A DNA stretch of 64,000 bases, taken from an uncultured Thermoleophilia bacterium (GTDB lineage Bacteria > Actinomycetota > Thermoleophilia > UBA2241). Position numbers and translations under genes: made by a program. Below, piece after piece: positions 1-64,000 of the stretch (within the stretch, counting starts at the first letter, position 1; each line of letters starts with the position of its first letter). The DNA is taken from contig CAWFDC010000019.1 of assembly GCA_963814545.1 (NCBI GenBank), positions 229,872 to 293,871 of the forward strand, given 5' to 3'. The notes under the pieces are model-generated. The model was not told where the DNA came from, searched no databases, and worked only from the letters and a program-made list of their open reading frames with translations.

Positions 1-8517: not shown

Positions 8518-9112
8518 TGAGCGAGGCGCGTGAGAGGAGGGCGGGAAAGCGGTGAGGCTGGTTCATGAGGTTGAGGACTGGATTGGGTCTGAGGCGCCCC
8601 TCGCTAGGGTTACTTCTCGTTTGAACTTTGTGGTCAATGAGTCAAGTTCTTGCGCCGCGCAGCGGCGCCACTTATACACGGCGTCAGAAGTCGCGCCGCG
8701 TGAGGGCGCGCGGCCTACAGGTTTGTAGGCCGGGTCCCCTGACCCGGCGCTGGATCATTTATGTCGCTCTGTATAGCGAGGCGTCGACTGCCGGTGATCG
8801 TGGTGGACACCCAGCGGCCACGAGTCGTTCGAACGCTTCGCCGGTCTGACGCGGACCCTCACCAAACCCGCAGAGCCAAAGCGCCAGAGGACTGGCGCAG
8901 TCTCCCGCAGCCGCGGGACTGGCGCCTTTTCGGAGGTCTCCGGACCGCGCGGAGCGTTTTGGAGTGCGGCAGTCTTCTGCCGCTCTGGGACACTCGCGAA
9001 CGATCTGGCAACACGCCTCGCCGGTCTGAGGCGAAGCCTCGCTAACCCGGAAATCTCACCAGTGGGGCGATCGCGGCGTTCCGGACGGTCCGCGGGTGAG
9101 ATTTCCGGGTCT
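8518..9112. repeat. Mosaic of short dispersed repeats (families H3, H4, H5, H3, partial H3, H2)
   Basis: Diverged H3 at 8518-8606. H4 at 8608-8674. H5 at 8675-8773. H3 at 8774-8865. Right half of H3 at ~9018-9045. H2 hairpin at 9046-9110 (CCCGGAAATCTCACC...GGTGAGATTTCCGGG). Each family recurs elsewhere in the window. Confidence 0.85.
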
Positions 9113-9505
9113 GTGAAACCCGCAGCCAGCAGGGTCATCGCCCGGCACCATGACCATCGGAGACCCGAGCTCGCTGGTCCGTCGGAATTCTGTGGTGTTG
9201 TTTTCATGTCAGCTTGAACCGTCATCGGCGCAACCGCGGGTTTCATCGTGCAGTGATCTCATTAGCCGGAATGATCGAGACACGGCCTGGCTCGGCTCGA
9301 TCCGCGTTCGGGCATCGCGAAAGACTACCGCGCTGTGGAAGGAGCAGGCAAGCCGGGAGCGCAGCGCGGCAGCAGTTCTCGTTCTGGCCAAGAGCCGCCT
9401 CAAGGCGGGACACCGAACACCGTTCCGAGCCCCCCGGCGCGGTTTGGTGTCCCGGCTTCAGCCGGTTTCCGCGCCGGGCGCTCCTCAAAGTTGGCTGGCT
9501 GGCTG

Positions 9506-12801
<3,296 letters not shown>

Positions 12802-12806
12802 TTCCG

Positions 12807-13583
12807 ATGCCAAAGACCGATTACCTCGAGTTGGGCAACGGCCAGCGGCTGGCGATCCTTTACGAGGACCGCGCCGTACTGGCGATTGACAAGCCCGCCG
12901 GCTGGATGCTCGTGCCGGTCAGTTGGCAGGACACCGGGCGCAACCTGCAGGCGGCGCTGCTCTCGTGCCTTGCGTCGGGCGCCTTCTGGGTCCGCTCGCG
13001 CAACCTGAAGTTCCTGCGTTACGTCCACCGCCTCGATGCCGAGACAACCGGCGTGCTGTTGCTGGCCAAGAGTCGCGGTGCGCTCGATGCGCTGGGGAAC
13101 CTGTTCGAAAGCCGGCAGGTCCACAAGACCTACCTCGCCGTCGTGCGGGGCCGACCGGCTCGAGACACGTGGGTTTGCCGTCTGCCACTCGCCCCCGACC
13201 CCAAGAGACACGGCCGAGTCAAGGTCAACCGCATTGACGGCAAAACGGCGGAAACGCACTTCCGCGTCGTCCAGCAGACAACCAAACAACAGCGCGGCGC
13301 CTGGTCGTTAATCCAAGCGCAGCCCGTGACCGGACGCACGCACCAGATCCGTGTGCATCTGGCTGCGGACGGCTTGCCCGTTTTGGGAGACGACCTCTAC
13401 GGCCCGCCTCAGGCCGGTCTGATGCCCGACGACTTTCCGCTGGGCTTGCGAGCGGTCCGCCTCGCCTATCAAGATCCGTTCACAGGCCGCGCCGTTCAGA
13501 TCGAAGCGCCGGGGACCCTCTTTCTCCGCGCCTTTGGCTTCGAGTTGCCAGCGGGGCGGTTTCCCGACACCCTCGGTGGATGA
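12807..13583 (+). CDS. RluA-family pseudouridine synthase
   Basis: HRLDAETTGVLLLAKS catalytic-Asp motif and GRTHQIRVHLA motif. 258 aa. Confidence 0.9.
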   Translation: MPKTDYLELGNGQRLAILYEDRAVLAIDKPAGWMLVPVSWQDTGRNLQAALLSCLASGAFWVRSRNLKFLRYVHRLDAETTGVLLLAKSRGALDALGNLFESRQVHKTYLAVVRGRPARDTWVCRLPLAPDPKRHGRVKVNRIDGKTAETHFRVVQQTTKQQRGAWSLIQAQPVTGRTHQIRVHLAADGLPVLGDDLYGPPQAGLMPDDFPLGLRAVRLAYQDPFTGRAVQIEAPGTLFLRAFGFELPAGRFPDTLGG

Positions 13584-14155
13584 TCGAACCATGGCCAACC
13601 CTGCAATCCGAGACACTGGGCGAGTATCGGGTGTTCCGAGTCCGACAGGATCTCAAGCGCTCGCCGCGCACCGGCCAGACGCACGACTTCTACGTGCTCG
13701 AATGTCCCGGCTGGGTCAATATCATCGCCCTCACCCCCGAACGCGACATCCTGCTCGTTGAGCAATACCGGCACGGCACCCAAACGGTTGAACTCGAAAT
13801 CCCCGGCGGGGTCATGGATGCGGACGACGCTTCGCCCGTCGAGACGGCCGTGCGCGAGCTTCGGGAAGAAACCGGCTTCGAGGGGGACAATGCCATCGTC
13901 ATCGGGCGCGTCGCCCCGAATCCGGCGATCCAAAACAACCTCGCTTACACCGTCCTGATCGAGAATTGCGTGCGGCGACACGCTGTCCAGTTCGATCACA
14001 CCGAAGACGTGGCGACGCATCTCGAAAAGGTCGACGCCCTCCCTGCCCTGGTCACCTCTGGACGGATTCGCCACTCGCTCATCATCGCCGCGTTCTACTG
14101 CTTCGAACTCTGGCGGGGCCGCTTGGCGCCGCCCAGTTCGGATAACGTATCATGA
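13580..14155 (+). CDS. NUDIX hydrolase (ADP-ribose pyrophosphatase-like)
   Basis: Nudix box GGVMDADDASPVETAVRELREETGF. ATGA overlap with the upstream gene. Confidence 0.88.
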   Translation: MIEPWPTLQSETLGEYRVFRVRQDLKRSPRTGQTHDFYVLECPGWVNIIALTPERDILLVEQYRHGTQTVELEIPGGVMDADDASPVETAVRELREETGFEGDNAIVIGRVAPNPAIQNNLAYTVLIENCVRRHAVQFDHTEDVATHLEKVDALPALVTSGRIRHSLIIAAFYCFELWRGRLAPPSSDNVS

Positions 14156-14182
14156 GCGGCAGACTGACTCCCTTCGGACATC

Positions 14183-14598
14183 TGTGGCTTCTGAGTCGCA
14201 TCTCTGTGCCGCGCAGCGGCGCCCCTTAGCCCGCATTTCTCAGCAACTTTTGATGTCCTCTGACCGGTCACCGTCGCATTGCACCTGAAATGCGGGCTCT
14301 CAGAAACCCGCGCCCCAAGCAGATGGACCCAATCTCGACCACACTGTGTCCGCGTGCCCGGGTCGCCCACGCGGCAGGGGCGCGTCCCGGCTCTGATGAA
14401 CCGATGAGCCAATTCCCTTTGCTGGGCGCGGGTTTCATAGACCCGGAAATCTCACCCGCGGACCGTCAGGAATGCAACGACCGCCCCAATGGTGAGATTT
14501 CCGGGTTAGCGAGGCGTCGAACTCCAACGGCAATGGTCCAAGTCCAGCGTGCGAAAGTTGTCAACCAGCCTTGTCGGTCTGAGGCGGAGCCTCGCTAA
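14183..14598. repeat. Repeat mosaic H4 - H1 - spacer - H2 - H3
   Basis: H4-like at 14183-14227. H1 hairpin at 14228-14298 (AGCCCGCATTTC...GAAATGCGGGCT). Conserved spacer. H2 hairpin at 14442-14505. H3 at 14506-14598 (TIR TTAGCGAGGC/GCCTCGCTAA). The hslR stop codon lies in the H3 right arm. Confidence 0.88.
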
Positions 14599-14981
14599 GT
14601 CCTGAAACCCAACTGCTCGAGCATCCGGCGGTCCCGTTTCGTAGGACGCCCCGCCCCTTTGGGTCGGTGAAACAACGGCTCGACGGATCGCTCGCGGGGT
14701 TTCGCGTATTCCTCGGGCGGGGTCAGATCTTCCATGAACTGCGGCACGGCTGCGGCACCGACCCGTCGCTCGATCGGCACGACGACTTTCAGCGTGCGTG
14801 TGATCTCGCCAGCCTGTGCCGTGACGATGTCGCCAGGCCGCACACAGCGCGACGCTTTCACGCGCTGATCGCCAATTCTGACATGGCCAGCATGGCATGC
14901 CTCGATGGCCAGCGAGCGGGTCTTGAACACCCGCACCGCCCACAGCCATTTGTCAATCCGCACTTCTATAGAGGGCGACAT
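14595..14981 (-). CDS. hslR: Ribosome-associated heat shock protein Hsp15 (S4 RNA-binding domain)
   Basis: MSPSIEVRIDKWLWAVRVFKTRSLAIEACHAGHVRIGDQRVKASRCVRPGDIVT is a typical Hsp15/S4 N-terminus. 128 aa. Confidence 0.85.
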   Translation of the reverse strand: MSPSIEVRIDKWLWAVRVFKTRSLAIEACHAGHVRIGDQRVKASRCVRPGDIVTAQAGEITRTLKVVVPIERRVGAAAVPQFMEDLTPPEEYAKPRERSVEPLFHRPKGAGRPTKRDRRMLEQLGFRT

Positions 14982-15067
14982 AAATGATGCAGCGCCGGGT
15001 CAGGGGACCCGGCCCACAATGCTGTAGGCCGCGTGCCCCCACGCGGCGGGACTTCTGACGCTGTGAA
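14967..15067. repeat. H5 repeat copy (inverted relative to the 8675-8773 copy)
   Basis: Near-identical to the reverse complement of 8675-8773 (…CGACATAAATGATnCAGCGCCGGGTCAGGGGACCCGGCC…GACTTCTGACGC…). Overlaps the first five codons of hslR. Confidence 0.85.
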
Positions 15068-15840
15068 TAACGCAGCCGCAGTCTGCATATTTCGCAGCGC
15101 GGCAGAGCCGCAACCAAAGCGACGGGAGACTCGTGCGTCTCTGGTGCCGACGAATGCGCAGGTCGCCGCGCTGCGCCGGCGATGCTCCGCAGCGCTCAGG
15201 GGATCCGAGGAGAGGAACCACCAAGGCGCGTGCAAGCGAGCCACAGGTGTTCAACAGGTGAACGCGTTGGTCGAATGACAATCCTCTCCAAACTGCACGA
15301 AGTGGACACATGGTAACACTTAACTCCCCATGAACCGGGTGTACCGCCGACGTCCACGTCGGCCCGGTGGAATCTCAGGTGACTGCCCCCGAGCCGGCTG
15401 GAAAGCCGGCGGTACAGGTTCATGTGCGCGGAGGTCGGAATCGGAATCGGAATCGGCGTCGCAGGTCGCCTGCTGTCGATTCCGATACCGATGGCGATCG
15501 CGACCTCGACCGGAGTTCGCTGGCGGTTCATCGCCACTGGGCAGTTCAAAAAGGAACAGGTGGCTCTCCAGGAACCGGGAGGCAACTGACCACATGAGCG
15601 TCCGCGGGACGAGTAAGCATATAACCTCGGGGGCGGATGGACCCCGGGGCCCATCCGCCTCGGCCCACTCTCGTTTCCTGGCGAGGCGCGCCTGTGACGA
15701 ATCCCACTCCTCAGACTCATGCCCAATTGCAGTGTCTTCCCGGCTCTCGCCTCCGGCGCCTCGCTCGGAGAGTCCTTGAGCTAATCCCAGAGCCGACTGA
15801 CACTCGACTCGTTCACCACAGATTTCCCAGTTCAAGGATT

Positions 15841-18330
15841 CTATGGCGTTTTTTCCGCAACGCGGAAGAACTCGACATTCTGCGTCGGTTGAACCGTCCA
15901 GGTGGCGGTGCTTCCCGTTGCCGTGGCCTCGGCGCCTGCCGTCCACTGGGTCAGGTTCGTCGAGGTCCAGAGTTGATACACCTTTCCAGCCGCCAGACCC
16001 GCCGCGGTGATTGCGATGGTGTTGCCGTCCCGACCAACGGAAAGCACCGGCGGCTCTGAGGGCTGAATGCTGATTCGCAGGTCGTCCAGCGAAAAAACAC
16101 CGTAGATCGGCTCCGATTCCGGCATCCCCAGGCGGGCCTGCACGAGCAGACGCCACTGAACCAGGTTGCCAACGTCCACCGCCGACGTGTCCCAAAAATC
16201 CGCCAGACGCGCTTCGAGTGTGGTCCACTCGCCGGAGATCACCGGCGCGCTGTCGGTGACGAAACTCATCGCCTGGCCCGCTTGATCGTAGAAAGTCAGC
16301 CAGAACCCAGTCGCACCATCAGCGACAGCAGCCAGCGCCGGGTCGCCCTTGAACCGCAGCGAAACCACCCCGTCGGCAGGGAACGAGAATGGCTCGACGA
16401 TGGCTGAGAGGACGCTGCCCCACGGGTACTGGCCCGCGGCGAAGTAGATGCCCAGTTCGAGCCCTTTGTTTCCCTGCGGAGCCGGCGTCAGGATCGACGC
16501 CGCCGTCGCCGTCAACTCGGCTGGACTGTTGACATAGGAGTAGAAGGCCTCGAGCGCGGCGGTGTCCGCGTACCCCTCGAAATCGTCCAAGAGCGGACGG
16601 AAAGGCGCCGGGGCGGGAAACAACGGGGTGTCGCGGACCATCAGGTCGTCCACCAGAATCGTCGCCGTGTACGGATCGATCGCCGCCTGGCTGCCGTACT
16701 GGAAGAGCGACATCCGCACAATCCGGCCCAGATCGGGCAAACCGGGCGAATCCCACGGCTGCGCGATACTGCCAGCCAGGAAGTTGACGATCTGCCAGTC
16801 GTCCGTCGTGGGCGCCGGCGCACCCCATCGACCGAAGTTGCCGCTCGCGTCGAAGGCATAGACGAAGAAGCTTTGAAAATCGGTCGTGGCAAAGGCCGGA
16901 TCGCCTTTGATGCGCAGCGTGACGTACTGCTTGGGCCCGATCACAATCGGTTCCGCGAACAAAGCACCCCGGATGTTCTCAGTGGCCCAGGCACCCGACG
17001 GAAAATTGAAGGTTGCGCTCATGCTCTTCTGGCCCGGGGACTCCGTCGAGACCGTGTCGGAGGTGGCCAAAACGGTGTTCGCCGACCCGGTCCAAGCCGC
17101 CAGGAGGTCCTCCTCCGTCTCGTACTCGAAATCGTCAATCACGTATTCCTTCGTTTCGACTTCGATGAGCGGCGTGTGCCGGACCATGATGTCATCGACT
17201 TCGATGGTCGCCGTGTACTCTGGAATCGCCGCCTGGCTGCCGTACTGGAAGATCGCGAACCGAACGATGTTGCCGAGGTCGGGCAAGGCGGGTGAATCCC
17301 ACGGTTTCTCGATGCTGCTTGCGCTGAAATTCACCACCTGCCAATCAGCGGTCGTGGGCGCCGGCATGCCCCAACGCCCGAAGTTGCCGCTCCCGTCGTA
17401 GGCATACAGATAGAAATCGCTGAAATCCGCCGCTGCAAACGCCGGATCGCCCTTGATCCGCAGCGTGACGTACTGGGTCGATGCGATCGAAACGGGCGCT
17501 GGCAGTGCGGGACCCTGGATTGTGTCAGTCGCCCATTCGCCGGTGGGGAACGTCAACTGAGCGCGCAGCGCTTTCTGGCCCGGCGAAAGCTGGGCCACCG
17601 CAGTCGACAAACTGACCAGCGTGTTCGGGCTTGGCACCCAGGCCGCCGCCAACGCCGCATCGTCCGCGTACTCGAAGGCCTCGATCACAAACTCCTTCGG
17701 CACGACCGAATCGATCAACGGTTCGTCGCGGATCGCCAGTTCATCCAGTTCGATGGCCGCCGTGTAAGGGGCAATCGCCGCCTCGCTTCCATATTGATAG
17801 AAGGCAAACCGGGTGATCTGGTTCAGATCGGGCAGGCCGGGCGAATCCCAAGGTGCCGCGATGCCCCCGGCGCTGAAGTTAAACACGCCCCATTCGGACG
17901 TCGTCGGAATCGGCGCGCCCCATCGCCCGAAGTTCCCGTTCCAGTCATAGGCGTATACGTAGAAGTACCGGAAATCGGCCGACGCAAACACCGGGTCGCC
18001 TTTGACCCGCACGGTGACGTATTGTGCGGGATCGATCACAATAGGTTCGCTCAACTCCTGCCCCTTGATCGTCTCCGTCGCCCACGCCGTGGACGGGAAG
18101 TTGAACTGCACACGCATCGCCTTCAGACCGGTCGAGTGCGAAGAGACCTCCTCCGAGAGCGAGAGCAAAGCGTTCGGGCTCGGCGTCCAAGCCGCCAACA
18201 GGTCGTCTTCGCTCGAGTACTCGAAATCGTCGACCACGGTCTGCGCGTAGACCGCACCGCACATCAGGCCGCCGCAAAGGGCGGCGCACAGGGAGAACCA
18301 GGGTTTGTTTCGCATCATTCGTTTCCTCAT
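15841..18330 (-). CDS. Secreted protein with four tandem CBM-like modules and a C-terminal beta module
   Basis: Track ORF 15841..18447. Start ATG 18330 or 18318 (MRKRMMRNKPWFSLCAALCGGLMCGAVYA signal). Three ~184-aa repeats (DDFEY...AAW...GDP.FA..DF..F.VYA.D..GNFGRWG.P.PTT..W...NF...I..PWDSP.LPDL) plus a divergent fourth. The tail ends ...VEFFRVAEKTP. Confidence 0.85.
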   Translation of the reverse strand: MRKRMMRNKPWFSLCAALCGGLMCGAVYAQTVVDDFEYSSEDDLLAAWTPSPNALLSLSEEVSSHSTGLKAMRVQFNFPSTAWATETIKGQELSEPIVIDPAQYVTVRVKGDPVFASADFRYFYVYAYDWNGNFGRWGAPIPTTSEWGVFNFSAGGIAAPWDSPGLPDLNQITRFAFYQYGSEAAIAPYTAAIELDELAIRDEPLIDSVVPKEFVIEAFEYADDAALAAAWVPSPNTLVSLSTAVAQLSPGQKALRAQLTFPTGEWATDTIQGPALPAPVSIASTQYVTLRIKGDPAFAAADFSDFYLYAYDGSGNFGRWGMPAPTTADWQVVNFSASSIEKPWDSPALPDLGNIVRFAIFQYGSQAAIPEYTATIEVDDIMVRHTPLIEVETKEYVIDDFEYETEEDLLAAWTGSANTVLATSDTVSTESPGQKSMSATFNFPSGAWATENIRGALFAEPIVIGPKQYVTLRIKGDPAFATTDFQSFFVYAFDASGNFGRWGAPAPTTDDWQIVNFLAGSIAQPWDSPGLPDLGRIVRMSLFQYGSQAAIDPYTATILVDDLMVRDTPLFPAPAPFRPLLDDFEGYADTAALEAFYSYVNSPAELTATAASILTPAPQGNKGLELGIYFAAGQYPWGSVLSAIVEPFSFPADGVVSLRFKGDPALAAVADGATGFWLTFYDQAGQAMSFVTDSAPVISGEWTTLEARLADFWDTSAVDVGNLVQWRLLVQARLGMPESEPIYGVFSLDDLRISIQPSEPPVLSVGRDGNTIAITAAGLAAGKVYQLWTSTNLTQWTAGAEATATGSTATWTVQPTQNVEFFRVAEKTP
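16591..18240 (-). repeat. Intragenic tandem repeat, three units of ~552 nt
   Basis: Protein units of 184, 182 and 184 aa align residue for residue. A fourth, diverged unit continues to ~16080. Confidence 0.85.
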
Positions 18331-18716
18331 TCTGAGCGGCGCTTTACCGCCGTCTATGTCGGATTGACTATGCCTGAAATGATCCACGCGTTCAATGCCA
18401 ATCGTCAGGGCGTGCCAAGGAGGATGAGGGTTGGATCTCGAGTTCAACGGAGCCGCAAAGCAACGAATAGCGCGTTCACGGCGGCGGCTCGATGACTGTC
18501 ATTTGTGTCCTGGTGACCGAGCGTCGAAATCGTCGAAATTGTTTGCCGCGGTGCTCGACGATCGCATAATGGACCCCGTCCGACCGCCATCGCGATAGAG
18601 GCAATCGCCCGCTTTGACAAAGCGGCTGAAGGGCATCCGGGGCAGGCTGGTGCCGTCTGGCGGTTTTGGACCGGGTGAGAGGAAGTGCAGTTTCGGCTGA
18701 AGGATTTGTCACCCTG

Positions 18717-18877
18717 CTAGAGTGACTCCTCGTTTGAAATCTGTAGTGAATGAGTCAAGTTGTTGCGCCGCGCAGCGGCGCCACTTAGCGAGGCGTCGGA
18801 CGCCGGTGATGGTGGTGGCCGCCCAGCGCAGACGAGTTGTTCACGCCCCGCCTCGGTCTGAGGCGAAGCCTCGCTAA
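18717..18877. repeat. H4 + H3 repeats, contiguous (uninterrupted junction)
   Basis: H4 at 18717-18787 (…GAGTCAAGTTGTTGCGCCGCGCAGCGGCGCCACTTA) runs directly into H3 at 18785-18877 (TTAGCGAGGCGTCG…GGTCTGAGGCGAAGCCTCGCTAA). Confidence 0.88.
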
Positions 18878-18908
18878 GTTTACAAGCTATTGTAAACAAA
18901 GCGTTTAA

Positions 18909-18983
18909 GCCAGTTTAGCTCAGTGGTAGAGCAACGGTTTTGTAAACCGTCGGTCGTCGGTTCAAATCCGACAACTGGCTCCA
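18909..18983 (+). tRNA. tRNA-Thr (anticodon TGT), CCA encoded
   Basis: Acceptor GCCAGTT/AACTGGC. D-arm AGCTCAGTGGTAGAGC. Anticodon stem-loop ACGGT-TTTGTAA-ACCGT. T-arm GGTTCAAATCC. Discriminator T plus CCA. Confidence 0.93.
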
Positions 18984-19199
18984 TTCCCACGACTCACGTT
19001 GGGTGCCGACCTTTCACGATCTCTACGGTGGATGCTGATCTTGCATGATCACTTCCTGGTTCGAGTCTTCACATTTCGTTCCTGTCATTCACATGCGACG
19101 GATAGCAGACGCCTCCGTTCATCAAGCGTATCCGCTCCAAGGGTGCGATTGGTTGCAGGGAGTTTGGCAGCCGCAGAGTCTGGGTAGCCAGGCCCCGCC

Positions 19200-19460
19200 A
19201 ATGTTCAGTGGCCCCGAAATCGCGCATCGAGATCTTGCCACCGGGCAGGTCCCCGCCACAGGAAACGACCTCGAGCCACACGGAGGGTTCAGTTACACGT
19301 GCTGCAGGACTTGCCAGGGATCGGCCCCGCGTGCGCTACCGGACTATTGGAGCGGTTTGAGCGTGTGGAAGCTGTGATGACCGCCAGCGCCAAGCCGCTG
19401 CGAACCGTGGACGGGATCGGACCGAAGCCTGTAGCGTTCATCCGCTGGGCGCTGGAATGA
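19200..19460 (+). pseudogene. Remnant of an ERCC4/HhH nuclease gene (paralog of 22952..23695)
   Basis: Reads RHRKRPRATRRVQLHVLQDLPGIGPACATGLLERFERVEAVMTASAKPLRTVDGIGPKPVAFIRWALE*. The intact gene reads PRHGKRPKTRRRVQLRLLQGLPGIGPSRATALLERFERVEAVMTASAESLQAVDGIGSKTAASIRWALE*. An in-frame TAG lies upstream and no nuclease domain is recognisable. Confidence 0.8.
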
Positions 19461-19748
19461 GGCGCCTTCTTGCTGCGGCAGCCTCGCGGCCAGCAGCGAG
19501 CCGCACAAGGTGGAAGAGCGCGTTGGTAAAAGGCGATTCCGCCCGACTGCCGCTTGAAACCAAAAGCCCGCTGGAGCAGCCTTCAGCCAGCGCGACATAC
19601 GTGCTGATGAGTGGCGCTGCCCCAAAGCCGCGGGCGGCCGGGCCTTTCCCGCGAGAAAGGACGGCCAGACTTCGGCTCTCGAACGGTAGTACCGCCTCGT
19701 GTCGCGACAGATCGCGGGCAACCGAGCGTAAGAAGCAGCATTGTGGCG

Positions 19749-20733
19749 ATGAACGACGACAGACTGGAGCACGGCGACCTGATCGATTTCCTGGCGGAAG
19801 ACCCGATGGGGGAGCGCCGATATTGGGCCGTGATGCTGGTCGTGCGGATGCTGGAGACGAAGCTTGGCTGCCGCTATCGGGGAGACAACCGACTCAGCGG
19901 CGCAGCGAACGCCGAAGCGGCCATCGGGTCGTTGCGGGCAGCGATGGCGCCGCTCTCCCAGGCCGAACAGGGGTTGATGTTGCGGACGATCTTCCTGATG
20001 TCGTGGGAACAGGTGCGTCGCCGCACTGGCCTCAGCCTCCGGTTGCCCGAGGTCCTTGACGCACTGGGCAAGGATCTCGGCACGTTCGCCTGTCTCGCTG
20101 CCGCGCACTCCGTGATCGAGCAAGGAGATGACGCGGTACGACGGTACCCGCTCGATGGGCTTCTGCCGGAAGTACGGCAGCCAGGGCAGGGCTTGATCGT
20201 GACCCTCGACGCCGAGGATTGCCGTCTGCCTCGAGGTCGCCGAGACACAAATCGAAATCGATCGGCTGACCATCGCCGTCCGAAGCTTTCGTGGTTTGAA
20301 CTCGGAAGCGAACCTCCGTCCCCTCGTCGCTTGGTATCTCTCGACACTGCCGGGCGGGGAAACCGATCGGGCGGTGGCGACGCTGCTCTCGGACCTTCCG
20401 GTCGCGTCCAAAGACGAGCAGGTGTGCTGGCGATCACTCGGCCTGCTCGATTGGATGGCCGCGCACCCGGATCATCCCAAGGCCGCCGAGGCCATGGCGG
20501 CGGGCAGACAAGTCGCCCGGGCCGACGTGCGCAAGGCTGCGGCCCAAACGGCCGCAGCGCTCGGACGCTGGGAGGTGCTTGTCGCACTCGGTCGGGATGA
20601 CCCGGACCGGGGGGTGAGGCAGCGGGCTGAGAAGCTGCTGGCCAACAGGAGCGGTACAGGAGGCCTTGGCGGCCAAGGTGACCTCTTCGAGCGGTCCGAT
20701 GCATCGCGGCCGCCAAGTGCCCCGGACCGGTAA
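19749..20733 (+). pseudogene. Hypothetical protein with a HEAT-like C-terminus, apparently frame-broken near 20200
   Basis: MNDDRLEHGDLIDFL... reads sensibly to ~20200. Sensible sequence then continues in another frame (…IAVCLEVAETQIEIDRLTIAVRSFRG-LNSEANLRPLVAWYLSTLPGG…RQRAEKLL…) up to the stop at 20733. Could instead be two genes, the second starting at TTG 20296. Confidence 0.35.
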
Positions 20734-20757
20734 CTCGGCAAAGGAGCCAGTTAGCCC

Positions 20758-20869
20758 ATGAGCAAGAAGAAAGGCCATCGCAAGTCACTGCCGACGAGTT
20801 GAGATTGAAGCCCAGCCGCACGGCTTACATGTCCTGGGGCAAGGGCCGCCGGCAGCCGCTGCGTTTCAG
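20758..20869 (+). pseudogene. Deletion remnant joining the start of a 24033-type gene to the middle of a 24490-type gene
   Basis: CCAGTTAG..ATGAGCAAGAAGAA matches 24019-24046. 20801-20869 (…KPSRTAYMSWGKGRRQPLRF) matches 24715-24788. About 690 bp present in copy 2 is missing here. Confidence 0.75.
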
Positions 20870-21787
20870 TCAGTCGCCAAACCGAGCATGCAGTTCTTCA
20901 GCCTGCTGGGCGAATTTGCGGGGGTTGTTTTTCTTGAGCCTCAGCAGATTCTGCAGCTTCCAGCGCACGGCGGGCAGTTCCGCGAGGTGCGCGCATCTCA
21001 TCAGACGCCAGTCCGGCGCTCCAGCCACCAGGTCCAGGAGAAACCGGCGGTGGTTATCGGTCAGCGCGGAAGGCAATTGGGACCTTAACTCGCTGCGGAC
21101 CGCAACCAGTTGATCGACCGCGATCGGCTGCCGCGTCAGGCCGATGAACTCCCGCTCGAAGGCGGCGGAGAGGTCGTGATCCCGAGAGAACAGCACTTCA
21201 TGCACCGGGCGGTTGTGTCCGGCCAGATAGCAGACGAAGCATTCCACCACGTCTTGGCTCAGCCTGCCTTTCTCGAACAGTCCAAGCAGGTCAAAGAGGT
21301 CGCGGGGATGCTGGCGATCCAAGGCGGCGACCAGCTTGCTCCCATACAACTCCGGAGTCGCCAACACAGGGGCAGTCCATTCCGTCGTGAACAGCCGGCG
21401 CGCTTCGGCACGAAGACTCCGTCGCTCGATGGGCAGAACCGCGCCGCGGAATACCTGGTTCACTTCCATTTTCACCTGATTGCGGCCGCGCCGGACAAAC
21501 AGTTTGATCTCCTGGCCTTCGCTCGTGGACGAGACTTCGGACTCGATTCCCATCTCGGCCAGGCGTGTTCGGGCCGTTCTCAGCGCCCTGGAGATAGACG
21601 CCAAAGCACCCGCGCGGGGCGCCTTGTAGTCAGTGTAGACCACGTCAACGTCCACGGACAGGCGCGGCATGTCCTTAACGAACAGGTTGATGGCCGTGCC
21701 TCCCTTCATCGCGAAAGTGGGCGTTTCAAGAACAACCGGGGCGGCTTCCAGAAGCAACCGAACAGTCTCGACGTAGGCTTTGTCCAT
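20870..21787 (-). CDS. AbiEii/AbiGii-family nucleotidyltransferase toxin (type IV TA)
   Basis: Start ATG 21787 (MDKAYVETVRLLLEAAPVVLETPTFAMKGGTAINLFVKDMPRLSVDVDVVYTDY…) is a typical AbiEii N-terminus. The start overlaps the AbiEi stop (TAATG). Confidence 0.85.
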   Translation of the reverse strand: MDKAYVETVRLLLEAAPVVLETPTFAMKGGTAINLFVKDMPRLSVDVDVVYTDYKAPRAGALASISRALRTARTRLAEMGIESEVSSTSEGQEIKLFVRRGRNQVKMEVNQVFRGAVLPIERRSLRAEARRLFTTEWTAPVLATPELYGSKLVAALDRQHPRDLFDLLGLFEKGRLSQDVVECFVCYLAGHNRPVHEVLFSRDHDLSAAFEREFIGLTRQPIAVDQLVAVRSELRSQLPSALTDNHRRFLLDLVAGAPDWRLMRCAHLAELPAVRWKLQNLLRLKKNNPRKFAQQAEELHARFGD

Positions 21788-22530
21788 TATGGCTTCAGAA
21801 CGAGCGTGGTCCCGTCTTTGAACCGGGCGGTCCAACGGCCGCGTCCCGGTCTTCCTCCTGCCGCCCTCCGGGCGGCGGCGGCCCACGGCAGATTGAGTTC
21901 CTGCGCCCAGAGCACGCAAAGCCGCCTCACCTTAACACGCTGGCAGTGTCTGAGTAGCACGGCCAGGATTTCAGGGCGCAATGAACGGACCCCTTCGAGA
22001 ATGTGGCGGGCTTCCTCGAGTCCCTGGTGGATACCCACTTCACTCAGCAGTTCGAGCACCGCCATTTCCGGCACGGAAACCAGAACTCCCTTGGGAGTCT
22101 CCGGCAGCGGCTGCAGTCCAAAGTCCCTGGCAAGGGAGCCCGCGAAGGGGCTGCGCGTCGTGTAGCGCGCGCGAAATCGTTCCACGAACCACTCCGGCAG
22201 CCGGGCCTTTTGCTCGCCCCACAGGCAAAGCGATTCTTGCGCCGGGACGTTGTGCCGCACGCCCCGCCACCCCAAAGCGGTCTTGCCACCGACATGGAAG
22301 CCGGGCAGGCGCCGAGCCAGGAACTCCAGGCAATCTGCCTCGCGGAGCGTGTCGTTGGGAAACATGAATACGCCGCGTCCCAGGCGCGCCAGCCAACCGG
22401 ACTTCGAGTAATGATGCGCGAGCGCCGACGACACGCCGATTCTGGCCAGATCGCGCTGGTCCAATGGCGCTCCGCGTGGGAACGTCCTTTGCAGCCGTTT
22501 GATTAGGCTGGAGCGCTTCGTTAAAACCAT
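21787..22530 (-). CDS. AbiEi-family antitoxin/transcriptional regulator
   Basis: MVLTKRSSLIKRLQRTFPRGAPLDQRDLARIGVSSALAHHYSKSGWLARLGRGVFMFP… is a winged-helix AbiEi-type N-terminus. Translationally coupled to the toxin gene. Confidence 0.8.
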   Translation of the reverse strand: MVLTKRSSLIKRLQRTFPRGAPLDQRDLARIGVSSALAHHYSKSGWLARLGRGVFMFPNDTLREADCLEFLARRLPGFHVGGKTALGWRGVRHNVPAQESLCLWGEQKARLPEWFVERFRARYTTRSPFAGSLARDFGLQPLPETPKGVLVSVPEMAVLELLSEVGIHQGLEEARHILEGVRSLRPEILAVLLRHCQRVKVRRLCVLWAQELNLPWAAAARRAAGGRPGRGRWTARFKDGTTLVLKP

Positions 22531-22646
22531 GCTTGAATTGTAGCGTCAGAATCAAGCAGATGGCAAGCGGTCAAACGACCTTGAGGATCGGGGTAGGCAG
22601 GACAGAATCGGTTCTTTCATGACAATACATGACACTTTACGGGGGA

Positions 22647-22746
22647 AACGTGCGTTAACGTGCGTGATGACCGTTCTGGATCATAATGCACGAAAGCTCC
22701 CTGTTGACGAAGGGATGACGCACGTTCACGCAGAAAAGACGCACGC
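22647..22746. promoter_or_regulatory. Direct/inverted 9-mer repeats upstream of abiEi (candidate operator or att-arm sites)
   Basis: AACGTGCGT at 22647-22655 and 22657-22665. Inverted ACGCACGTT at 22718-22726 and ACGCACGC at 22739-22746. TTGACG at 22704. Lies between the abiEi start (22530) and the tRNA fragment (22755). Confidence 0.4.
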
Positions 22747-22754
22747 CTGGGTTT

Positions 22755-22802
22755 GGTTTTGTAAACCGTCGGTCGTCGGTTCGAATCCGACAACTGGCTC
22801 CA
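22755..22802 (+). repeat. Duplicate of the 3' 48 nt of tRNA-Thr (att-like direct repeat)
   Basis: GGTTTTGTAAACCGTCGGTCGTCGGTTCGAATCCGACAACTGGCTCCA matches 18936-18983 at 47 of 48 positions (A/G in the T-loop). No 5' half of the tRNA is present. Confidence 0.92.
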
Positions 22803-22951
22803 AATCGTTTCGCTCCTGCGTCGCGAAACGATCCGGCCCGCTGCGCCGGGCCGGCACAGCCTGTTCCCCTTCATGCTCTTCCTGCTCTTCGTGGTGAGCC
22901 CAGACGAGGATTTGGATCGAGACTGGGACCGTTGACGTCCAGCCAGACTCG

Positions 22952-23695
22952 ATGGACATTGGCCGCGTCTGGAAAGGAGGATGCATGAATGAAGCAAGAG
23001 GAGTTGCGGACGAGAGCGGAGCGGCCAAAGAGGGCGATGGTATCGAGAGCACCCCCAGGACCTCGGCGAACGTTGTCCTTGTGGACCATCGAGAGACACG
23101 CAGCGGTGTTCTGACAGCGTTGGAACAAATCCCGGGCATTGCGGTCCGGGTCGAGCGACTCAAGTTGGGGGATTATCTGGTCAACAACTCCTGTGTGTTC
23201 GAGCGGAAAACTCTGTTGGACTTCGCCGAGTCCATCAAAGACGGACGCTTGTTCACGCAGGCCCGCCGGCTCGCTTCCTGGCCTGACCGGGCGGCCTTCA
23301 TCATCGAGGGAACAGCCCAGGACTTGAGTGGCAGTTCGATGCGGCGGGAAGCCTTGCAGGGGGCCGTCATCACACTCACGTTGATCTACGAACTTCCGGT
23401 CCTGCGATCGCATGACCCCGCGGAGACAGCGCGGTTGCTCGTCTATGCGGGCGACCAATTGCGCCGGCATGCGGACGGCGCCCTACCCCGGCACGGAAAG
23501 AGACCCAAAACGAGACGACGAGTCCAGTTGCGGCTGCTACAGGGCCTGCCCGGGATCGGGCCATCGCGCGCAACAGCCTTGCTCGAGCGGTTCGAGCGGG
23601 TCGAGGCCGTAATGACCGCCAGCGCCGAGTCCCTCCAAGCGGTGGACGGGATCGGCTCCAAGACCGCGGCGTCGATCCGGTGGGCGCTGGAATAG
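22952..23695 (+). CDS. ERCC4 (XPF/Mus81-type) nuclease with a C-terminal helix-hairpin-helix pair
   Basis: VLVDHRE…LGDYLV…FERKTLLDF (GDxn-ERKxxxD signature). FIIEG. C-terminal LLQGLPGIGPSRATALLERF…VDGIGSKTAASI. Alternative start ATG 22985 after GGAAAGGAGG. Confidence 0.82.
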   Translation: MDIGRVWKGGCMNEARGVADESGAAKEGDGIESTPRTSANVVLVDHRETRSGVLTALEQIPGIAVRVERLKLGDYLVNNSCVFERKTLLDFAESIKDGRLFTQARRLASWPDRAAFIIEGTAQDLSGSSMRREALQGAVITLTLIYELPVLRSHDPAETARLLVYAGDQLRRHADGALPRHGKRPKTRRRVQLRLLQGLPGIGPSRATALLERFERVEAVMTASAESLQAVDGIGSKTAASIRWALE

Positions 23696-24032
23696 AGCGT
23701 GGTTGTGCCCGCGCTGGTCCTGTCGAAGATCGCCAGCGTCTCTGTGGACTTCCCGGACGCGGCGGCGGCCATCCAGGTCTCGGGCACGTCCGGCCCCCGC
23801 CAGGAAGAGGCACAGCGCTTGGGACGCATCTTGTGGCCCAAGCCGGGCGAGAATCAGGCCCACTTCCACACGGTTGTTTCCCGCGACACCGTGGAACGAT
23901 AATTCGGCTTGAAATAGCAACCGTTTCTGTGCGAGCAAGGTTACGAATGCCGCGTCGGGACCCTGGACCGGCCGGATGAATCGCTGCCGGCAACTGCGCC
24001 GGGCGGGTGAATCAACAACACACCAGTTAGGG

Positions 24033-24482
24033 ATGAGCAAGAAGAAGCGAGTGCCCACGTTCGCCCGAGCGAAGCCGGTCGATCAGCCGCCGGTGTCGCC
24101 GATGAGGGAGAGCGTGCTCTCTGCAGCCCAGACCAACGCAGGCGCAGAGGTGGATCACATTTGCGGGCTTGCCTCCAGGGGGGAGTCCCGCGTCATCGGC
24201 TTCAGCAAGTTGGTGTTGTTTTCCACGGCGACGCGCGATGCCTGGTTGCTCGACTGGGAAGATGAACTGGCGATCTGCCTGATGAAGGATGGAATGCCCC
24301 GACCGTACGAGCTTGGCGAGACCGATCGCGCCTTCGCCATCCAATGGCGAGGTCGCTACCACATCGAGGGAGGACTGTTTGCGTACATCGACAACGCCAC
24401 GCCAACGCACGCGCGAGTGATTCAGGGCTATCCAACCGAGGCCATACTCGCCACAATCGAACGAATGAAACGCGGGATTTGA
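24033..24482 (+). CDS. Hypothetical protein (cassette gene 2)
   Basis: MSKKKRVPTFARAKP…WLLDWEDELAICLMKDG…IQWRGRYHIEGGLFAYIDN… No family recognised. Its start is duplicated at 20758. Confidence 0.6.
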   Translation: MSKKKRVPTFARAKPVDQPPVSPMRESVLSAAQTNAGAEVDHICGLASRGESRVIGFSKLVLFSTATRDAWLLDWEDELAICLMKDGMPRPYELGETDRAFAIQWRGRYHIEGGLFAYIDNATPTHARVIQGYPTEAILATIERMKRGI

Positions 24483-24489
24483 CGGCCCT

Positions 24490-24951
24490 GTGAACCGACA
24501 GCGACTCAAAGCCAAGACGATTGTCATTGCGAAGCAGCTTCTCGAAGCCAAGGGCTATGTCAGTGCCGTTGAGGTGCTGCTGGCCATGGGCCGGTTGTCC
24601 AAAGAGGACTATGAGCGATGGCGCTTCCGCCAAGTGCCGCATCTCGAAAAGGTTCTGCCCGGCAGCCTGAACGAGCACGCGTTCTTCTGTCGCGAATTGC
24701 GCGTCCACGCCCGCGAATTGAAGCTGAAGCCGAGCCGCACGGCTTACATGTCCTGGGGTAAGGGCCGCCGCCAACCGCTGCGTTTCACGAAGTACGGCGA
24801 TCCGCACGTCGAGGCCCTTTTCTCGACCCATTACGTCAGCACCGCAATCACTGATTCGCAAAGGGCCCGGCGCGCATGGATTCCGGCACCCCATTCCGCC
24901 ATGCCGTCTGGCGCTCAGTCCCCGTCCTTAGCCGATACGGACCAAGTCTAG
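24490..24951 (+). CDS. Hypothetical protein (cassette gene 3)
   Basis: MNRQRLKAKTIVIAKQLLEAKGYVSAVEVLLAMGRLSKEDYERWRF…KPSRTAYMSWGKGRRQPLRF… Begins 8 nt after gene 2. Its stop codon TAG overlaps the first bases of an H1 repeat. Confidence 0.6.
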   Translation: MNRQRLKAKTIVIAKQLLEAKGYVSAVEVLLAMGRLSKEDYERWRFRQVPHLEKVLPGSLNEHAFFCRELRVHARELKLKPSRTAYMSWGKGRRQPLRFTKYGDPHVEALFSTHYVSTAITDSQRARRAWIPAPHSAMPSGAQSPSLADTDQV

Positions 24952-25020
24952 CCCGCATTTCTCGCCAACTGTTGATGTCATCTGACCGGTCACCGTCCCA
25001 TTTCACCTGAAATGCGGGCT
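24950..25020. repeat. H1 hairpin repeat (solo copy)
   Basis: AGCCCGCATTTC…TGACCGGTCA…GAAATGCGGGCT. 12-bp perfect terminal stem plus a central 10-bp palindrome. Same orientation as the copies at 14228 and 42320. Confidence 0.9.
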
Positions 25021-25572
25021 CTCCCCGTTCACCGGATTGGTGAAGCGATCCACCGCACCGCTGCCGATGAAAGGACCGGCAAGGTTTGTCCACAGCATGC
25101 CCGGTGCGAGCGCGGGCGCGCTCTGCACCCAGTAGAAGGCGCCGGCCACTGAGGGCCAGGCGATTTCCACGCCGTTGGCCGCGAGTTGAATCGCCAGTGG
25201 CGGACCGGGCGGCGTGACGAAATCCAGGGCGTAGATCAGGTTCCCGCCCAATTCACTCGGAGTGTGCGTGGTGCCAACCAGCGTGGCCGCACCGGTCGTT
25301 GGCGACACGCGGTACAGCTTCCGTGTCGAAGCCGCCGCACTGCTCCAGTCGTGCGGCACGTCCACGACGCGCCAGTTCGAATCGTCGAAGCTGGCCTGCA
25401 TGGCCACCGGCTCATCGCCGCGATGGAAGCGACGCTCTGCGGCGAGGCGTGGCGTCGCGCCACGGGCGAGCAGGCCAACGCAAAAAGGGACCTTCTGAAC
25501 GCAAAATGGCAGTACTTCTTCGACGGCAATGCGGTAGAGTACGCGCGAGTGAAGCGCGCTCTTCGCTGTGCT
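25003..25572 (-). pseudogene. Chimeric gene remnant: GH2-like N-terminus, a short unrelated segment and a truncated C-terminal beta module
   Basis: The frame is open from 25572. …RRFHRGDEPVAMQASFDDSNWRVVDVPHDWS is the GH2 N-terminal signature. It is followed directly by KLYRVSPTTGAATLVGT…LIYALDF and PPLAIQLAANGVEIAW…FTNPVNGESPHFR*. The last four codons and the stop lie inside H1. Confidence 0.6.
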
Positions 25573-25785
25573 TCAGCAGTTGTCGCGGAAAGCACACAGG
25601 CTGGCATAGCATCAACAAGATTGAAACATTGAACGCGAGTTTGAATCGGTTCGCGAAACTGAATGGACCACAGACAGAAGCCATCGGGCTGAACACGACG
25701 CTCGCCTTCGACACACGCGAAGAGCACCGGGCGGAATTTGTCCTCATGCCAAACCAGCCGTGAAACCACTCAAAGAGACCAACCG

Positions 25786-28203
25786 ATGAAGACACTGATG
25801 AAAACCTCGTTCCTCCCTCTCGCCCTCGTAGCCCTCTTCGCCGCGCCGCTTCCGGCATTGGCCGCCGGCAAGGGCCAGCCGATGACGATCCCCGACTTCA
25901 CCAAAGGCGGCACCATTCCCGCAGGCGCAAAGCACGACTGGAATCTCGGCCCCACGGGGCTGCGCGGGTGGATGTTTTGCGACAAGATGGTGACCACCGA
26001 TGCGCGGCAGATTTCCATCACCAAAGTGGAGAAGGGTTCTCCCGCCGATGGCATCCTCGCGGTCGGGGACGTCATCCTTGGTGTCGGCGGCAAGCCGTTT
26101 TCCTACGACCCGCGCACCGAGTTCGGCAAGGCACTCACCACCGCCGAATCGGAAGCGGGCGGAGGAAAACTGACCGTGACCCGCTGGCGGGCTGGCAAAT
26201 CGGAGGAGGTCGTCGTCAAACTCCCGGTTCTCGGCACCTACAGCGCCACCGCACCCTACGACTGCCCGAAATCGAAGCGCATTCTCGAGCAAGGGTGCAA
26301 GGCGCTTGCCGCAAGAGTGGCGAAATCCTCGCATGAAGAGGATCCCATCGTGCGTTCCCTCAATGCGCTCGCCTTGTTAGCCAGCGGCGATCCCGCCTAC
26401 CTCCCGCTGGTCAAGAAGGAAGCCCAGTGGGCGGCGGGCTACTCGTCCGACTCGATGCAGACCTGGCACTACGGCTACGTCATGCATGCTGCTCTCCGAG
26501 TATGTGATGGCGACCGGCGACGAATCGGTCATGCCGGGCCTGCGGCGACTCGCGCTGGAAGCCGCCAAGGGTCAGAGCGCGGTCGGCTCGTGGGGCCACG
26601 GGTTCGCGAGACCCGACGGCCGCCTCGGCGGCTACGGGATGATGAACTCTCCGGGAGTGCCGCTGACCATTTCGCTGGTGATGGCCCGCGCGGCGGGCGT
26701 GAAAGACCCGGCGTTGGACCGCGCCATCGAACTCAGTGCCCGCTTGTTGCGATTCTACATCGGCAAAGGGGCGATCCCCTATGGCGATCATCATCCGTGG
26801 ATTGAGAACCACGACGACAACGGCAAGTGCGGAATGGCCGCCGTCCTGTTCAACCTGCTCGGCGAGGCGAAAGGCGCGGAGTTCTTCTCACGCATGAGCA
26901 TCGCCTCCCACGGACCGGAGCGCGACACCGGACACACCGGCAATTTCTTCAACATCCTGTGGTCGATGCCGGGCGTCGCCCAGTCCGGCCCCCATGCCAC
27001 GGGAGCCTGGATGCAGGAGTTCGGTGCCTGGTATTTCGACCTCGCACGGCGCTGGGACGGCACTTTCCTCCACCAAGGCCCGCCGGAGCTGGACGATGAC
27101 AGCTACGCGGGCTGGGACTGCACCGGCGGCTACCTGCTGGCCTACGCGATGCCGCTGAAGAAGATCTATCTGACCGGGAAACGCCCGGGCGTCGCCCCGC
27201 AGCTCGATGCCGCCGCGGCGCAAGCACTCATCCTCGATGGCCGCGGCTGGAGCAACAAGGACCGCAACAGCGCCTACGACAAGCTCAGCGAAGACCAACT
27301 CTTGGAACGCCTCGGCAGTTGGTCGCCAGTGGTCCGCGAGCGGGCCGCGATGGCGCTGGGCCGCCGCAAGGAGGTCCCCATTCCACCCCTGCTGAAAATG
27401 CTGGAGTCCCCCGCACTGGATTCCCGCTACGGCGCCTGCCAGGCCCTGATCGCCCTTCGCGGGCGTGGAGCGCCGGCCATTGAAGCACTGCGGAAATCAT
27501 TGGCGGAAAAAGACCTCTGGCTGCGCATCAAGGCGGCCGAGGCCCTGGCAAGCATCGGCGCCCCCGCCATGCAAGACGGTGCCGCAACTCCTTGAACTGC
27601 TGGCTCAGGTGGACAAGGAGAACGATCCGCGCGGCATGCAGCAGCGGTATCTTTCCTTCGCCCTTTTCGATGACGGCGGGATGCTGAGCCGGTCGCTTGA
27701 TGGAGTGGATCGCGAGGCGCTCTACAAGGCCGTGAGGGCCGGGCTCAGGAACCAGGACGGTCGCGCCGCGGGGCAGCATCGGATCGGTCTATCGCAATCT
27801 CTCCGCCGAAGACATCAAACCCTTGTTGCCCGCCATCTATCAGGCGATCATCGAACCCGCTCCGAGCGGAGAGATGTTCGCCGACTCGATTCGCGTGGAG
27901 GGGCTCCGCCTCTTGGCCAAACATCGGATCGAGGAAGGAATCAGCGCCTGCGTGAACTACACCCGCGATCAGAATCCATGGGCCAGCGAGCATCGGACAC
28001 CTGAATTGATGAAAGTCCTGCTCAGCTACGGGGCCCACGCGAAGTCGGTCATTCCGGAACTGACAAAGATCGCCGACTACTTCGAAAAGGACGAAAAGGA
28101 CTTTCCCAAGGAGCTGATGCTCATGAAGGCCAAGTGCGTCCGCGAAACGATCCGTGCGATTGAAGCCTCGACGGACTCCCCGGAACTCATCCGCCTCAAG
28201 TAG
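25786..28203 (+). pseudogene. Secreted PDZ - alpha/alpha-toroid-like - HEAT-repeat protein, three frame breaks
   Basis: Signal peptide MKTLMKTSFLPLALVALFAAPLPALAA. PDZ segment (ISITKVEKGSPADGILAVGDVILGVGGKPF). Protein continuity runs across track ORFs 25738, 26486, 27465 and 27823. Breaks at 26482-26489, ~27572 and ~27768. Confidence 0.75.
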
Positions 28204-28387
28204 TATGAAACCCCTCCTTCGCACCATGCTGCTGCTCGTGCCAGCGGCAGCCCTGAAAACGATAGGGATGAAGCCGGCTCCTGAGCGCGCGCTCAGGGTG
28301 TGGCCGTATGCGAAGAGCGAGTGGGTGGGGCCTCGGTCGTTGGGCCAAGCCGACTAATCACCGGGACGTCGTCTACCCTGCATCCCC

Positions 28388-30106
28388 ATGCCACAAGAGC
28401 TCATCCACCTTCAGCCTGTCGATTACCTGATCCTGGCCGTGTACTTCATCTTCGTGCTGGGCATTGGCTGGATGTTGCGGCGGCAGATTCGGACCGGGGC
28501 GGACTTTCTGACCTCCGGGCGGAAGATTCCCGCCTGGATCGCCGGGCTGGCGTTTCTGTCGGCGAACCTCGGTGCGCAGGAGGTGATCGGGATGGGGGCG
28601 TGCGGCGCCAAATACGGGCTGCTGACGTGCCATTTCTATTGGCTGCCGGCGGTGGCGGCGATGGTGTTCGTGGGGGTCTTCATGATGCCCTTCTACTACG
28701 GATCGAAAGCCCGCTCGGTTCCGGAGTATCTGAAGCTGCGGTTTGACGAGAAGACGCGCGGGCTCAACGCCATCACCTTTGCGGCAATGACCGTGCTTTC
28801 GTCCGGCATCTCAATGTTTGCGCTGGCCAAGCTAATGGAACTGCTGCTGGGGTGGAGTTTTCACGGGTGCATGTGGGTGGCCGCCCTGATTGTGCTGGTC
28901 TACATCTTCCTCGGCGGGCTGACCTCCGCGATCTACAACGAGGTGCTCCAGTTCTTCCTGATTGTCATGGGCTTTCTGCCCTTGACGTATCTCGGGCTGC
29001 GGAACATCGGCGGATGGGAAGGCTTGAAGGTGAAGCTTGGCTTCGTAGCCACCAGCCAGGGTTTTGCCGCCGACACGATGACGACGCTTTGGGGGCCGCT
29101 GCGGGCGCCGGAAGCCAACCCGATGGGGGTGGAATGGGTCGGGATGTTGATGGGTTTGGGTTTCGTGCTGGGCTTTGGCTACTGGTGCACCGATTTCCTC
29201 GTGGTGCAACGGGCGATGGCCGCCGAGTCCATGTCCGCCGCACGGCGCACACCGTTGATTGCCGCGATCCCAAAGATGCTCTTCCCCGCCCTGGTCATCG
29301 TGCCCGGCATGATCGCGATCAGCCTGCACCATTCCTCACCTGAGGGCTTTCTTCCGAAAGCGGCCGATGGCTCGCTCGATTACAACCTGGCAACGCCGTT
29401 GATGCTGATTCGCTATTTTCCGAGTGGATTGCTCGGACTGGGGCTGACGGCGCTGATGGCTTCGTTCATGTCAGGCATGGCGGGCAACGTGACGGCCTTC
29501 AACACCGTCTGGACCTATGACATTTACCAGAGCTACATCCGCCCCGGGCAGTCGGACCGGCACTACTTGGGGATGGGGCATTGTGCGACGGTCGGCGGGA
29601 TCCTCCTGAGCATCGGGGCCGCTTACGCCGCGACGAAGTTCAACAACATCATGGACATGCTCCAGCTCGTCTTCGCCTTCGTCAACGCTCCGCTGTTCGC
29701 GACCTTCCTGCTGGGGATGTTCTGGCGGCGCACGACCGGCCACGGCGCGTTTTTCGGGCTGCTGCTGGGGACCGTTGCCGCGGCCGCGCATCATGGCCTG
29801 ACGATGCCGCAAGGCGCGGTGACCTGGCTGAAAGGCGGCTGGCTGGGCACGGTGCTCCACACCTACCATAGCGAGATGGCGCAGAACTTCTGGACGGCCG
29901 TCTGGGCCTGGTCGGTTTGCTTTGCCGCTACCGTTGTCATTTCCCTGCTGACGCCCCAGCGCAAGAGCTTGGAGGAGTTGCGCGGTCTCGTCTATTCGCT
30001 GACGGCCCGGCAAAGACACCCGGAGCTGGCGTGGTATCAGCAGCCCTTGACGTTTGGAGTGATCGTGCTGGCGGCTTGCGTGCTGCTGAACATTCTTTTC
30101 TGGTGA
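28388..30106 (+). CDS. Sodium:solute symporter (SSF) family transporter
   Basis: 572 aa with many TM helices. The N-terminus DYLILAVYFIFVLGIGWMLRR…DFLTSGR is typical of SSF/SglT-like carriers. Confidence 0.88.
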   Translation: MPQELIHLQPVDYLILAVYFIFVLGIGWMLRRQIRTGADFLTSGRKIPAWIAGLAFLSANLGAQEVIGMGACGAKYGLLTCHFYWLPAVAAMVFVGVFMMPFYYGSKARSVPEYLKLRFDEKTRGLNAITFAAMTVLSSGISMFALAKLMELLLGWSFHGCMWVAALIVLVYIFLGGLTSAIYNEVLQFFLIVMGFLPLTYLGLRNIGGWEGLKVKLGFVATSQGFAADTMTTLWGPLRAPEANPMGVEWVGMLMGLGFVLGFGYWCTDFLVVQRAMAAESMSAARRTPLIAAIPKMLFPALVIVPGMIAISLHHSSPEGFLPKAADGSLDYNLATPLMLIRYFPSGLLGLGLTALMASFMSGMAGNVTAFNTVWTYDIYQSYIRPGQSDRHYLGMGHCATVGGILLSIGAAYAATKFNNIMDMLQLVFAFVNAPLFATFLLGMFWRRTTGHGAFFGLLLGTVAAAAHHGLTMPQGAVTWLKGGWLGTVLHTYHSEMAQNFWTAVWAWSVCFAATVVISLLTPQRKSLEELRGLVYSLTARQRHPELAWYQQPLTFGVIVLAACVLLNILFW

Positions 30107-30151
30107 ACCCCGAGGATCTGTGGCGCTGACAAGTGACTTGTGAATTCGACC

Positions 30152-31222
30152 ATGAAACCAAGAGATCGTGTTTTGACTGCCCTGAGCCGCGAGCAGCCAG
30201 ACCGCTGCCCGATGCAGATCAGCTTCACCCCCGAGTTCGCCGCCCGGTTGCGAGCGGACATGGGGCTGACCGGCCGAGACGGTCACAACCCGCACGGGGG
30301 CGGTAACACCTACGAACTTGAGCGCGCGCTGGGCGAGGATCTGTTGCTGACCAGCGTCGGCTGGGCGAATTGCTATTACCAATCGAAAGAACCGTACACG
30401 GATGAATGGGGCATCGGCTGGAAGTCGTGTGAATACACCACGCCCTTCGGCAAAGGTTTCTATACCGAGATCGTCGGCCACCCGCTCGCGGATGACAACG
30501 CCATCTCCTCCTACCGGCCTCCCGACCCGAATCGGCCTGAGCTGTATGCGGATGCCGCCCACCTGATCAAGAATTACAAACAGGACTACTTCATCGTCGG
30601 CGTGACGGTGACGACGATCTTCGAGACGGCCTGGGCGCTGCGGGGGCTGGAGACGATGCTGATGGACCTGGTGGCCGACCCCGATCGTGCCAAAGCCATC
30701 CTCGACATTCCCTACCGGTATCACCTGACGGCGGCGAAGAAGCTGGTCGAGATGGGCGTGGACGCGATCTGGGTTGGCGACGATGTCGGCGCGCAGAATG
30801 CGATGGCCATCTCGCCCGGGCTATGGCGCAGGACTTTCAAACCGATGTGGGCCGAATTCTTCAGCGAGTTGAAACGTCTGAACCCGCGCCTCAAGATCAT
30901 CTACCACTCCGACGGCGTCATTGACCCGATCATTCCAGACTTGATCGAAGTCGGCCTCGATGTCCTCAACCCCATCCAGCCGGCGTGCATGGACCCGGCG
31001 GCTTTGAAAAAGCAGTACGGCGACAAGCTGTGTTTCTGGGGCTCGATTGACCAGCAGCACACCTTGCCGTTCGGCAAGCCCGACGATGTGCGCCGGGAGG
31101 TGCTCACGCGCCTCGACACCATCGGCAAAGGCGGCGGCCTGATCATTGGCCCCACCCACCATGTCCAACTCGATACCCCGATGGAGAACTTCTGGGCGAT
31201 GGTGGACACCATCAAAGCGTAG
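30152..31222 (+). CDS. Uroporphyrinogen-decarboxylase (URO-D) family protein, non-haem-pathway type
   Basis: MKPRDRVLTALSREQPDRCPMQ… and …IYHSDGVIDPIIPDLIEVGLDVLNPIQP…GGGLIIGPTHHVQ are characteristic of the URO-D/MtaA-like fold. Confidence 0.8.
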   Translation: MKPRDRVLTALSREQPDRCPMQISFTPEFAARLRADMGLTGRDGHNPHGGGNTYELERALGEDLLLTSVGWANCYYQSKEPYTDEWGIGWKSCEYTTPFGKGFYTEIVGHPLADDNAISSYRPPDPNRPELYADAAHLIKNYKQDYFIVGVTVTTIFETAWALRGLETMLMDLVADPDRAKAILDIPYRYHLTAAKKLVEMGVDAIWVGDDVGAQNAMAISPGLWRRTFKPMWAEFFSELKRLNPRLKIIYHSDGVIDPIIPDLIEVGLDVLNPIQPACMDPAALKKQYGDKLCFWGSIDQQHTLPFGKPDDVRREVLTRLDTIGKGGGLIIGPTHHVQLDTPMENFWAMVDTIKA

Positions 31223-31402
31223 CAGGGCACGCCGCGAGGAACTCGATCCGAACCAGAAGCCGCATCCGGTGAACCCGCCCGGCGGCCACTATGGCATGAC
31301 GTTCCAGAAGATTGAATTGCTGAGGAATGAATCACCAGGGACAGCGCGCGGTTCGAAATGAAGGCCTGTTGGAATCCCGGCAAGCAACTCACGGTCACAA
31401 CT

Positions 31403-31738
31403 ATGAAAGCATACTCGGCCACACCAGAGAATGGCATTTCGCGGCGTCACTTCCTTCGCTCTGCCTCCTTGGCGACGACCGCGTATCCTGTGCTCAAGGA
31501 AGCCTGCCAGTTCTGGGACGACCACCTGAAACGGCGGCCGGACGGCACGCTCGTCACCCCCGACGGTTGGTCCCCCGAGCACGGTCCGGAGGAGGAAGGC
31601 GTGACCTACGATCAGGAGATCGTCTACGACCTCTTCACCAACACGATCGAGAGCGGCGGCGGCGTCTATCCGAACCTGTTCGACTCCCATCCGCCGTTCC
31701 AGATTGACGGCAATTTCGAATGGGAGGCGAAAATATGA
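31403..31738 (+). pseudogene. Collapsed GH95 (alpha-L-fucosidase-type) remnant
   Basis: Tat-like signal [15 protein letters not shown]. It is fused to [12 protein letters not shown]…[38 protein letters not shown] and then [20 protein letters not shown]. These pieces lie hundreds of residues apart in full-length enzymes. Only 111 codons remain. Confidence 0.6.
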
Positions 31739-34700
31739 ATCAACGACATTTCTGCAGATCCCTCGTCCTCGCGCTGCCACTGCTGCTCGCCGCATCCCTG
31801 CACGCCGCCGATGTGGCGAACCTGCGCTGCGAATACCTCGCCGATCCACTCGGTATCGACGTCGTCAAGCCACGCCTGAGTTGGGTGATCGAGTCCGCCC
31901 AGCGTGGCGAGCGGCAGACGGCGTATCAGGTCTTGGTCGCCTCGACGCCGGAGCTGCTCGCCAAAGACCAGGGTGACCTGTGGAACAGCGGCGAGGTGGC
32001 TTCGGACCAAAGCATCCAGGTGGAATATGCCGGCCAGCCGTTGCGGTCGCGGACCCGGTGCCACTGGAAAGTGCGCGTCTGGGACAAGGACGGCCAACGC
32101 GTCGGCCTGGAGTCAGCCGGCCATCGTGGTCGATGGGCTTGCTCAAGCCCGACGACTGGCAGGCAACGTGGATCAAGCCCGACGTTGCGGTTCCAAGCAA
32201 ACACAGCCTCGAGAATTGCTCCTGGATCTGGTTCCCTCAGACGGGCGGTTTCGACCGGACGCCGCCGGGCACCGCCTATTTCCGTGCGCGCCTGCAACTG
32301 CCGGCGGATGCCGTCGTCCGGCGCGCCTCCGTGGTGATGTGCGCCGACAATTCCTTTGCGCTGTTCGTGAATGGGAAGGAAGCGCTGAAAGGCGACGACT
32401 GGCATGCACCCCAAAAGACCGAAATCACGGGACTGTTGAAGGCCGGCGAGAACATCCTCGCCGTCGCGGCCAACAATCTGGACATCGGTCCGAACTGGGC
32501 GGGATTGATCGGCCGGGTGACCGTCGAACTGGCGGACGGACGCCAGGTCGCTTTGGAAACGGGGCCAGCCTGGAAGACCCAGACATCGCGAGCAGACCGG
32601 CTGGCGGGAGGCCGCGTTCGATGACGCGGGCTGGTCCGCCGCCCAGGAGGTGGCGAAGTTCGGCGCCGCGCCCTGGGGCCAGCTCACCACGAGCCAGGAC
32701 AACGCACCCGCGCCTTGGGTGCGCAAGGTCTTCACCCTCGCGACTCGACCTGACCACGCCGTCGCCCACGTGAACGTGCTGGGCTACTACGAGCTGTATG
32801 TCAACGGTCAGAAGGTCGGGGACGACGTTCTTTCCCCCGCCGTGTCCGACCTCACCAAGCGGTCGTGGTATCGAACCTACGACCTTCATGCGCTGCTCCG
32901 GCCGGGAACGAACTGCATCGGGCTGTGGCTGGATTCGGGATGGCACCGGCCGGGTCCCCTCGCCCGGGTGCAACTCGACTTGTCCGTGGCGGGGCAATCG
33001 GTCCGTCTGGGCTCAGACCGCACCTGGACCTGCGCGCCCAGCAGCCGCACCGCTCTGGGCACCTGGAGCTGGGGCAATATGGGCGGCGAACGCCTCGACG
33101 CTCGCCGCGACATCCCCGATTGGAGCACGGCCGAATGCACTGGCGGGCGAATGGAAGCCAGTCCAAGAAGTGCCGGCTCCCCCGGGCACGGTGGCCGCCC
33201 AATCGTGCCCTCCGAACCGCATTGGTGCGGTCCTTCCCCTGGCCGCCAGCACCGCCCTGAGCCCCAACACCTGGGAGCTGGATTTCGGCACCAACCTCAC
33301 CGGCTGGCTCCGGCTGCGCCTGCCACCCCTGGAGGCCGGACAGCGGATCGTGATGCACTACGCGGACAAACGCTTCCAGACCCCGGAGGGTGATGACACC
33401 CCCGCCGGGAAGATCAAGCCCTCCTCACAGCGCAACTTCAACACGCCCCAAGGAACCGTCGCCTACCAGACGTTCAACCAGGTCGATGAGTTTATCTCCG
33501 CCGGCAAATCCGGCGAGCAGTTCTGCTCGAAATTCAACTATCACGGTTTCCGCTACGTCATCCTTGAGGGCTTGCCGGCGCCGCCAACCCCGGGCGACGC
33601 CGAGGCGCTTCTGGTCGAATCGGCCCTCGAACCAGCCGGCACGTTCGCGTGCTCCAACGACCTGTTCAATCGCATCCACCAGGTCAACCTCTGGACGCTC
33701 CGCTGTCTCAATCTGGGCGGTTACCTGGTGGATTGTCCCCATCGCGAGCGGCTGGGATATGGCGACGGTCAGGTGGGCGTCGAATCACTGATGATGAACT
33801 GCAATGCGGCGGCCTTCTATGCCAAGTGGGCCACCGACTGGCTGGCGGCGCAGAATCCCTCCACGGGTGAGATTCCCTATACCGCCCCCAAGTTCTGCGA
33901 CAGCGGCGGCGGGCCGGGCTGGGGCGGGGCCGGCTGCGTGCTGCCCTGGAAACTGTACCTGCATTACGGCGACCGACGTCTGCTCGAACGCGCCTACGAG
34001 CCGATGCGGCGCTACGTTGAGTTCCTCGAAAGCAAATGCACCAACGACGTGCTCCGGCGCTACGGCGGCGACTGGGATTTCATTGGCGACTGGGTCCCCC
34101 CGGGGCGCGGCATGGATACCAGCAACTGGCCGCCCAAACCGGCCGCCGAACTGTTCAACAACGCCTACCGCCTCTATCTCTGGGACCAGCTCGCCCGTGC
34201 CGCCGCTGCCCTTGGACGGACTGAGGAAGCGCAGCGCTGCCGAACCCGGATCAGCGAACTCAGGCCGCTCATTCATGCCGCCTTCTACGATGCTTCTCGC
34301 CAGCTCTACGTTCTCGATGAGCAATCGTACCAGGTGATGCCCCTGATGACGGGGATCGTTCCAGAAGACTTGCGCGGAATCATCCTGCGGAAGCTCGAAG
34401 ACGGCATCCTGGTGAAGCGGAAGGGCCACTTGGACACCGGGATGCTGGGCACCTATTTCCTCATCCAATACCTCCAGGAAACCGGACGCAGCGACCTGCT
34501 CTTCACCCTCTTCAACCAGAAGACCTATCCCAGTTGGGGCTACATGGTTTCCCAGGGAGCCACGACATTCTGGGAGCAATGGAACGGCTATTGGTCCCAG
34601 ATCCACTCCTGCTTCACCAGCCCCGGCGGCTGGTTCTACGAAGGCCTGGCCGGCATCCGCCCCGATCCGTCCGGACCGGGTTTCAAGAGCGATCCTCATC

Positions 34701-35006
34701 AAACCCGCGGTCGTCGGCGACCTGACGTGGGTGAAGGCCAGCTATGACTCGATCCACGGCCGCATCCTCAGCCACTGGCAACGCGAGGGTGATCAACTGA
34801 CTCTGGACGTCAAAATCCCGCCGAACACCACGGCGACGGTCCATTTGCCTGCGAAGGCTCCCGCTGGCGTGACCGAATCGGGTCAATCCGCGGAGCAGGC
34901 CGTCGGGGTGAAATTCCTGCGCGCCGAAAAGGGAACCGCAGTCTTTGAAGTCGGTTCGGGTTCGTATCGTTTCCAATCACAGATTCCTGAGGCCCACGAC
35001 CGATGA
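31735..35006 (+). pseudogene. GH78 alpha-L-rhamnosidase, at least five frame breaks
   Basis: N-terminus LRCEYLADPLGIDVVKPRLSWV…QTAYQVLVAS…DLWNSGEV…HWKVRVWDKDGQ. Catalytic part …LVDCPHRERLGYGDGQ…GATTFWEQW. Continuity runs across track ORFs 31720, 31904, 31980, 32650, 32798 and 34731. Breaks at 32098, 32123, ~32590, ~33130 and ~34690. Confidence 0.85.
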
Positions 35007-35043
35007 CGAGTGGGCTGAATTCACAATGTAGAAATCACCATTC

Positions 35044-37279
35044 ATGAAACAGAATAGCCCCCTCCTCACTTTCATGGCGCTCTCGGCGCTCCTCTGCGCC
35101 CACGCCAGCCCCGCGGCGGAAGGCAGCGCCCGCTTGTTGGCGCAGGTCGAGCCGCGGATCAAGGCGATCTACGAAACGGGCGAGTTTCGCATGCGCTCCT
35201 TTCACGCGACCTGGCTGCCGGACGGCTCGGGCTATCTGAAGTTGGAGACGCCCGCCGGCGCGGCGGGCGCGGAGATCGCCCGCTACGATTCCGCCAGCGG
35301 CCAACGCACGGTCGTGGTTGCCGGTGCGAAACTCCTCGTTCCCGGCACCTCCGAACGGCTGAGGATCCACGGATTCGTCTGCTCGCCGACGGGCAAGCGA
35401 TTCCTGCTGCACACAGACGAGACGGGCGGGAGCGATCGCTGGTGGTATGAGCCGGAGTCGGGTGACGTTGCGTTCGGTGGACGCCGGGCGCGGAGCGCGG
35501 TTTGAGTCGAATGCCTTTTCACCGGATGGGCAGCGGCTCTTGGGTTCGCGCGGCGCGGACTTGATCGTGTTCGACATGGCCAGCGGCCGGACGATTCCGC
35601 TGACCAAAGACGGCGATCCCGACACCGTCGAAAACGGCCTCGCCAGTTGGAGTCCCGACGGCAAATGGATCGCCTATATCCGGACCGATTCCTCGGCCGT
35701 CCCCAAACGGGCGGTCCTCGTGCCCGGCGACCCGACGTATCGCACCTTCCGGGAAACGAGATATGAACGGATCGGCGGGCCGATTTCCACGCTGCGCATC
35801 GGCGTCGTGGGCGGGGAAGGTGGCCCCACGCGCTGGATCGAATTGGCCGACAAGCCGGGGACATTCTATCTGAACCAAGTGAGCTGGGCCGGAAATTCCG
35901 ACGAAGTGCTGGTCGAGAAATTGAGCCGCTCTCGGGACGCGCGGGAATTCCTGCTCGCCAACCATCGCACCGGCGCGATCGCCAAAGCCTACGCGGAAAC
36001 CGATCCCGCCTGGGTGGATATGGAGCCGTCGGCCAATCGATGGGCTGGAGTGGATTCGCGGCGGCGAGGCCTTTGTCATCATCAGTGAGCGGGACGGCTG
36101 GCGGCGCGCTTATGTCGTCTCGCGGGACGGTTCCAGCATGAAGCCGATTACCGCGGCGGGCAGCGACCTCATCGCGCGCGGCCAGGTGGATGACAAGAAC
36201 GGATGGTTCTACTATTTCGCGTCACCGACCAACGCGACGCAACGCTACCTTTACCGCGCGCGCCTGGATGGAACCGGCACGCCCGAACGGTTGACGCCGC
36301 CGGATCAGCCCGGCTCGCACCGCTATGTGTTTTCTCCCGACAGCCGTTGGGCGTTTCACACCTATTCCACCTTCGACCAGCCGCCGGTGACCGATCTGGT
36401 GCAACTGCCGGAACACCGGAGCGTGCGCGTGCTGGAGGACAACGCCGCTGCCGGCCGCCCGGGTCAAGCCGCTCATCGCGCGGCCCACCGAGTTCCTCCA
36501 ACTCGACATCGGCGGCGGCGTGGTGATGGACGCCTGGATGATCAAACCGCGCGATTTTGATCCCACGAAGAAGTATCCGGTGTTCGTGTTCGTCTATGGC
36601 GAACCGGCCGGACAAACGGTGCTGGACGACTGGTACGGTGGCCAAGGGCACAGCCTCTTTCACCGGGCGGTGGCCGACCTGGGTTACATCGTGGTTTCGA
36701 TCGACAACCGGGGCACGCCGGCGCCCAAGGGGGCGGCGTGGCGGCGGGCGGTGTTTGGCAGCCTCGGGCCGCTCTCGACCGAGGAGCAGGCGGCGGGCCT
36801 GAAGGCGCTGGCGCGGCTCTGCCCGTTCGTGGACCTTTCGCGCGTGGCCATCTGGGGGTGGAGCGGCGGCGGCTCGAACACGCTCGAACGCGCTGTTCCG
36901 CAAGCCGGACGTTTATCACGTGGGCATCGCCGTCGTGCCGAAGCCTCAGCCGCAGTATTACAACGCCGGGTATCAGGAGATTTACATGCGCACGCCGCAG
37001 GACAATCCCGAGGGCTACCGCACCTGCGCGCCGATCAACTACGCCGAGGGCCTGCGCGGCGACCTGCTCATCATCGTCGGCACCGGGGAGACGAACACGC
37101 ATGTGGAGATCACCGAAGGGCTGGTGGACCGGCTCATCGAGCTGGGCAAACGCTTCGACTACTTCGCCTATCCCAACCGCGACCACGGCCTGCATGAAGG
37201 CAAGGGCACCGAGGTCCACCTGCGGATGCTCATCATTCGGTATCTCATCGAACACCTGCCCCAGGGCCGCGTTGAATGA
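35044..37279 (+). pseudogene. S9-family (DPP IV-like) serine peptidase, four frame breaks
   Basis: Beta-propeller part (FSPDGQRLL, WSPDGKWIAYIR). Hydrolase part (YPVFVFVYGEPAGQ, GWSGGG nucleophile, NRDHGL). Continuity runs across track ORFs 35044, 35447, 36138, 36520 and 36920. Breaks at ~35463, ~36038, ~36455 and ~36888. Confidence 0.82.
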
Positions 37280-39299
37280 ACCTTAACCCATATCACCCGC
37301 GCAGCGCTCTGCGCACTAGGGCGAGCGAAACGCGAATGCTCATCTGTTGCTTGGGGCCTGCGGTGAAACCTTGGCGCTTCATCCCTGCAACTCAGGGGCT
37401 GAGACGGACGCTGGCCTGCACTTTCCTGGCCATGGCCGGGTTGGGTGGGACAACTGTTTCCGCTTCGGAGGAGCCCGCCGTGCCCGCGCGGCCCGTGTTC
37501 CGGGACGGGCAGGCGCAGGTCGTTCCGGCGTTCGAAGATCCGTCGAGCTGGGTCCGCGAGTCGCTGTGGGTGGAGACGGAGTTCGACTCCGACGGGGACG
37601 GCCGACGTGACCGGGTGTTCACGGACGTCACGCGCCCGGGGCAAACCGAGACGGAAGGACTGAAGGTCCCGGTGATTTACGAGTCCTCGCCGTATTTCGC
37701 AGGGACCGCGGATAGCAAGGGTTTGTACTGGGACGTGCGAGCAGGAAGTGGGAGCGGTGCCGCCGGCGCGGACCGATCACATCCGGGTTCCCTACCAGCC
37801 CGGGCGGACGAACGTTTCAGATGGGTTGCTCAAGACGTGGGTCCCGCGAGGTTTCGCCGTGGTGCACTCCGACGCGCCCGGCACCGGGCTTTCGGACGGG
37901 TGCGTGACCATAGGCGGGCCGCCGGAGGCCCTGGCGCCCAAGGCGGTGATCGACTGGCTCAACGGCCGGGCGCGGGGGTTCCGGACGCGGGAGGGAACCG
38001 AGGAAGTGCGGGCGACGCGATGGTGTACGGGCAAGGTGGGTATGATCGGAACTTCGTACGACGGCACGATCTCCCTGGCAGCGGCCACAACAGGAGTGAA
38101 GGGCCTCGAAGCCATCATCCCGGTGGCGCCGAACACGTCCTACTACCACTACTACCGCAGCCATGGCCTGGTGCGGCACCCGGGGGGCTGGCTGGGTGAG
38201 GACATTGACTCGTTGTATGACGGGGTGAGAAGCGGGGAGCCGGCGCGGGCGGAGTGGGGGGACACGCATATCCGGGACGGGGTGTTCGCGAGGGGACGCG
38301 ATCGCCAGAGCGGCGACTACAACGCCTTCTGGGCGGAGCGGGACTTGCTGAAGAAGGTGCGGGGGGTAAAGGCCGCAGTGCTGATGGCGCACGCGTTCAA
38401 CGACTGGAACGTGATGCCCGAGCACAGCGTGCGGATCGCCAGCGCGCTGAAGGGCCGGGTGCCGCTGCGCATGTATTTTCACCAGGGCGGCCACGGCGGG
38501 GACCCGCCCATGGCGATGGTGAACCGCTGGTTTTCCCGGTATCTGTACGACATTCCCAACGGGGTCGACAAGGGCGCCGCGGGCGTGGATCGTGCGCGAG
38601 TCCGACCCGGGCACAACCCCTGGCCAGAAGGGCCGTGCGCCGGAACTGCCCACGCCCTACGCCGATTACCCGAACCCCGAGGCGTCGGTCGTGACGCTGC
38701 GCCCCGGGGCGGGGGGTGGCGCCATGGGGCCGCTGGGATTGCGCATCAAACGCAAGCAGGGAACGGAGACGCTGGTGGATAACGTCGAGGTTGCCGGGGC
38801 CGACCTGGCGAAAGCCGGGGCATCGGATCACCGTCTGCTCTACGCCACGCCCGAGTTGCTGACGCCGCTGCACATCTCGGGCACCCCGCGAATCACGCTC
38901 CGGCTGGCGTCGAGCAAACCGGCGGCGAACCTCTCGGTTTGGCTGGTGGTGCTGCCGTGGACGGACGGCCCGATCGGGCCGGCGAACATCATCACCCGCG
39001 GTTGGGCCGACCCGCAAAACCATGCCTCGCTGAAGCACGGCGGCGATTACCATTCCATGAAACGCGGCGAACCGCTGGTCCCGGGCAAGTTCTACCGGCT
39101 GACGTTCGATCTCCAACCCGACGACCAGGTGATCCCAGCGGGCAAACGGATCGGCCTGATGATCTTCTCCAGCGATCGCGACTTCACGCTCTGGCCCAAA
39201 CCGGGCACCGAGCTGACCTTGGACCTCGACGGGACCAGCCTGCGCCTGCCGGTGGTGGGAGGTCGGAACTGGTTTGAAGAAGCCGTGGGGGAGGGATGA
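37276..39299 (+). pseudogene. S15-family Xaa-Pro dipeptidyl-peptidase-like hydrolase, two frame breaks
   Basis: …DGDGRRDRVFTDVTRP…LKVPVIYESSPY…, GFAVVHSDAPGTGLSDG, GMIGTSYDG, and a C-terminal beta-sandwich (…RITLRLASSKPAANLSVWLV…). Continuity runs across track ORFs 37276, 37748 and 38592. Breaks at ~37738 and ~38572. Start is uncertain. Confidence 0.78.
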
Positions 39300-39587
39300 T
39301 GAATGAACTGAGATTCTCGATGAAGCACATCCAGAGAAGTCCGCAGGATAGGCGACACAACGCCCCTCACGCGCCTTCCCGCCTTTGCTCTCCGAGCTGC
39401 GGCGGACAAGCCGGGCACCCTCTCCCCCAGCCGATGGAAAGAGGGACGGCGTGAGGGTTCAGTGTCACGTATCGTGCGCACTGCACAGTATGAAGGTCCG
39501 AGAATCACGTTCGATCGGTTCCGTGTGATTCGGAAAGCGCTTTCCGCCCGCGAGGTGATACTTCAAAACAAACCGGAGACCAAAGAA

Positions 39588-40577
39588 ATGAACGTAGTCA
39601 TGATCGTCCCCACGGGGATCGGATGTGAGATCGGCGGCCATTGCGGCGACGGGAATGCGCCGGCGCGCTTGCTGGGCGCCTGCTGCGAGACCTTGGTGCT
39701 GCATCCCAACGTGGTGAACGCCTCGGACATCAACGAGATGCCCCCCAACGCGCTGTATGTCGAGGGCAACCATCTGGACCGGTTCCTGCAGGGAAAGCTC
39801 TTCCTCGAGAAGGTCAAGTCGAACAAGGTCTTGGTGGTCGTGAACAAGGCGGATTACCAGTCCATCAACGCCGTCTCGGCCGCCCGCGCCACGCTCGGGC
39901 TCGAGGCGGAGATTCTGGAACTGAAGGTGCCGCTCCAACTGATTGCCCGCATGGAAAACGGCATCGCCACGGGCGACGTCATCCACTGGAAGGAGCTGGT
40001 GGCGCAGGTCCAGGAACTCGAGTATGACGCCCTGGGCATCGCCACGCCCATCACCATCGACAGTCAAACCTTGGCAACCTACTGGCGTTGCGGCGGCGTG
40101 AATCCTGTGGGTGGAGTTGAGGCTCTTGCCACGCGGTTGATTGGCGAGGCGCTGGACAAACCGTGCGCGCATGGCCCGGTGGACTATGCGCTGACCGGGT
40201 TCAAGGAAGTGGTGGACCCGAGAATCGCCGTGGAGATCATCACGGAGAACTTCATCCACTGCCTGCTGAAAGGCTTGCACAAAGCCCCGCGGCTCAGCCG
40301 CGAGCGCGGCATGAGCTGCCGGGACATTGACTGCATGGTCTCCCCGTACGGCTGTTTCGGCGCGCCGCACCAGGCGTGCCTCGACGCGAACATCCCGGTG
40401 ATCGTGGTGCGCGAGAACAAGAGCTGTCTCAACCATCCCGAACACCCGAAGTTCATCTACGTCGAGAACTACATCGAGGCGGCGGGCATGATCATGGCCC
40501 TGAAGGCGGGCGTTCATCCGTCGTCGGTGCGCAGGCCGCTGGCTTTCACGAGCGTGCGAAAACAACAGGAACGATGA
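39588..40577 (+). CDS. Conserved protein of unknown function (DUF3326-like, assignment from memory)
   Basis: Start ATG 39588 after GGAGA. MNVVMIVPTGIGCEIGGHCGDGNAPARLLG… matches my recollection of the PTGIG-x-x-IGG-x-x-GD motif of that family. Intact 329-aa frame. Confidence 0.6.
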   Translation: MNVVMIVPTGIGCEIGGHCGDGNAPARLLGACCETLVLHPNVVNASDINEMPPNALYVEGNHLDRFLQGKLFLEKVKSNKVLVVVNKADYQSINAVSAARATLGLEAEILELKVPLQLIARMENGIATGDVIHWKELVAQVQELEYDALGIATPITIDSQTLATYWRCGGVNPVGGVEALATRLIGEALDKPCAHGPVDYALTGFKEVVDPRIAVEIITENFIHCLLKGLHKAPRLSRERGMSCRDIDCMVSPYGCFGAPHQACLDANIPVIVVRENKSCLNHPEHPKFIYVENYIEAAGMIMALKAGVHPSSVRRPLAFTSVRKQQER

Positions 40578-40650
40578 CGCTACCCGGCATGCACCGGTCG
40601 CGCCATCGAAGCAAGCACCGAGTCTCCAAAGCTCATTGGACTCCCATAGC

Positions 40651-42291
40651 ATGAAACGCCTCCTCCTCACTCTCTTTCTCCTGGGTCCAGCAGTCTCCCG
40701 CTCTGCCGACACGGACACCCAAACCGTGCGCGTCTTCATCTTCGCCGGTCAGTCCAACATGGTCGGCACGCACTCCAGGGTCGAGGACATCAAGCGCTTC
40801 CCGCCTTTCGCCGATCTGGACAAACCTCAGCCGAAGGTCCTGTTTTCATACAAGCTCGGACGCGAGGACATGGCGACCTCGGATGGCTGGATCGACATGC
40901 AGCCGACGGGCGATTACTTCGGGCCGGAGCTTGCCTTTGCCAGAGACGTATCGCAAAACATCAAGGCCCCCATCGCCATCATCAAATGCGCCTCCGGGGG
41001 CACCGGCTTGGCAGACGACTGGAACCCCGATGAACCGAGCGGCTTCAGACTCTACCCGCTGGCTCTCGAACACGTGCGCGCCTCGCTCGCCGAGTTGGCC
41101 CGCAAGAAGAAGCCCTACAGGGTTGAAGGCTTCCTGTGGCACCAGGGCGAGAATGACATGTTCAAAGAAGAATTCAAGGCGCGCTACGCGGAGAATCTCA
41201 AGAACTTCATCGCCTCATGGCGTCGTGATCTTCAGGCACCGAGCCTCAAGTTCTACATCGGCGAGCTCTGCACCAAGACCATCTGGGGCATGGACAACCG
41301 CGACAACATGTATGCCATCCGCACGGCGCAGAAAGCTGTGGCGGAGGCCGATCCGTTGGTCGATTACATCCCCACGTCCCATGACGCGGTGGAGATCGGC
41401 GGTGATGCCGGTTTGCATTACCACTACGGCACACTCGGCCAGCTCCAGCATGGCGTGAACTACGCGGATGCCTATCTGCGCACGATCGGCATGAAGAAGG
41501 CCACCGCCAGAACCCTCAAAGCCTGGCCATACCCCAAACGCAGCCCGGTGAAGCTCTTCATCCTCGCCGGACATCGCAACATGGAAGGCGAACGCGCCTT
41601 CAAGCAGGAACTCAAGGCGCTGAAGGGAAATGAAGCACGGGCCAACGACAACTTCCGGATCGCCTTCAAATACAGCCTCGGCGGCGGCTTCAAGACCTCG
41701 AACGGCTGGGAGCCGCTCGGCCCCGCCGGGCCCTACGACACCTTCGGCCCGGAGCTGAGCTTTGCCCAGACCCTGCAAGGCAAGGTGCCCGGCAACATCG
41801 CCATCGCCAAGTTCACCCACAGCGGCTCGCAGATGAACGACTGGACTCCGCAGGGAACGACCGCGAAGGACTGCAATCTGTACGAGCCCTTCATCGCCTT
41901 CATCCGCAACGCGATCCAGGAACTGAAGGCCAAGGGACATCCCGTCGAAGTGGCCGGGATTTTCTATCACGTCGGCGAGAACGACATGGCGTTTGGCCCC
42001 TACCGGAGAGAAGCCGCGAAGTGGCTGCAATCCACGGTCACACAGAGCCGCCTCGACCTGGCGCTGCCCGCGCTGAAATGGCACGTCACCCAGCAGCCGC
42101 CTCCTGATGAGGATGGACTCAACGCCATCGACATCACGGCCCACCTCGCCGCCATCGCCACGGGTGACCCTGCTTTCTATCATCTCAAGGCCTTCGATCT
42201 TTCCCCGCATCAGGAAAAGCTCGTCATCACCACCGAGGGCATCGTGAAACTCGGCGAACGGCTGGCTCGCAGTTACTTGGAACATCGTTGA
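40651..42291 (+). CDS. Tandem SASA-domain (sialate O-acetylesterase-like) carbohydrate esterase
   Basis: Signal peptide MKRLLLTLFLLGPAVSRSA. Domain 1: VRVFIFAGQSNMVGT…WHQGEND. Domain 2: VKLFILAGHRNMEGE…YHVGEND. Confidence 0.85.
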   Translation: MKRLLLTLFLLGPAVSRSADTDTQTVRVFIFAGQSNMVGTHSRVEDIKRFPPFADLDKPQPKVLFSYKLGREDMATSDGWIDMQPTGDYFGPELAFARDVSQNIKAPIAIIKCASGGTGLADDWNPDEPSGFRLYPLALEHVRASLAELARKKKPYRVEGFLWHQGENDMFKEEFKARYAENLKNFIASWRRDLQAPSLKFYIGELCTKTIWGMDNRDNMYAIRTAQKAVAEADPLVDYIPTSHDAVEIGGDAGLHYHYGTLGQLQHGVNYADAYLRTIGMKKATARTLKAWPYPKRSPVKLFILAGHRNMEGERAFKQELKALKGNEARANDNFRIAFKYSLGGGFKTSNGWEPLGPAGPYDTFGPELSFAQTLQGKVPGNIAIAKFTHSGSQMNDWTPQGTTAKDCNLYEPFIAFIRNAIQELKAKGHPVEVAGIFYHVGENDMAFGPYRREAAKWLQSTVTQSRLDLALPALKWHVTQQPPPDEDGLNAIDITAHLAAIATGDPAFYHLKAFDLSPHQEKLVITTEGIVKLGERLARSYLEHR

Positions 42292-42319
42292 CCCGCTCAG
42301 CGACGCCGACTCCTCCCTT

Positions 42320-42595
42320 AGCCCGCATTTCTCACCAACTGTTGATGTCATCTGACCGGTCACCGTCCCATTGCACCTGAAATGCGGGCTCTCAGAAACC
42401 GCGCCCCAAACAGATGGACCCAACTCGATCCCACTGTGTCGGCGTGCCCGGGTCGCCCAAGCGGCTGGGGCGTATCCCGGCTTTGATGAACCGATGAGCC
42501 GATTCTCCTGGGCGCGGGTTTCGAGGAAATCTCACCCGCGGACTGTCAGGTATGCCGCGATCGCCCCACTGGTGAGATTTCCGGGCTAGCGACCC
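42320..42595. repeat. Composite repeat H1 - spacer - H2 (paralog of 14228-14513)
   Basis: H1 at 42320-42390. A conserved ~130-nt spacer (CTCAGAAACCGCGCCCCAAACAGATGGACCC…GATGAACCGATGAGCC). H2 hairpin ending GGTGAGATTTCCGGGCTAGCGA. Collinear with the 14-kb copy apart from scattered substitutions and small indels. Confidence 0.9.
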
Positions 42596-43280
42596 AAAGA
42601 GAGATATAGCATGTCCCCAAAAACCACACCGCCATGAACCGCTCGATCTATGAGGTGATCCAGGGTTGCACGAGCGACTTCGCCGATGCCAACCTGAGTT
42701 GGATTACGGCTGATCAAGCCTGCCTGGCCCGGGTCACGCCCTCGCCGGAAACCATCAATGATCCGAACGCCTACGAGTTCTGGAGGCCGACGTGCTGACA
42801 GCCCCGTGGCGCATGGTTTCCTACTGCCGGACTTCGGCGAGCAAGTCATGAAAACGACATCCGGCATCCGCGCGGCTTCCGTCCGCAGTCTCTGTTGCCA
42901 TTTGTTGGGCGCATTCCTGGCTCGTCTGCATCCACCCGGCCACCCGTGGTGGTGGCTGCAACGGATCAGGGATTTGACCGCGATCAGGTCATGGGCGAAG
43001 ACGACGCGTTGCCGAATGCGGGCGAAGCCAGGAGAATCGCCGCGACGCTGGCGGAAGCAATCAACCCCTTGCTCGGCGGTGCAAGGCGGGAATGAACCGA
43101 CGTCGGATAACACCCTCAGACAGGCTCTCAGCCACCCCATGAGGATGACGACATCCATCGCGTTGCGCGTCTTGCTGACGGGCCTTTCCAGCCGCCTCGA
43201 CAGGCACCGGGCGCGGGCGGGCATCCGACATCTTGAAGACCGAAATGCGAACTGCGAAAGGTGTCCGGATCATCTCTTTC

Positions 43281-45005
43281 ATGAAGAAACGCATCCCACT
43301 CGTCACACTCAAGAGTAGTATGAGAGCCATATTGCAGCCCCGGCAGTCCCGGATCACCGTGTTGGTCACGGCGCTATTGGCTTTAACGGTGACCCTCCCG
43401 CTGAACCGGGCTTGGGCTGCCGACACAGCGAAGCCACAAAAGGCGTTACCCCTTCCGGGAGAAGTCTTCGAGATCGAGGGCCGCACGGCGTTTTGTGATG
43501 GTCTGAATCGCATTACGTTCCATACCTTCGCGCACACTCCGCCTTCAGGAGGAGTGCCTGGAAACATGTATCACGCCGGCGAACACTTCAATGTCAACTC
43601 CACCTGGTGGCCCAAAGCCGCACCCATGTTGTCCTATTTCTCCCGCTGCTGCTATCTCCTCCAACAGGGCCTGCCCGTCGCGGATGTCTGCTTTTACTAC
43701 GGGGACGACGCGCCCAACCTGGTCGCCACCCGCCGCATTGGTCCCGATTCGAAGCGGCTGGACGGCGCCACCTGTGCCCATTGCGGGAGGCCCAACCCGG
43801 CACCCGCCGACGCGCTCGGAACCGGTTACGACTACGACGTCATCAACTCGGATGTGATCGAGAACCGCATGGAGTTCAAGGACGGCCGCCTGACGCTGCC
43901 CCATGGCGTGAGTTACGAGGTCATTGTCCTGCCAGAACGCACAGACATCCCTCTGTCCGTGCTGAACAAACTGGAGAAGCTCGTCCGCGATGGCGCAACA
44001 CTCCTCGGCCCCAGGCCTGAGCGTGACACGTCATTGGCGGATTACCCACGCTGCGACGAGCAGGTCAGAGAAATAGCGGGACGAATCTGGGGTTCTGGCG
44101 ATGGAAAGGATGCGCGCGAGTGTTCTTACGGCAAAGGCCGGGTGATCGCCGACCGCACGCGCGTCCGCGAGATCCTCCAGCAGCGCGGCATCGGCCCCGA
44201 TTTCACCTGCAGCAGTCCGGGAAAACCGGCCGACCTCGACTCCATCCACCGCCGCACTCTGGACGCCGACATCTACTTCGTCAGCAACACTCAGATGGAA
44301 GAGGCCGAGGCCGATTGCACCTTCCGCGTCGCGCCACGGCTGCCGAAATTGTGGTATCCCGATACGGGTCAAATCAAGCCATGCACCGGTTACGCGCGTG
44401 TTCCCGGAGGAATGAAGTTGAAGTTGCGTTTGCCACCCGCCGGCTCGGTGTTCGTCGTCTTTTCGGGACCCGCGCCAGAGGCCGCCCCGACACCGGCGGC
44501 GAAGGAGGATGGCAAGTCGCCCGCCCTGCTCGAGATCGCCGGCCCCTGGGAAGTCCGTTTTCCCCCGAACTTGGGCGCGCCACCCTCCCGTGTCTTCGAC
44601 AAACTGATTTCCTGGACGGCAGTTCCAGACGACGGGATCAGGTATTTTTCCGGCACCGCGACATACCTGAAAATATTCGAGGTGCCGGCTTCCCTTCTGG
44701 AGGGGGATCGCCGGCTCGAACTGGACTTGGGCCATCTCCGCAACGTCGCCGACGCGACTTTGAATGGCACGCCGCTCGGAATTCTCTGGAAGCCACCTTA
44801 CATCTGCGACGTGACCGGCATAATCCGCGGCGGCCACAACGAACTGAAGATCGACGTCGTCAACCTCTGGGCCAACCGATTGGTCGGTGATGCACAACTT
44901 CCCCGGGAAAAGCGCGTGACGCGCGTCACCCAGAAAGTTCCCATCGGTGGCCCCCACGAGTCCGGCCTTTTCGGTCCGGTCAGGATTATCACACCCAGAA
45001 ACTGA
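43281..45005 (+). CDS. GH106-like glycoside hydrolase lacking the usual N-terminal part
   Basis: Signal peptide (MRAILQPRQSRITVLVTALLALTVTLPLNRAWA). Almost directly afterwards comes NRITFHTFAHTPP…, followed by the C-terminal sugar-binding-type region (GPWEVRF…ISWTAV…IRYFSGTATY…LDLGHLRNVADATLNG…LKIDVVNLWANRLVGD). Family assignment is from memory. Confidence 0.6.
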   Translation: MKKRIPLVTLKSSMRAILQPRQSRITVLVTALLALTVTLPLNRAWAADTAKPQKALPLPGEVFEIEGRTAFCDGLNRITFHTFAHTPPSGGVPGNMYHAGEHFNVNSTWWPKAAPMLSYFSRCCYLLQQGLPVADVCFYYGDDAPNLVATRRIGPDSKRLDGATCAHCGRPNPAPADALGTGYDYDVINSDVIENRMEFKDGRLTLPHGVSYEVIVLPERTDIPLSVLNKLEKLVRDGATLLGPRPERDTSLADYPRCDEQVREIAGRIWGSGDGKDARECSYGKGRVIADRTRVREILQQRGIGPDFTCSSPGKPADLDSIHRRTLDADIYFVSNTQMEEAEADCTFRVAPRLPKLWYPDTGQIKPCTGYARVPGGMKLKLRLPPAGSVFVVFSGPAPEAAPTPAAKEDGKSPALLEIAGPWEVRFPPNLGAPPSRVFDKLISWTAVPDDGIRYFSGTATYLKIFEVPASLLEGDRRLELDLGHLRNVADATLNGTPLGILWKPPYICDVTGIIRGGHNELKIDVVNLWANRLVGDAQLPREKRVTRVTQKVPIGGPHESGLFGPVRIITPRN

Positions 45006-45026
45006 GGAAACGACAGGAGACAACAT

Positions 45027-47057
45027 ATGGTGAAAAACAAACGAGATTTGACCACGCCGTGGTTGCTGTTCACAGCCGCCACACTGCTTTCGGCCTGCGC
45101 CGACGAAACGGCGATGACAAACTACTGGACGATGGACACGGCGCGAGGCGGCATCGTCCATCGTGGCAGCTACGGGGAACCCCTGGTGCTGAACATGCAG
45201 GGCCGCAAGGTGGTCATGCAGGTGCGGGTGGACCGGGTGGCGGGCCTTTCCTACACGGCGCGCTTTTTCCACGTGGATCCGGATCTCACCAAGAAGGGCT
45301 GGGTCATGGCCAATGTGAAGGCCGACTCCAATCCCGCGCTGCAGGTGAACGGGCGGCCCCTGCGGTGCGAGGTGCCATCAACGGTGGCCTTCGACGGGAT
45401 GCTGACGGTGGTTTACCCCGCAAGCGAGGGCATCGTCGCCACCCGCACGGTCTATTGCTCGCAGCGAAACCCGGTGGTCGTTGAGGAATGGCAACTGCGC
45501 AATGCCACCGACACATCGCTGACGGTGGATTTCAAGGCGCCCGCCACGGTGACGGCGGCCACGGAAAACACCGTGCTGGTCTGGACGGGTCAGGGGCCGG
45601 CGTCAACCGTCGTGAAACCCGGCGGTACCGTGTCGCTGGCGACCTGCGTTCAGGCCCGGCTCAAGGACGGGCCGGACGCGAACTCCGCCATGGATGTGGC
45701 GGCCGAGCATGCCGCACGGCGCGCTTTGACCGAGGCGGCCTGGCGCGGGCCGGGCCGGTTGGAAACGCCCGAGCCGCTGCTCGACCAGGCCTTCACCCTG
45801 CAGAAGCTGCACGTGCTGGAATGTCCGATCGAGACGATCAAGGGGGTGATCGTTCACAACGGCAGTCTCAGGTATTCTCCCGGCATCTGGGCGAACGATC
45901 CGGTCGAGTATTCGAGCCCGCTGTTTCCGTTCTTTGGCGACCCGGAATTGAACCGCGCGAGCATGGGCATGTATCGCGTCTGGCAGGAGTATTGTCTGAA
46001 GAACGGCACCGAACCCTTCCCGGGATCGTTTGAACATCCCGATCTGAAACTGGTCCAGCGGGACCGTGGCGACGACGCGATGGTGCTCTATGGCCTGTCA
46101 AAATTCCTGCTGTTCCAAGGCGACCGTCCCGCCGCCGAGGCGCTGTGGCCCTTGATCGAAATGAGTGCCGCTTCGGTCCTCAAGCACACCACGGCGGCGG
46201 GCATCGTCGCTTCAAAGACCGATGAAATGGAGGGCCGCTATCCGACCGGTGACGCCAACCTGAGCACGTCGTCGCTCGCCTACGGCGGCTACCGGCTGGC
46301 GGCCCGCCTGGCGCACTCGCTGGGCAAGCCGGCGGCGGTGGAGTGGGATCAGCGCGCCGAGGCCCTGCGCAAGGGCATAGAATCGTATTTCGGCGCCGAG
46401 GTCGAGGGCTTCAAGACCTACCGCTACTACGAAGGCAATACCACGCTGCGCGGTTGGATCCTGCTGCCTTTGGCGATGGGGATCACCGAGCGGCAGGAGG
46501 CCACCGTGGCCGCGCTGATGTCAGACAAGCTCTGGCCCCACCGGCAGGCGGGCGCCGATATCCTGGCGGAGTCCACCCGGCCCACCGAATGGGGTCGCGA
46601 GACCTACTATGCCCTGCGGGTCTTGTTCAAAGCCGGACGCACCGAGGAAGCGCTCGACCTCACCCGGCGCGTGGTCAACGCGCAGATTTTCGGTGCCGCG
46701 GGACCGTATCCCGATGAGGACGCTGTTGACATGCTCTGCCCGGGATCCCTCTATCCGCGCGTGTTCACCGAGGGCATGTTTGGCATTGTGCCCACCGGGC
46801 TTGATTCCTTCGAATGCACGCCGTGGCTGCCCAAGGCCTGGCCGCGGATGGCGCTGCGTGATCTGCGGGCGTTTGGCCGAGCTTGGGATCTGGTGGTGGA
46901 ACGCGCCGGCGATCAGCAGAAGGTCACGGTGCGCAGCGGAGGCAGAGACGCTGATGACCGGTTCGGGGCCAGCCGGGAAGACCTATTCGGTGATCTTCAC
47001 CAAGGGAATCGAGGCACCCACAGTCCTCGGCACGTCGCGGGAGCCAGAAGCAGGTGA
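45027..47057 (+). CDS. Lipoprotein, glycoside-hydrolase-like (alpha/alpha-barrel type); possible C-terminal frame break
   Basis: Lipobox LLSAC. 676-aa ORF. From ~46940 an alternative frame (…ETLMTGSGPAGKTYSVIFTKGIEAPTV…, stop 47073) reads more protein-like than the annotated tail (RDADDRFGASREDLFGDLHQGNRG…). Confidence 0.6.
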   Translation: MVKNKRDLTTPWLLFTAATLLSACADETAMTNYWTMDTARGGIVHRGSYGEPLVLNMQGRKVVMQVRVDRVAGLSYTARFFHVDPDLTKKGWVMANVKADSNPALQVNGRPLRCEVPSTVAFDGMLTVVYPASEGIVATRTVYCSQRNPVVVEEWQLRNATDTSLTVDFKAPATVTAATENTVLVWTGQGPASTVVKPGGTVSLATCVQARLKDGPDANSAMDVAAEHAARRALTEAAWRGPGRLETPEPLLDQAFTLQKLHVLECPIETIKGVIVHNGSLRYSPGIWANDPVEYSSPLFPFFGDPELNRASMGMYRVWQEYCLKNGTEPFPGSFEHPDLKLVQRDRGDDAMVLYGLSKFLLFQGDRPAAEALWPLIEMSAASVLKHTTAAGIVASKTDEMEGRYPTGDANLSTSSLAYGGYRLAARLAHSLGKPAAVEWDQRAEALRKGIESYFGAEVEGFKTYRYYEGNTTLRGWILLPLAMGITERQEATVAALMSDKLWPHRQAGADILAESTRPTEWGRETYYALRVLFKAGRTEEALDLTRRVVNAQIFGAAGPYPDEDAVDMLCPGSLYPRVFTEGMFGIVPTGLDSFECTPWLPKAWPRMALRDLRAFGRAWDLVVERAGDQQKVTVRSGGRDADDRFGASREDLFGDLHQGNRGTHSPRHVAGARSR

Positions 47058-47095
47058 TTCCCATGCGAAATAGCACACGGATAGCCCAAGAACCC

Positions 47096-49296
47096 ATGAG
47101 ACGATTCCGCCGACGCAACTCCGCGCCTCACGGCGCATGGCCATCCGTCATCCTGTCTCTGCTGGTCCCGCTCGCCCCGGTTCTTGCGGTCGAGGTGACC
47201 CTGCCGCCCAATCCACCCGGACCGCTCTTGTTCGCCCGAGACGAAATCAACCGGGCAACTGCCAGCAAGCCTGCGGGACCTGATGCCGCCATTGAGGTGA
47301 CCGGCAGGGGTGAACCCCAGAGCTACCGTCTCGAACGCGACGGGTCGCGCTGGTGCGTCCGCGGCGCGGATGCGGTCGGCGCCATGTACGGCGGGCTGGA
47401 GTTAGCGGAGGCGATCCGGCTGGGCACCCTGGCGCAACTGAAACCCGGCGAACGCAAACCCTACGTCGCGCAGCGCGGCCTCAAGTTCAACATCCCGCTC
47501 GACCTGCGCACGCCCAGCTACTCGGACAACAGCGACGCGGCGCAGGCCAACATCCCCGAGATGTGGAGCCGGGAGTTCTGGCGCGCGTTCCTCGACGAGA
47601 TGGCGCGGCATCGCTTCAACGTGCTTACGCTCTGGAGTCTCAATCCCTTCCCCAGCATCGTCAAAGTGCCCGAGTACCCGGACGTGGCGCTGAACGACGT
47701 GCTCCGCGGCCGGCGCGAAGTGTTCGATGACAGCTTTTCGCACAGCGGCACGCACATGTTCAGGCCGGAGTTCCTCAAGGACGCCGAGGTGGTGAAGCGC
47801 ATGACCATTGACGAGAAGATCGCGTTCTGGCGCGAGGTGCTGCAATGGGCGAAGGACCGCGGCGTGGACGTGTATTGGTTCACTTGGAACGCCTTTCTCG
47901 ACAGCGAAGAGGGCAAGCACGGGCTGACGCGTGCGAAGCCCGACGGCGAGATGCTGCGCTACTTCCGCGCCAGCGTGCGCGAAACGGTGAGGACGTATCC
48001 GCTGCTGGCCGGCATGGGCATCACGGCGGGCGAAAACATGGGTCAGAAGATGGGCGCGCTGAGCAAGGAGGAATGGCTCTGGCAGACTTACGGGGAGGGC
48101 GTGCGCGACGCGCTCAAGGACCAGCCGGACCGGAAGTTCCGGATGATCCATCGCTTCCACATGACCGGGCTCGACGAGGTCACCGCGCAGTGGAAGGACT
48201 ATCCCGGCCCGTTCGATTTCAGTTACAAGTACGCCGTGGCCCACATGTACGGCATGACCAATCCGCCGTTCATCAAGCCGCTCCTGCCCGAGCTCTCCCC
48301 CAGCCGTCGCACCTGGCTCACGGTCCGCAACGATGACATCTACAGTTTCCGCTGGGGCGATCCGCAGTTCGCGCGCGACTTCATCACCGCCATGCCCGGG
48401 CCGGACAAGGTCGCCGGCTTCTACATGGGGCCGGACGGCTATTGCTGGGGGCGGGAGGCGATGGACCTCGAGCCCGAATCGCCGCGCCAGCTCGTGATGC
48501 AGAAGCAGTGGTTCAGTTTCATGCTCTGGGGACGGCTGAGCTACGACCCGACGCTGACGGACAAGTTCTTCGAGCGCGTGCTGGCGGCGCGTTTTCCCGA
48601 AGTCCCGGCGGACAAGCTCCTCGCAGGCTGGAGCGCGGCGTCGCGGGTCATTCCCGAGGTCACGCGCTTCTTCTGGGGCAACATTGATCTGGAGTGGCTG
48701 CCGGAGGCGTGCCTCAGCCATCCCAAGGCACAAGGCTTCTACACCGTGCGCCATTTCATCGAAGGCGAGGGCATGCCCGAGAGCGGCGACCTGACCATCC
48801 GCGAGTGGCGCGAGCGCTTGCTGGCAAAACAACCGATGGACGGCGTCACGCCGCCGGAAGGTGGCCGCCAACCTCCGGCGGCACGCCGAGACTGCGAAAC
48901 GCACGGTCACGGCATTGCGACCTCAACAAGGCGCGAACAAGGAACTGCGCCTGACGCTCGGCGACATCGAAGCGTTCGCCTGTCTCGGTCTCTACTACGC
49001 CGCGAAGATCGAAGGCGCGTGCGAACTGGCGTTGTTCGACGCCAACTCGAAGGCCGAGCATCAAGCCGCGGCGATCCAGCATCTCGAAACCGCCCTCGGC
49101 CATTGGCGCGACTATGCGGCGGCCTACACGAAGCAATACCAACAACCGCTGCTCTACAATCGCGTCGGCGTCGTGGACATTCCGAAACTGGCTGGAAAAA
49201 GCGGCGGCGGATGTCGAACTCGCACGCGGCTGGAAGCCTGGCAGCATCGGCAAAGCCCCGCCTCGCAAGGGCGGCGGCAGCAAGTTCGGACAATGA
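47096..49296 (+). pseudogene. Putative glycoside hydrolase (GH20b/GH67N-like N-domain plus TIM barrel), two frame breaks
   Basis: Signal peptide MRRFRRRNSAPHGAWPSVILSLLVPLAPVLA. …GAMYGGLELAEAIRLG…RGLKFNIPLD…RHRFNVLTLWSLNPFP… Continuity runs across track ORFs 47054, 48861 and 49114. Breaks at ~48860 and ~49180. True stop at 49296. Confidence 0.7.
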
Positions 49297-49360
49297 AACG
49301 CCCCGTGGACACGCGAGCGATAAGTCTGGCACAGATCAGTCCATCATCATCAAGAAGACC

Positions 49361-51440
49361 ATGCGACAGACAATCCTGACGCTCATCGCGGCACATGTGT
49401 TCCTCCTGTCAGGTGACAGCCTCATGGCAGAGGAAACCCTTGCCAGATGGTCATTTGATCAACTCGACCGCTCGTCAACGCTTGAGGAGGTCTCAAATCA
49501 ACCGGACCCAATCGTTGGATTCTACGACCCGGTTGCCGGCATCGGCAGCGGTGCCATTCAACTGGATGGCTACACCAGCTTCCTGGAGCGGGCCAAGTTC
49601 AGCCGGGACCTTCCCCGGCAATTCACGATCCATGCGTGGCTGGCTCTGGAATCGTATCCTTGGTTCAGGAGCCCGGTTTTCGACCTGCGGCGCGCTGAGA
49701 GAGACGGCGTGGTCCTCGGGGTTGACCGCTCGGGCAAACTGGCCATGGGCTTGGGGCAGCCCGCCACCTGGTTGGAGATCGAGGGCCCGCTGCTGCCTCT
49801 CAGACAATGGTTGTTGCTGACCCTGGTGGTCGAATCGGGGCAATCGGCACGGCTGTACCTCAACGGCCGGCTGGTGGGCGAGGCGGCGTCCAGCCCGCTT
49901 CTCGGCCGAACCGCCGATCACAAATTGACCATCGGCAGGAACGCCATCCTCGAGAAATGGGTCGATTTCCAGTACACGGCAACGAACAGCTTCGCGTTTC
50001 TGGATGGCAGGCTTGATGAGGTCACGGTTTACGGCGCCGCACTCAGCGCCTCCGAAATCAAGAAGGTACACGACAGTCGGCTGCCATTGCCAGAGGTGCA
50101 ATCGCCCGCGCGAATTCTCCCTTCGGGACCCGCTGGACCGTCGGAGTTCGGCGCCCATTACACCCGGCTGAGTTACACCAAGCAGTGGGACAGGCTGTGG
50201 CGGGTTGGCGATCACCCGGACATTCTGGTGCGTTTTGCCGCCAACAATTGCCGCCTCGTGTTCTGGCGGGGAACCAGTTTTGTTCCTTGCTGGGTCACCG
50301 AGAATGGCATCTGGTTCACCGACGAATGGCTGGAGACTTGGGGCCGGGATGTGGTCAGTTGCGCCGAGCCGCTGATGGACCGCGATTGCCGGTTCAGCCA
50401 TGTCCGCATCATCGAAAACTCGCCGGCCCGCGCCATTGTGCATTGGCGCTACGCGTTGGTGGACACCGAATACACCTTCGCCGCCAAGGATGTGGATGGC
50501 AGCGGGGAGTGGGCCGACGAATACTACATCATCTATCCGGATGGGGTCGGGATTCGGAAGATGGACTTGTTCTATTCCAAGCCGCTGCGCAAACACGACT
50601 GGGAGGAAGCCATTATCCTGTTATCACCGGGGCAGCATCCGGACGAGGTGATCAATGATCCCGAGATCACGTTGCTCAACATGGCAGGTGAACGCCATGA
50701 TTACTCCTGGCGGAAGGACTTGCCCGTCGAACTCAAAGCGCCGCCCAAGGCCAACATCCACCTGGTGAACCTGAAGAGCGAATACAGGCCCTTTTACGTC
50801 GTTTCGCCGGAGCCGTTTGAGTCGGCCGAGGGACGATTCGATTCCCCGTTCTTCAGATCGTATAGTGCGGCCCAAGCCATCACTGAACTATCGGCCTGCT
50901 TCGGTGCCCAGTGTTTACGGATGGTGGAATCACTGGCCGGTGACTCCCGTGCCCGGTGATGGTCGCTGGGTCGTCAACAACGACCAGCCGTCGCATTTCA
51001 ACCTGACCACCTTCACGCAATGGAAGGATTATCACATGGATGAGCGGGTCAAGACACGGATCATGCTTAACGGCATGACGAACAAGAAGGCGCAGGATTT
51101 GGTGCCCTTGGCCCGCAGTTGGCTGCAGCCGCCCAGCCTCGCGGTCACGCAAGGGCAGGCCAGATACGAACCTGCGGAACGGGCCTATCTGATCAGCGGC
51201 ATCGGCCCGGGAGGCATGGAAGGAACATTGCAGGCAGACCAGGAACATCCTGCGCTCAAACCCGCGTTCGTGTTGAATGGCCTGCGCCTGGAGAACCCGG
51301 TGGTTCAGGTTGACGGGAAGCCCCTGGTGGCGGGCACGGACTTCCAGCATGGCACGATCCGGGAATTGGATCAGTGGAAGACGGTCATCTGGCTGAACCG
51401 TGATTTCTTGCGGGCAGTGAAGATCAGGATTGCTCCGTAA
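49361..51440 (+). pseudogene. Secreted LamG-domain protein with a large C-terminal domain, one frame break
   Basis: ATG 49361 (MRQTILTLIAAHVFLLSGDSLMA). LamG features (…FTIHAWLALE…RLYLNGRLVGEA…LDGRLDEVTVYGAALSASEI). Continuity runs from track ORF 47054 into 50817. Break at ~50850. Confidence 0.7.
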
Positions 51441-51472
51441 GCCCCAGCCACGTCACCCATCGAGTGATACCT

Positions 51473-52852
51473 ATGAGAACCCAAGCTCTCCTCAACCTGG
51501 CGCTGGCCTTGTTCGCGTTAACGGTTGTCCCGCCCTTCGCCGCCGCCGCCCAGCGGCCGCACTTCGTCATCTTTCTCACCGATGACCAGCCATACAACGG
51601 AATGAGTTGCACCGGCAGCCCCGTGCTCAAGACGCCGAACATGGACCGCCTTGCCGCCCAGGGGGTGCTGTTCGAGAAGGCCTTTGTCACCACAGCCATC
51701 TGCTGCTCCAGCCGGGCCAGCATCTACACCGGGCAACACATGCGCCGCCACGGAATCGAGGACTTCAAGAAGCCCCTGTCCGCCGCGCAATGGCGACAGA
51801 CGTTTCCCGCGCTCTTGCGCGAGGCCGGTTACCGCACCGCGTTTCTCGGCAAGTTCGCCATCGGCGCGCCCCAGGATAGCCGTGGTCTCGCGCTGCCGGC
51901 TGACCAGTTCGACCTCTGGTATGGCTTCCCGCAAAGCATCGCCTTCAAGCAAACCCCTGATGGCAAGACGCGCTACCTGACGACGGTGATGACCGAAAAA
52001 GCGGTCGGCTTTCTCAAGGAGACGAAGCCGGACCAGCCGTTCTGCCTGATCGTGGCGCTCAAGGAGCCGCACGGCCCGCGGAACTACTTCGACCCGGAAT
52101 TCAAGGACCCCATCGCCGGGAGCACAATTCCGCAGCCGTTCAACCTGACGCGCCAGTCGTTCGACGCATTGCCAGAGATCGTGCGCCGCGGCTTGAACGC
52201 CGTTCCTGATTGGCTGCAAAAGCCGGAGGCCTTCCAGGCCGAGCTGCAGTCGGAATATGCCTTGATCAGCCGCTCCGACCTCGCCATTGGCCAGATTTGC
52301 CGAGCCCTCAAAGAGCAAGGATTCGATGACAACACCGTGGTCATGCACACGTCCGACAACGGCTCGCTCGATGGCGCGCATGCGCTGGAAGGCAAATGGC
52401 TCATGTATGAGGAATCCATCCGTGTGCCGCTGATCATTCGCGATCCCCGGCTTCCGGTATCCACGCGCGGACGCCGCCAGCAGATGGCCTTGAACATTGA
52501 TTTGGCGCCGACGATTCTCACGATGGCTGGTTTGCCGGTGCCGGCTGGCATGCAGGGCGTGAATCTCCAACCCCTGTTGCGTGATGCGGCCACCAAGGGC
52601 CGCGAGGACTGGTATTACGAACACGTTTACACCCCCGAACCGGGGCGGCGGCCGATCCCCAAGAGTGAAGGCGTGCGCACCGAACGCTGGAAATACATCC
52701 GCTACACCGAGCCTCATCCGCCTGTGGAGCAACTCTTTGATCTCGCGGCCGACCCGCAGGAGGAGAAGGACCTGGCCCGCGACCCGACACACGCCAAGCC
52801 GTTGAGCACTCTCCGCGACCGATGCGATGCCTACCGCAAATCATTGCAATAA
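51473..52852 (+). CDS. Type I sulfatase (GlcNAc-6-sulfatase-like subgroup) with a variant FGly motif
   Basis: Signal peptide. RPHFVIFLTDDQ. Active-site segment AICCSSRASIYTGQ. C-terminus …RTERWKYIRY…LFDLAADPQEEKDLA…. Confidence 0.85.
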   Translation: MRTQALLNLALALFALTVVPPFAAAAQRPHFVIFLTDDQPYNGMSCTGSPVLKTPNMDRLAAQGVLFEKAFVTTAICCSSRASIYTGQHMRRHGIEDFKKPLSAAQWRQTFPALLREAGYRTAFLGKFAIGAPQDSRGLALPADQFDLWYGFPQSIAFKQTPDGKTRYLTTVMTEKAVGFLKETKPDQPFCLIVALKEPHGPRNYFDPEFKDPIAGSTIPQPFNLTRQSFDALPEIVRRGLNAVPDWLQKPEAFQAELQSEYALISRSDLAIGQICRALKEQGFDDNTVVMHTSDNGSLDGAHALEGKWLMYEESIRVPLIIRDPRLPVSTRGRRQQMALNIDLAPTILTMAGLPVPAGMQGVNLQPLLRDAATKGREDWYYEHVYTPEPGRRPIPKSEGVRTERWKYIRYTEPHPPVEQLFDLAADPQEEKDLARDPTHAKPLSTLRDRCDAYRKSLQ

Positions 52853-53244
52853 CCAAACCATGGAAGGGCAAGCGGATTACCTCGCTTCTGGAACGGACCA
52901 GGACCACGCGCGTGGGGGTTGACGACAAGGATTGCGGCGCCGACGACACCCTCAGCGCCCCGCAGTGGCAGCCCTCGAAGCAGTCCGTGGAAGAAGATCC
53001 GGCGGCGCAAAATGGGACAAAGCGCGACGCAAAATGGTAGTCGACTCGATTCACCCGCATGATGTACAAACCATGATCAAGGCCATGATTGCAGTTTTGC
53101 CTCAACACAAGGGTGTTCGCGGCGGTGTCAGATTCCAGCCCGGTGCCGGTGGCGCATTGCGACGGTGGCTTGCTGATTTCCATCGAACCCTTCGGTTACG
53201 CCAGGCAAACGACGTTGAATGACGTCAAAACTCGAGTGGATCTT

Positions 53245-56200
53245 ATGAAGACAAATCAATATGGAGGTCAATTCCTGCGCCGGGCTGCGGCTGCTGGCTT
53301 GCTGGCCTTGGCGGCGATACTACCCGCCCGGGCCGATTATTCCGACATGGTCATGTCGTTTGGCCCGGTCGGGTATTGGCGGCTGAATGAGCCGGCTGCG
53401 AGCGGCACGGCAGTCAATATTGGCAGCGCGGGCGCATTAGGCAACGCCACCTATCTCGGCAGCCCCGCCCTGCAACAGCCCGGCGCCATGGGGACCGACC
53501 CGGCCGCCCTTTTCAACGGCACCGGCCAGTATGCGTCGGTGCCGTACAATGCCGCCTTCAACCCGTCCGGTTCGTTCACGGTCGGATTCTGGGCCAATAA
53601 GACGAACTCGGATAATGGGACCAGGGGGGCAATCTTCAGCCGTGACCCTGCCTCGAGTGGGCAGAATGGCTGGCTGTTCTTTGCGAGCAACGGTGACGGG
53701 AAATGGTGGTTCCGCACCTACACTGGCAACGTGCGCGCCAATGCCATCTCCGGTAGTTCGATCGTGTTCAATCAGTGGACCCATGTGGTGGGGGTTCATG
53801 ATGCGACCGACACGGGCACCAATTATCTTTACGTGAATGGAGTCCTGGCTGCGGCGCCGGTTGGGAATGCCGGCTACACCCCCAATGCATCCTTCCCGAT
53901 GTTCTTCGCCGCCTGGGCGGAATACGGGCACAGAGCTGCCGGAGTACTTCTTCCCCGGATTGCTGGATGAAATCGCGTTCTTTGACAAGGCGCTCACGCC
54001 GGCGCAGATTCGCGATCTTTACCTGGCGGCAGAGTATCCCCCCCGCATCGTGCAACAACCGTCGGCTCCAAGCAAAATCTACGAAGGCGACCCGGCACCG
54101 CTCACCCTCAGCGTCGTGGTCGAGAATACTTCGGCAACGCCCGCAACGTATCAATGGACCAAGGACGGCATCAACATTCCTGGAGCGACCACGGCCAGCC
54201 TCGCCCTCGGCGTCATGACCGTAAGTGCCAGCGGCAATTATGCGGTGGTGGTCGCCAACCCCAACGGCTCCGTCACCAGTGTCGTCGTGCCCGTTTCCGT
54301 GGTGGTCGCCCCGCCCGGCCGTGTCGATTACGCCCACACCGTATTATCGCTGCAGCCGGTCGCTTATTACCGGCTGGATGACGCGGCGAGCGCAACCACG
54401 ACCGCCAACGCCGGCAGTTGGGGCGCTGGCGCCGATGGCGCCTACAGGTCCGGCGCCACCGGCGGCGCGCCGGGAGTGCCTTACCCCGGCTTCGGAGCCG
54501 GCAACTACAGCGCCCTATTCGCGGGCATCGCGGGTCTCGAGCGATGGCGTCGTGGGCGACCCCGATACCCCGGGCAGTTGCATCAGGATCCCTGCCCAGA
54601 GCGGGATTGTCGAAGACATGACCATCACTTGCTGGGTCAAACGCAACGGTGACCACTGGGTCTGGCGGGGCCTGGTAACCCAGCGCGACAGCGATTCCGC
54701 GGCTCCCAATGGTGCCGGCAATGGCACCGGCCTGACGCTCGGCGCCAATGGCAGCAGCCCGGATGTGGGACAGGAATTGCGCATCCTGTGGAACAAGGGC
54801 GATGTGTACTGGCAGTATGATCCGGGCTTGAATACTCCCAACCAGGAATGGGCCTTCTGCGCGGTGGTGTTCACGCCTACCAACCGGACTGTTTACCTCA
54901 ACACCCATGCAGTCTCGAGGACTGTTCCTGAAGCCGAGGCGACCATGCCGGCCGGTCCCCACGACTGGTCGGTCAACCCGATTTTCATCGGCTATGACGC
55001 CCGGGGGCCGTACTACGGGGAAAACAGCGCTTTCAACGGCGCCATGGACGAGGTGGCCATCTTCGACCGAGCGCTGACAACAAATGAGATGATGCAACTC
55101 TACGCGGCGGCCGAGGTTCCGCCCATCATCCTGGTCCAGCCCCAGGCGCCGCCGCCTCCGGTCTATGAGGGAACGAGCCTGTCGCTGTCCGTTCAGTGCG
55201 ACGAATACGCCTCCGCGTCGCCGCTGCATTACCAATGGACCAAGAACGGCGTTCCCATGCCAGGACAGACCACGGCCGACCTGGCCTTCAGCAACCTGGC
55301 GATGAACGACAGCGGCAACTACGCCGTGGTCGTTACCAACACGTTCGGAGCGGTCACCAGTTCGACTGTGGCCCTCACGGTGCTCACCGGCCCGCCGCTG
55401 ATCGCCCAGCCGCCGCAGTCCATCCAGCGTTACGCGGGTGCCATGGCGACACTCAGCGTCACGGCTTTTGGCAGTGCGCCATTGTCCTATCAGTGGAGTC
55501 TTAATGGCACTCCAATCAGCGGCGCGACCTCCTCCGCTTACACCGTCTTCGATGTCGGAGCAGGGGACGCGGGCGACTACAGCGTGGTCATCACCAACCC
55601 CTACGGCACCGCCAACGCCAGCGCAGCCTTGACGCTGCTCACCGCCACCAAACTGGCGGGGGTGGTCACCGAGCGGACCCCGCTTGGCTACTGGCGTATG
55701 GATGAGACCAGTGGCACGGTCGCCTACGACTATTGGGGCGGCCGCGACGGCACCCTCCGCAGCGGGGTGACGGCCAATGTTCCCGGCCCTGAGCCAACCG
55801 CTTTTCAGGGCTTCGACACGGGAAACAAGGCCTATGAGCTGAACGGAAACGGGGGGTATGTGACGGTGCCACCGTTTGGCCAGATCAATGGCTCGATGAC
55901 CATCGTTGCCTGGATCAAGCCCGATGCCGTTCAATCGGATTGGGCCGGCCTGGTCTTTACCCGCGGGGATGGTGGCAGCACCTCCGGCTTGGCCTTTACC
56001 CAGGGAGGCCAACTCGGCTACACGTGGAATGACGCGGCCGCGAGTTACAACTGGCAAACCGGCATGTATCCAACCGCCGACCAGTGGAACTTCGTTGCCC
56101 TCGTGGTGGAACCGACACAGGCGACCCTGTATTTGGATAGTGGTGGAGGCATGTGGTCCGCAGTCAATACCCTGAATCACGGAACAGCAACCTGGAGTGG

Positions 56201-57794
56201 GGTGCGGTTTGGTTCCGATCCGTACGGTGGTCGTGATTACAAGGGCAGCATGGATGACGTGGCGGTTTACGCGTCCGCCTTGCCCGCCGACGAGATTGAG
56301 AATATCCGCAAGGCTGGAGTCGAGGGCATCTACACCCCGGCCAAGCTGTTCCGATGGAAGGGTGCGGGTGGCGCCAACTGGAGTGTGGCGGGCAATTGGA
56401 ACGACACGGTGCCCGGCGCGAGCGATACCGCAGTCCTCTCGGACAGCTCGAGCGCGGGCGCGACGGTCAACTTGGACACCGACGTTACGGTCGGCGGTCT
56501 GAGATTCAACAACAAGGTGGCCAACCAGACCATCGCCTCCACCAGCGGCAGGACCCTGGCGTTGAGTGGGGGTGGTGTGGAGGTGCAGGCGGGCACGCTC
56601 TCCATCGCTTGCCCCATTGATGCGACGGCCAACGGTTTGACCAAAAACGGCTCTGGGGTGCTGAACATCGCTGGCCCGATGCAGGTCACGTACCAACCCC
56701 CCGATGCGTGGACCTTCCACCAGGTGAGCGGAATCGAATTGAGCGGCACCGGGTCGTGGACCGTTGCCAATGACTTCCCAGTGATGGACGTCGTCGGCAC
56801 GGTGACGGTCAACGACAACGCCACGCTGGACTGGTCGTCGAGCGTATCGGGCATCGCCCTTCGGGATGGCGAGACCGGCGTTCTCGTGCAGAATGGCGGG
56901 CTCGTCAAGGGCAAGCCCGTGGGCGAGGGATGGGGGTGCTGCGGGGGGCCCGGGTTCATCCTCGGTAGCAAGCCCGACTACTGGGGCGGCACCGGCGAGA
57001 GCACCGCGGAGTACAATCTGAACGGCGGCATCCTGCTGGTGGCTAGCATCTACAATATTAACCGCGCTTGGGACACTCCCCCCGCTCCGCCCAATGGTTC
57101 GGCCGTGTTCCGGTTCAATGGCGGCATTCTCCGAGCCACGCAAGGGGATTCCACCGATCCGGGTGCGATCAGAGAAGCGTGCACGAACTTGATGGGCAAC
57201 CTGAGTCATGCGTATGTCGGGCTTGGCGGAGCCAAGATTGACGTTGCCTCGTACAACTGCGGCATCAATCAGGCCCTCGAGCACGACCCCGCCCTGGGCA
57301 ACACGCCTGACGGCGGTCTCCACGCCATGTCCACGGGCGGCCCCGGCACGCTGGCGCTTTACAAGCTCAGCAGCTTCACCGGGCCGCTGGCCATCGACAC
57401 CGGGGTGGCAGTTAAGCTCGGATACGCGGGTGATCAGCAAGTCGCCGGCGTATCCATTGGGGGCGTGGATCAAGGGGCGGGCACGTTCGGCGTTGGCCAC
57501 AAGAATCCTAACGGGGTCTTTACCGGGACGGGCACCGTGACCGTGCAACTGCCGCTTCCACCGACGCCCACACTGCCGGCGGACAGCTTCAGCATCGCGA
57601 CCGGCGGGGTGCCGACGTTCACCGATGTTCCGACGACGGCCGGATACACGTACTGGCTGACGTACAAGAACAGCCTGATGGATGCGGCTTGGACCCGCAT
57701 TGGGACCGGGACCGCGGGCGGTGGCAATACGACCTTCACCGATACCGTTACGCCCTACCCGGCCTATCGGTTTTACCGGCTCGAAGTTCAATAG
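53245..57794 (+). pseudogene. Giant secreted LamG x3 / Ig-like / autotransporter-associated beta-strand-repeat protein, two frame breaks
   Basis: ATG 53245 (MKTNQYGGQFLRRAAAAGLLALAAILPARA). LamG endings (GLLDEIAFFDKALT, GAMDEVAIFDRALT, GSMDDVAVYASALP). Ig modules (YQWTKDG…SGNYAVVV). PATR-like GTLSIA…GLTKNGSGVLNIAG. The tail ends AYRFYRLEVQ. Breaks at ~53927 and ~54540. Confidence 0.78.
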
Positions 57795-57826
57795 CGGACC
57801 GCGATCCGCCAAGGACCGGGGAATTC

Positions 57827-57860
57827 AAAGGCCGGAGGAGCAATCCTCCGGCCTTTCTTT
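57827..57860 (+). terminator. Rho-independent terminator
   Basis: AAAGGCCGGAGGA-gcaa-TCCTCCGGCCTTT followed by CTTT. Lies 33 nt after the stop at 57794. Confidence 0.8.
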
Positions 57861-57989
57861 GCGGGAAGCTCTGGAACAAATGCATGCTGGAAAGGCTCCG
57901 TGCGCCCGTTGAACCGTTAACGAAGCAACCCGAGGAAACAAAACACGCTCGATGAGGATAGGCGATTGCCGCGTGAAGCAAGGAACCCC

Positions 57990-60900
57990 ATGAGCAACAT
58001 CGCGCGAAACGTGAGATTCGTGTTCATCTCCGTGGTCGTTATCCTGGCCGCGGCGGGCGTTTTGCCCTCACAGGCGCAAACGTGGTCCAGCCCGCATCTC
58101 GGCGGCTATCTGACCGTGAATTACAACGGGGTCGCCAATACGTACAATGCCGGGTATTCCATGTATGTGGCGCTGTTGGGGCGGCCGCAGTATGCGTACT
58201 ATTCACCCAATTTCCAGGCCAGCCTGCAAATCGGCACCTGGATGGGCTCCCAGTGTGATCCCGGCATCTACTGCGATATCGAAGGCGGGCCAGGTGTCGG
58301 TGGCGGGTACGGGAATCATTGGTGCAACCATGGGTTTGGCATTGGTGCCGTCGCCGGGAATGGCTTCACTAACTTTGCCAACGGCGTCTCGAGCGGCAGA
58401 GGCGTCGGCGTCTATGGCGCGGCCCAAATCAGCCCGAGACTGCTTTATCCACCGCGGTTGGAGATGTTTCGCAATGGCTCGAAAGGCCAGCTTGTCGGCT
58501 ACGGCTACCTGGCGCTGCCGCTGCTGCCGGGCAAGGCCACCACGGACGGGGTCAATGTCCCCACCGGCGATCGTTGGTGGACGTTGTTTTTCAACACCCG
58601 GAACTTCCAGGGCCCCGTTGCCGTCCTCACGCCGCACTTTTACTCGGAAGTGACGAAGAATGATACCGAATGCCGCCGGGAAGATGCTGGACTCGTGCTG
58701 GGCCGGGCCGAACAAGAACATCGCGAATGAGTCACACAATGTTCCCGGGAGAGAGTACGACGGTCCCGAGGGATCCTTCTTGCGCGTGGCCCCCGTGTTT
58801 TCCGCCATCAATCATGGGACAAATGGCAGCATCGCGTTGAATAGTCCCACCGCTTACGACCAGACCGCGCTCTGGAACGCGGTCCAACAATGGTTGACCA
58901 ACAACGGCCCGGCGCCGGTCGGCCCGTTTAATGCCCGAGGTGCCGCACTGCAGACTCTCGGCGGCGGCTCGTTTGGTTGGGGGATTTATGACTCTCCGCT
59001 TGGGTCCGTGCCATTAGCCATGGGGACCACCATGGGATTTTACAACGCTGACTCGGCGACTTGGGGCTTCAAATGGGGGACGAATCAGGTGTCCTACATC
59101 CAGTTCGCTGACGGGACGCCAGCCGCCGTGATGCCGGAATTCTATCAGCTTCAAGCAGGGAAGTGGACACCGGTTTCAGCCGCGACAGTGCCTTCGCAAC
59201 TCGCGAGCGTGACCTTTGACAGCGGCAGTCCACCGCCGACACCCATGACCTACACGGTGCCCAGTGACCCCGTCTGGACGAATCCGGGGCCGGCGGTGGG
59301 CCCGTTCCAGGCGCGGATCGAGGATGGCAACGTGGTGACGTATTACTGGTTTCGCTTCGCCGACCAGCCGGCGATCATGAAGGCCGGTCTGACCCCGGCC
59401 GAGCGCGAACAACTCCAGGCCAACATGGTGAAGATTCACAGCGCCTGGACGAATGGCGGCACTTACCTCGCCCCGCCGACGATGGGAGCCTTGTGCGACG
59501 TGGACCCGGCCCTGCTGGTCACGCCGCCGCCGGGTCTGGAAGTCGGCTACGTGCCGGTTGCGAGCAATGAGTTCTGGGGCGGGTGGGTGACGCCCACTTG
59601 GAACCAGGCCACCTCGGGTAACTGGAGCACGACGAGCAACTGGGTTTCCGCGTCCCCTCCGGAGGGTGGTGGACATTCGTATTACCGGCTCAATTTCGCG
59701 CCGGCGGGGAGCTACACGACGACCAATGACCTCAGCAACGGCTATGGTTACGGCGGCTTTGCGGCCAACCAGTTGAATTTCTCGGGGGCGGTGACGCTCA
59801 CCGGGAACCCGATCACCCTCACGGCCGACGTGGGGTCCTATCCCCAGATCAACCAGAACAGCGCCAACGCGGTAATGATCAACACGCCCTTGAACCTGGA
59901 CGTGTCCACGACGCTGGGGGGCACGGGCAGCGGGTTGGTGGTGATCTCGAATGTGATCTCCGGCCCGTGGCATTCGCTGACGCTCACCAACTCGGGCACC
60001 TGGCGTATCTGCGGTCTGACCCCCAACACCTACAGCGGCGGCACGATCATCAAGCGCGGCACGCTGATCTGGGGCGCGATAACGAATGGGGTCAGTCCCG
60101 ACTGCAGTTATGCCTTGGGCAGCGGGCCCGTGACGCTCTACAGCGGGGCCACGCTGCAATTTGAACACGCCCGTCCGACCAATGCGTTGACCCTGAATGG
60201 CGGCACGCTCCACGCGGCCAACAGCGCGGGTGCAACGTGGATGGGGCCGGTCACCGTGAACTCGAATACCACGGTGCGCACGGATTACGGAATGGGCATC
60301 AGCGGCAACATCAGCGGCGCTCGCGGCTTGACCAAGACGGGCGCCAACACGCTGACCTTGTCCGGCGTCAACACCTACACCGGGGCCAACGTGGTGCAGG
60401 CCGGCACGCTGTCCTGCTCGACGCCGGATTCGCTGGGCGCTGGCGCCCTGAGCATCAGCAACGGCGCAATGGTCAACCTCAATTACTCCGGCACCCGGAG
60501 CATCTTGTCGCTGACCCTGGGTGGCGTGAACAAACTGGCCGGTGTCTATGGTTCGAGCAATTCCCCGGCGACCTACCAGGACGCGCACTTCAGCGGCACG
60601 GGCACGGTGACCGTGCCGGTGCCCCTGAGCATTGCCAATCTGCCGGCCACGGGGGTTGCGACCAATCAAGCCACGCTCAATGCCAGGCTGGGTTTCAATC
60701 TGGCTTACGGCGGGACTAACGCCACGGTGCTGGCGTACTGGGGCACGGTCAGACGGCGGGACGAATCCGGCCGCGTGGGCCAACTCGGCCTGCGTGGGCA
60801 AGTGGACCAATATTGTTTCGACGAACATTGCCTATACCGCCACGGGACTGGCGATGAATACGAATACGACCTATTACTTTACCTTTCTGGCCACCAACGC

Positions 60901-64000: not shown

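Follow-up and report, generated by a model that had tools for sequence, protein, structure and literature searches.

How does the 3' part of one tRNA-Thr gene come to stand twice in a row, each time followed by a similar run of genes? An earlier note on the 64-kb stretch of DNA analysed here (the window) had found that the last 48 nucleotides of tRNA-Thr(TGT) recur at 22755-22802 with one mismatch, had read the pair as the attL/attR footprint of an integration, and had drawn the island as 18909-25020. The repeat is confirmed, and the footprint appears genuine, as the empty-site allele that it predicts was found in a relative (L001, below). The island as drawn was not borne out, because the unit that the repeats delimit, and that varies from genome to genome, covers 18984-22802 only. 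This putative mobile unit of 3.8 kb, including one repeat, would consist of the left-hand set, which had been taken for a decayed copy, together with an AbiE module. The tRNA gene and the features of the unit are:

18909-18983, plus strand: intact tRNA-Thr(TGT) (ARAGORN; Rfam tRNA, 75.8 bits)
18936-18983, plus strand: left direct repeat (attL core), the 3' 48 nucleotides of tRNA-Thr (repeat analysis)
18984-19156, plus strand: left arm of the island, 'spacer-2' (blastn, alignment)
19245-19460, plus strand: remnant of an ERCC4-HhH2 nuclease gene, HhH2 only, about residues 165-236 (Pfam HHH_5, 1.9e-8; translation)
19749-20727, plus strand: gene A', for a predicted HEAT/ARM-like solenoid protein, 327 codons (tblastn; AF2)
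20758-20869, plus strand: fusion remnant B'/C' (blastn, tblastn, translation)
20870-21787, minus strand: AbiEii nucleotidyltransferase toxin, 305 aa, intact (Pfam 3e-34; PADLOC 2.3e-106)
21787-22530, minus strand: AbiEi antitoxin and transcriptional autorepressor, 247 aa, intact (Pfam AbiEi_3 and AbiEi_3_N; PADLOC 6.7e-58)
22531-22754, no strand: right arm of the island, with the presumed abiE promoter/operator (alignment; k-mer repeats; inverted repeat)
22755-22802, plus strand: right direct repeat (attR core), the displaced 3' fragment of tRNA-Thr

The match between 18936-18983 and 22755-22802 is far beyond chance; a 25-nucleotide sub-pattern of the repeat occurs twice, against zero occurrences expected from shuffles, and no third copy of the 48 nucleotides exists within the window. 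The block begins on the 5' side of the anticodon stem and reaches the CCA end; in both position and extent it agrees with the anticodon-loop sublocation at which tyrosine integrases act, which argues for recombination of the tyrosine-integrase type at this sublocation. Tyrosine integrases are the only integrases known to target tDNAs (stated in PMC4383910). The fragment starts at the identical tRNA position in the window, in a second copy of the island in another genome (L094) and in a further locus (L002). Given that the right arm of L002 is unrelated to that of the window island, an independent element probably uses the same crossover site. At one T-loop position, the intact window tRNA has A and the displaced fragment has G. 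A rebuilt tRNA with A would be expected if its 3' part was derived from the element, and the displaced G matches the tRNA of the empty-site contig L001; as evidence this is weak, since both variants are present in intact tRNAs of relatives (A in L007 and L008; G in L001, L003 and L004).

The metagenome contig L001, 96-98% identical to the window, lacks precisely the 3.8 kb that the repeats enclose. Its positions 1695-5049 correspond to window 15628-18983 (96%) and its positions 5002-7269 to window 22755-25023 (98%), so that a single tRNA runs straight into spacer-1 and the right-hand nuclease cassette. The same tRNA-nuclease adjacency is found in L007 and L008, relatives at 84-86% identity, and L008 also has the same upstream 824-aa gene. 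The empty-site allele that the earlier note had proposed to look for does exist, in the form of tRNA followed by nuclease cassette and not of tRNA followed by the 25-kb flank. Given that L007 and L008 share this adjacency, insertion in the window lineage is the parsimonious direction of change. The opposite direction, in which an ancestral double arrangement shrank in L001 and the other 'empty' relatives as the 3.8 kb was excised or deleted between the repeats, strikes us as improbable. Deletion between 48-bp direct repeats is easy, and its product would be indistinguishable from a never-occupied site, but the site is empty in three separate relatives, including an outgroup with upstream synteny kept (L008), and repeated precise losses would be required. 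Such losses would alter only the direction of the event, not the identity of the element.

Since the empty site in all three relatives reads tRNA then nuclease cassette, the right-hand set of nuclease, gene B and gene C, outside the repeats, appears to behave as resident flank, and may represent an older island layer. It contains:

22803-22984, plus strand: 'spacer-1' (blastn)
22985-23695, plus strand: ERCC4-HhH2 (Hef/XPF-type) nuclease, 236 aa, intact (Pfam ERCC4 and HhH2, 1.1e-24)
about 23699-23989, plus strand: C-terminal remnant of an XPB/ERCC3-type helicase, about residues 475-567 (the L001 orthologue hits Pfam ERCC3_RAD25_C; tblastn from the intact L103 helicase of 576 aa)
24033-24482, plus strand: gene B (MSKKK...), 149 aa, intact
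24490-24951, plus strand: gene C (contains KPSRTAYMSWGKGRRQPLRF), 153 aa, intact
24949-25023, plus strand: 75-bp part of an interspersed repeat of ~290 bp

Nuclease, B and C are all intact, as had been claimed; the helicase remnant is an addition to the genes listed earlier. Spacer-1 stands directly after the intact tRNA in L001, L007 and L008, and after a tRNA fragment in L002. The resident nuclease matches the NCBIfam Hef C-terminal region (1.2e-48), has 981 homologues and is 98% identical in amino acids to that of L001; 22985 is most likely its start (236 aa), as the same start is found in all homologues. Gene B (98% aa to L001, 71% to L002) belongs to no known family. Gene C (95% aa to L002, 80% to L094) belongs to a widespread family without a Pfam model, with 927 cluster representatives at E<=1e-3, and had no match in Pfam, PADLOC, PHROG or PDB. 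The partial interspersed repeat abuts the end of gene C, where L001 has a full copy.

The gene order common to the downstream sides of both repeats is real, though the shared segments are short and diverged. Likeness extends past the tRNA fragment into pieces of the nuclease, B and C: the nuclease C-termini (19230-19461 and 23465-23697) agree at 75% of nucleotides and 70% of amino acids (73% for the remnant at 19245-19460 against the resident copy), 20689-20771 matches 23966-24046 at 75%, and 20777-20868 matches 24696-24787 at 83%, with a core of 94%. The description of the left set as decayed holds for the nuclease, which is reduced to its C-terminus, preceded by an in-frame stop (79% nucleotide identity to the L003 nuclease), but overlooked gene A', which is nearly full length and has no counterpart in the right-hand set. 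Gene A' carries a single +1 frameshift near 20229, which could equally be an assembly error, and is 70% identical in amino acids to gene A of L094 (tblastn, which places residues 1-160 at 19749-20228 and residues 161-326 at 20230-20727). Gene A (dN/dS 0.30) is predicted to encode a HEAT-like solenoid (AF2 pLDDT 86), and the model had no significant match in PDB. The fusion remnant joins the start of gene B' (MSKKK, ~5 codons) to residues 68-101 of gene C', which is cut off at the AbiE junction; the deletion corresponds to 24047-24695, about 650 bp instead of the ~690 bp first estimated.

Two origins had been suggested for this arrangement, tandem accretion of related elements and local duplication, and the former fits much better, given a dS of about 1.6 between the left and resident nucleases and the presence of the left unit alone in the tRNA-Thr of L094. 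The 'two tandem copies' are best read as the island having landed beside nuclease, B and C genes that were already resident and form a diverged paralogue of its left-hand module. The same gene order after both tRNA ends would also follow if the tRNA 3' end and its cassette had been duplicated locally in tandem, after which one copy decayed and AbiE was captured. We give this duplication almost no credence, as L094 and the divergence values effectively refute it: the nuclease pieces are at that dS, yet a relative at a dS of about 0.1 is without the left unit; spacer-2 is unrelated to spacer-1 and is found directly after tRNA-Thr in L094 (82%) and L003/L004 (89%); and the left unit of L094 has no adjoining right-hand cassette.

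In L094, another genome, the island occupies tRNA-Thr in a more complete form of 6.0 kb, with the order tRNA-Thr, spacer-2, gene A (77%), gene C, three extra genes, AbiEii/AbiEi, right arm (91%) and 48-nucleotide fragment. The flanking host genes (for an SBBP protein and a cellulase) are different at either end, with no flanking homology to the window. The window island is a deletion derivative of this ~6.0-kb form; it has lost the ERCC4 domain of the nuclease, most of gene B, the final part of gene C and three genes more, whereas L094 still has the rest of gene C and those three genes. Gene B is deleted in both island copies, and the nuclease is wholly lost in L094. The region is also visibly mosaic, with gene C 95% identical in amino acids to L002 (dS 0.04) next to a nuclease at 75% (dS 1.06), and, within the island compared with L094, AbiE at a dS of about 0.2 and gene A at about 0.63. 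This mosaicism, together with the absence of an integrase from the island and from the window ORFs scanned, favors a scenario in which the whole array of tRNA, island and fragment was taken up from a related strain and inserted through homologous recombination, with no integrase acting in this lineage. The left crossover would use the tRNA with its upstream flank and the right one the 48-nucleotide fragment or nuclease cassette, or a circle would have recombined by RecA through the 48-bp identity; the att footprint would then have been made earlier, elsewhere. We consider this unlikely, though worth weighing. The right-hand homology is just 48 bp, or ~75% over the nuclease, a poor substrate, and, as the window and L094 hosts share no flanks, at least one insertion would have needed a site-specific step. 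Homologous recombination would account for the transfer, not for the origin of the structure.

Integrase, resolvase and transposase families were not found among the 49 window ORFs scanned, in the 64 kb of the genome that the search covered; the earlier note had likewise seen no tyrosine or serine recombinase in the window. No recombinase was found in either island copy (window and L094) or in the flanks of related loci. A search of a viral collection found no circular or attP junction. It is the integration footprint that points to a recombinase step. Two integrase-less copies are slightly awkward for 'independent decay' and suggest an already non-autonomous ancestor. The earlier inference that the mobilising function is missing or unconventional stands in its first half; the second is unsupported, since an integrase lost or supplied in trans is the ordinary explanation. 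An island family that moves itself by an unconventional function of the nuclease, A, B, C or AbiE, such as nuclease-triggered homing into tRNA-Thr, would suit two copies that have no canonical recombinase yet sit precisely in the tRNA-Thr of different genomes, and an ERCC4 nuclease gene that adjoins tRNA-Thr in several relatives, a common position for integrase genes. It is nevertheless very improbable: a tRNA gene lies directly upstream of the nuclease in 0 of 80 loci encoding 47-67% identical homologues, the nuclease has lost its catalytic domain (window) or its whole gene (L094), B is deleted in both island copies, and gene A, as a HEAT-like solenoid, also occurs alone in unrelated, tRNA-free contexts.

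We thus regard 18984-22802 as probably a small decayed integrative genomic island in the 3' part of tRNA-Thr(TGT), CIME-like and of tyrosine-integrase-type origin, beside an older paralogous cassette. It would have arrived by recombination of the tRNA gene with an element-borne 48-nucleotide copy of the tRNA 3' part, by which the tRNA was made whole again on the left (attL) and its former 3' fragment was displaced to the right (attR), at a landing site that adjoined the resident older cassette (nuclease, B, C). To move again, the island would depend on an integrase acting in trans, on homologous recombination between the two 48-bp repeats, or on co-transfer with a neighbouring element. With attL and attR retained and integration genes lost, the island fits the definition of a CIME (definition and tandem accretion, PMC5704250), and would be an ordinary decayed genomic island, not a new kind of element. 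Similar to CIMEs, exemplified by the ICESt1/CIME arrays of Streptococcus thermophilus and by CIME-IME and CIME-ICE tandems (PMC5704250), it is bounded by attL and attR, adjoins related decayed material in a tandem array at a target gene's 3' end, and originated by deletion from a larger element. Unlike them, it has no functional ICE or IME partner visible in the window and no trace of conjugation or mobilisation genes, and its cis-mobilisation is putative. It shares with Islander-type tDNA islands of the anticodon-centred attP class A (PMC4383910 for this class and for the tDNA-plus-fragment signature; class from Williams 2002, NAR 30:866, as cited there) an intact tRNA and a displaced 3' fragment that point the same way, an identity block from anticodon stem to 3' end, and a size of >2 kb. 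It differs in failing the integrase filter, as no PF00589 gene lies in or overlaps it, and Islander-like pipelines would miss it for this reason. tRNA-adjacent hotspot arrays built from successive integrations and degenerate remnants, for example the tycheposon islands of Prochlorococcus (bioRxiv 10.1101/2020.12.28.424599), likewise have older material pushed away from the tRNA by newer insertions, partial tRNAs and gene fragments remaining in the array, and defence cargo, but tycheposons have their own integrase and replication modules, whereas the window island has neither.

The AbiE module, described earlier as filling the gap between two copies, is better placed as right-end cargo of the element that bears the left-hand set, since L094 keeps the right arm as far as the repeat boundary. 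The operon is intact and under purifying selection. AbiEii has the hGG-x15-DhD motif (translation read against PMC3985639) and is 92% identical in amino acids to L094 (dN/dS 0.22); AbiEi, whose stop overlaps the AbiEii start by 1 nucleotide, is 94% identical (dN/dS 0.13). AbiE is an Abi/TA system that stabilises mobile elements (PMC3985639), and here it would defend against phage by abortive infection and, through its pairing of toxin with antitoxin, penalise loss of the island and so keep it in place. The bicistronic operon with stop/start overlap, the wHTH antitoxin of AbiEi_3 type, the DUF1814 nucleotidyltransferase toxin with its motif, and carriage on a mobile element all resemble AbiE type IV TA systems (PMC3985639); the window proteins are only distantly related to the characterised S. 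agalactiae and lactococcal systems, and their activity is predicted. The right arm (22531-22754) contains repeated AACGTGCG / CGCACGTT motifs, plus an inverted repeat.

The last 48 nucleotides of the tRNA-Thr(TGT) gene (18936-18983) are repeated at 22755-22802 with a single mismatch, an A/G difference in the T-loop. The displaced fragment corresponds to positions 28-75 of the tRNA, lies on the same strand, and forms an identity block that begins on the 5' side of the anticodon stem and extends to the CCA end. A 25-nucleotide sub-pattern of the repeat occurs exactly twice, versus an expectation of zero in shuffled sequence. The tRNA itself is the single match in an Rfam scan of 18000-25600, and a search of all 64 kb found no third, degenerate copy of the fragment that might bound the right-hand cassette. 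We refer to the segment 18984-22802 (3.8 kb including one repeat) as the island, and to the genes inside the repeats other than the AbiE pair as the left-hand set.

Features of the tRNA-Thr locus (window coordinates)
18909-18983: tRNA-Thr(TGT), the sole tRNA in the window by ARAGORN (Rfam, 75.8 bits)
Left-hand set: nuclease remnant, of which the HhH2 domain alone is kept
19749-20727: gene A', near-complete (327 codons), with one +1 frameshift near 20229
20870-21787, minus strand: AbiEii (Pfam, PADLOC; DUF1814 NTase)
21787-22530, minus strand: AbiEi (Pfam, PADLOC; wHTH plus C-terminal domain)
22985-23695: ERCC4+HhH2 (Hef/XPF-type) nuclease (Pfam ERCC4 1.1e-24, HHH_5 2.5e-13)
23699-23989: XPB/ERCC3 helicase C-terminal remnant, last ~90 codons, directly after the nuclease

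The closest homolog of the right-hand nuclease (98% amino acid identity) is encoded on L001, a 9.6-kb JGI metagenome contig from sample 3300010353. Positions 1695-5049 of L001 match window 15628-18983 at 96%, and positions 5002-7269 match window 22755-25023 at 98%. As these alignments overlap by exactly 48 nucleotides, L001 carries just one tRNA-Thr, with spacer-1 (window 22803-22984) and the nuclease, B and C genes immediately after it, so that 18983 is joined to 22803; the 3.8 kb between the window repeats is missing. The tRNA, spacer-1 and nuclease are likewise adjacent in L007 (GCA_964413865.1), a more distant relative, and in L008/L013 (GCA_040766265.1), which is 84-86% identical and has a homologous 824-aa gene upstream. 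Given these additional empty sites, the most parsimonious direction is insertion in the window lineage; loss of the island from L001 would account for that contig but is less parsimonious, as L007 and L008 are also empty. The earlier note had read the repeat as an attachment footprint and proposed looking for an empty allele, and both ideas hold: an intact tRNA, a displaced fragment and a precise empty site all exist. Its island boundaries were misdrawn, since the polymorphic segment is the 3.8 kb between the repeats, and the right-hand set (22985-24951) behaves as resident flank. The T-loop variant is G in the displaced fragment and in the empty-site relative, and A in the rebuilt tRNA. This would fit, weakly, a tRNA 3' part donated by the element; weakly because A is also present in the intact tRNAs of L007 and L008.

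Apart from the tRNA-derived repeat, homology between the left region (18.9-20.9 kb) and the right region (22.7-25.0 kb) is confined to three blocks, all of them short and diverged.

Blocks shared by the left and right regions
19230-19461 and 23465-23697: nuclease C-terminus, 75% nucleotide and 70% amino acid identity
20689-20771 and 23966-24046: 75% identity
20777-20868 and 24696-24787: 83% identity, core 94%

Synonymous divergence (dS) between the nuclease remnant and the resident nuclease is about 1.6, as against about 0.10 between the window and L001 nucleases, so the two 'copies' do not represent a recent local duplication. The deletion noted earlier at the junction of B' and C' is present, although its size is about 650 bp rather than the figure first proposed; gene A' and the helicase remnant had been overlooked. 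The observation in the earlier note is confirmed.

The nearest non-identical AbiEii (92% amino acid identity) led to a second occupied tRNA-Thr site, L094, on a 50-kb contig of GCA_964578605.1. Read in the orientation of the tRNA, L094 contains tRNA-Thr, spacer-2 (the left arm of the island; 82% identical to window 18903-19156), an intact gene A (327 aa; 77% nucleotide identity), the tail of B, an intact C, then PRiA4_ORF3, DUF6398 and SEC-C genes, all three missing from the window, then AbiEii/AbiEi and a 224-bp right arm (91% identical to window 20875-22802), and finally the 48-nucleotide tRNA fragment, whose first nucleotide coincides with that of the window fragment. The host flanks differ from those of the window, with a cellulase beyond the fragment and an SBBP protein ahead of the tRNA. 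This gene order implies that the left-hand set and AbiE belong to one element of about 6.0 kb, of which the window island is a deletion derivative. AbiE is thus not a separate filler between two copies, as had been supposed. Local duplication of the attachment region, which would explain the recurring gene order within the window, is effectively excluded, being contradicted by both L094 and the divergence figures; the same evidence favors the other alternative raised earlier, tandem accretion of related elements.

Other loci share parts of this architecture. At L002, a tRNA fragment bounded at the same position has an unrelated island-side arm and is followed by spacer-1 with a nuclease/ParE-TA/A/B/C cassette, indicating that one crossover site serves independent elements. 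L003 and L004 have tRNA, spacer-2, AAA_14, DUF559 and an intact nuclease, an arrangement resembling an undeleted left portion of the island type found in the window. GCA_964413865.1 holds two diverged nuclease loci, L002/L006 on contig 79 and L007/L012 on contig 217; one is preceded by an intact tRNA-Thr at the start of a contig, and the other by a bare 48-nucleotide tRNA fragment lying 1.45 kb from the end of a contig. Together they may make up a further occupied tRNA-Thr site, each contributing one half, or they may come from two co-binned strains.

The AbiE genes form an adjacent pair whose stop and start codons overlap by 1 nucleotide, and the NTase motifs I/II of AbiEii, defined as hG[G/S]x15DhD (PMC3985639), are intact, the translation reading ...MKGG-TAINLFVKDMPRLSV-DVD.... 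Between the window and L094, dS is about 0.2 for both genes, with dN/dS of 0.13 for AbiEi and 0.22 for AbiEii; the module is intact and under constraint. AbiE modules, which act in abortive infection and as type IV toxin-antitoxin pairs, regulate themselves and stabilise mobile elements (PMC3985639), and we infer that AbiE now maintains the island. Searches of phage and plasmid collections recovered only distant AbiE genes, on plasmids, and none in phages. Upstream of abiEi, the right arm (22531-22754) contains direct and inverted copies of AACGTGCG(T) at 22647-22665 and 22717-22745. The AACGTGCG / CGCACGTT repeats are conserved, with related motifs at the same places in L094, and may serve as operators for AbiEi or as arm sites for an integrase.

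Gene A has diverged further from its L094 counterpart (dS 0.63, dN/dS 0.30), and such unequal divergence of AbiE and gene A indicates that the island is mosaic. So is the resident cassette, since between the window and L002 dS is 0.04 for gene C and 1.06 for the nuclease. Window 24188-24949, covering the end of B and all of C, is 94.5% identical in nucleotides to L002 4058-4822, and the adjacent nuclease only about 78%, which points to recent recombination or gene flow limited to this segment. The mosaic character of the region makes it possible that a pre-formed array was imported into the window lineage by homologous recombination, although such an import leaves the origin of the structure itself unexplained.

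We found no integrase, resolvase or transposase family in the island ORFs or in 39 further mid-sized ORFs of the window; the Pfam integrase scan took in the ORFs tested within 18984-22802 and a total of 49 window ORFs, with no Phage_integrase match. The earlier report of no recombinase stands for the island and these 49 ORFs. Recombinase families are likewise absent from the L094 island and its flanks, and the flanks of L002, L005 and L013 contain none except IS transposases far from the att sites. At L005 2811-3242 and L013 19032-20090, IS transposase genes (ISL3 N-terminal domains; DDE_Tnp_1) are found a short way past the nuclease cassette. Several relatives' contigs stop at IS genes past the nuclease, and the region after the nuclease is different in every relative examined. 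Scans of viral contigs found neither the left arm nor the 48-nucleotide core.

Set against the features used by Islander, the locus has an intact tDNA with a cognate, same-orientation 3' end-fragment downstream and presence/absence polymorphism with a precise empty site (L001; also L007 and L008), and Pfam scans found no tyrosine integrase in or overlapping the island. An intact tRNA, a same-orientation 3' fragment and an identity block from the anticodon stem to the 3' end together mark tyrosine-integrase islands whose attP is anticodon-centred, and tyrosine integrases are the only kind known to target tDNAs (PMC4383910). The junctions would accordingly be the work of a tyrosine integrase that has since been lost or that may be supplied in trans. 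Retention of attL and attR with loss of the integration genes defines a cis-mobilizable element (CIME), and tandem accretion with decayed relatives at one att site is well described (PMC5704250). Here the 48-nucleotide repeats are kept, the island-side arms are conserved in the second copy, and integration genes are absent from the island; the ~6.0-kb form in L094 is also without an integrase, and we saw no integrase-bearing ancestor. The element is a CIME-like, decayed tDNA island with defense cargo in an under-studied phylum, its cis-mobilization being putative.

Two candidates for a substitute recombinase were rejected. A tRNA lies directly upstream of the ERCC4 nuclease in 0 of 80 metagenome loci with homologs 47-67% identical, and the catalytic domain has been lost from the island copies. 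Gene A has no Pfam or PHROG match. AlphaFold2 confidently (pLDDT 86) models its product as an all-alpha solenoid of HEAT/ARM-like type, for which no PDB structure scored below E = 0.02, and the 35 homologs of gene A, all verrucomicrobial, are elsewhere solitary with no tRNA nearby. Self-mobilization by some unrecognized function has no positive support. That a recombinase-less family of small tRNA-Thr islands spreads between genomes in Verrucomicrobiota with exact att junctions, by way of a dedicated helper-satellite partnership with an integrase-bearing element or a non-canonical integration function of A or C, seems very improbable.

The resident nuclease has the ERCC4 catalytic domain followed by tandem HhH2 that characterizes XPF/Hef proteins. 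It aligns to positions 558-772 of the NCBIfam Hef model (1.2e-48) but, lacking the helicase part, stays under the cut-off for the whole protein. A helicase remnant directly follows the nuclease in the window, L001 and L007 (926-1138). Helicase sequence is also present at L002 5846-6547, and locus L103 encodes an intact 576-aa helicase (4415-6145) 3.5 kb downstream of its nuclease. A constant pairing of nuclease and XPB helicase was rejected: the helicase occurs in close verrucomicrobial loci only, mostly as remnants, and near none of the distant nuclease homologs in the 80 loci. Genes B and C have no match in Pfam, PADLOC, NCBIfam, PHROGs or PDB sequences. Gene C (24490-24951; homologs P0284-P0433) belongs to a widespread unnamed family lacking a Pfam model, with 927 cluster representatives at E<=1e-3 and a common conserved core of ~120 aa; its occasional fusions to CxxCxxCC, SIR2_2 or DUF2293 are too weak for functional assignment.

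This is a clean, boundary-exact, integrase-less defense island, for which the empty allele and another occupied site are both documented, from Verrucomicrobiota, a phylum little studied for mobile elements. The case leaves the current understanding of island movement unchanged. Pipelines that require an integrase, such as the Islander filter, will miss such elements, and what looks like a 'duplicated cassette' beside a tRNA can turn out to be an integration hotspot with two diverged layers and no duplication.

A ~290-bp interspersed repeat, which may be a MITE-like element, occurs in the window at 14223-14512, 42315-42592, 9032-9131 (minus strand) and 24949-25023 (copies 88-92% identical), and at L001 7196-7476, L002 6558-6728 and L009 16559-16679. 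At the end of gene C, L001 has the full repeat whereas the window has only its first 75 bp, which constitutes a second indel polymorphism at the right cassette edge. Two plus-strand ORFs that overlap in different frames, 25738-26805 and 26486-27595, both match DUF6288 (best E 1.4e-95) and are probably one frameshift-split gene, either a pseudogene or an assembly error. Upstream of the tRNA, 15841-18447 (minus strand) encodes a protein of 868 aa that looks secreted, matches no family and is built from internal repeats of ~549 bp (183 aa; families D2, D4 and D5); in L001 and L008 it is likewise conserved upstream of tRNA-Thr.

What the first reader, a model, noticed from the sequence alone, without database searches (positions are those of the whole stretch)
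22952..24951. Uncharacterised three-gene cassette: ERCC4/HhH nuclease plus two unknown small proteins, duplicated within the island
The nuclease carries the complete GDY…ERKxxxD ERCC4 signature and two HhH motifs. XPF/Mus81-type nucleases are rare as stand-alone bacterial genes. It is followed by two tightly spaced genes (24033..24482 and 24490..24951, 8-nt gap) that I cannot place in any family. The same trio occurs in the decayed copy to the left, so the three genes travel together. A structure-specific nuclease with two co-transferred unknowns, next to an Abi module at a tRNA hotspot, is the kind of context where new defence or mobile-element maintenance systems are found. This functional suggestion is inference only.
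Basis: inference. Interest (0 to 1): 0.6.

Follow-up and report, generated by a model that had tools for sequence, protein, structure and literature searches.

The report
Nuclease beside a wrecked XPB operon
The "three-gene cassette" is an intact XPF-type DNA nuclease gene sitting next to the remains of an XPB helicase operon: the helicase is now a dead stub and only two small accessory genes of unknown function survive, so this is an eroded hotspot remnant and shows no sign of being a new defence system.

Summary
The genes are real and lie at the stated coordinates.

- **Nuclease.** The ERCC4/(HhH)2 gene (best start 22985, 236 aa) aligns end to end with the short archaeal XPF of Aeropyrum pernix. 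It is under purifying selection.
The 340-nt "gap" after it holds the last ~102 codons of an XPB/ERCC3 helicase, with two in-frame stops.
- **The two unknowns.** Elsewhere, g2 (24033-24482) and g3 (24490-24951) follow a full-length XPB. The tightly packed operon is XPB–g2–(g3)–g4–HC3, where HC3 is a ~700-aa protein carrying an XPB-N-terminal-like domain. XPB lies directly upstream of g2 in 14 metagenome loci, and none of the 14 shows ERCC4.
- **This assembly.** No intact XPB, g4 or HC3 was found (2.7 Mb, 77% complete).
- **ERCC4 linkage.** ERCC4 is tied to tRNA-Thr(TGT), which precedes it in several related contigs. That tRNA is an insertion hotspot bounded by 48-nt repeats.
- **Left copy.** It is a separate AbiE-bearing island, also found in another MAG.
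- **Fold and family.** g2 and g3 match no Pfam, PADLOC, PHROG or PDB entry. g2 belongs to a large unannotated domain superfamily. g3 looks weakly winged-helix-like.

There is no evidence for defence. Interest is moderate, and it lies mainly in the conserved XPB operon.

The parts
18909..18983 (+). tRNA-Thr (anticodon TGT), the anchor of the hotspot
   Evidence: ARAGORN. 100% identical to the tRNA-Thr that precedes ERCC4 in L097 and L098.
19230..19457 (+). Left copy: fragment of the ERCC4 C-terminus (HhH part, residues 172-247)
   Evidence: tblastn 70% aa identity to P0001; direct repeat D1 at 72% nt identity.
19749..20727 (+). Left copy: g1, a 327-aa unknown gene, broken by one frameshift near 20229
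   Evidence: tblastn to the intact 327-aa protein of L025 in two frames, 69% and 71% identity. No Pfam match.
20758..20873 (+). Left copy: deletion remnant joining the g2 start (MSKKK) to the middle of g3
   Evidence: Sequence reading; tblastn 76% identity to g3 residues 68-101; repeat D3.
20870..21790 (-). AbiEii toxin (nucleotidyltransferase)
   Evidence: Pfam AbiEii 3e-34. 92% aa identity to AbiEii of L025.
21787..22530 (-). AbiEi antitoxin/regulator
   Evidence: Pfam AbiEi_3 1.4e-29 and AbiEi_3_N 1.1e-26. 94% aa identity to L025.
22755..22802 (+). 48-nt direct repeat of the tRNA-Thr 3' end (47/48), the distal boundary of the inserted island
   Evidence: the repeat finder D4. The same repeat bounds the related island in L025 (8336-8383 and 14321-14368) and precedes ERCC4 in L030.
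22985..23695 (+). Short XPF-type ERCC4 + (HhH)2 nuclease, intact (the ORF is open from 22952)
   Evidence: Pfam and NCBIfam. End-to-end alignment to Aeropyrum pernix XPF 2bgw, 8e-30. dN/dS 0.12-0.15 against four relatives.
23699..24010 (+). XPB/ERCC3 helicase pseudogene: the last ~102 of ~571 codons, two in-frame stops, motif VI R changed to W
   Evidence: The same ERCC4|XPB-stub junction occurs in L097.
24033..24482 (+). g2, 149 aa, an XPB-operon gene from a large unannotated domain superfamily
   Evidence: 45 close homologues. XPB directly upstream in 14 loci. 951 clusters at 50% identity in the profile search. No Pfam or PDB match. AF2 pLDDT 69, mostly beta, no fold match.
24490..24951 (+). 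g3, 153 aa, an optional XPB-operon gene: ~125-aa core plus a disordered tail
   Evidence: 127 homologues. Lies between g2 and g4 in 6 canonical loci. AF2 pLDDT 82, with weak winged-helix-like hits only. The same domain is fused to a Zn-ribbon and DUF2293 elsewhere.
24949..25023 (.). Hairpin repeat abutting the g3 stop; homology to the operon ends here
   Evidence: 97% and 92% copies elsewhere on the contig. An inverted 97% copy in L030.

Best explanation
The stretch is a composite, not a three-gene system.

(a) The ERCC4/(HhH)2 gene encodes a short, crenarchaeal-type XPF. By analogy with that family it is a homodimeric, metal-dependent endonuclease that cuts 3' flaps, forks and nicked junctions. 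In this lineage it is inherited together with tRNA-Thr(TGT), and it is still under purifying selection. It most likely works on its own in recombination/repair, or in upkeep of the element it came with.

(b) The XPB stub, g2 and g3 are what is left of an XPB helicase operon. Its intact form elsewhere is XPB-g2-(g3)-g4-HC3, with overlapping or near-abutting genes. HC3 carries the XPB-N-terminal-like domain PF13625. g2 and g3 (and g4) are therefore most likely small accessory subunits or regulators of an XPB-HC3 DNA translocase. A deletion removed XPB codons 1 to about 470. g4 and HC3 are gone, at a hairpin repeat.

(c) All of this lies on the far side of a tRNA-Thr insertion hotspot. A non-autonomous AbiE-carrying island bounded by 48-nt repeats has inserted there.

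Shown: the anatomy, the homologies, the operon context, the pseudogene state and the selection values. Inferred: the biochemical roles of g2 and g3, and that they are now orphans with little or no function.
For: - ERCC4 identity and intact catalytic motifs. dN/dS 0.12-0.15.
- XPB stub.
- XPB directly upstream of g2 in L021, L022, L038, L040-L048, L050 and L078. g3 after g2 in L041-L044, L047 and L048. g4 then HC3 in L041, L043, L046, L047 and L048.
- The canonical XPB is a true XPB (1e-84 to human/yeast XPB).
- No intact XPB, g4 or HC3 was found in G000.
- tRNA-Thr, or its 48-nt 3' end, lies 110-190 nt upstream of ERCC4 in the window, L030, L097 and L098.
- The same ERCC4|XPB-stub junction occurs in L097.
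- The left copy equals the island of L025 bounded by two 48-nt repeats.
- dN/dS of g2 and g3 is 0.14-0.23 against operon copies, but 0.36-0.72 between copies that have lost XPB.
Against: - g2 and g3 keep intact frames here and in four other loci without XPB (L029, L030, L037, L049), so they may work without the helicase.
- The higher dN/dS between orphan copies rests on few substitutions.
- No physical interaction of g2 or g3 with XPB or HC3 has been shown.
- The g2 model is only moderately confident, and neither fold points to an activity.
- G000 is 77% complete, so an intact XPB operon could sit in the missing part.
- ERCC4, XPB pieces, g2 and g3 co-occur in two MAGs, which could reflect a real partnership rather than accretion.
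Confidence: 0.6

Rival explanations
1. ERCC4 and the XPB module are true partners. The ancestral unit was tRNA-Thr-ERCC4-XPB-g2-g3(-g4-HC3), a bacterial counterpart of archaeal XPB-Bax1, of Hef (helicase fused to an ERCC4 nuclease) and of eukaryotic TFIIH plus XPF. XPB opens or translocates DNA and the XPF-like dimer cuts the junction. g2 and g3 bridge or regulate the two.
For: - ERCC4 abuts the XPB stub with only 3 nt between them in both the window and L097.
- L030/L034 carries ERCC4, g2, g3, an HC3-like gene and an XPB N-terminal fragment within 6 kb.
- Both tandem copies in the window begin with ERCC4.
Against: - No ERCC4 lies within 8 kb upstream of intact XPB in L021, L022 or L043, nor in any of the other canonical loci.
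- Close ERCC4 homologues stand alone in L033 and L096. On plasmids they have unrelated neighbours.
- The window and L097 junctions may be a single inherited event.
- ERCC4 tracks the tRNA, not XPB.
Confidence: 0.2
2. g2-g3 is a self-sufficient two-gene module, for example a DNA-binding regulator plus partner or an addiction-like pair. It merely hitch-hikes next to XPB and still functions here.
For: - Intact g2-g3 pairs without XPB occur in the window, L037, L029, L030 and L049.
- The 8-nt spacing is conserved.
- dN/dS stays below 1 in all comparisons.
- g3-like domains occur on conjugative plasmids of Legionella and Bradyrhizobium.
- A distant g2-like gene lies next to a tyrosine integrase in L072.
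Against: - g3 is dispensable in five operons, where g2 is followed directly by g4 (L024, L038, L039, L046, L050).
- g2 occurs alone in L023.
- There is no toxin, antitoxin or defence profile match.
- Constraint looks relaxed between XPB-less copies.
Confidence: 0.12
3. One reading: ERCC4 + g2 + g3 form a new anti-phage or element-maintenance system.
For: - The location is a hotspot with AbiE here, and with ParE, HicA or PemK pairs at related loci.
- The trio recurs in L030/L034.
- ERCC4 homologues are common on large plasmids.
Against: - No PADLOC or PHROG match.
- No relatives were found in IMG/VR viral contigs.
- ERCC4 is absent from about 20 other g2 loci.
- g2 and g3 belong to an operon that, in the one locus whose neighbours were scanned, has ordinary chromosomal neighbours.
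Confidence: 0.06

Closest known systems
Short archaeal XPF (Aeropyrum pernix XPF, PDB 2bgw/2bhn) and the Hef nuclease domain
   Same: The nuclease domain plus tandem HhH aligns over residues 42-243 at 8e-30, with VDxRE, GDY and ERKx3D conserved. NCBIfam Hef nuclease C-terminus scores 1e-48.
   Different: It is bacterial. PCNA partnership is not expected. There is no fused helicase. It is linked to a tRNA-Thr hotspot. The score is far below the equivalog cut-offs (89 against 300 bits for Arch_Xpf).
Bacterial XPB helicase (Mycobacterium tuberculosis Rv0861c; PMC3353954)
   Same: The operon helicase has the same architecture: PF13625 N-domain, ResIII, ERCC3_RAD25_C and Helicase_C. Like Mtb XPB, its cellular role is unknown, and no partner proteins had been identified as of that paper.
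   Different: Here the helicase survives only as a 102-codon pseudogene. The intact relatives carry three extra small genes (g2, g3, g4) between XPB and the PF13625-only protein. g2 and g4 were not found next to the 12 actinobacterial-type XPB genes sampled.
Archaeal XPB-Bax1 and eukaryotic TFIIH core (XPB-p52-p8) with XPF-ERCC1
   Same: An XPB translocase is encoded next to partner proteins, one of which (HC3) carries an XPB-N-terminal-like domain. That recalls the XPB-NTD/p52 pairing described for TFIIH. A structure-specific nuclease lies nearby in this lineage.
   Different: No sequence or fold similarity of g2, g3, g4 or HC3 to Bax1, p52, p8 or any PDB chain was detected. The nuclease is XPF-like, not Bax1-like, and its linkage to XPB is confined to one lineage.
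Non-autonomous tRNA-integrated islands (CIME-like elements) with AbiE toxin-antitoxin cargo
   Same: 48-nt direct repeats of the tRNA 3' end bound a 3.8-kb insert here and a 5.9-kb insert in L025. Neither holds an integrase. AbiEi/AbiEii sit at one end.
   Different: The finding's own three genes lie outside the repeats, on the distal side. No mobilising integrase was identified anywhere in the window.

Membership tests
XPF/Mus81/Hef (ERCC4) nuclease family | ERCC4 domain with the metal-binding and catalytic motif GDx(n)ERKx3D | tested here: met
   Pfam ERCC4 1.1e-24 over 138 of 140 positions. GDY at 72-74 and ERKTLLD at 84-90 align to A. pernix XPF.
XPF/Mus81/Hef (ERCC4) nuclease family | C-terminal tandem helix-hairpin-helix (HhH)2 dimerisation and DNA-binding domain | tested here: met
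   HHH_5 2.5e-13, and HHH with two stretches; aligned to the 2bgw (HhH)2.
XPF/Mus81/Hef (ERCC4) nuclease family | Structure-specific cleavage of 3' flaps or forks as a dimer | not testable with these tools
   Needs purified protein and model substrates.
XPB/ERCC3 SF2 helicase | Complete helicase core (motifs I-VI) in an open frame | tested here: not met
   Only residues ~471-572 remain, with two in-frame stops and QRLGRILR changed to QRLGRILW. It is a pseudogene.
XPB operon accessory genes (g2, g3), a grouping proposed here | Gene directly downstream of a full XPB, co-oriented and closely spaced | tested here: met
   g2 meets this in 14 loci. g3 lies between g2 and g4 in 6 loci. In the window the same order is kept behind the XPB stub.
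Known anti-phage defence systems (PADLOC-DB 2.0) | Profile match of at least one component to a defence-system protein | tested here: not met
   ERCC4, g2, g3, g1 and HC3 give no match. g4 gives only a marginal one (HEC-01B, 0.0015). The XPB stub and full XPB show only generic helicase similarity to PbeA.
Integrative element at a tRNA gene | Direct repeats of the tRNA 3' end flanking the insert | tested here: met
   18936-18983 and 22755-22802 agree at 47 of 48 positions. The same holds in L025. This applies to the left insert, not to the finding's three genes.
Integrative element at a tRNA gene | An integrase or recombinase gene inside the element | tested here: not met
   No integrase domain was found in the ORFs scanned between 15.8 and 31.2 kb, nor among the genes called in the L025 island.

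The most novel reading that the evidence does not exclude
XPB-g2-(g3)-g4-HC3 encodes a previously unrecognised multi-subunit bacterial XPB machine. In it the PF13625-bearing HC3 plays a p52-like role, and the small proteins act as regulatory or bridging subunits. In this lineage the machine recruited a short XPF nuclease, making a bacterial analogue of the TFIIH-XPF (or XPB-Bax1) opening-and-incision module. The window would then preserve a fossil of that partnership.
Probability: 0.15. Interest if true: 0.75.

Novelty: new variant of a known kind. Interest (0 to 1): 0.42.

Why it matters
The cellular role of bacterial XPB is still unknown, and the one paper read here (PMC3353954) states that no TFIIH-like partners had been found in bacteria. 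This work gives a conserved, tightly packed operon of XPB with three small uncharacterised proteins and a protein carrying an XPB-N-terminal-like domain. That provides concrete candidates for such partners and can be tested by co-expression.

g2 also marks a large domain superfamily (about 950 clusters at 50% identity) that Pfam does not cover.

For this window the lesson is more modest. A cassette that looks like a novel system is a decayed mosaic at a tRNA hotspot. Only the XPF-like nuclease is clearly maintained by selection.

Tried and rejected
- **Profile libraries.** Pfam, NCBIfam, PADLOC and PHROGs gave nothing for g2, g3, g1, g4 or HC3.
- **PDB by sequence.** Profile searches for g2, for g3 and for the wider g2 superfamily gave nothing significant. 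HC3 by single-sequence phmmer also gave nothing.
- **PDB by fold.** Foldseek found no match at E <= 0.001 for either model. For g3 there are only weak winged-helix-like hits: kleisin C-terminal WHD (probability 0.82), MukE and SarA.
- **Viral contigs.** IMG/VR holds no relatives of g2 or g3.
- **Distant g2-like loci (Acidobacteriota-type soil contigs).** The neighbours are uninformative: unknown 539-569-aa proteins, a beta-lactamase, GGT, and one integrase.
- **g2 domain fusions.** Only SEC-C motifs turned up.
- **Phylum and genus tallies around G000.** These proved of doubtful relevance. Same-genus genomes do not share this contig's sequence, and the 'phylum' sample looks actinobacterial. I therefore re-centred on the genome of L034.
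- **Literature.** Searches for bacterial XPB partners or an ERCC4-based defence found nothing specific.
- **ERCC4 as the island's recombinase.** I considered this because ERCC4 sits where an integrase usually does. I rejected it as unsupported: 48-nt tRNA-end duplications are the hallmark of tyrosine integrases, and the L025 island has the repeats without any ERCC4.
Full report
**Observation**

The window has about 62% G+C and many spurious ORFs. The three genes are nevertheless real.

The frame 22952-23695 encodes an ERCC4 domain (Pfam 1.1e-24) followed by tandem HhH motifs (HHH_5 2.5e-13). NCBIfam places it closest to the C-terminal nuclease part of Hef (1.2e-48) and to archaeal XPF. It aligns over residues 42-243 with the short XPF of Aeropyrum pernix (2bgw, 8e-30), and VDxRE, GDY and ERKx3D are conserved. 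The closest homologues are 236 aa, and a GGAGG lies 5 nt before the in-frame ATG at 22985, so that is the likely start.

g2 starts at 24033 (MSKKKR...). g3 starts at GTG 24490, 8 nt after the g2 stop. Both are conserved families, with 45 and 127 homologues and mean column identities of 70% and 57% in the alignments.

The 340 nt between the nuclease and g2 are not intergenic. Bases 23699-24010 match ERCC3_RAD25_C (5e-17) and the NCBIfam XPB equivalog (2.8e-26). They align to residues 471-572 of a full-length XPB. There are two in-frame stops, and helicase motif VI reads QRLGRILW instead of QRLGRILR. This is the 3' stump of an XPB helicase gene. Its end lies about 20 nt before g2, the same spacing as in intact loci.

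**Where g2 and g3 belong**

I fetched 47 metagenome loci and 3 genome loci for g2, plus contigs encoding individual homologues.

- A full or contig-truncated XPB lies directly upstream of g2 in 14 loci: L021, L022, L038, L040-L048, L050 and L078.
- An XPB stub lies there in three: the window, its 98.7%-identical twin L037 from activated sludge, and L024.
- Downstream, g3 follows g2 in L041-L044, L047 and L048.
- A further, highly conserved 155-aa gene (g4) follows. After it comes a ~680-700-aa protein (HC3) whose only recognisable domain is PF13625, the domain that also forms the XPB N-terminus.
- g3 is optional. In L024, L038, L039, L046 and L050, g2 runs straight into g4.
- In L043 and L047 the genes abut or overlap by 4 nt.
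- The helicase is a genuine XPB. It scores 1e-84 to human and yeast XPB, against 4e-46 to the archaeal protein.
- In L043 the neighbours of this operon are ordinary genes: MFS transporter, aldolase, acyltransferase and polysaccharide export.
- ERCC4 appears in none of these loci.

**Where ERCC4 belongs**

Close ERCC4 homologues (73-86% identity) are preceded by tRNA-Thr(TGT), or by its 48-nt 3' end, at 110-190 nt in the window, L030/L034, L097 and L098. In L031/L032 an AAA_14/DUF559 insert lies between the tRNA and ERCC4. More distant homologues stand alone in other settings (L033, L096). Homologues at 35-38% identity sit on 154 plasmids, 135 of them from Pseudomonas; the one Pseudomonas record inspected is a 398-kb plasmid. 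On the Polaromonas JS666 plasmid the gene lies inside a PRTRC cassette.

L097 has the same ERCC4|XPB-stub junction as the window, but different genes follow it (AP endonuclease, SbcCD).

ERCC4 shows dN/dS of 0.12-0.15 against four relatives. g2 and g3 show 0.14-0.23 against operon copies, but 0.36-0.72 between copies that have lost XPB. The latter values rest on few substitutions.

**The 'duplicated' left copy**

The left segment (18984-22802) is bounded by the tRNA and a 47/48 repeat of its last 48 nt. It contains:

- an ERCC4 C-terminal fragment;
- a frameshifted 327-aa gene (g1);
- a g2-start/g3-middle deletion remnant;
- AbiEii and AbiEi.

L025, from another MAG, has the same island in better condition between two identical 48-nt repeats. 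Its order is g1, a g2 fragment, g3, PRiA4_ORF3, DUF6398, SEC-C, AbiEii, AbiEi, with AbiE 92-94% identical to the window's and no integrase.

So the left copy is a related, non-autonomous island that inserted at the hotspot. It is not a duplicate of the right-hand genes. The whole region is a mosaic. For example, g3 is 95% identical to L030's at the protein level, while ERCC4 is 75% and g2 is 71-73%.

**State of the system in this genome**

The assembly (2.7 Mb, 76.6% complete) shows no intact XPB, no g4 and no HC3. The related MAG G413 holds XPB only as three scattered fragments. None of 110 other genomes of its order has XPB, and 6 of the 110 have an ERCC4 homologue. The module is therefore accessory and eroding in this lineage. 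Homology to the operon ends at a hairpin repeat that abuts the g3 stop and recurs on the contig.

**Folds and families**

- **g2.** The AF2 model has pLDDT 69. It is beta-rich with flanking helices and has no PDB fold match. A profile search of 1.84 billion representatives found 951 clusters (504 at 1e-10). They share an FFSTxTGDAWxLD core. None is covered by Pfam or the PDB, and a few are fused to SEC-C motifs.
- **g3.** The model has pLDDT 82, with a ~125-aa helical/hairpin core and a disordered tail. It gives only weak winged-helix-like hits. The same domain forms the N-terminus of Zn-ribbon + DUF2293 proteins, and of a 'LIM domain' protein on conjugative Legionella plasmids.
- PADLOC and PHROGs give nothing for any component, beyond generic helicase similarity of XPB to PbeA. 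IMG/VR holds no relatives of g2 or g3.

**Interpretation**

The best-supported reading is a composite:

- an XPF-like nuclease that is maintained by selection and tied to tRNA-Thr;
- next to it, the wreck of an XPB operon whose two surviving small genes are accessory partners of an XPB-HC3 translocase and are probably now orphans.

A real ERCC4-XPB partnership, analogous to XPB-Bax1, Hef or TFIIH-XPF, remains possible at about 0.2. It is supported only within one lineage. An autonomous g2-g3 module (about 0.12) and a defence system (about 0.06) are less likely.

**Caveats**

- The kinship groups offered for G000 seem not to fit this contig. Twelve same-genus genomes match contig C5 at 73-96% identity, but they barely match C19, and their tRNA-Thr is only 76% identical.
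- The 'phylum' sample looks actinobacterial, whereas the nearest public contigs are labelled Verrucomicrobiota. C19 may be mis-binned. The tallies should be read with that in mind.
- Metagenome contigs are short, so absence of ERCC4 near XPB is firmly shown only for the few long loci.

Noticed in passing
G000 contig C19 (the window) versus contig C5: Twelve same-genus genomes match C5:50000-56000 at 73-96% DNA identity. They show almost nothing for the window region, for its SSF transporter (at most 24% aa identity) or for C19:100000-106000. Their tRNA-Thr is only 76% identical. The 311-kb contig may be mis-binned. The closest public contigs are labelled Verrucomicrobiota, while the bin's 'phylum' sample looks actinobacterial.
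   Followed up: partly
L043:10915-11382, L047:1558-2025, L024:5599-6066: g4 is a 155-aa gene (MTDEQRLIEKLQRIEALFAGAATPGER...) that is 85-95% conserved in most loci (63-79% in three). It always lies just upstream of HC3 in the XPB operon. It has no Pfam match and only a marginal PADLOC hit (HEC-01B, 0.0015). It is absent from G000.
   Followed up: partly
window 24033-24482 and P0289-P0436: g2 defines a large unannotated domain superfamily: 951 clusters at 50% identity, with invariant F..D.W. It has no Pfam or PDB counterpart. Some members are fused to SEC-C zinc motifs.
   Followed up: partly
window 24949-25023; also G000:C19:272190-272261 and 244098-244169; L030 6650-6724 (inverted): A ~72-nt hairpin repeat abuts the g3 stop codon and recurs on the contig and in a related MAG. 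It marks the point where homology to the XPB operon ends, and it may have mediated the loss of g4 and HC3.
   Followed up: no
L025 8309-14368: A 5.9-kb island bounded by two identical 48-nt tRNA-Thr repeats carries g1, a g2 fragment, g3, PRiA4_ORF3, DUF6398, SEC-C and AbiEii/AbiEi but no integrase. It is a better-preserved version of the window's left segment.
   Followed up: yes
G413 (GCA_964413865.1): C79, C117, C217: XPB survives only as three separate fragments (residues 4-220, 148-329 and 471-541) on three contigs. The same MAG has two full ERCC4 copies plus an N-terminal fragment. This is parallel erosion of the helicase with retention of the nuclease.
   Followed up: partly
L121 (Polaromonas sp. 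JS666 plasmid 1, 172373-173026) and L120 (P. aeruginosa PA83 plasmid): Stand-alone ERCC4+HhH2 genes are widespread on large conjugative plasmids (154 records, 135 of them Pseudomonas). In Polaromonas the gene lies inside a PRTRC cassette.
   Followed up: no
window 25738-27595: A DUF6288/PDZ/HEAT gene is split over two frames at about 26486. Together with the XPB stub and g1, this fits a contig rich in pseudogenes.
   Followed up: no
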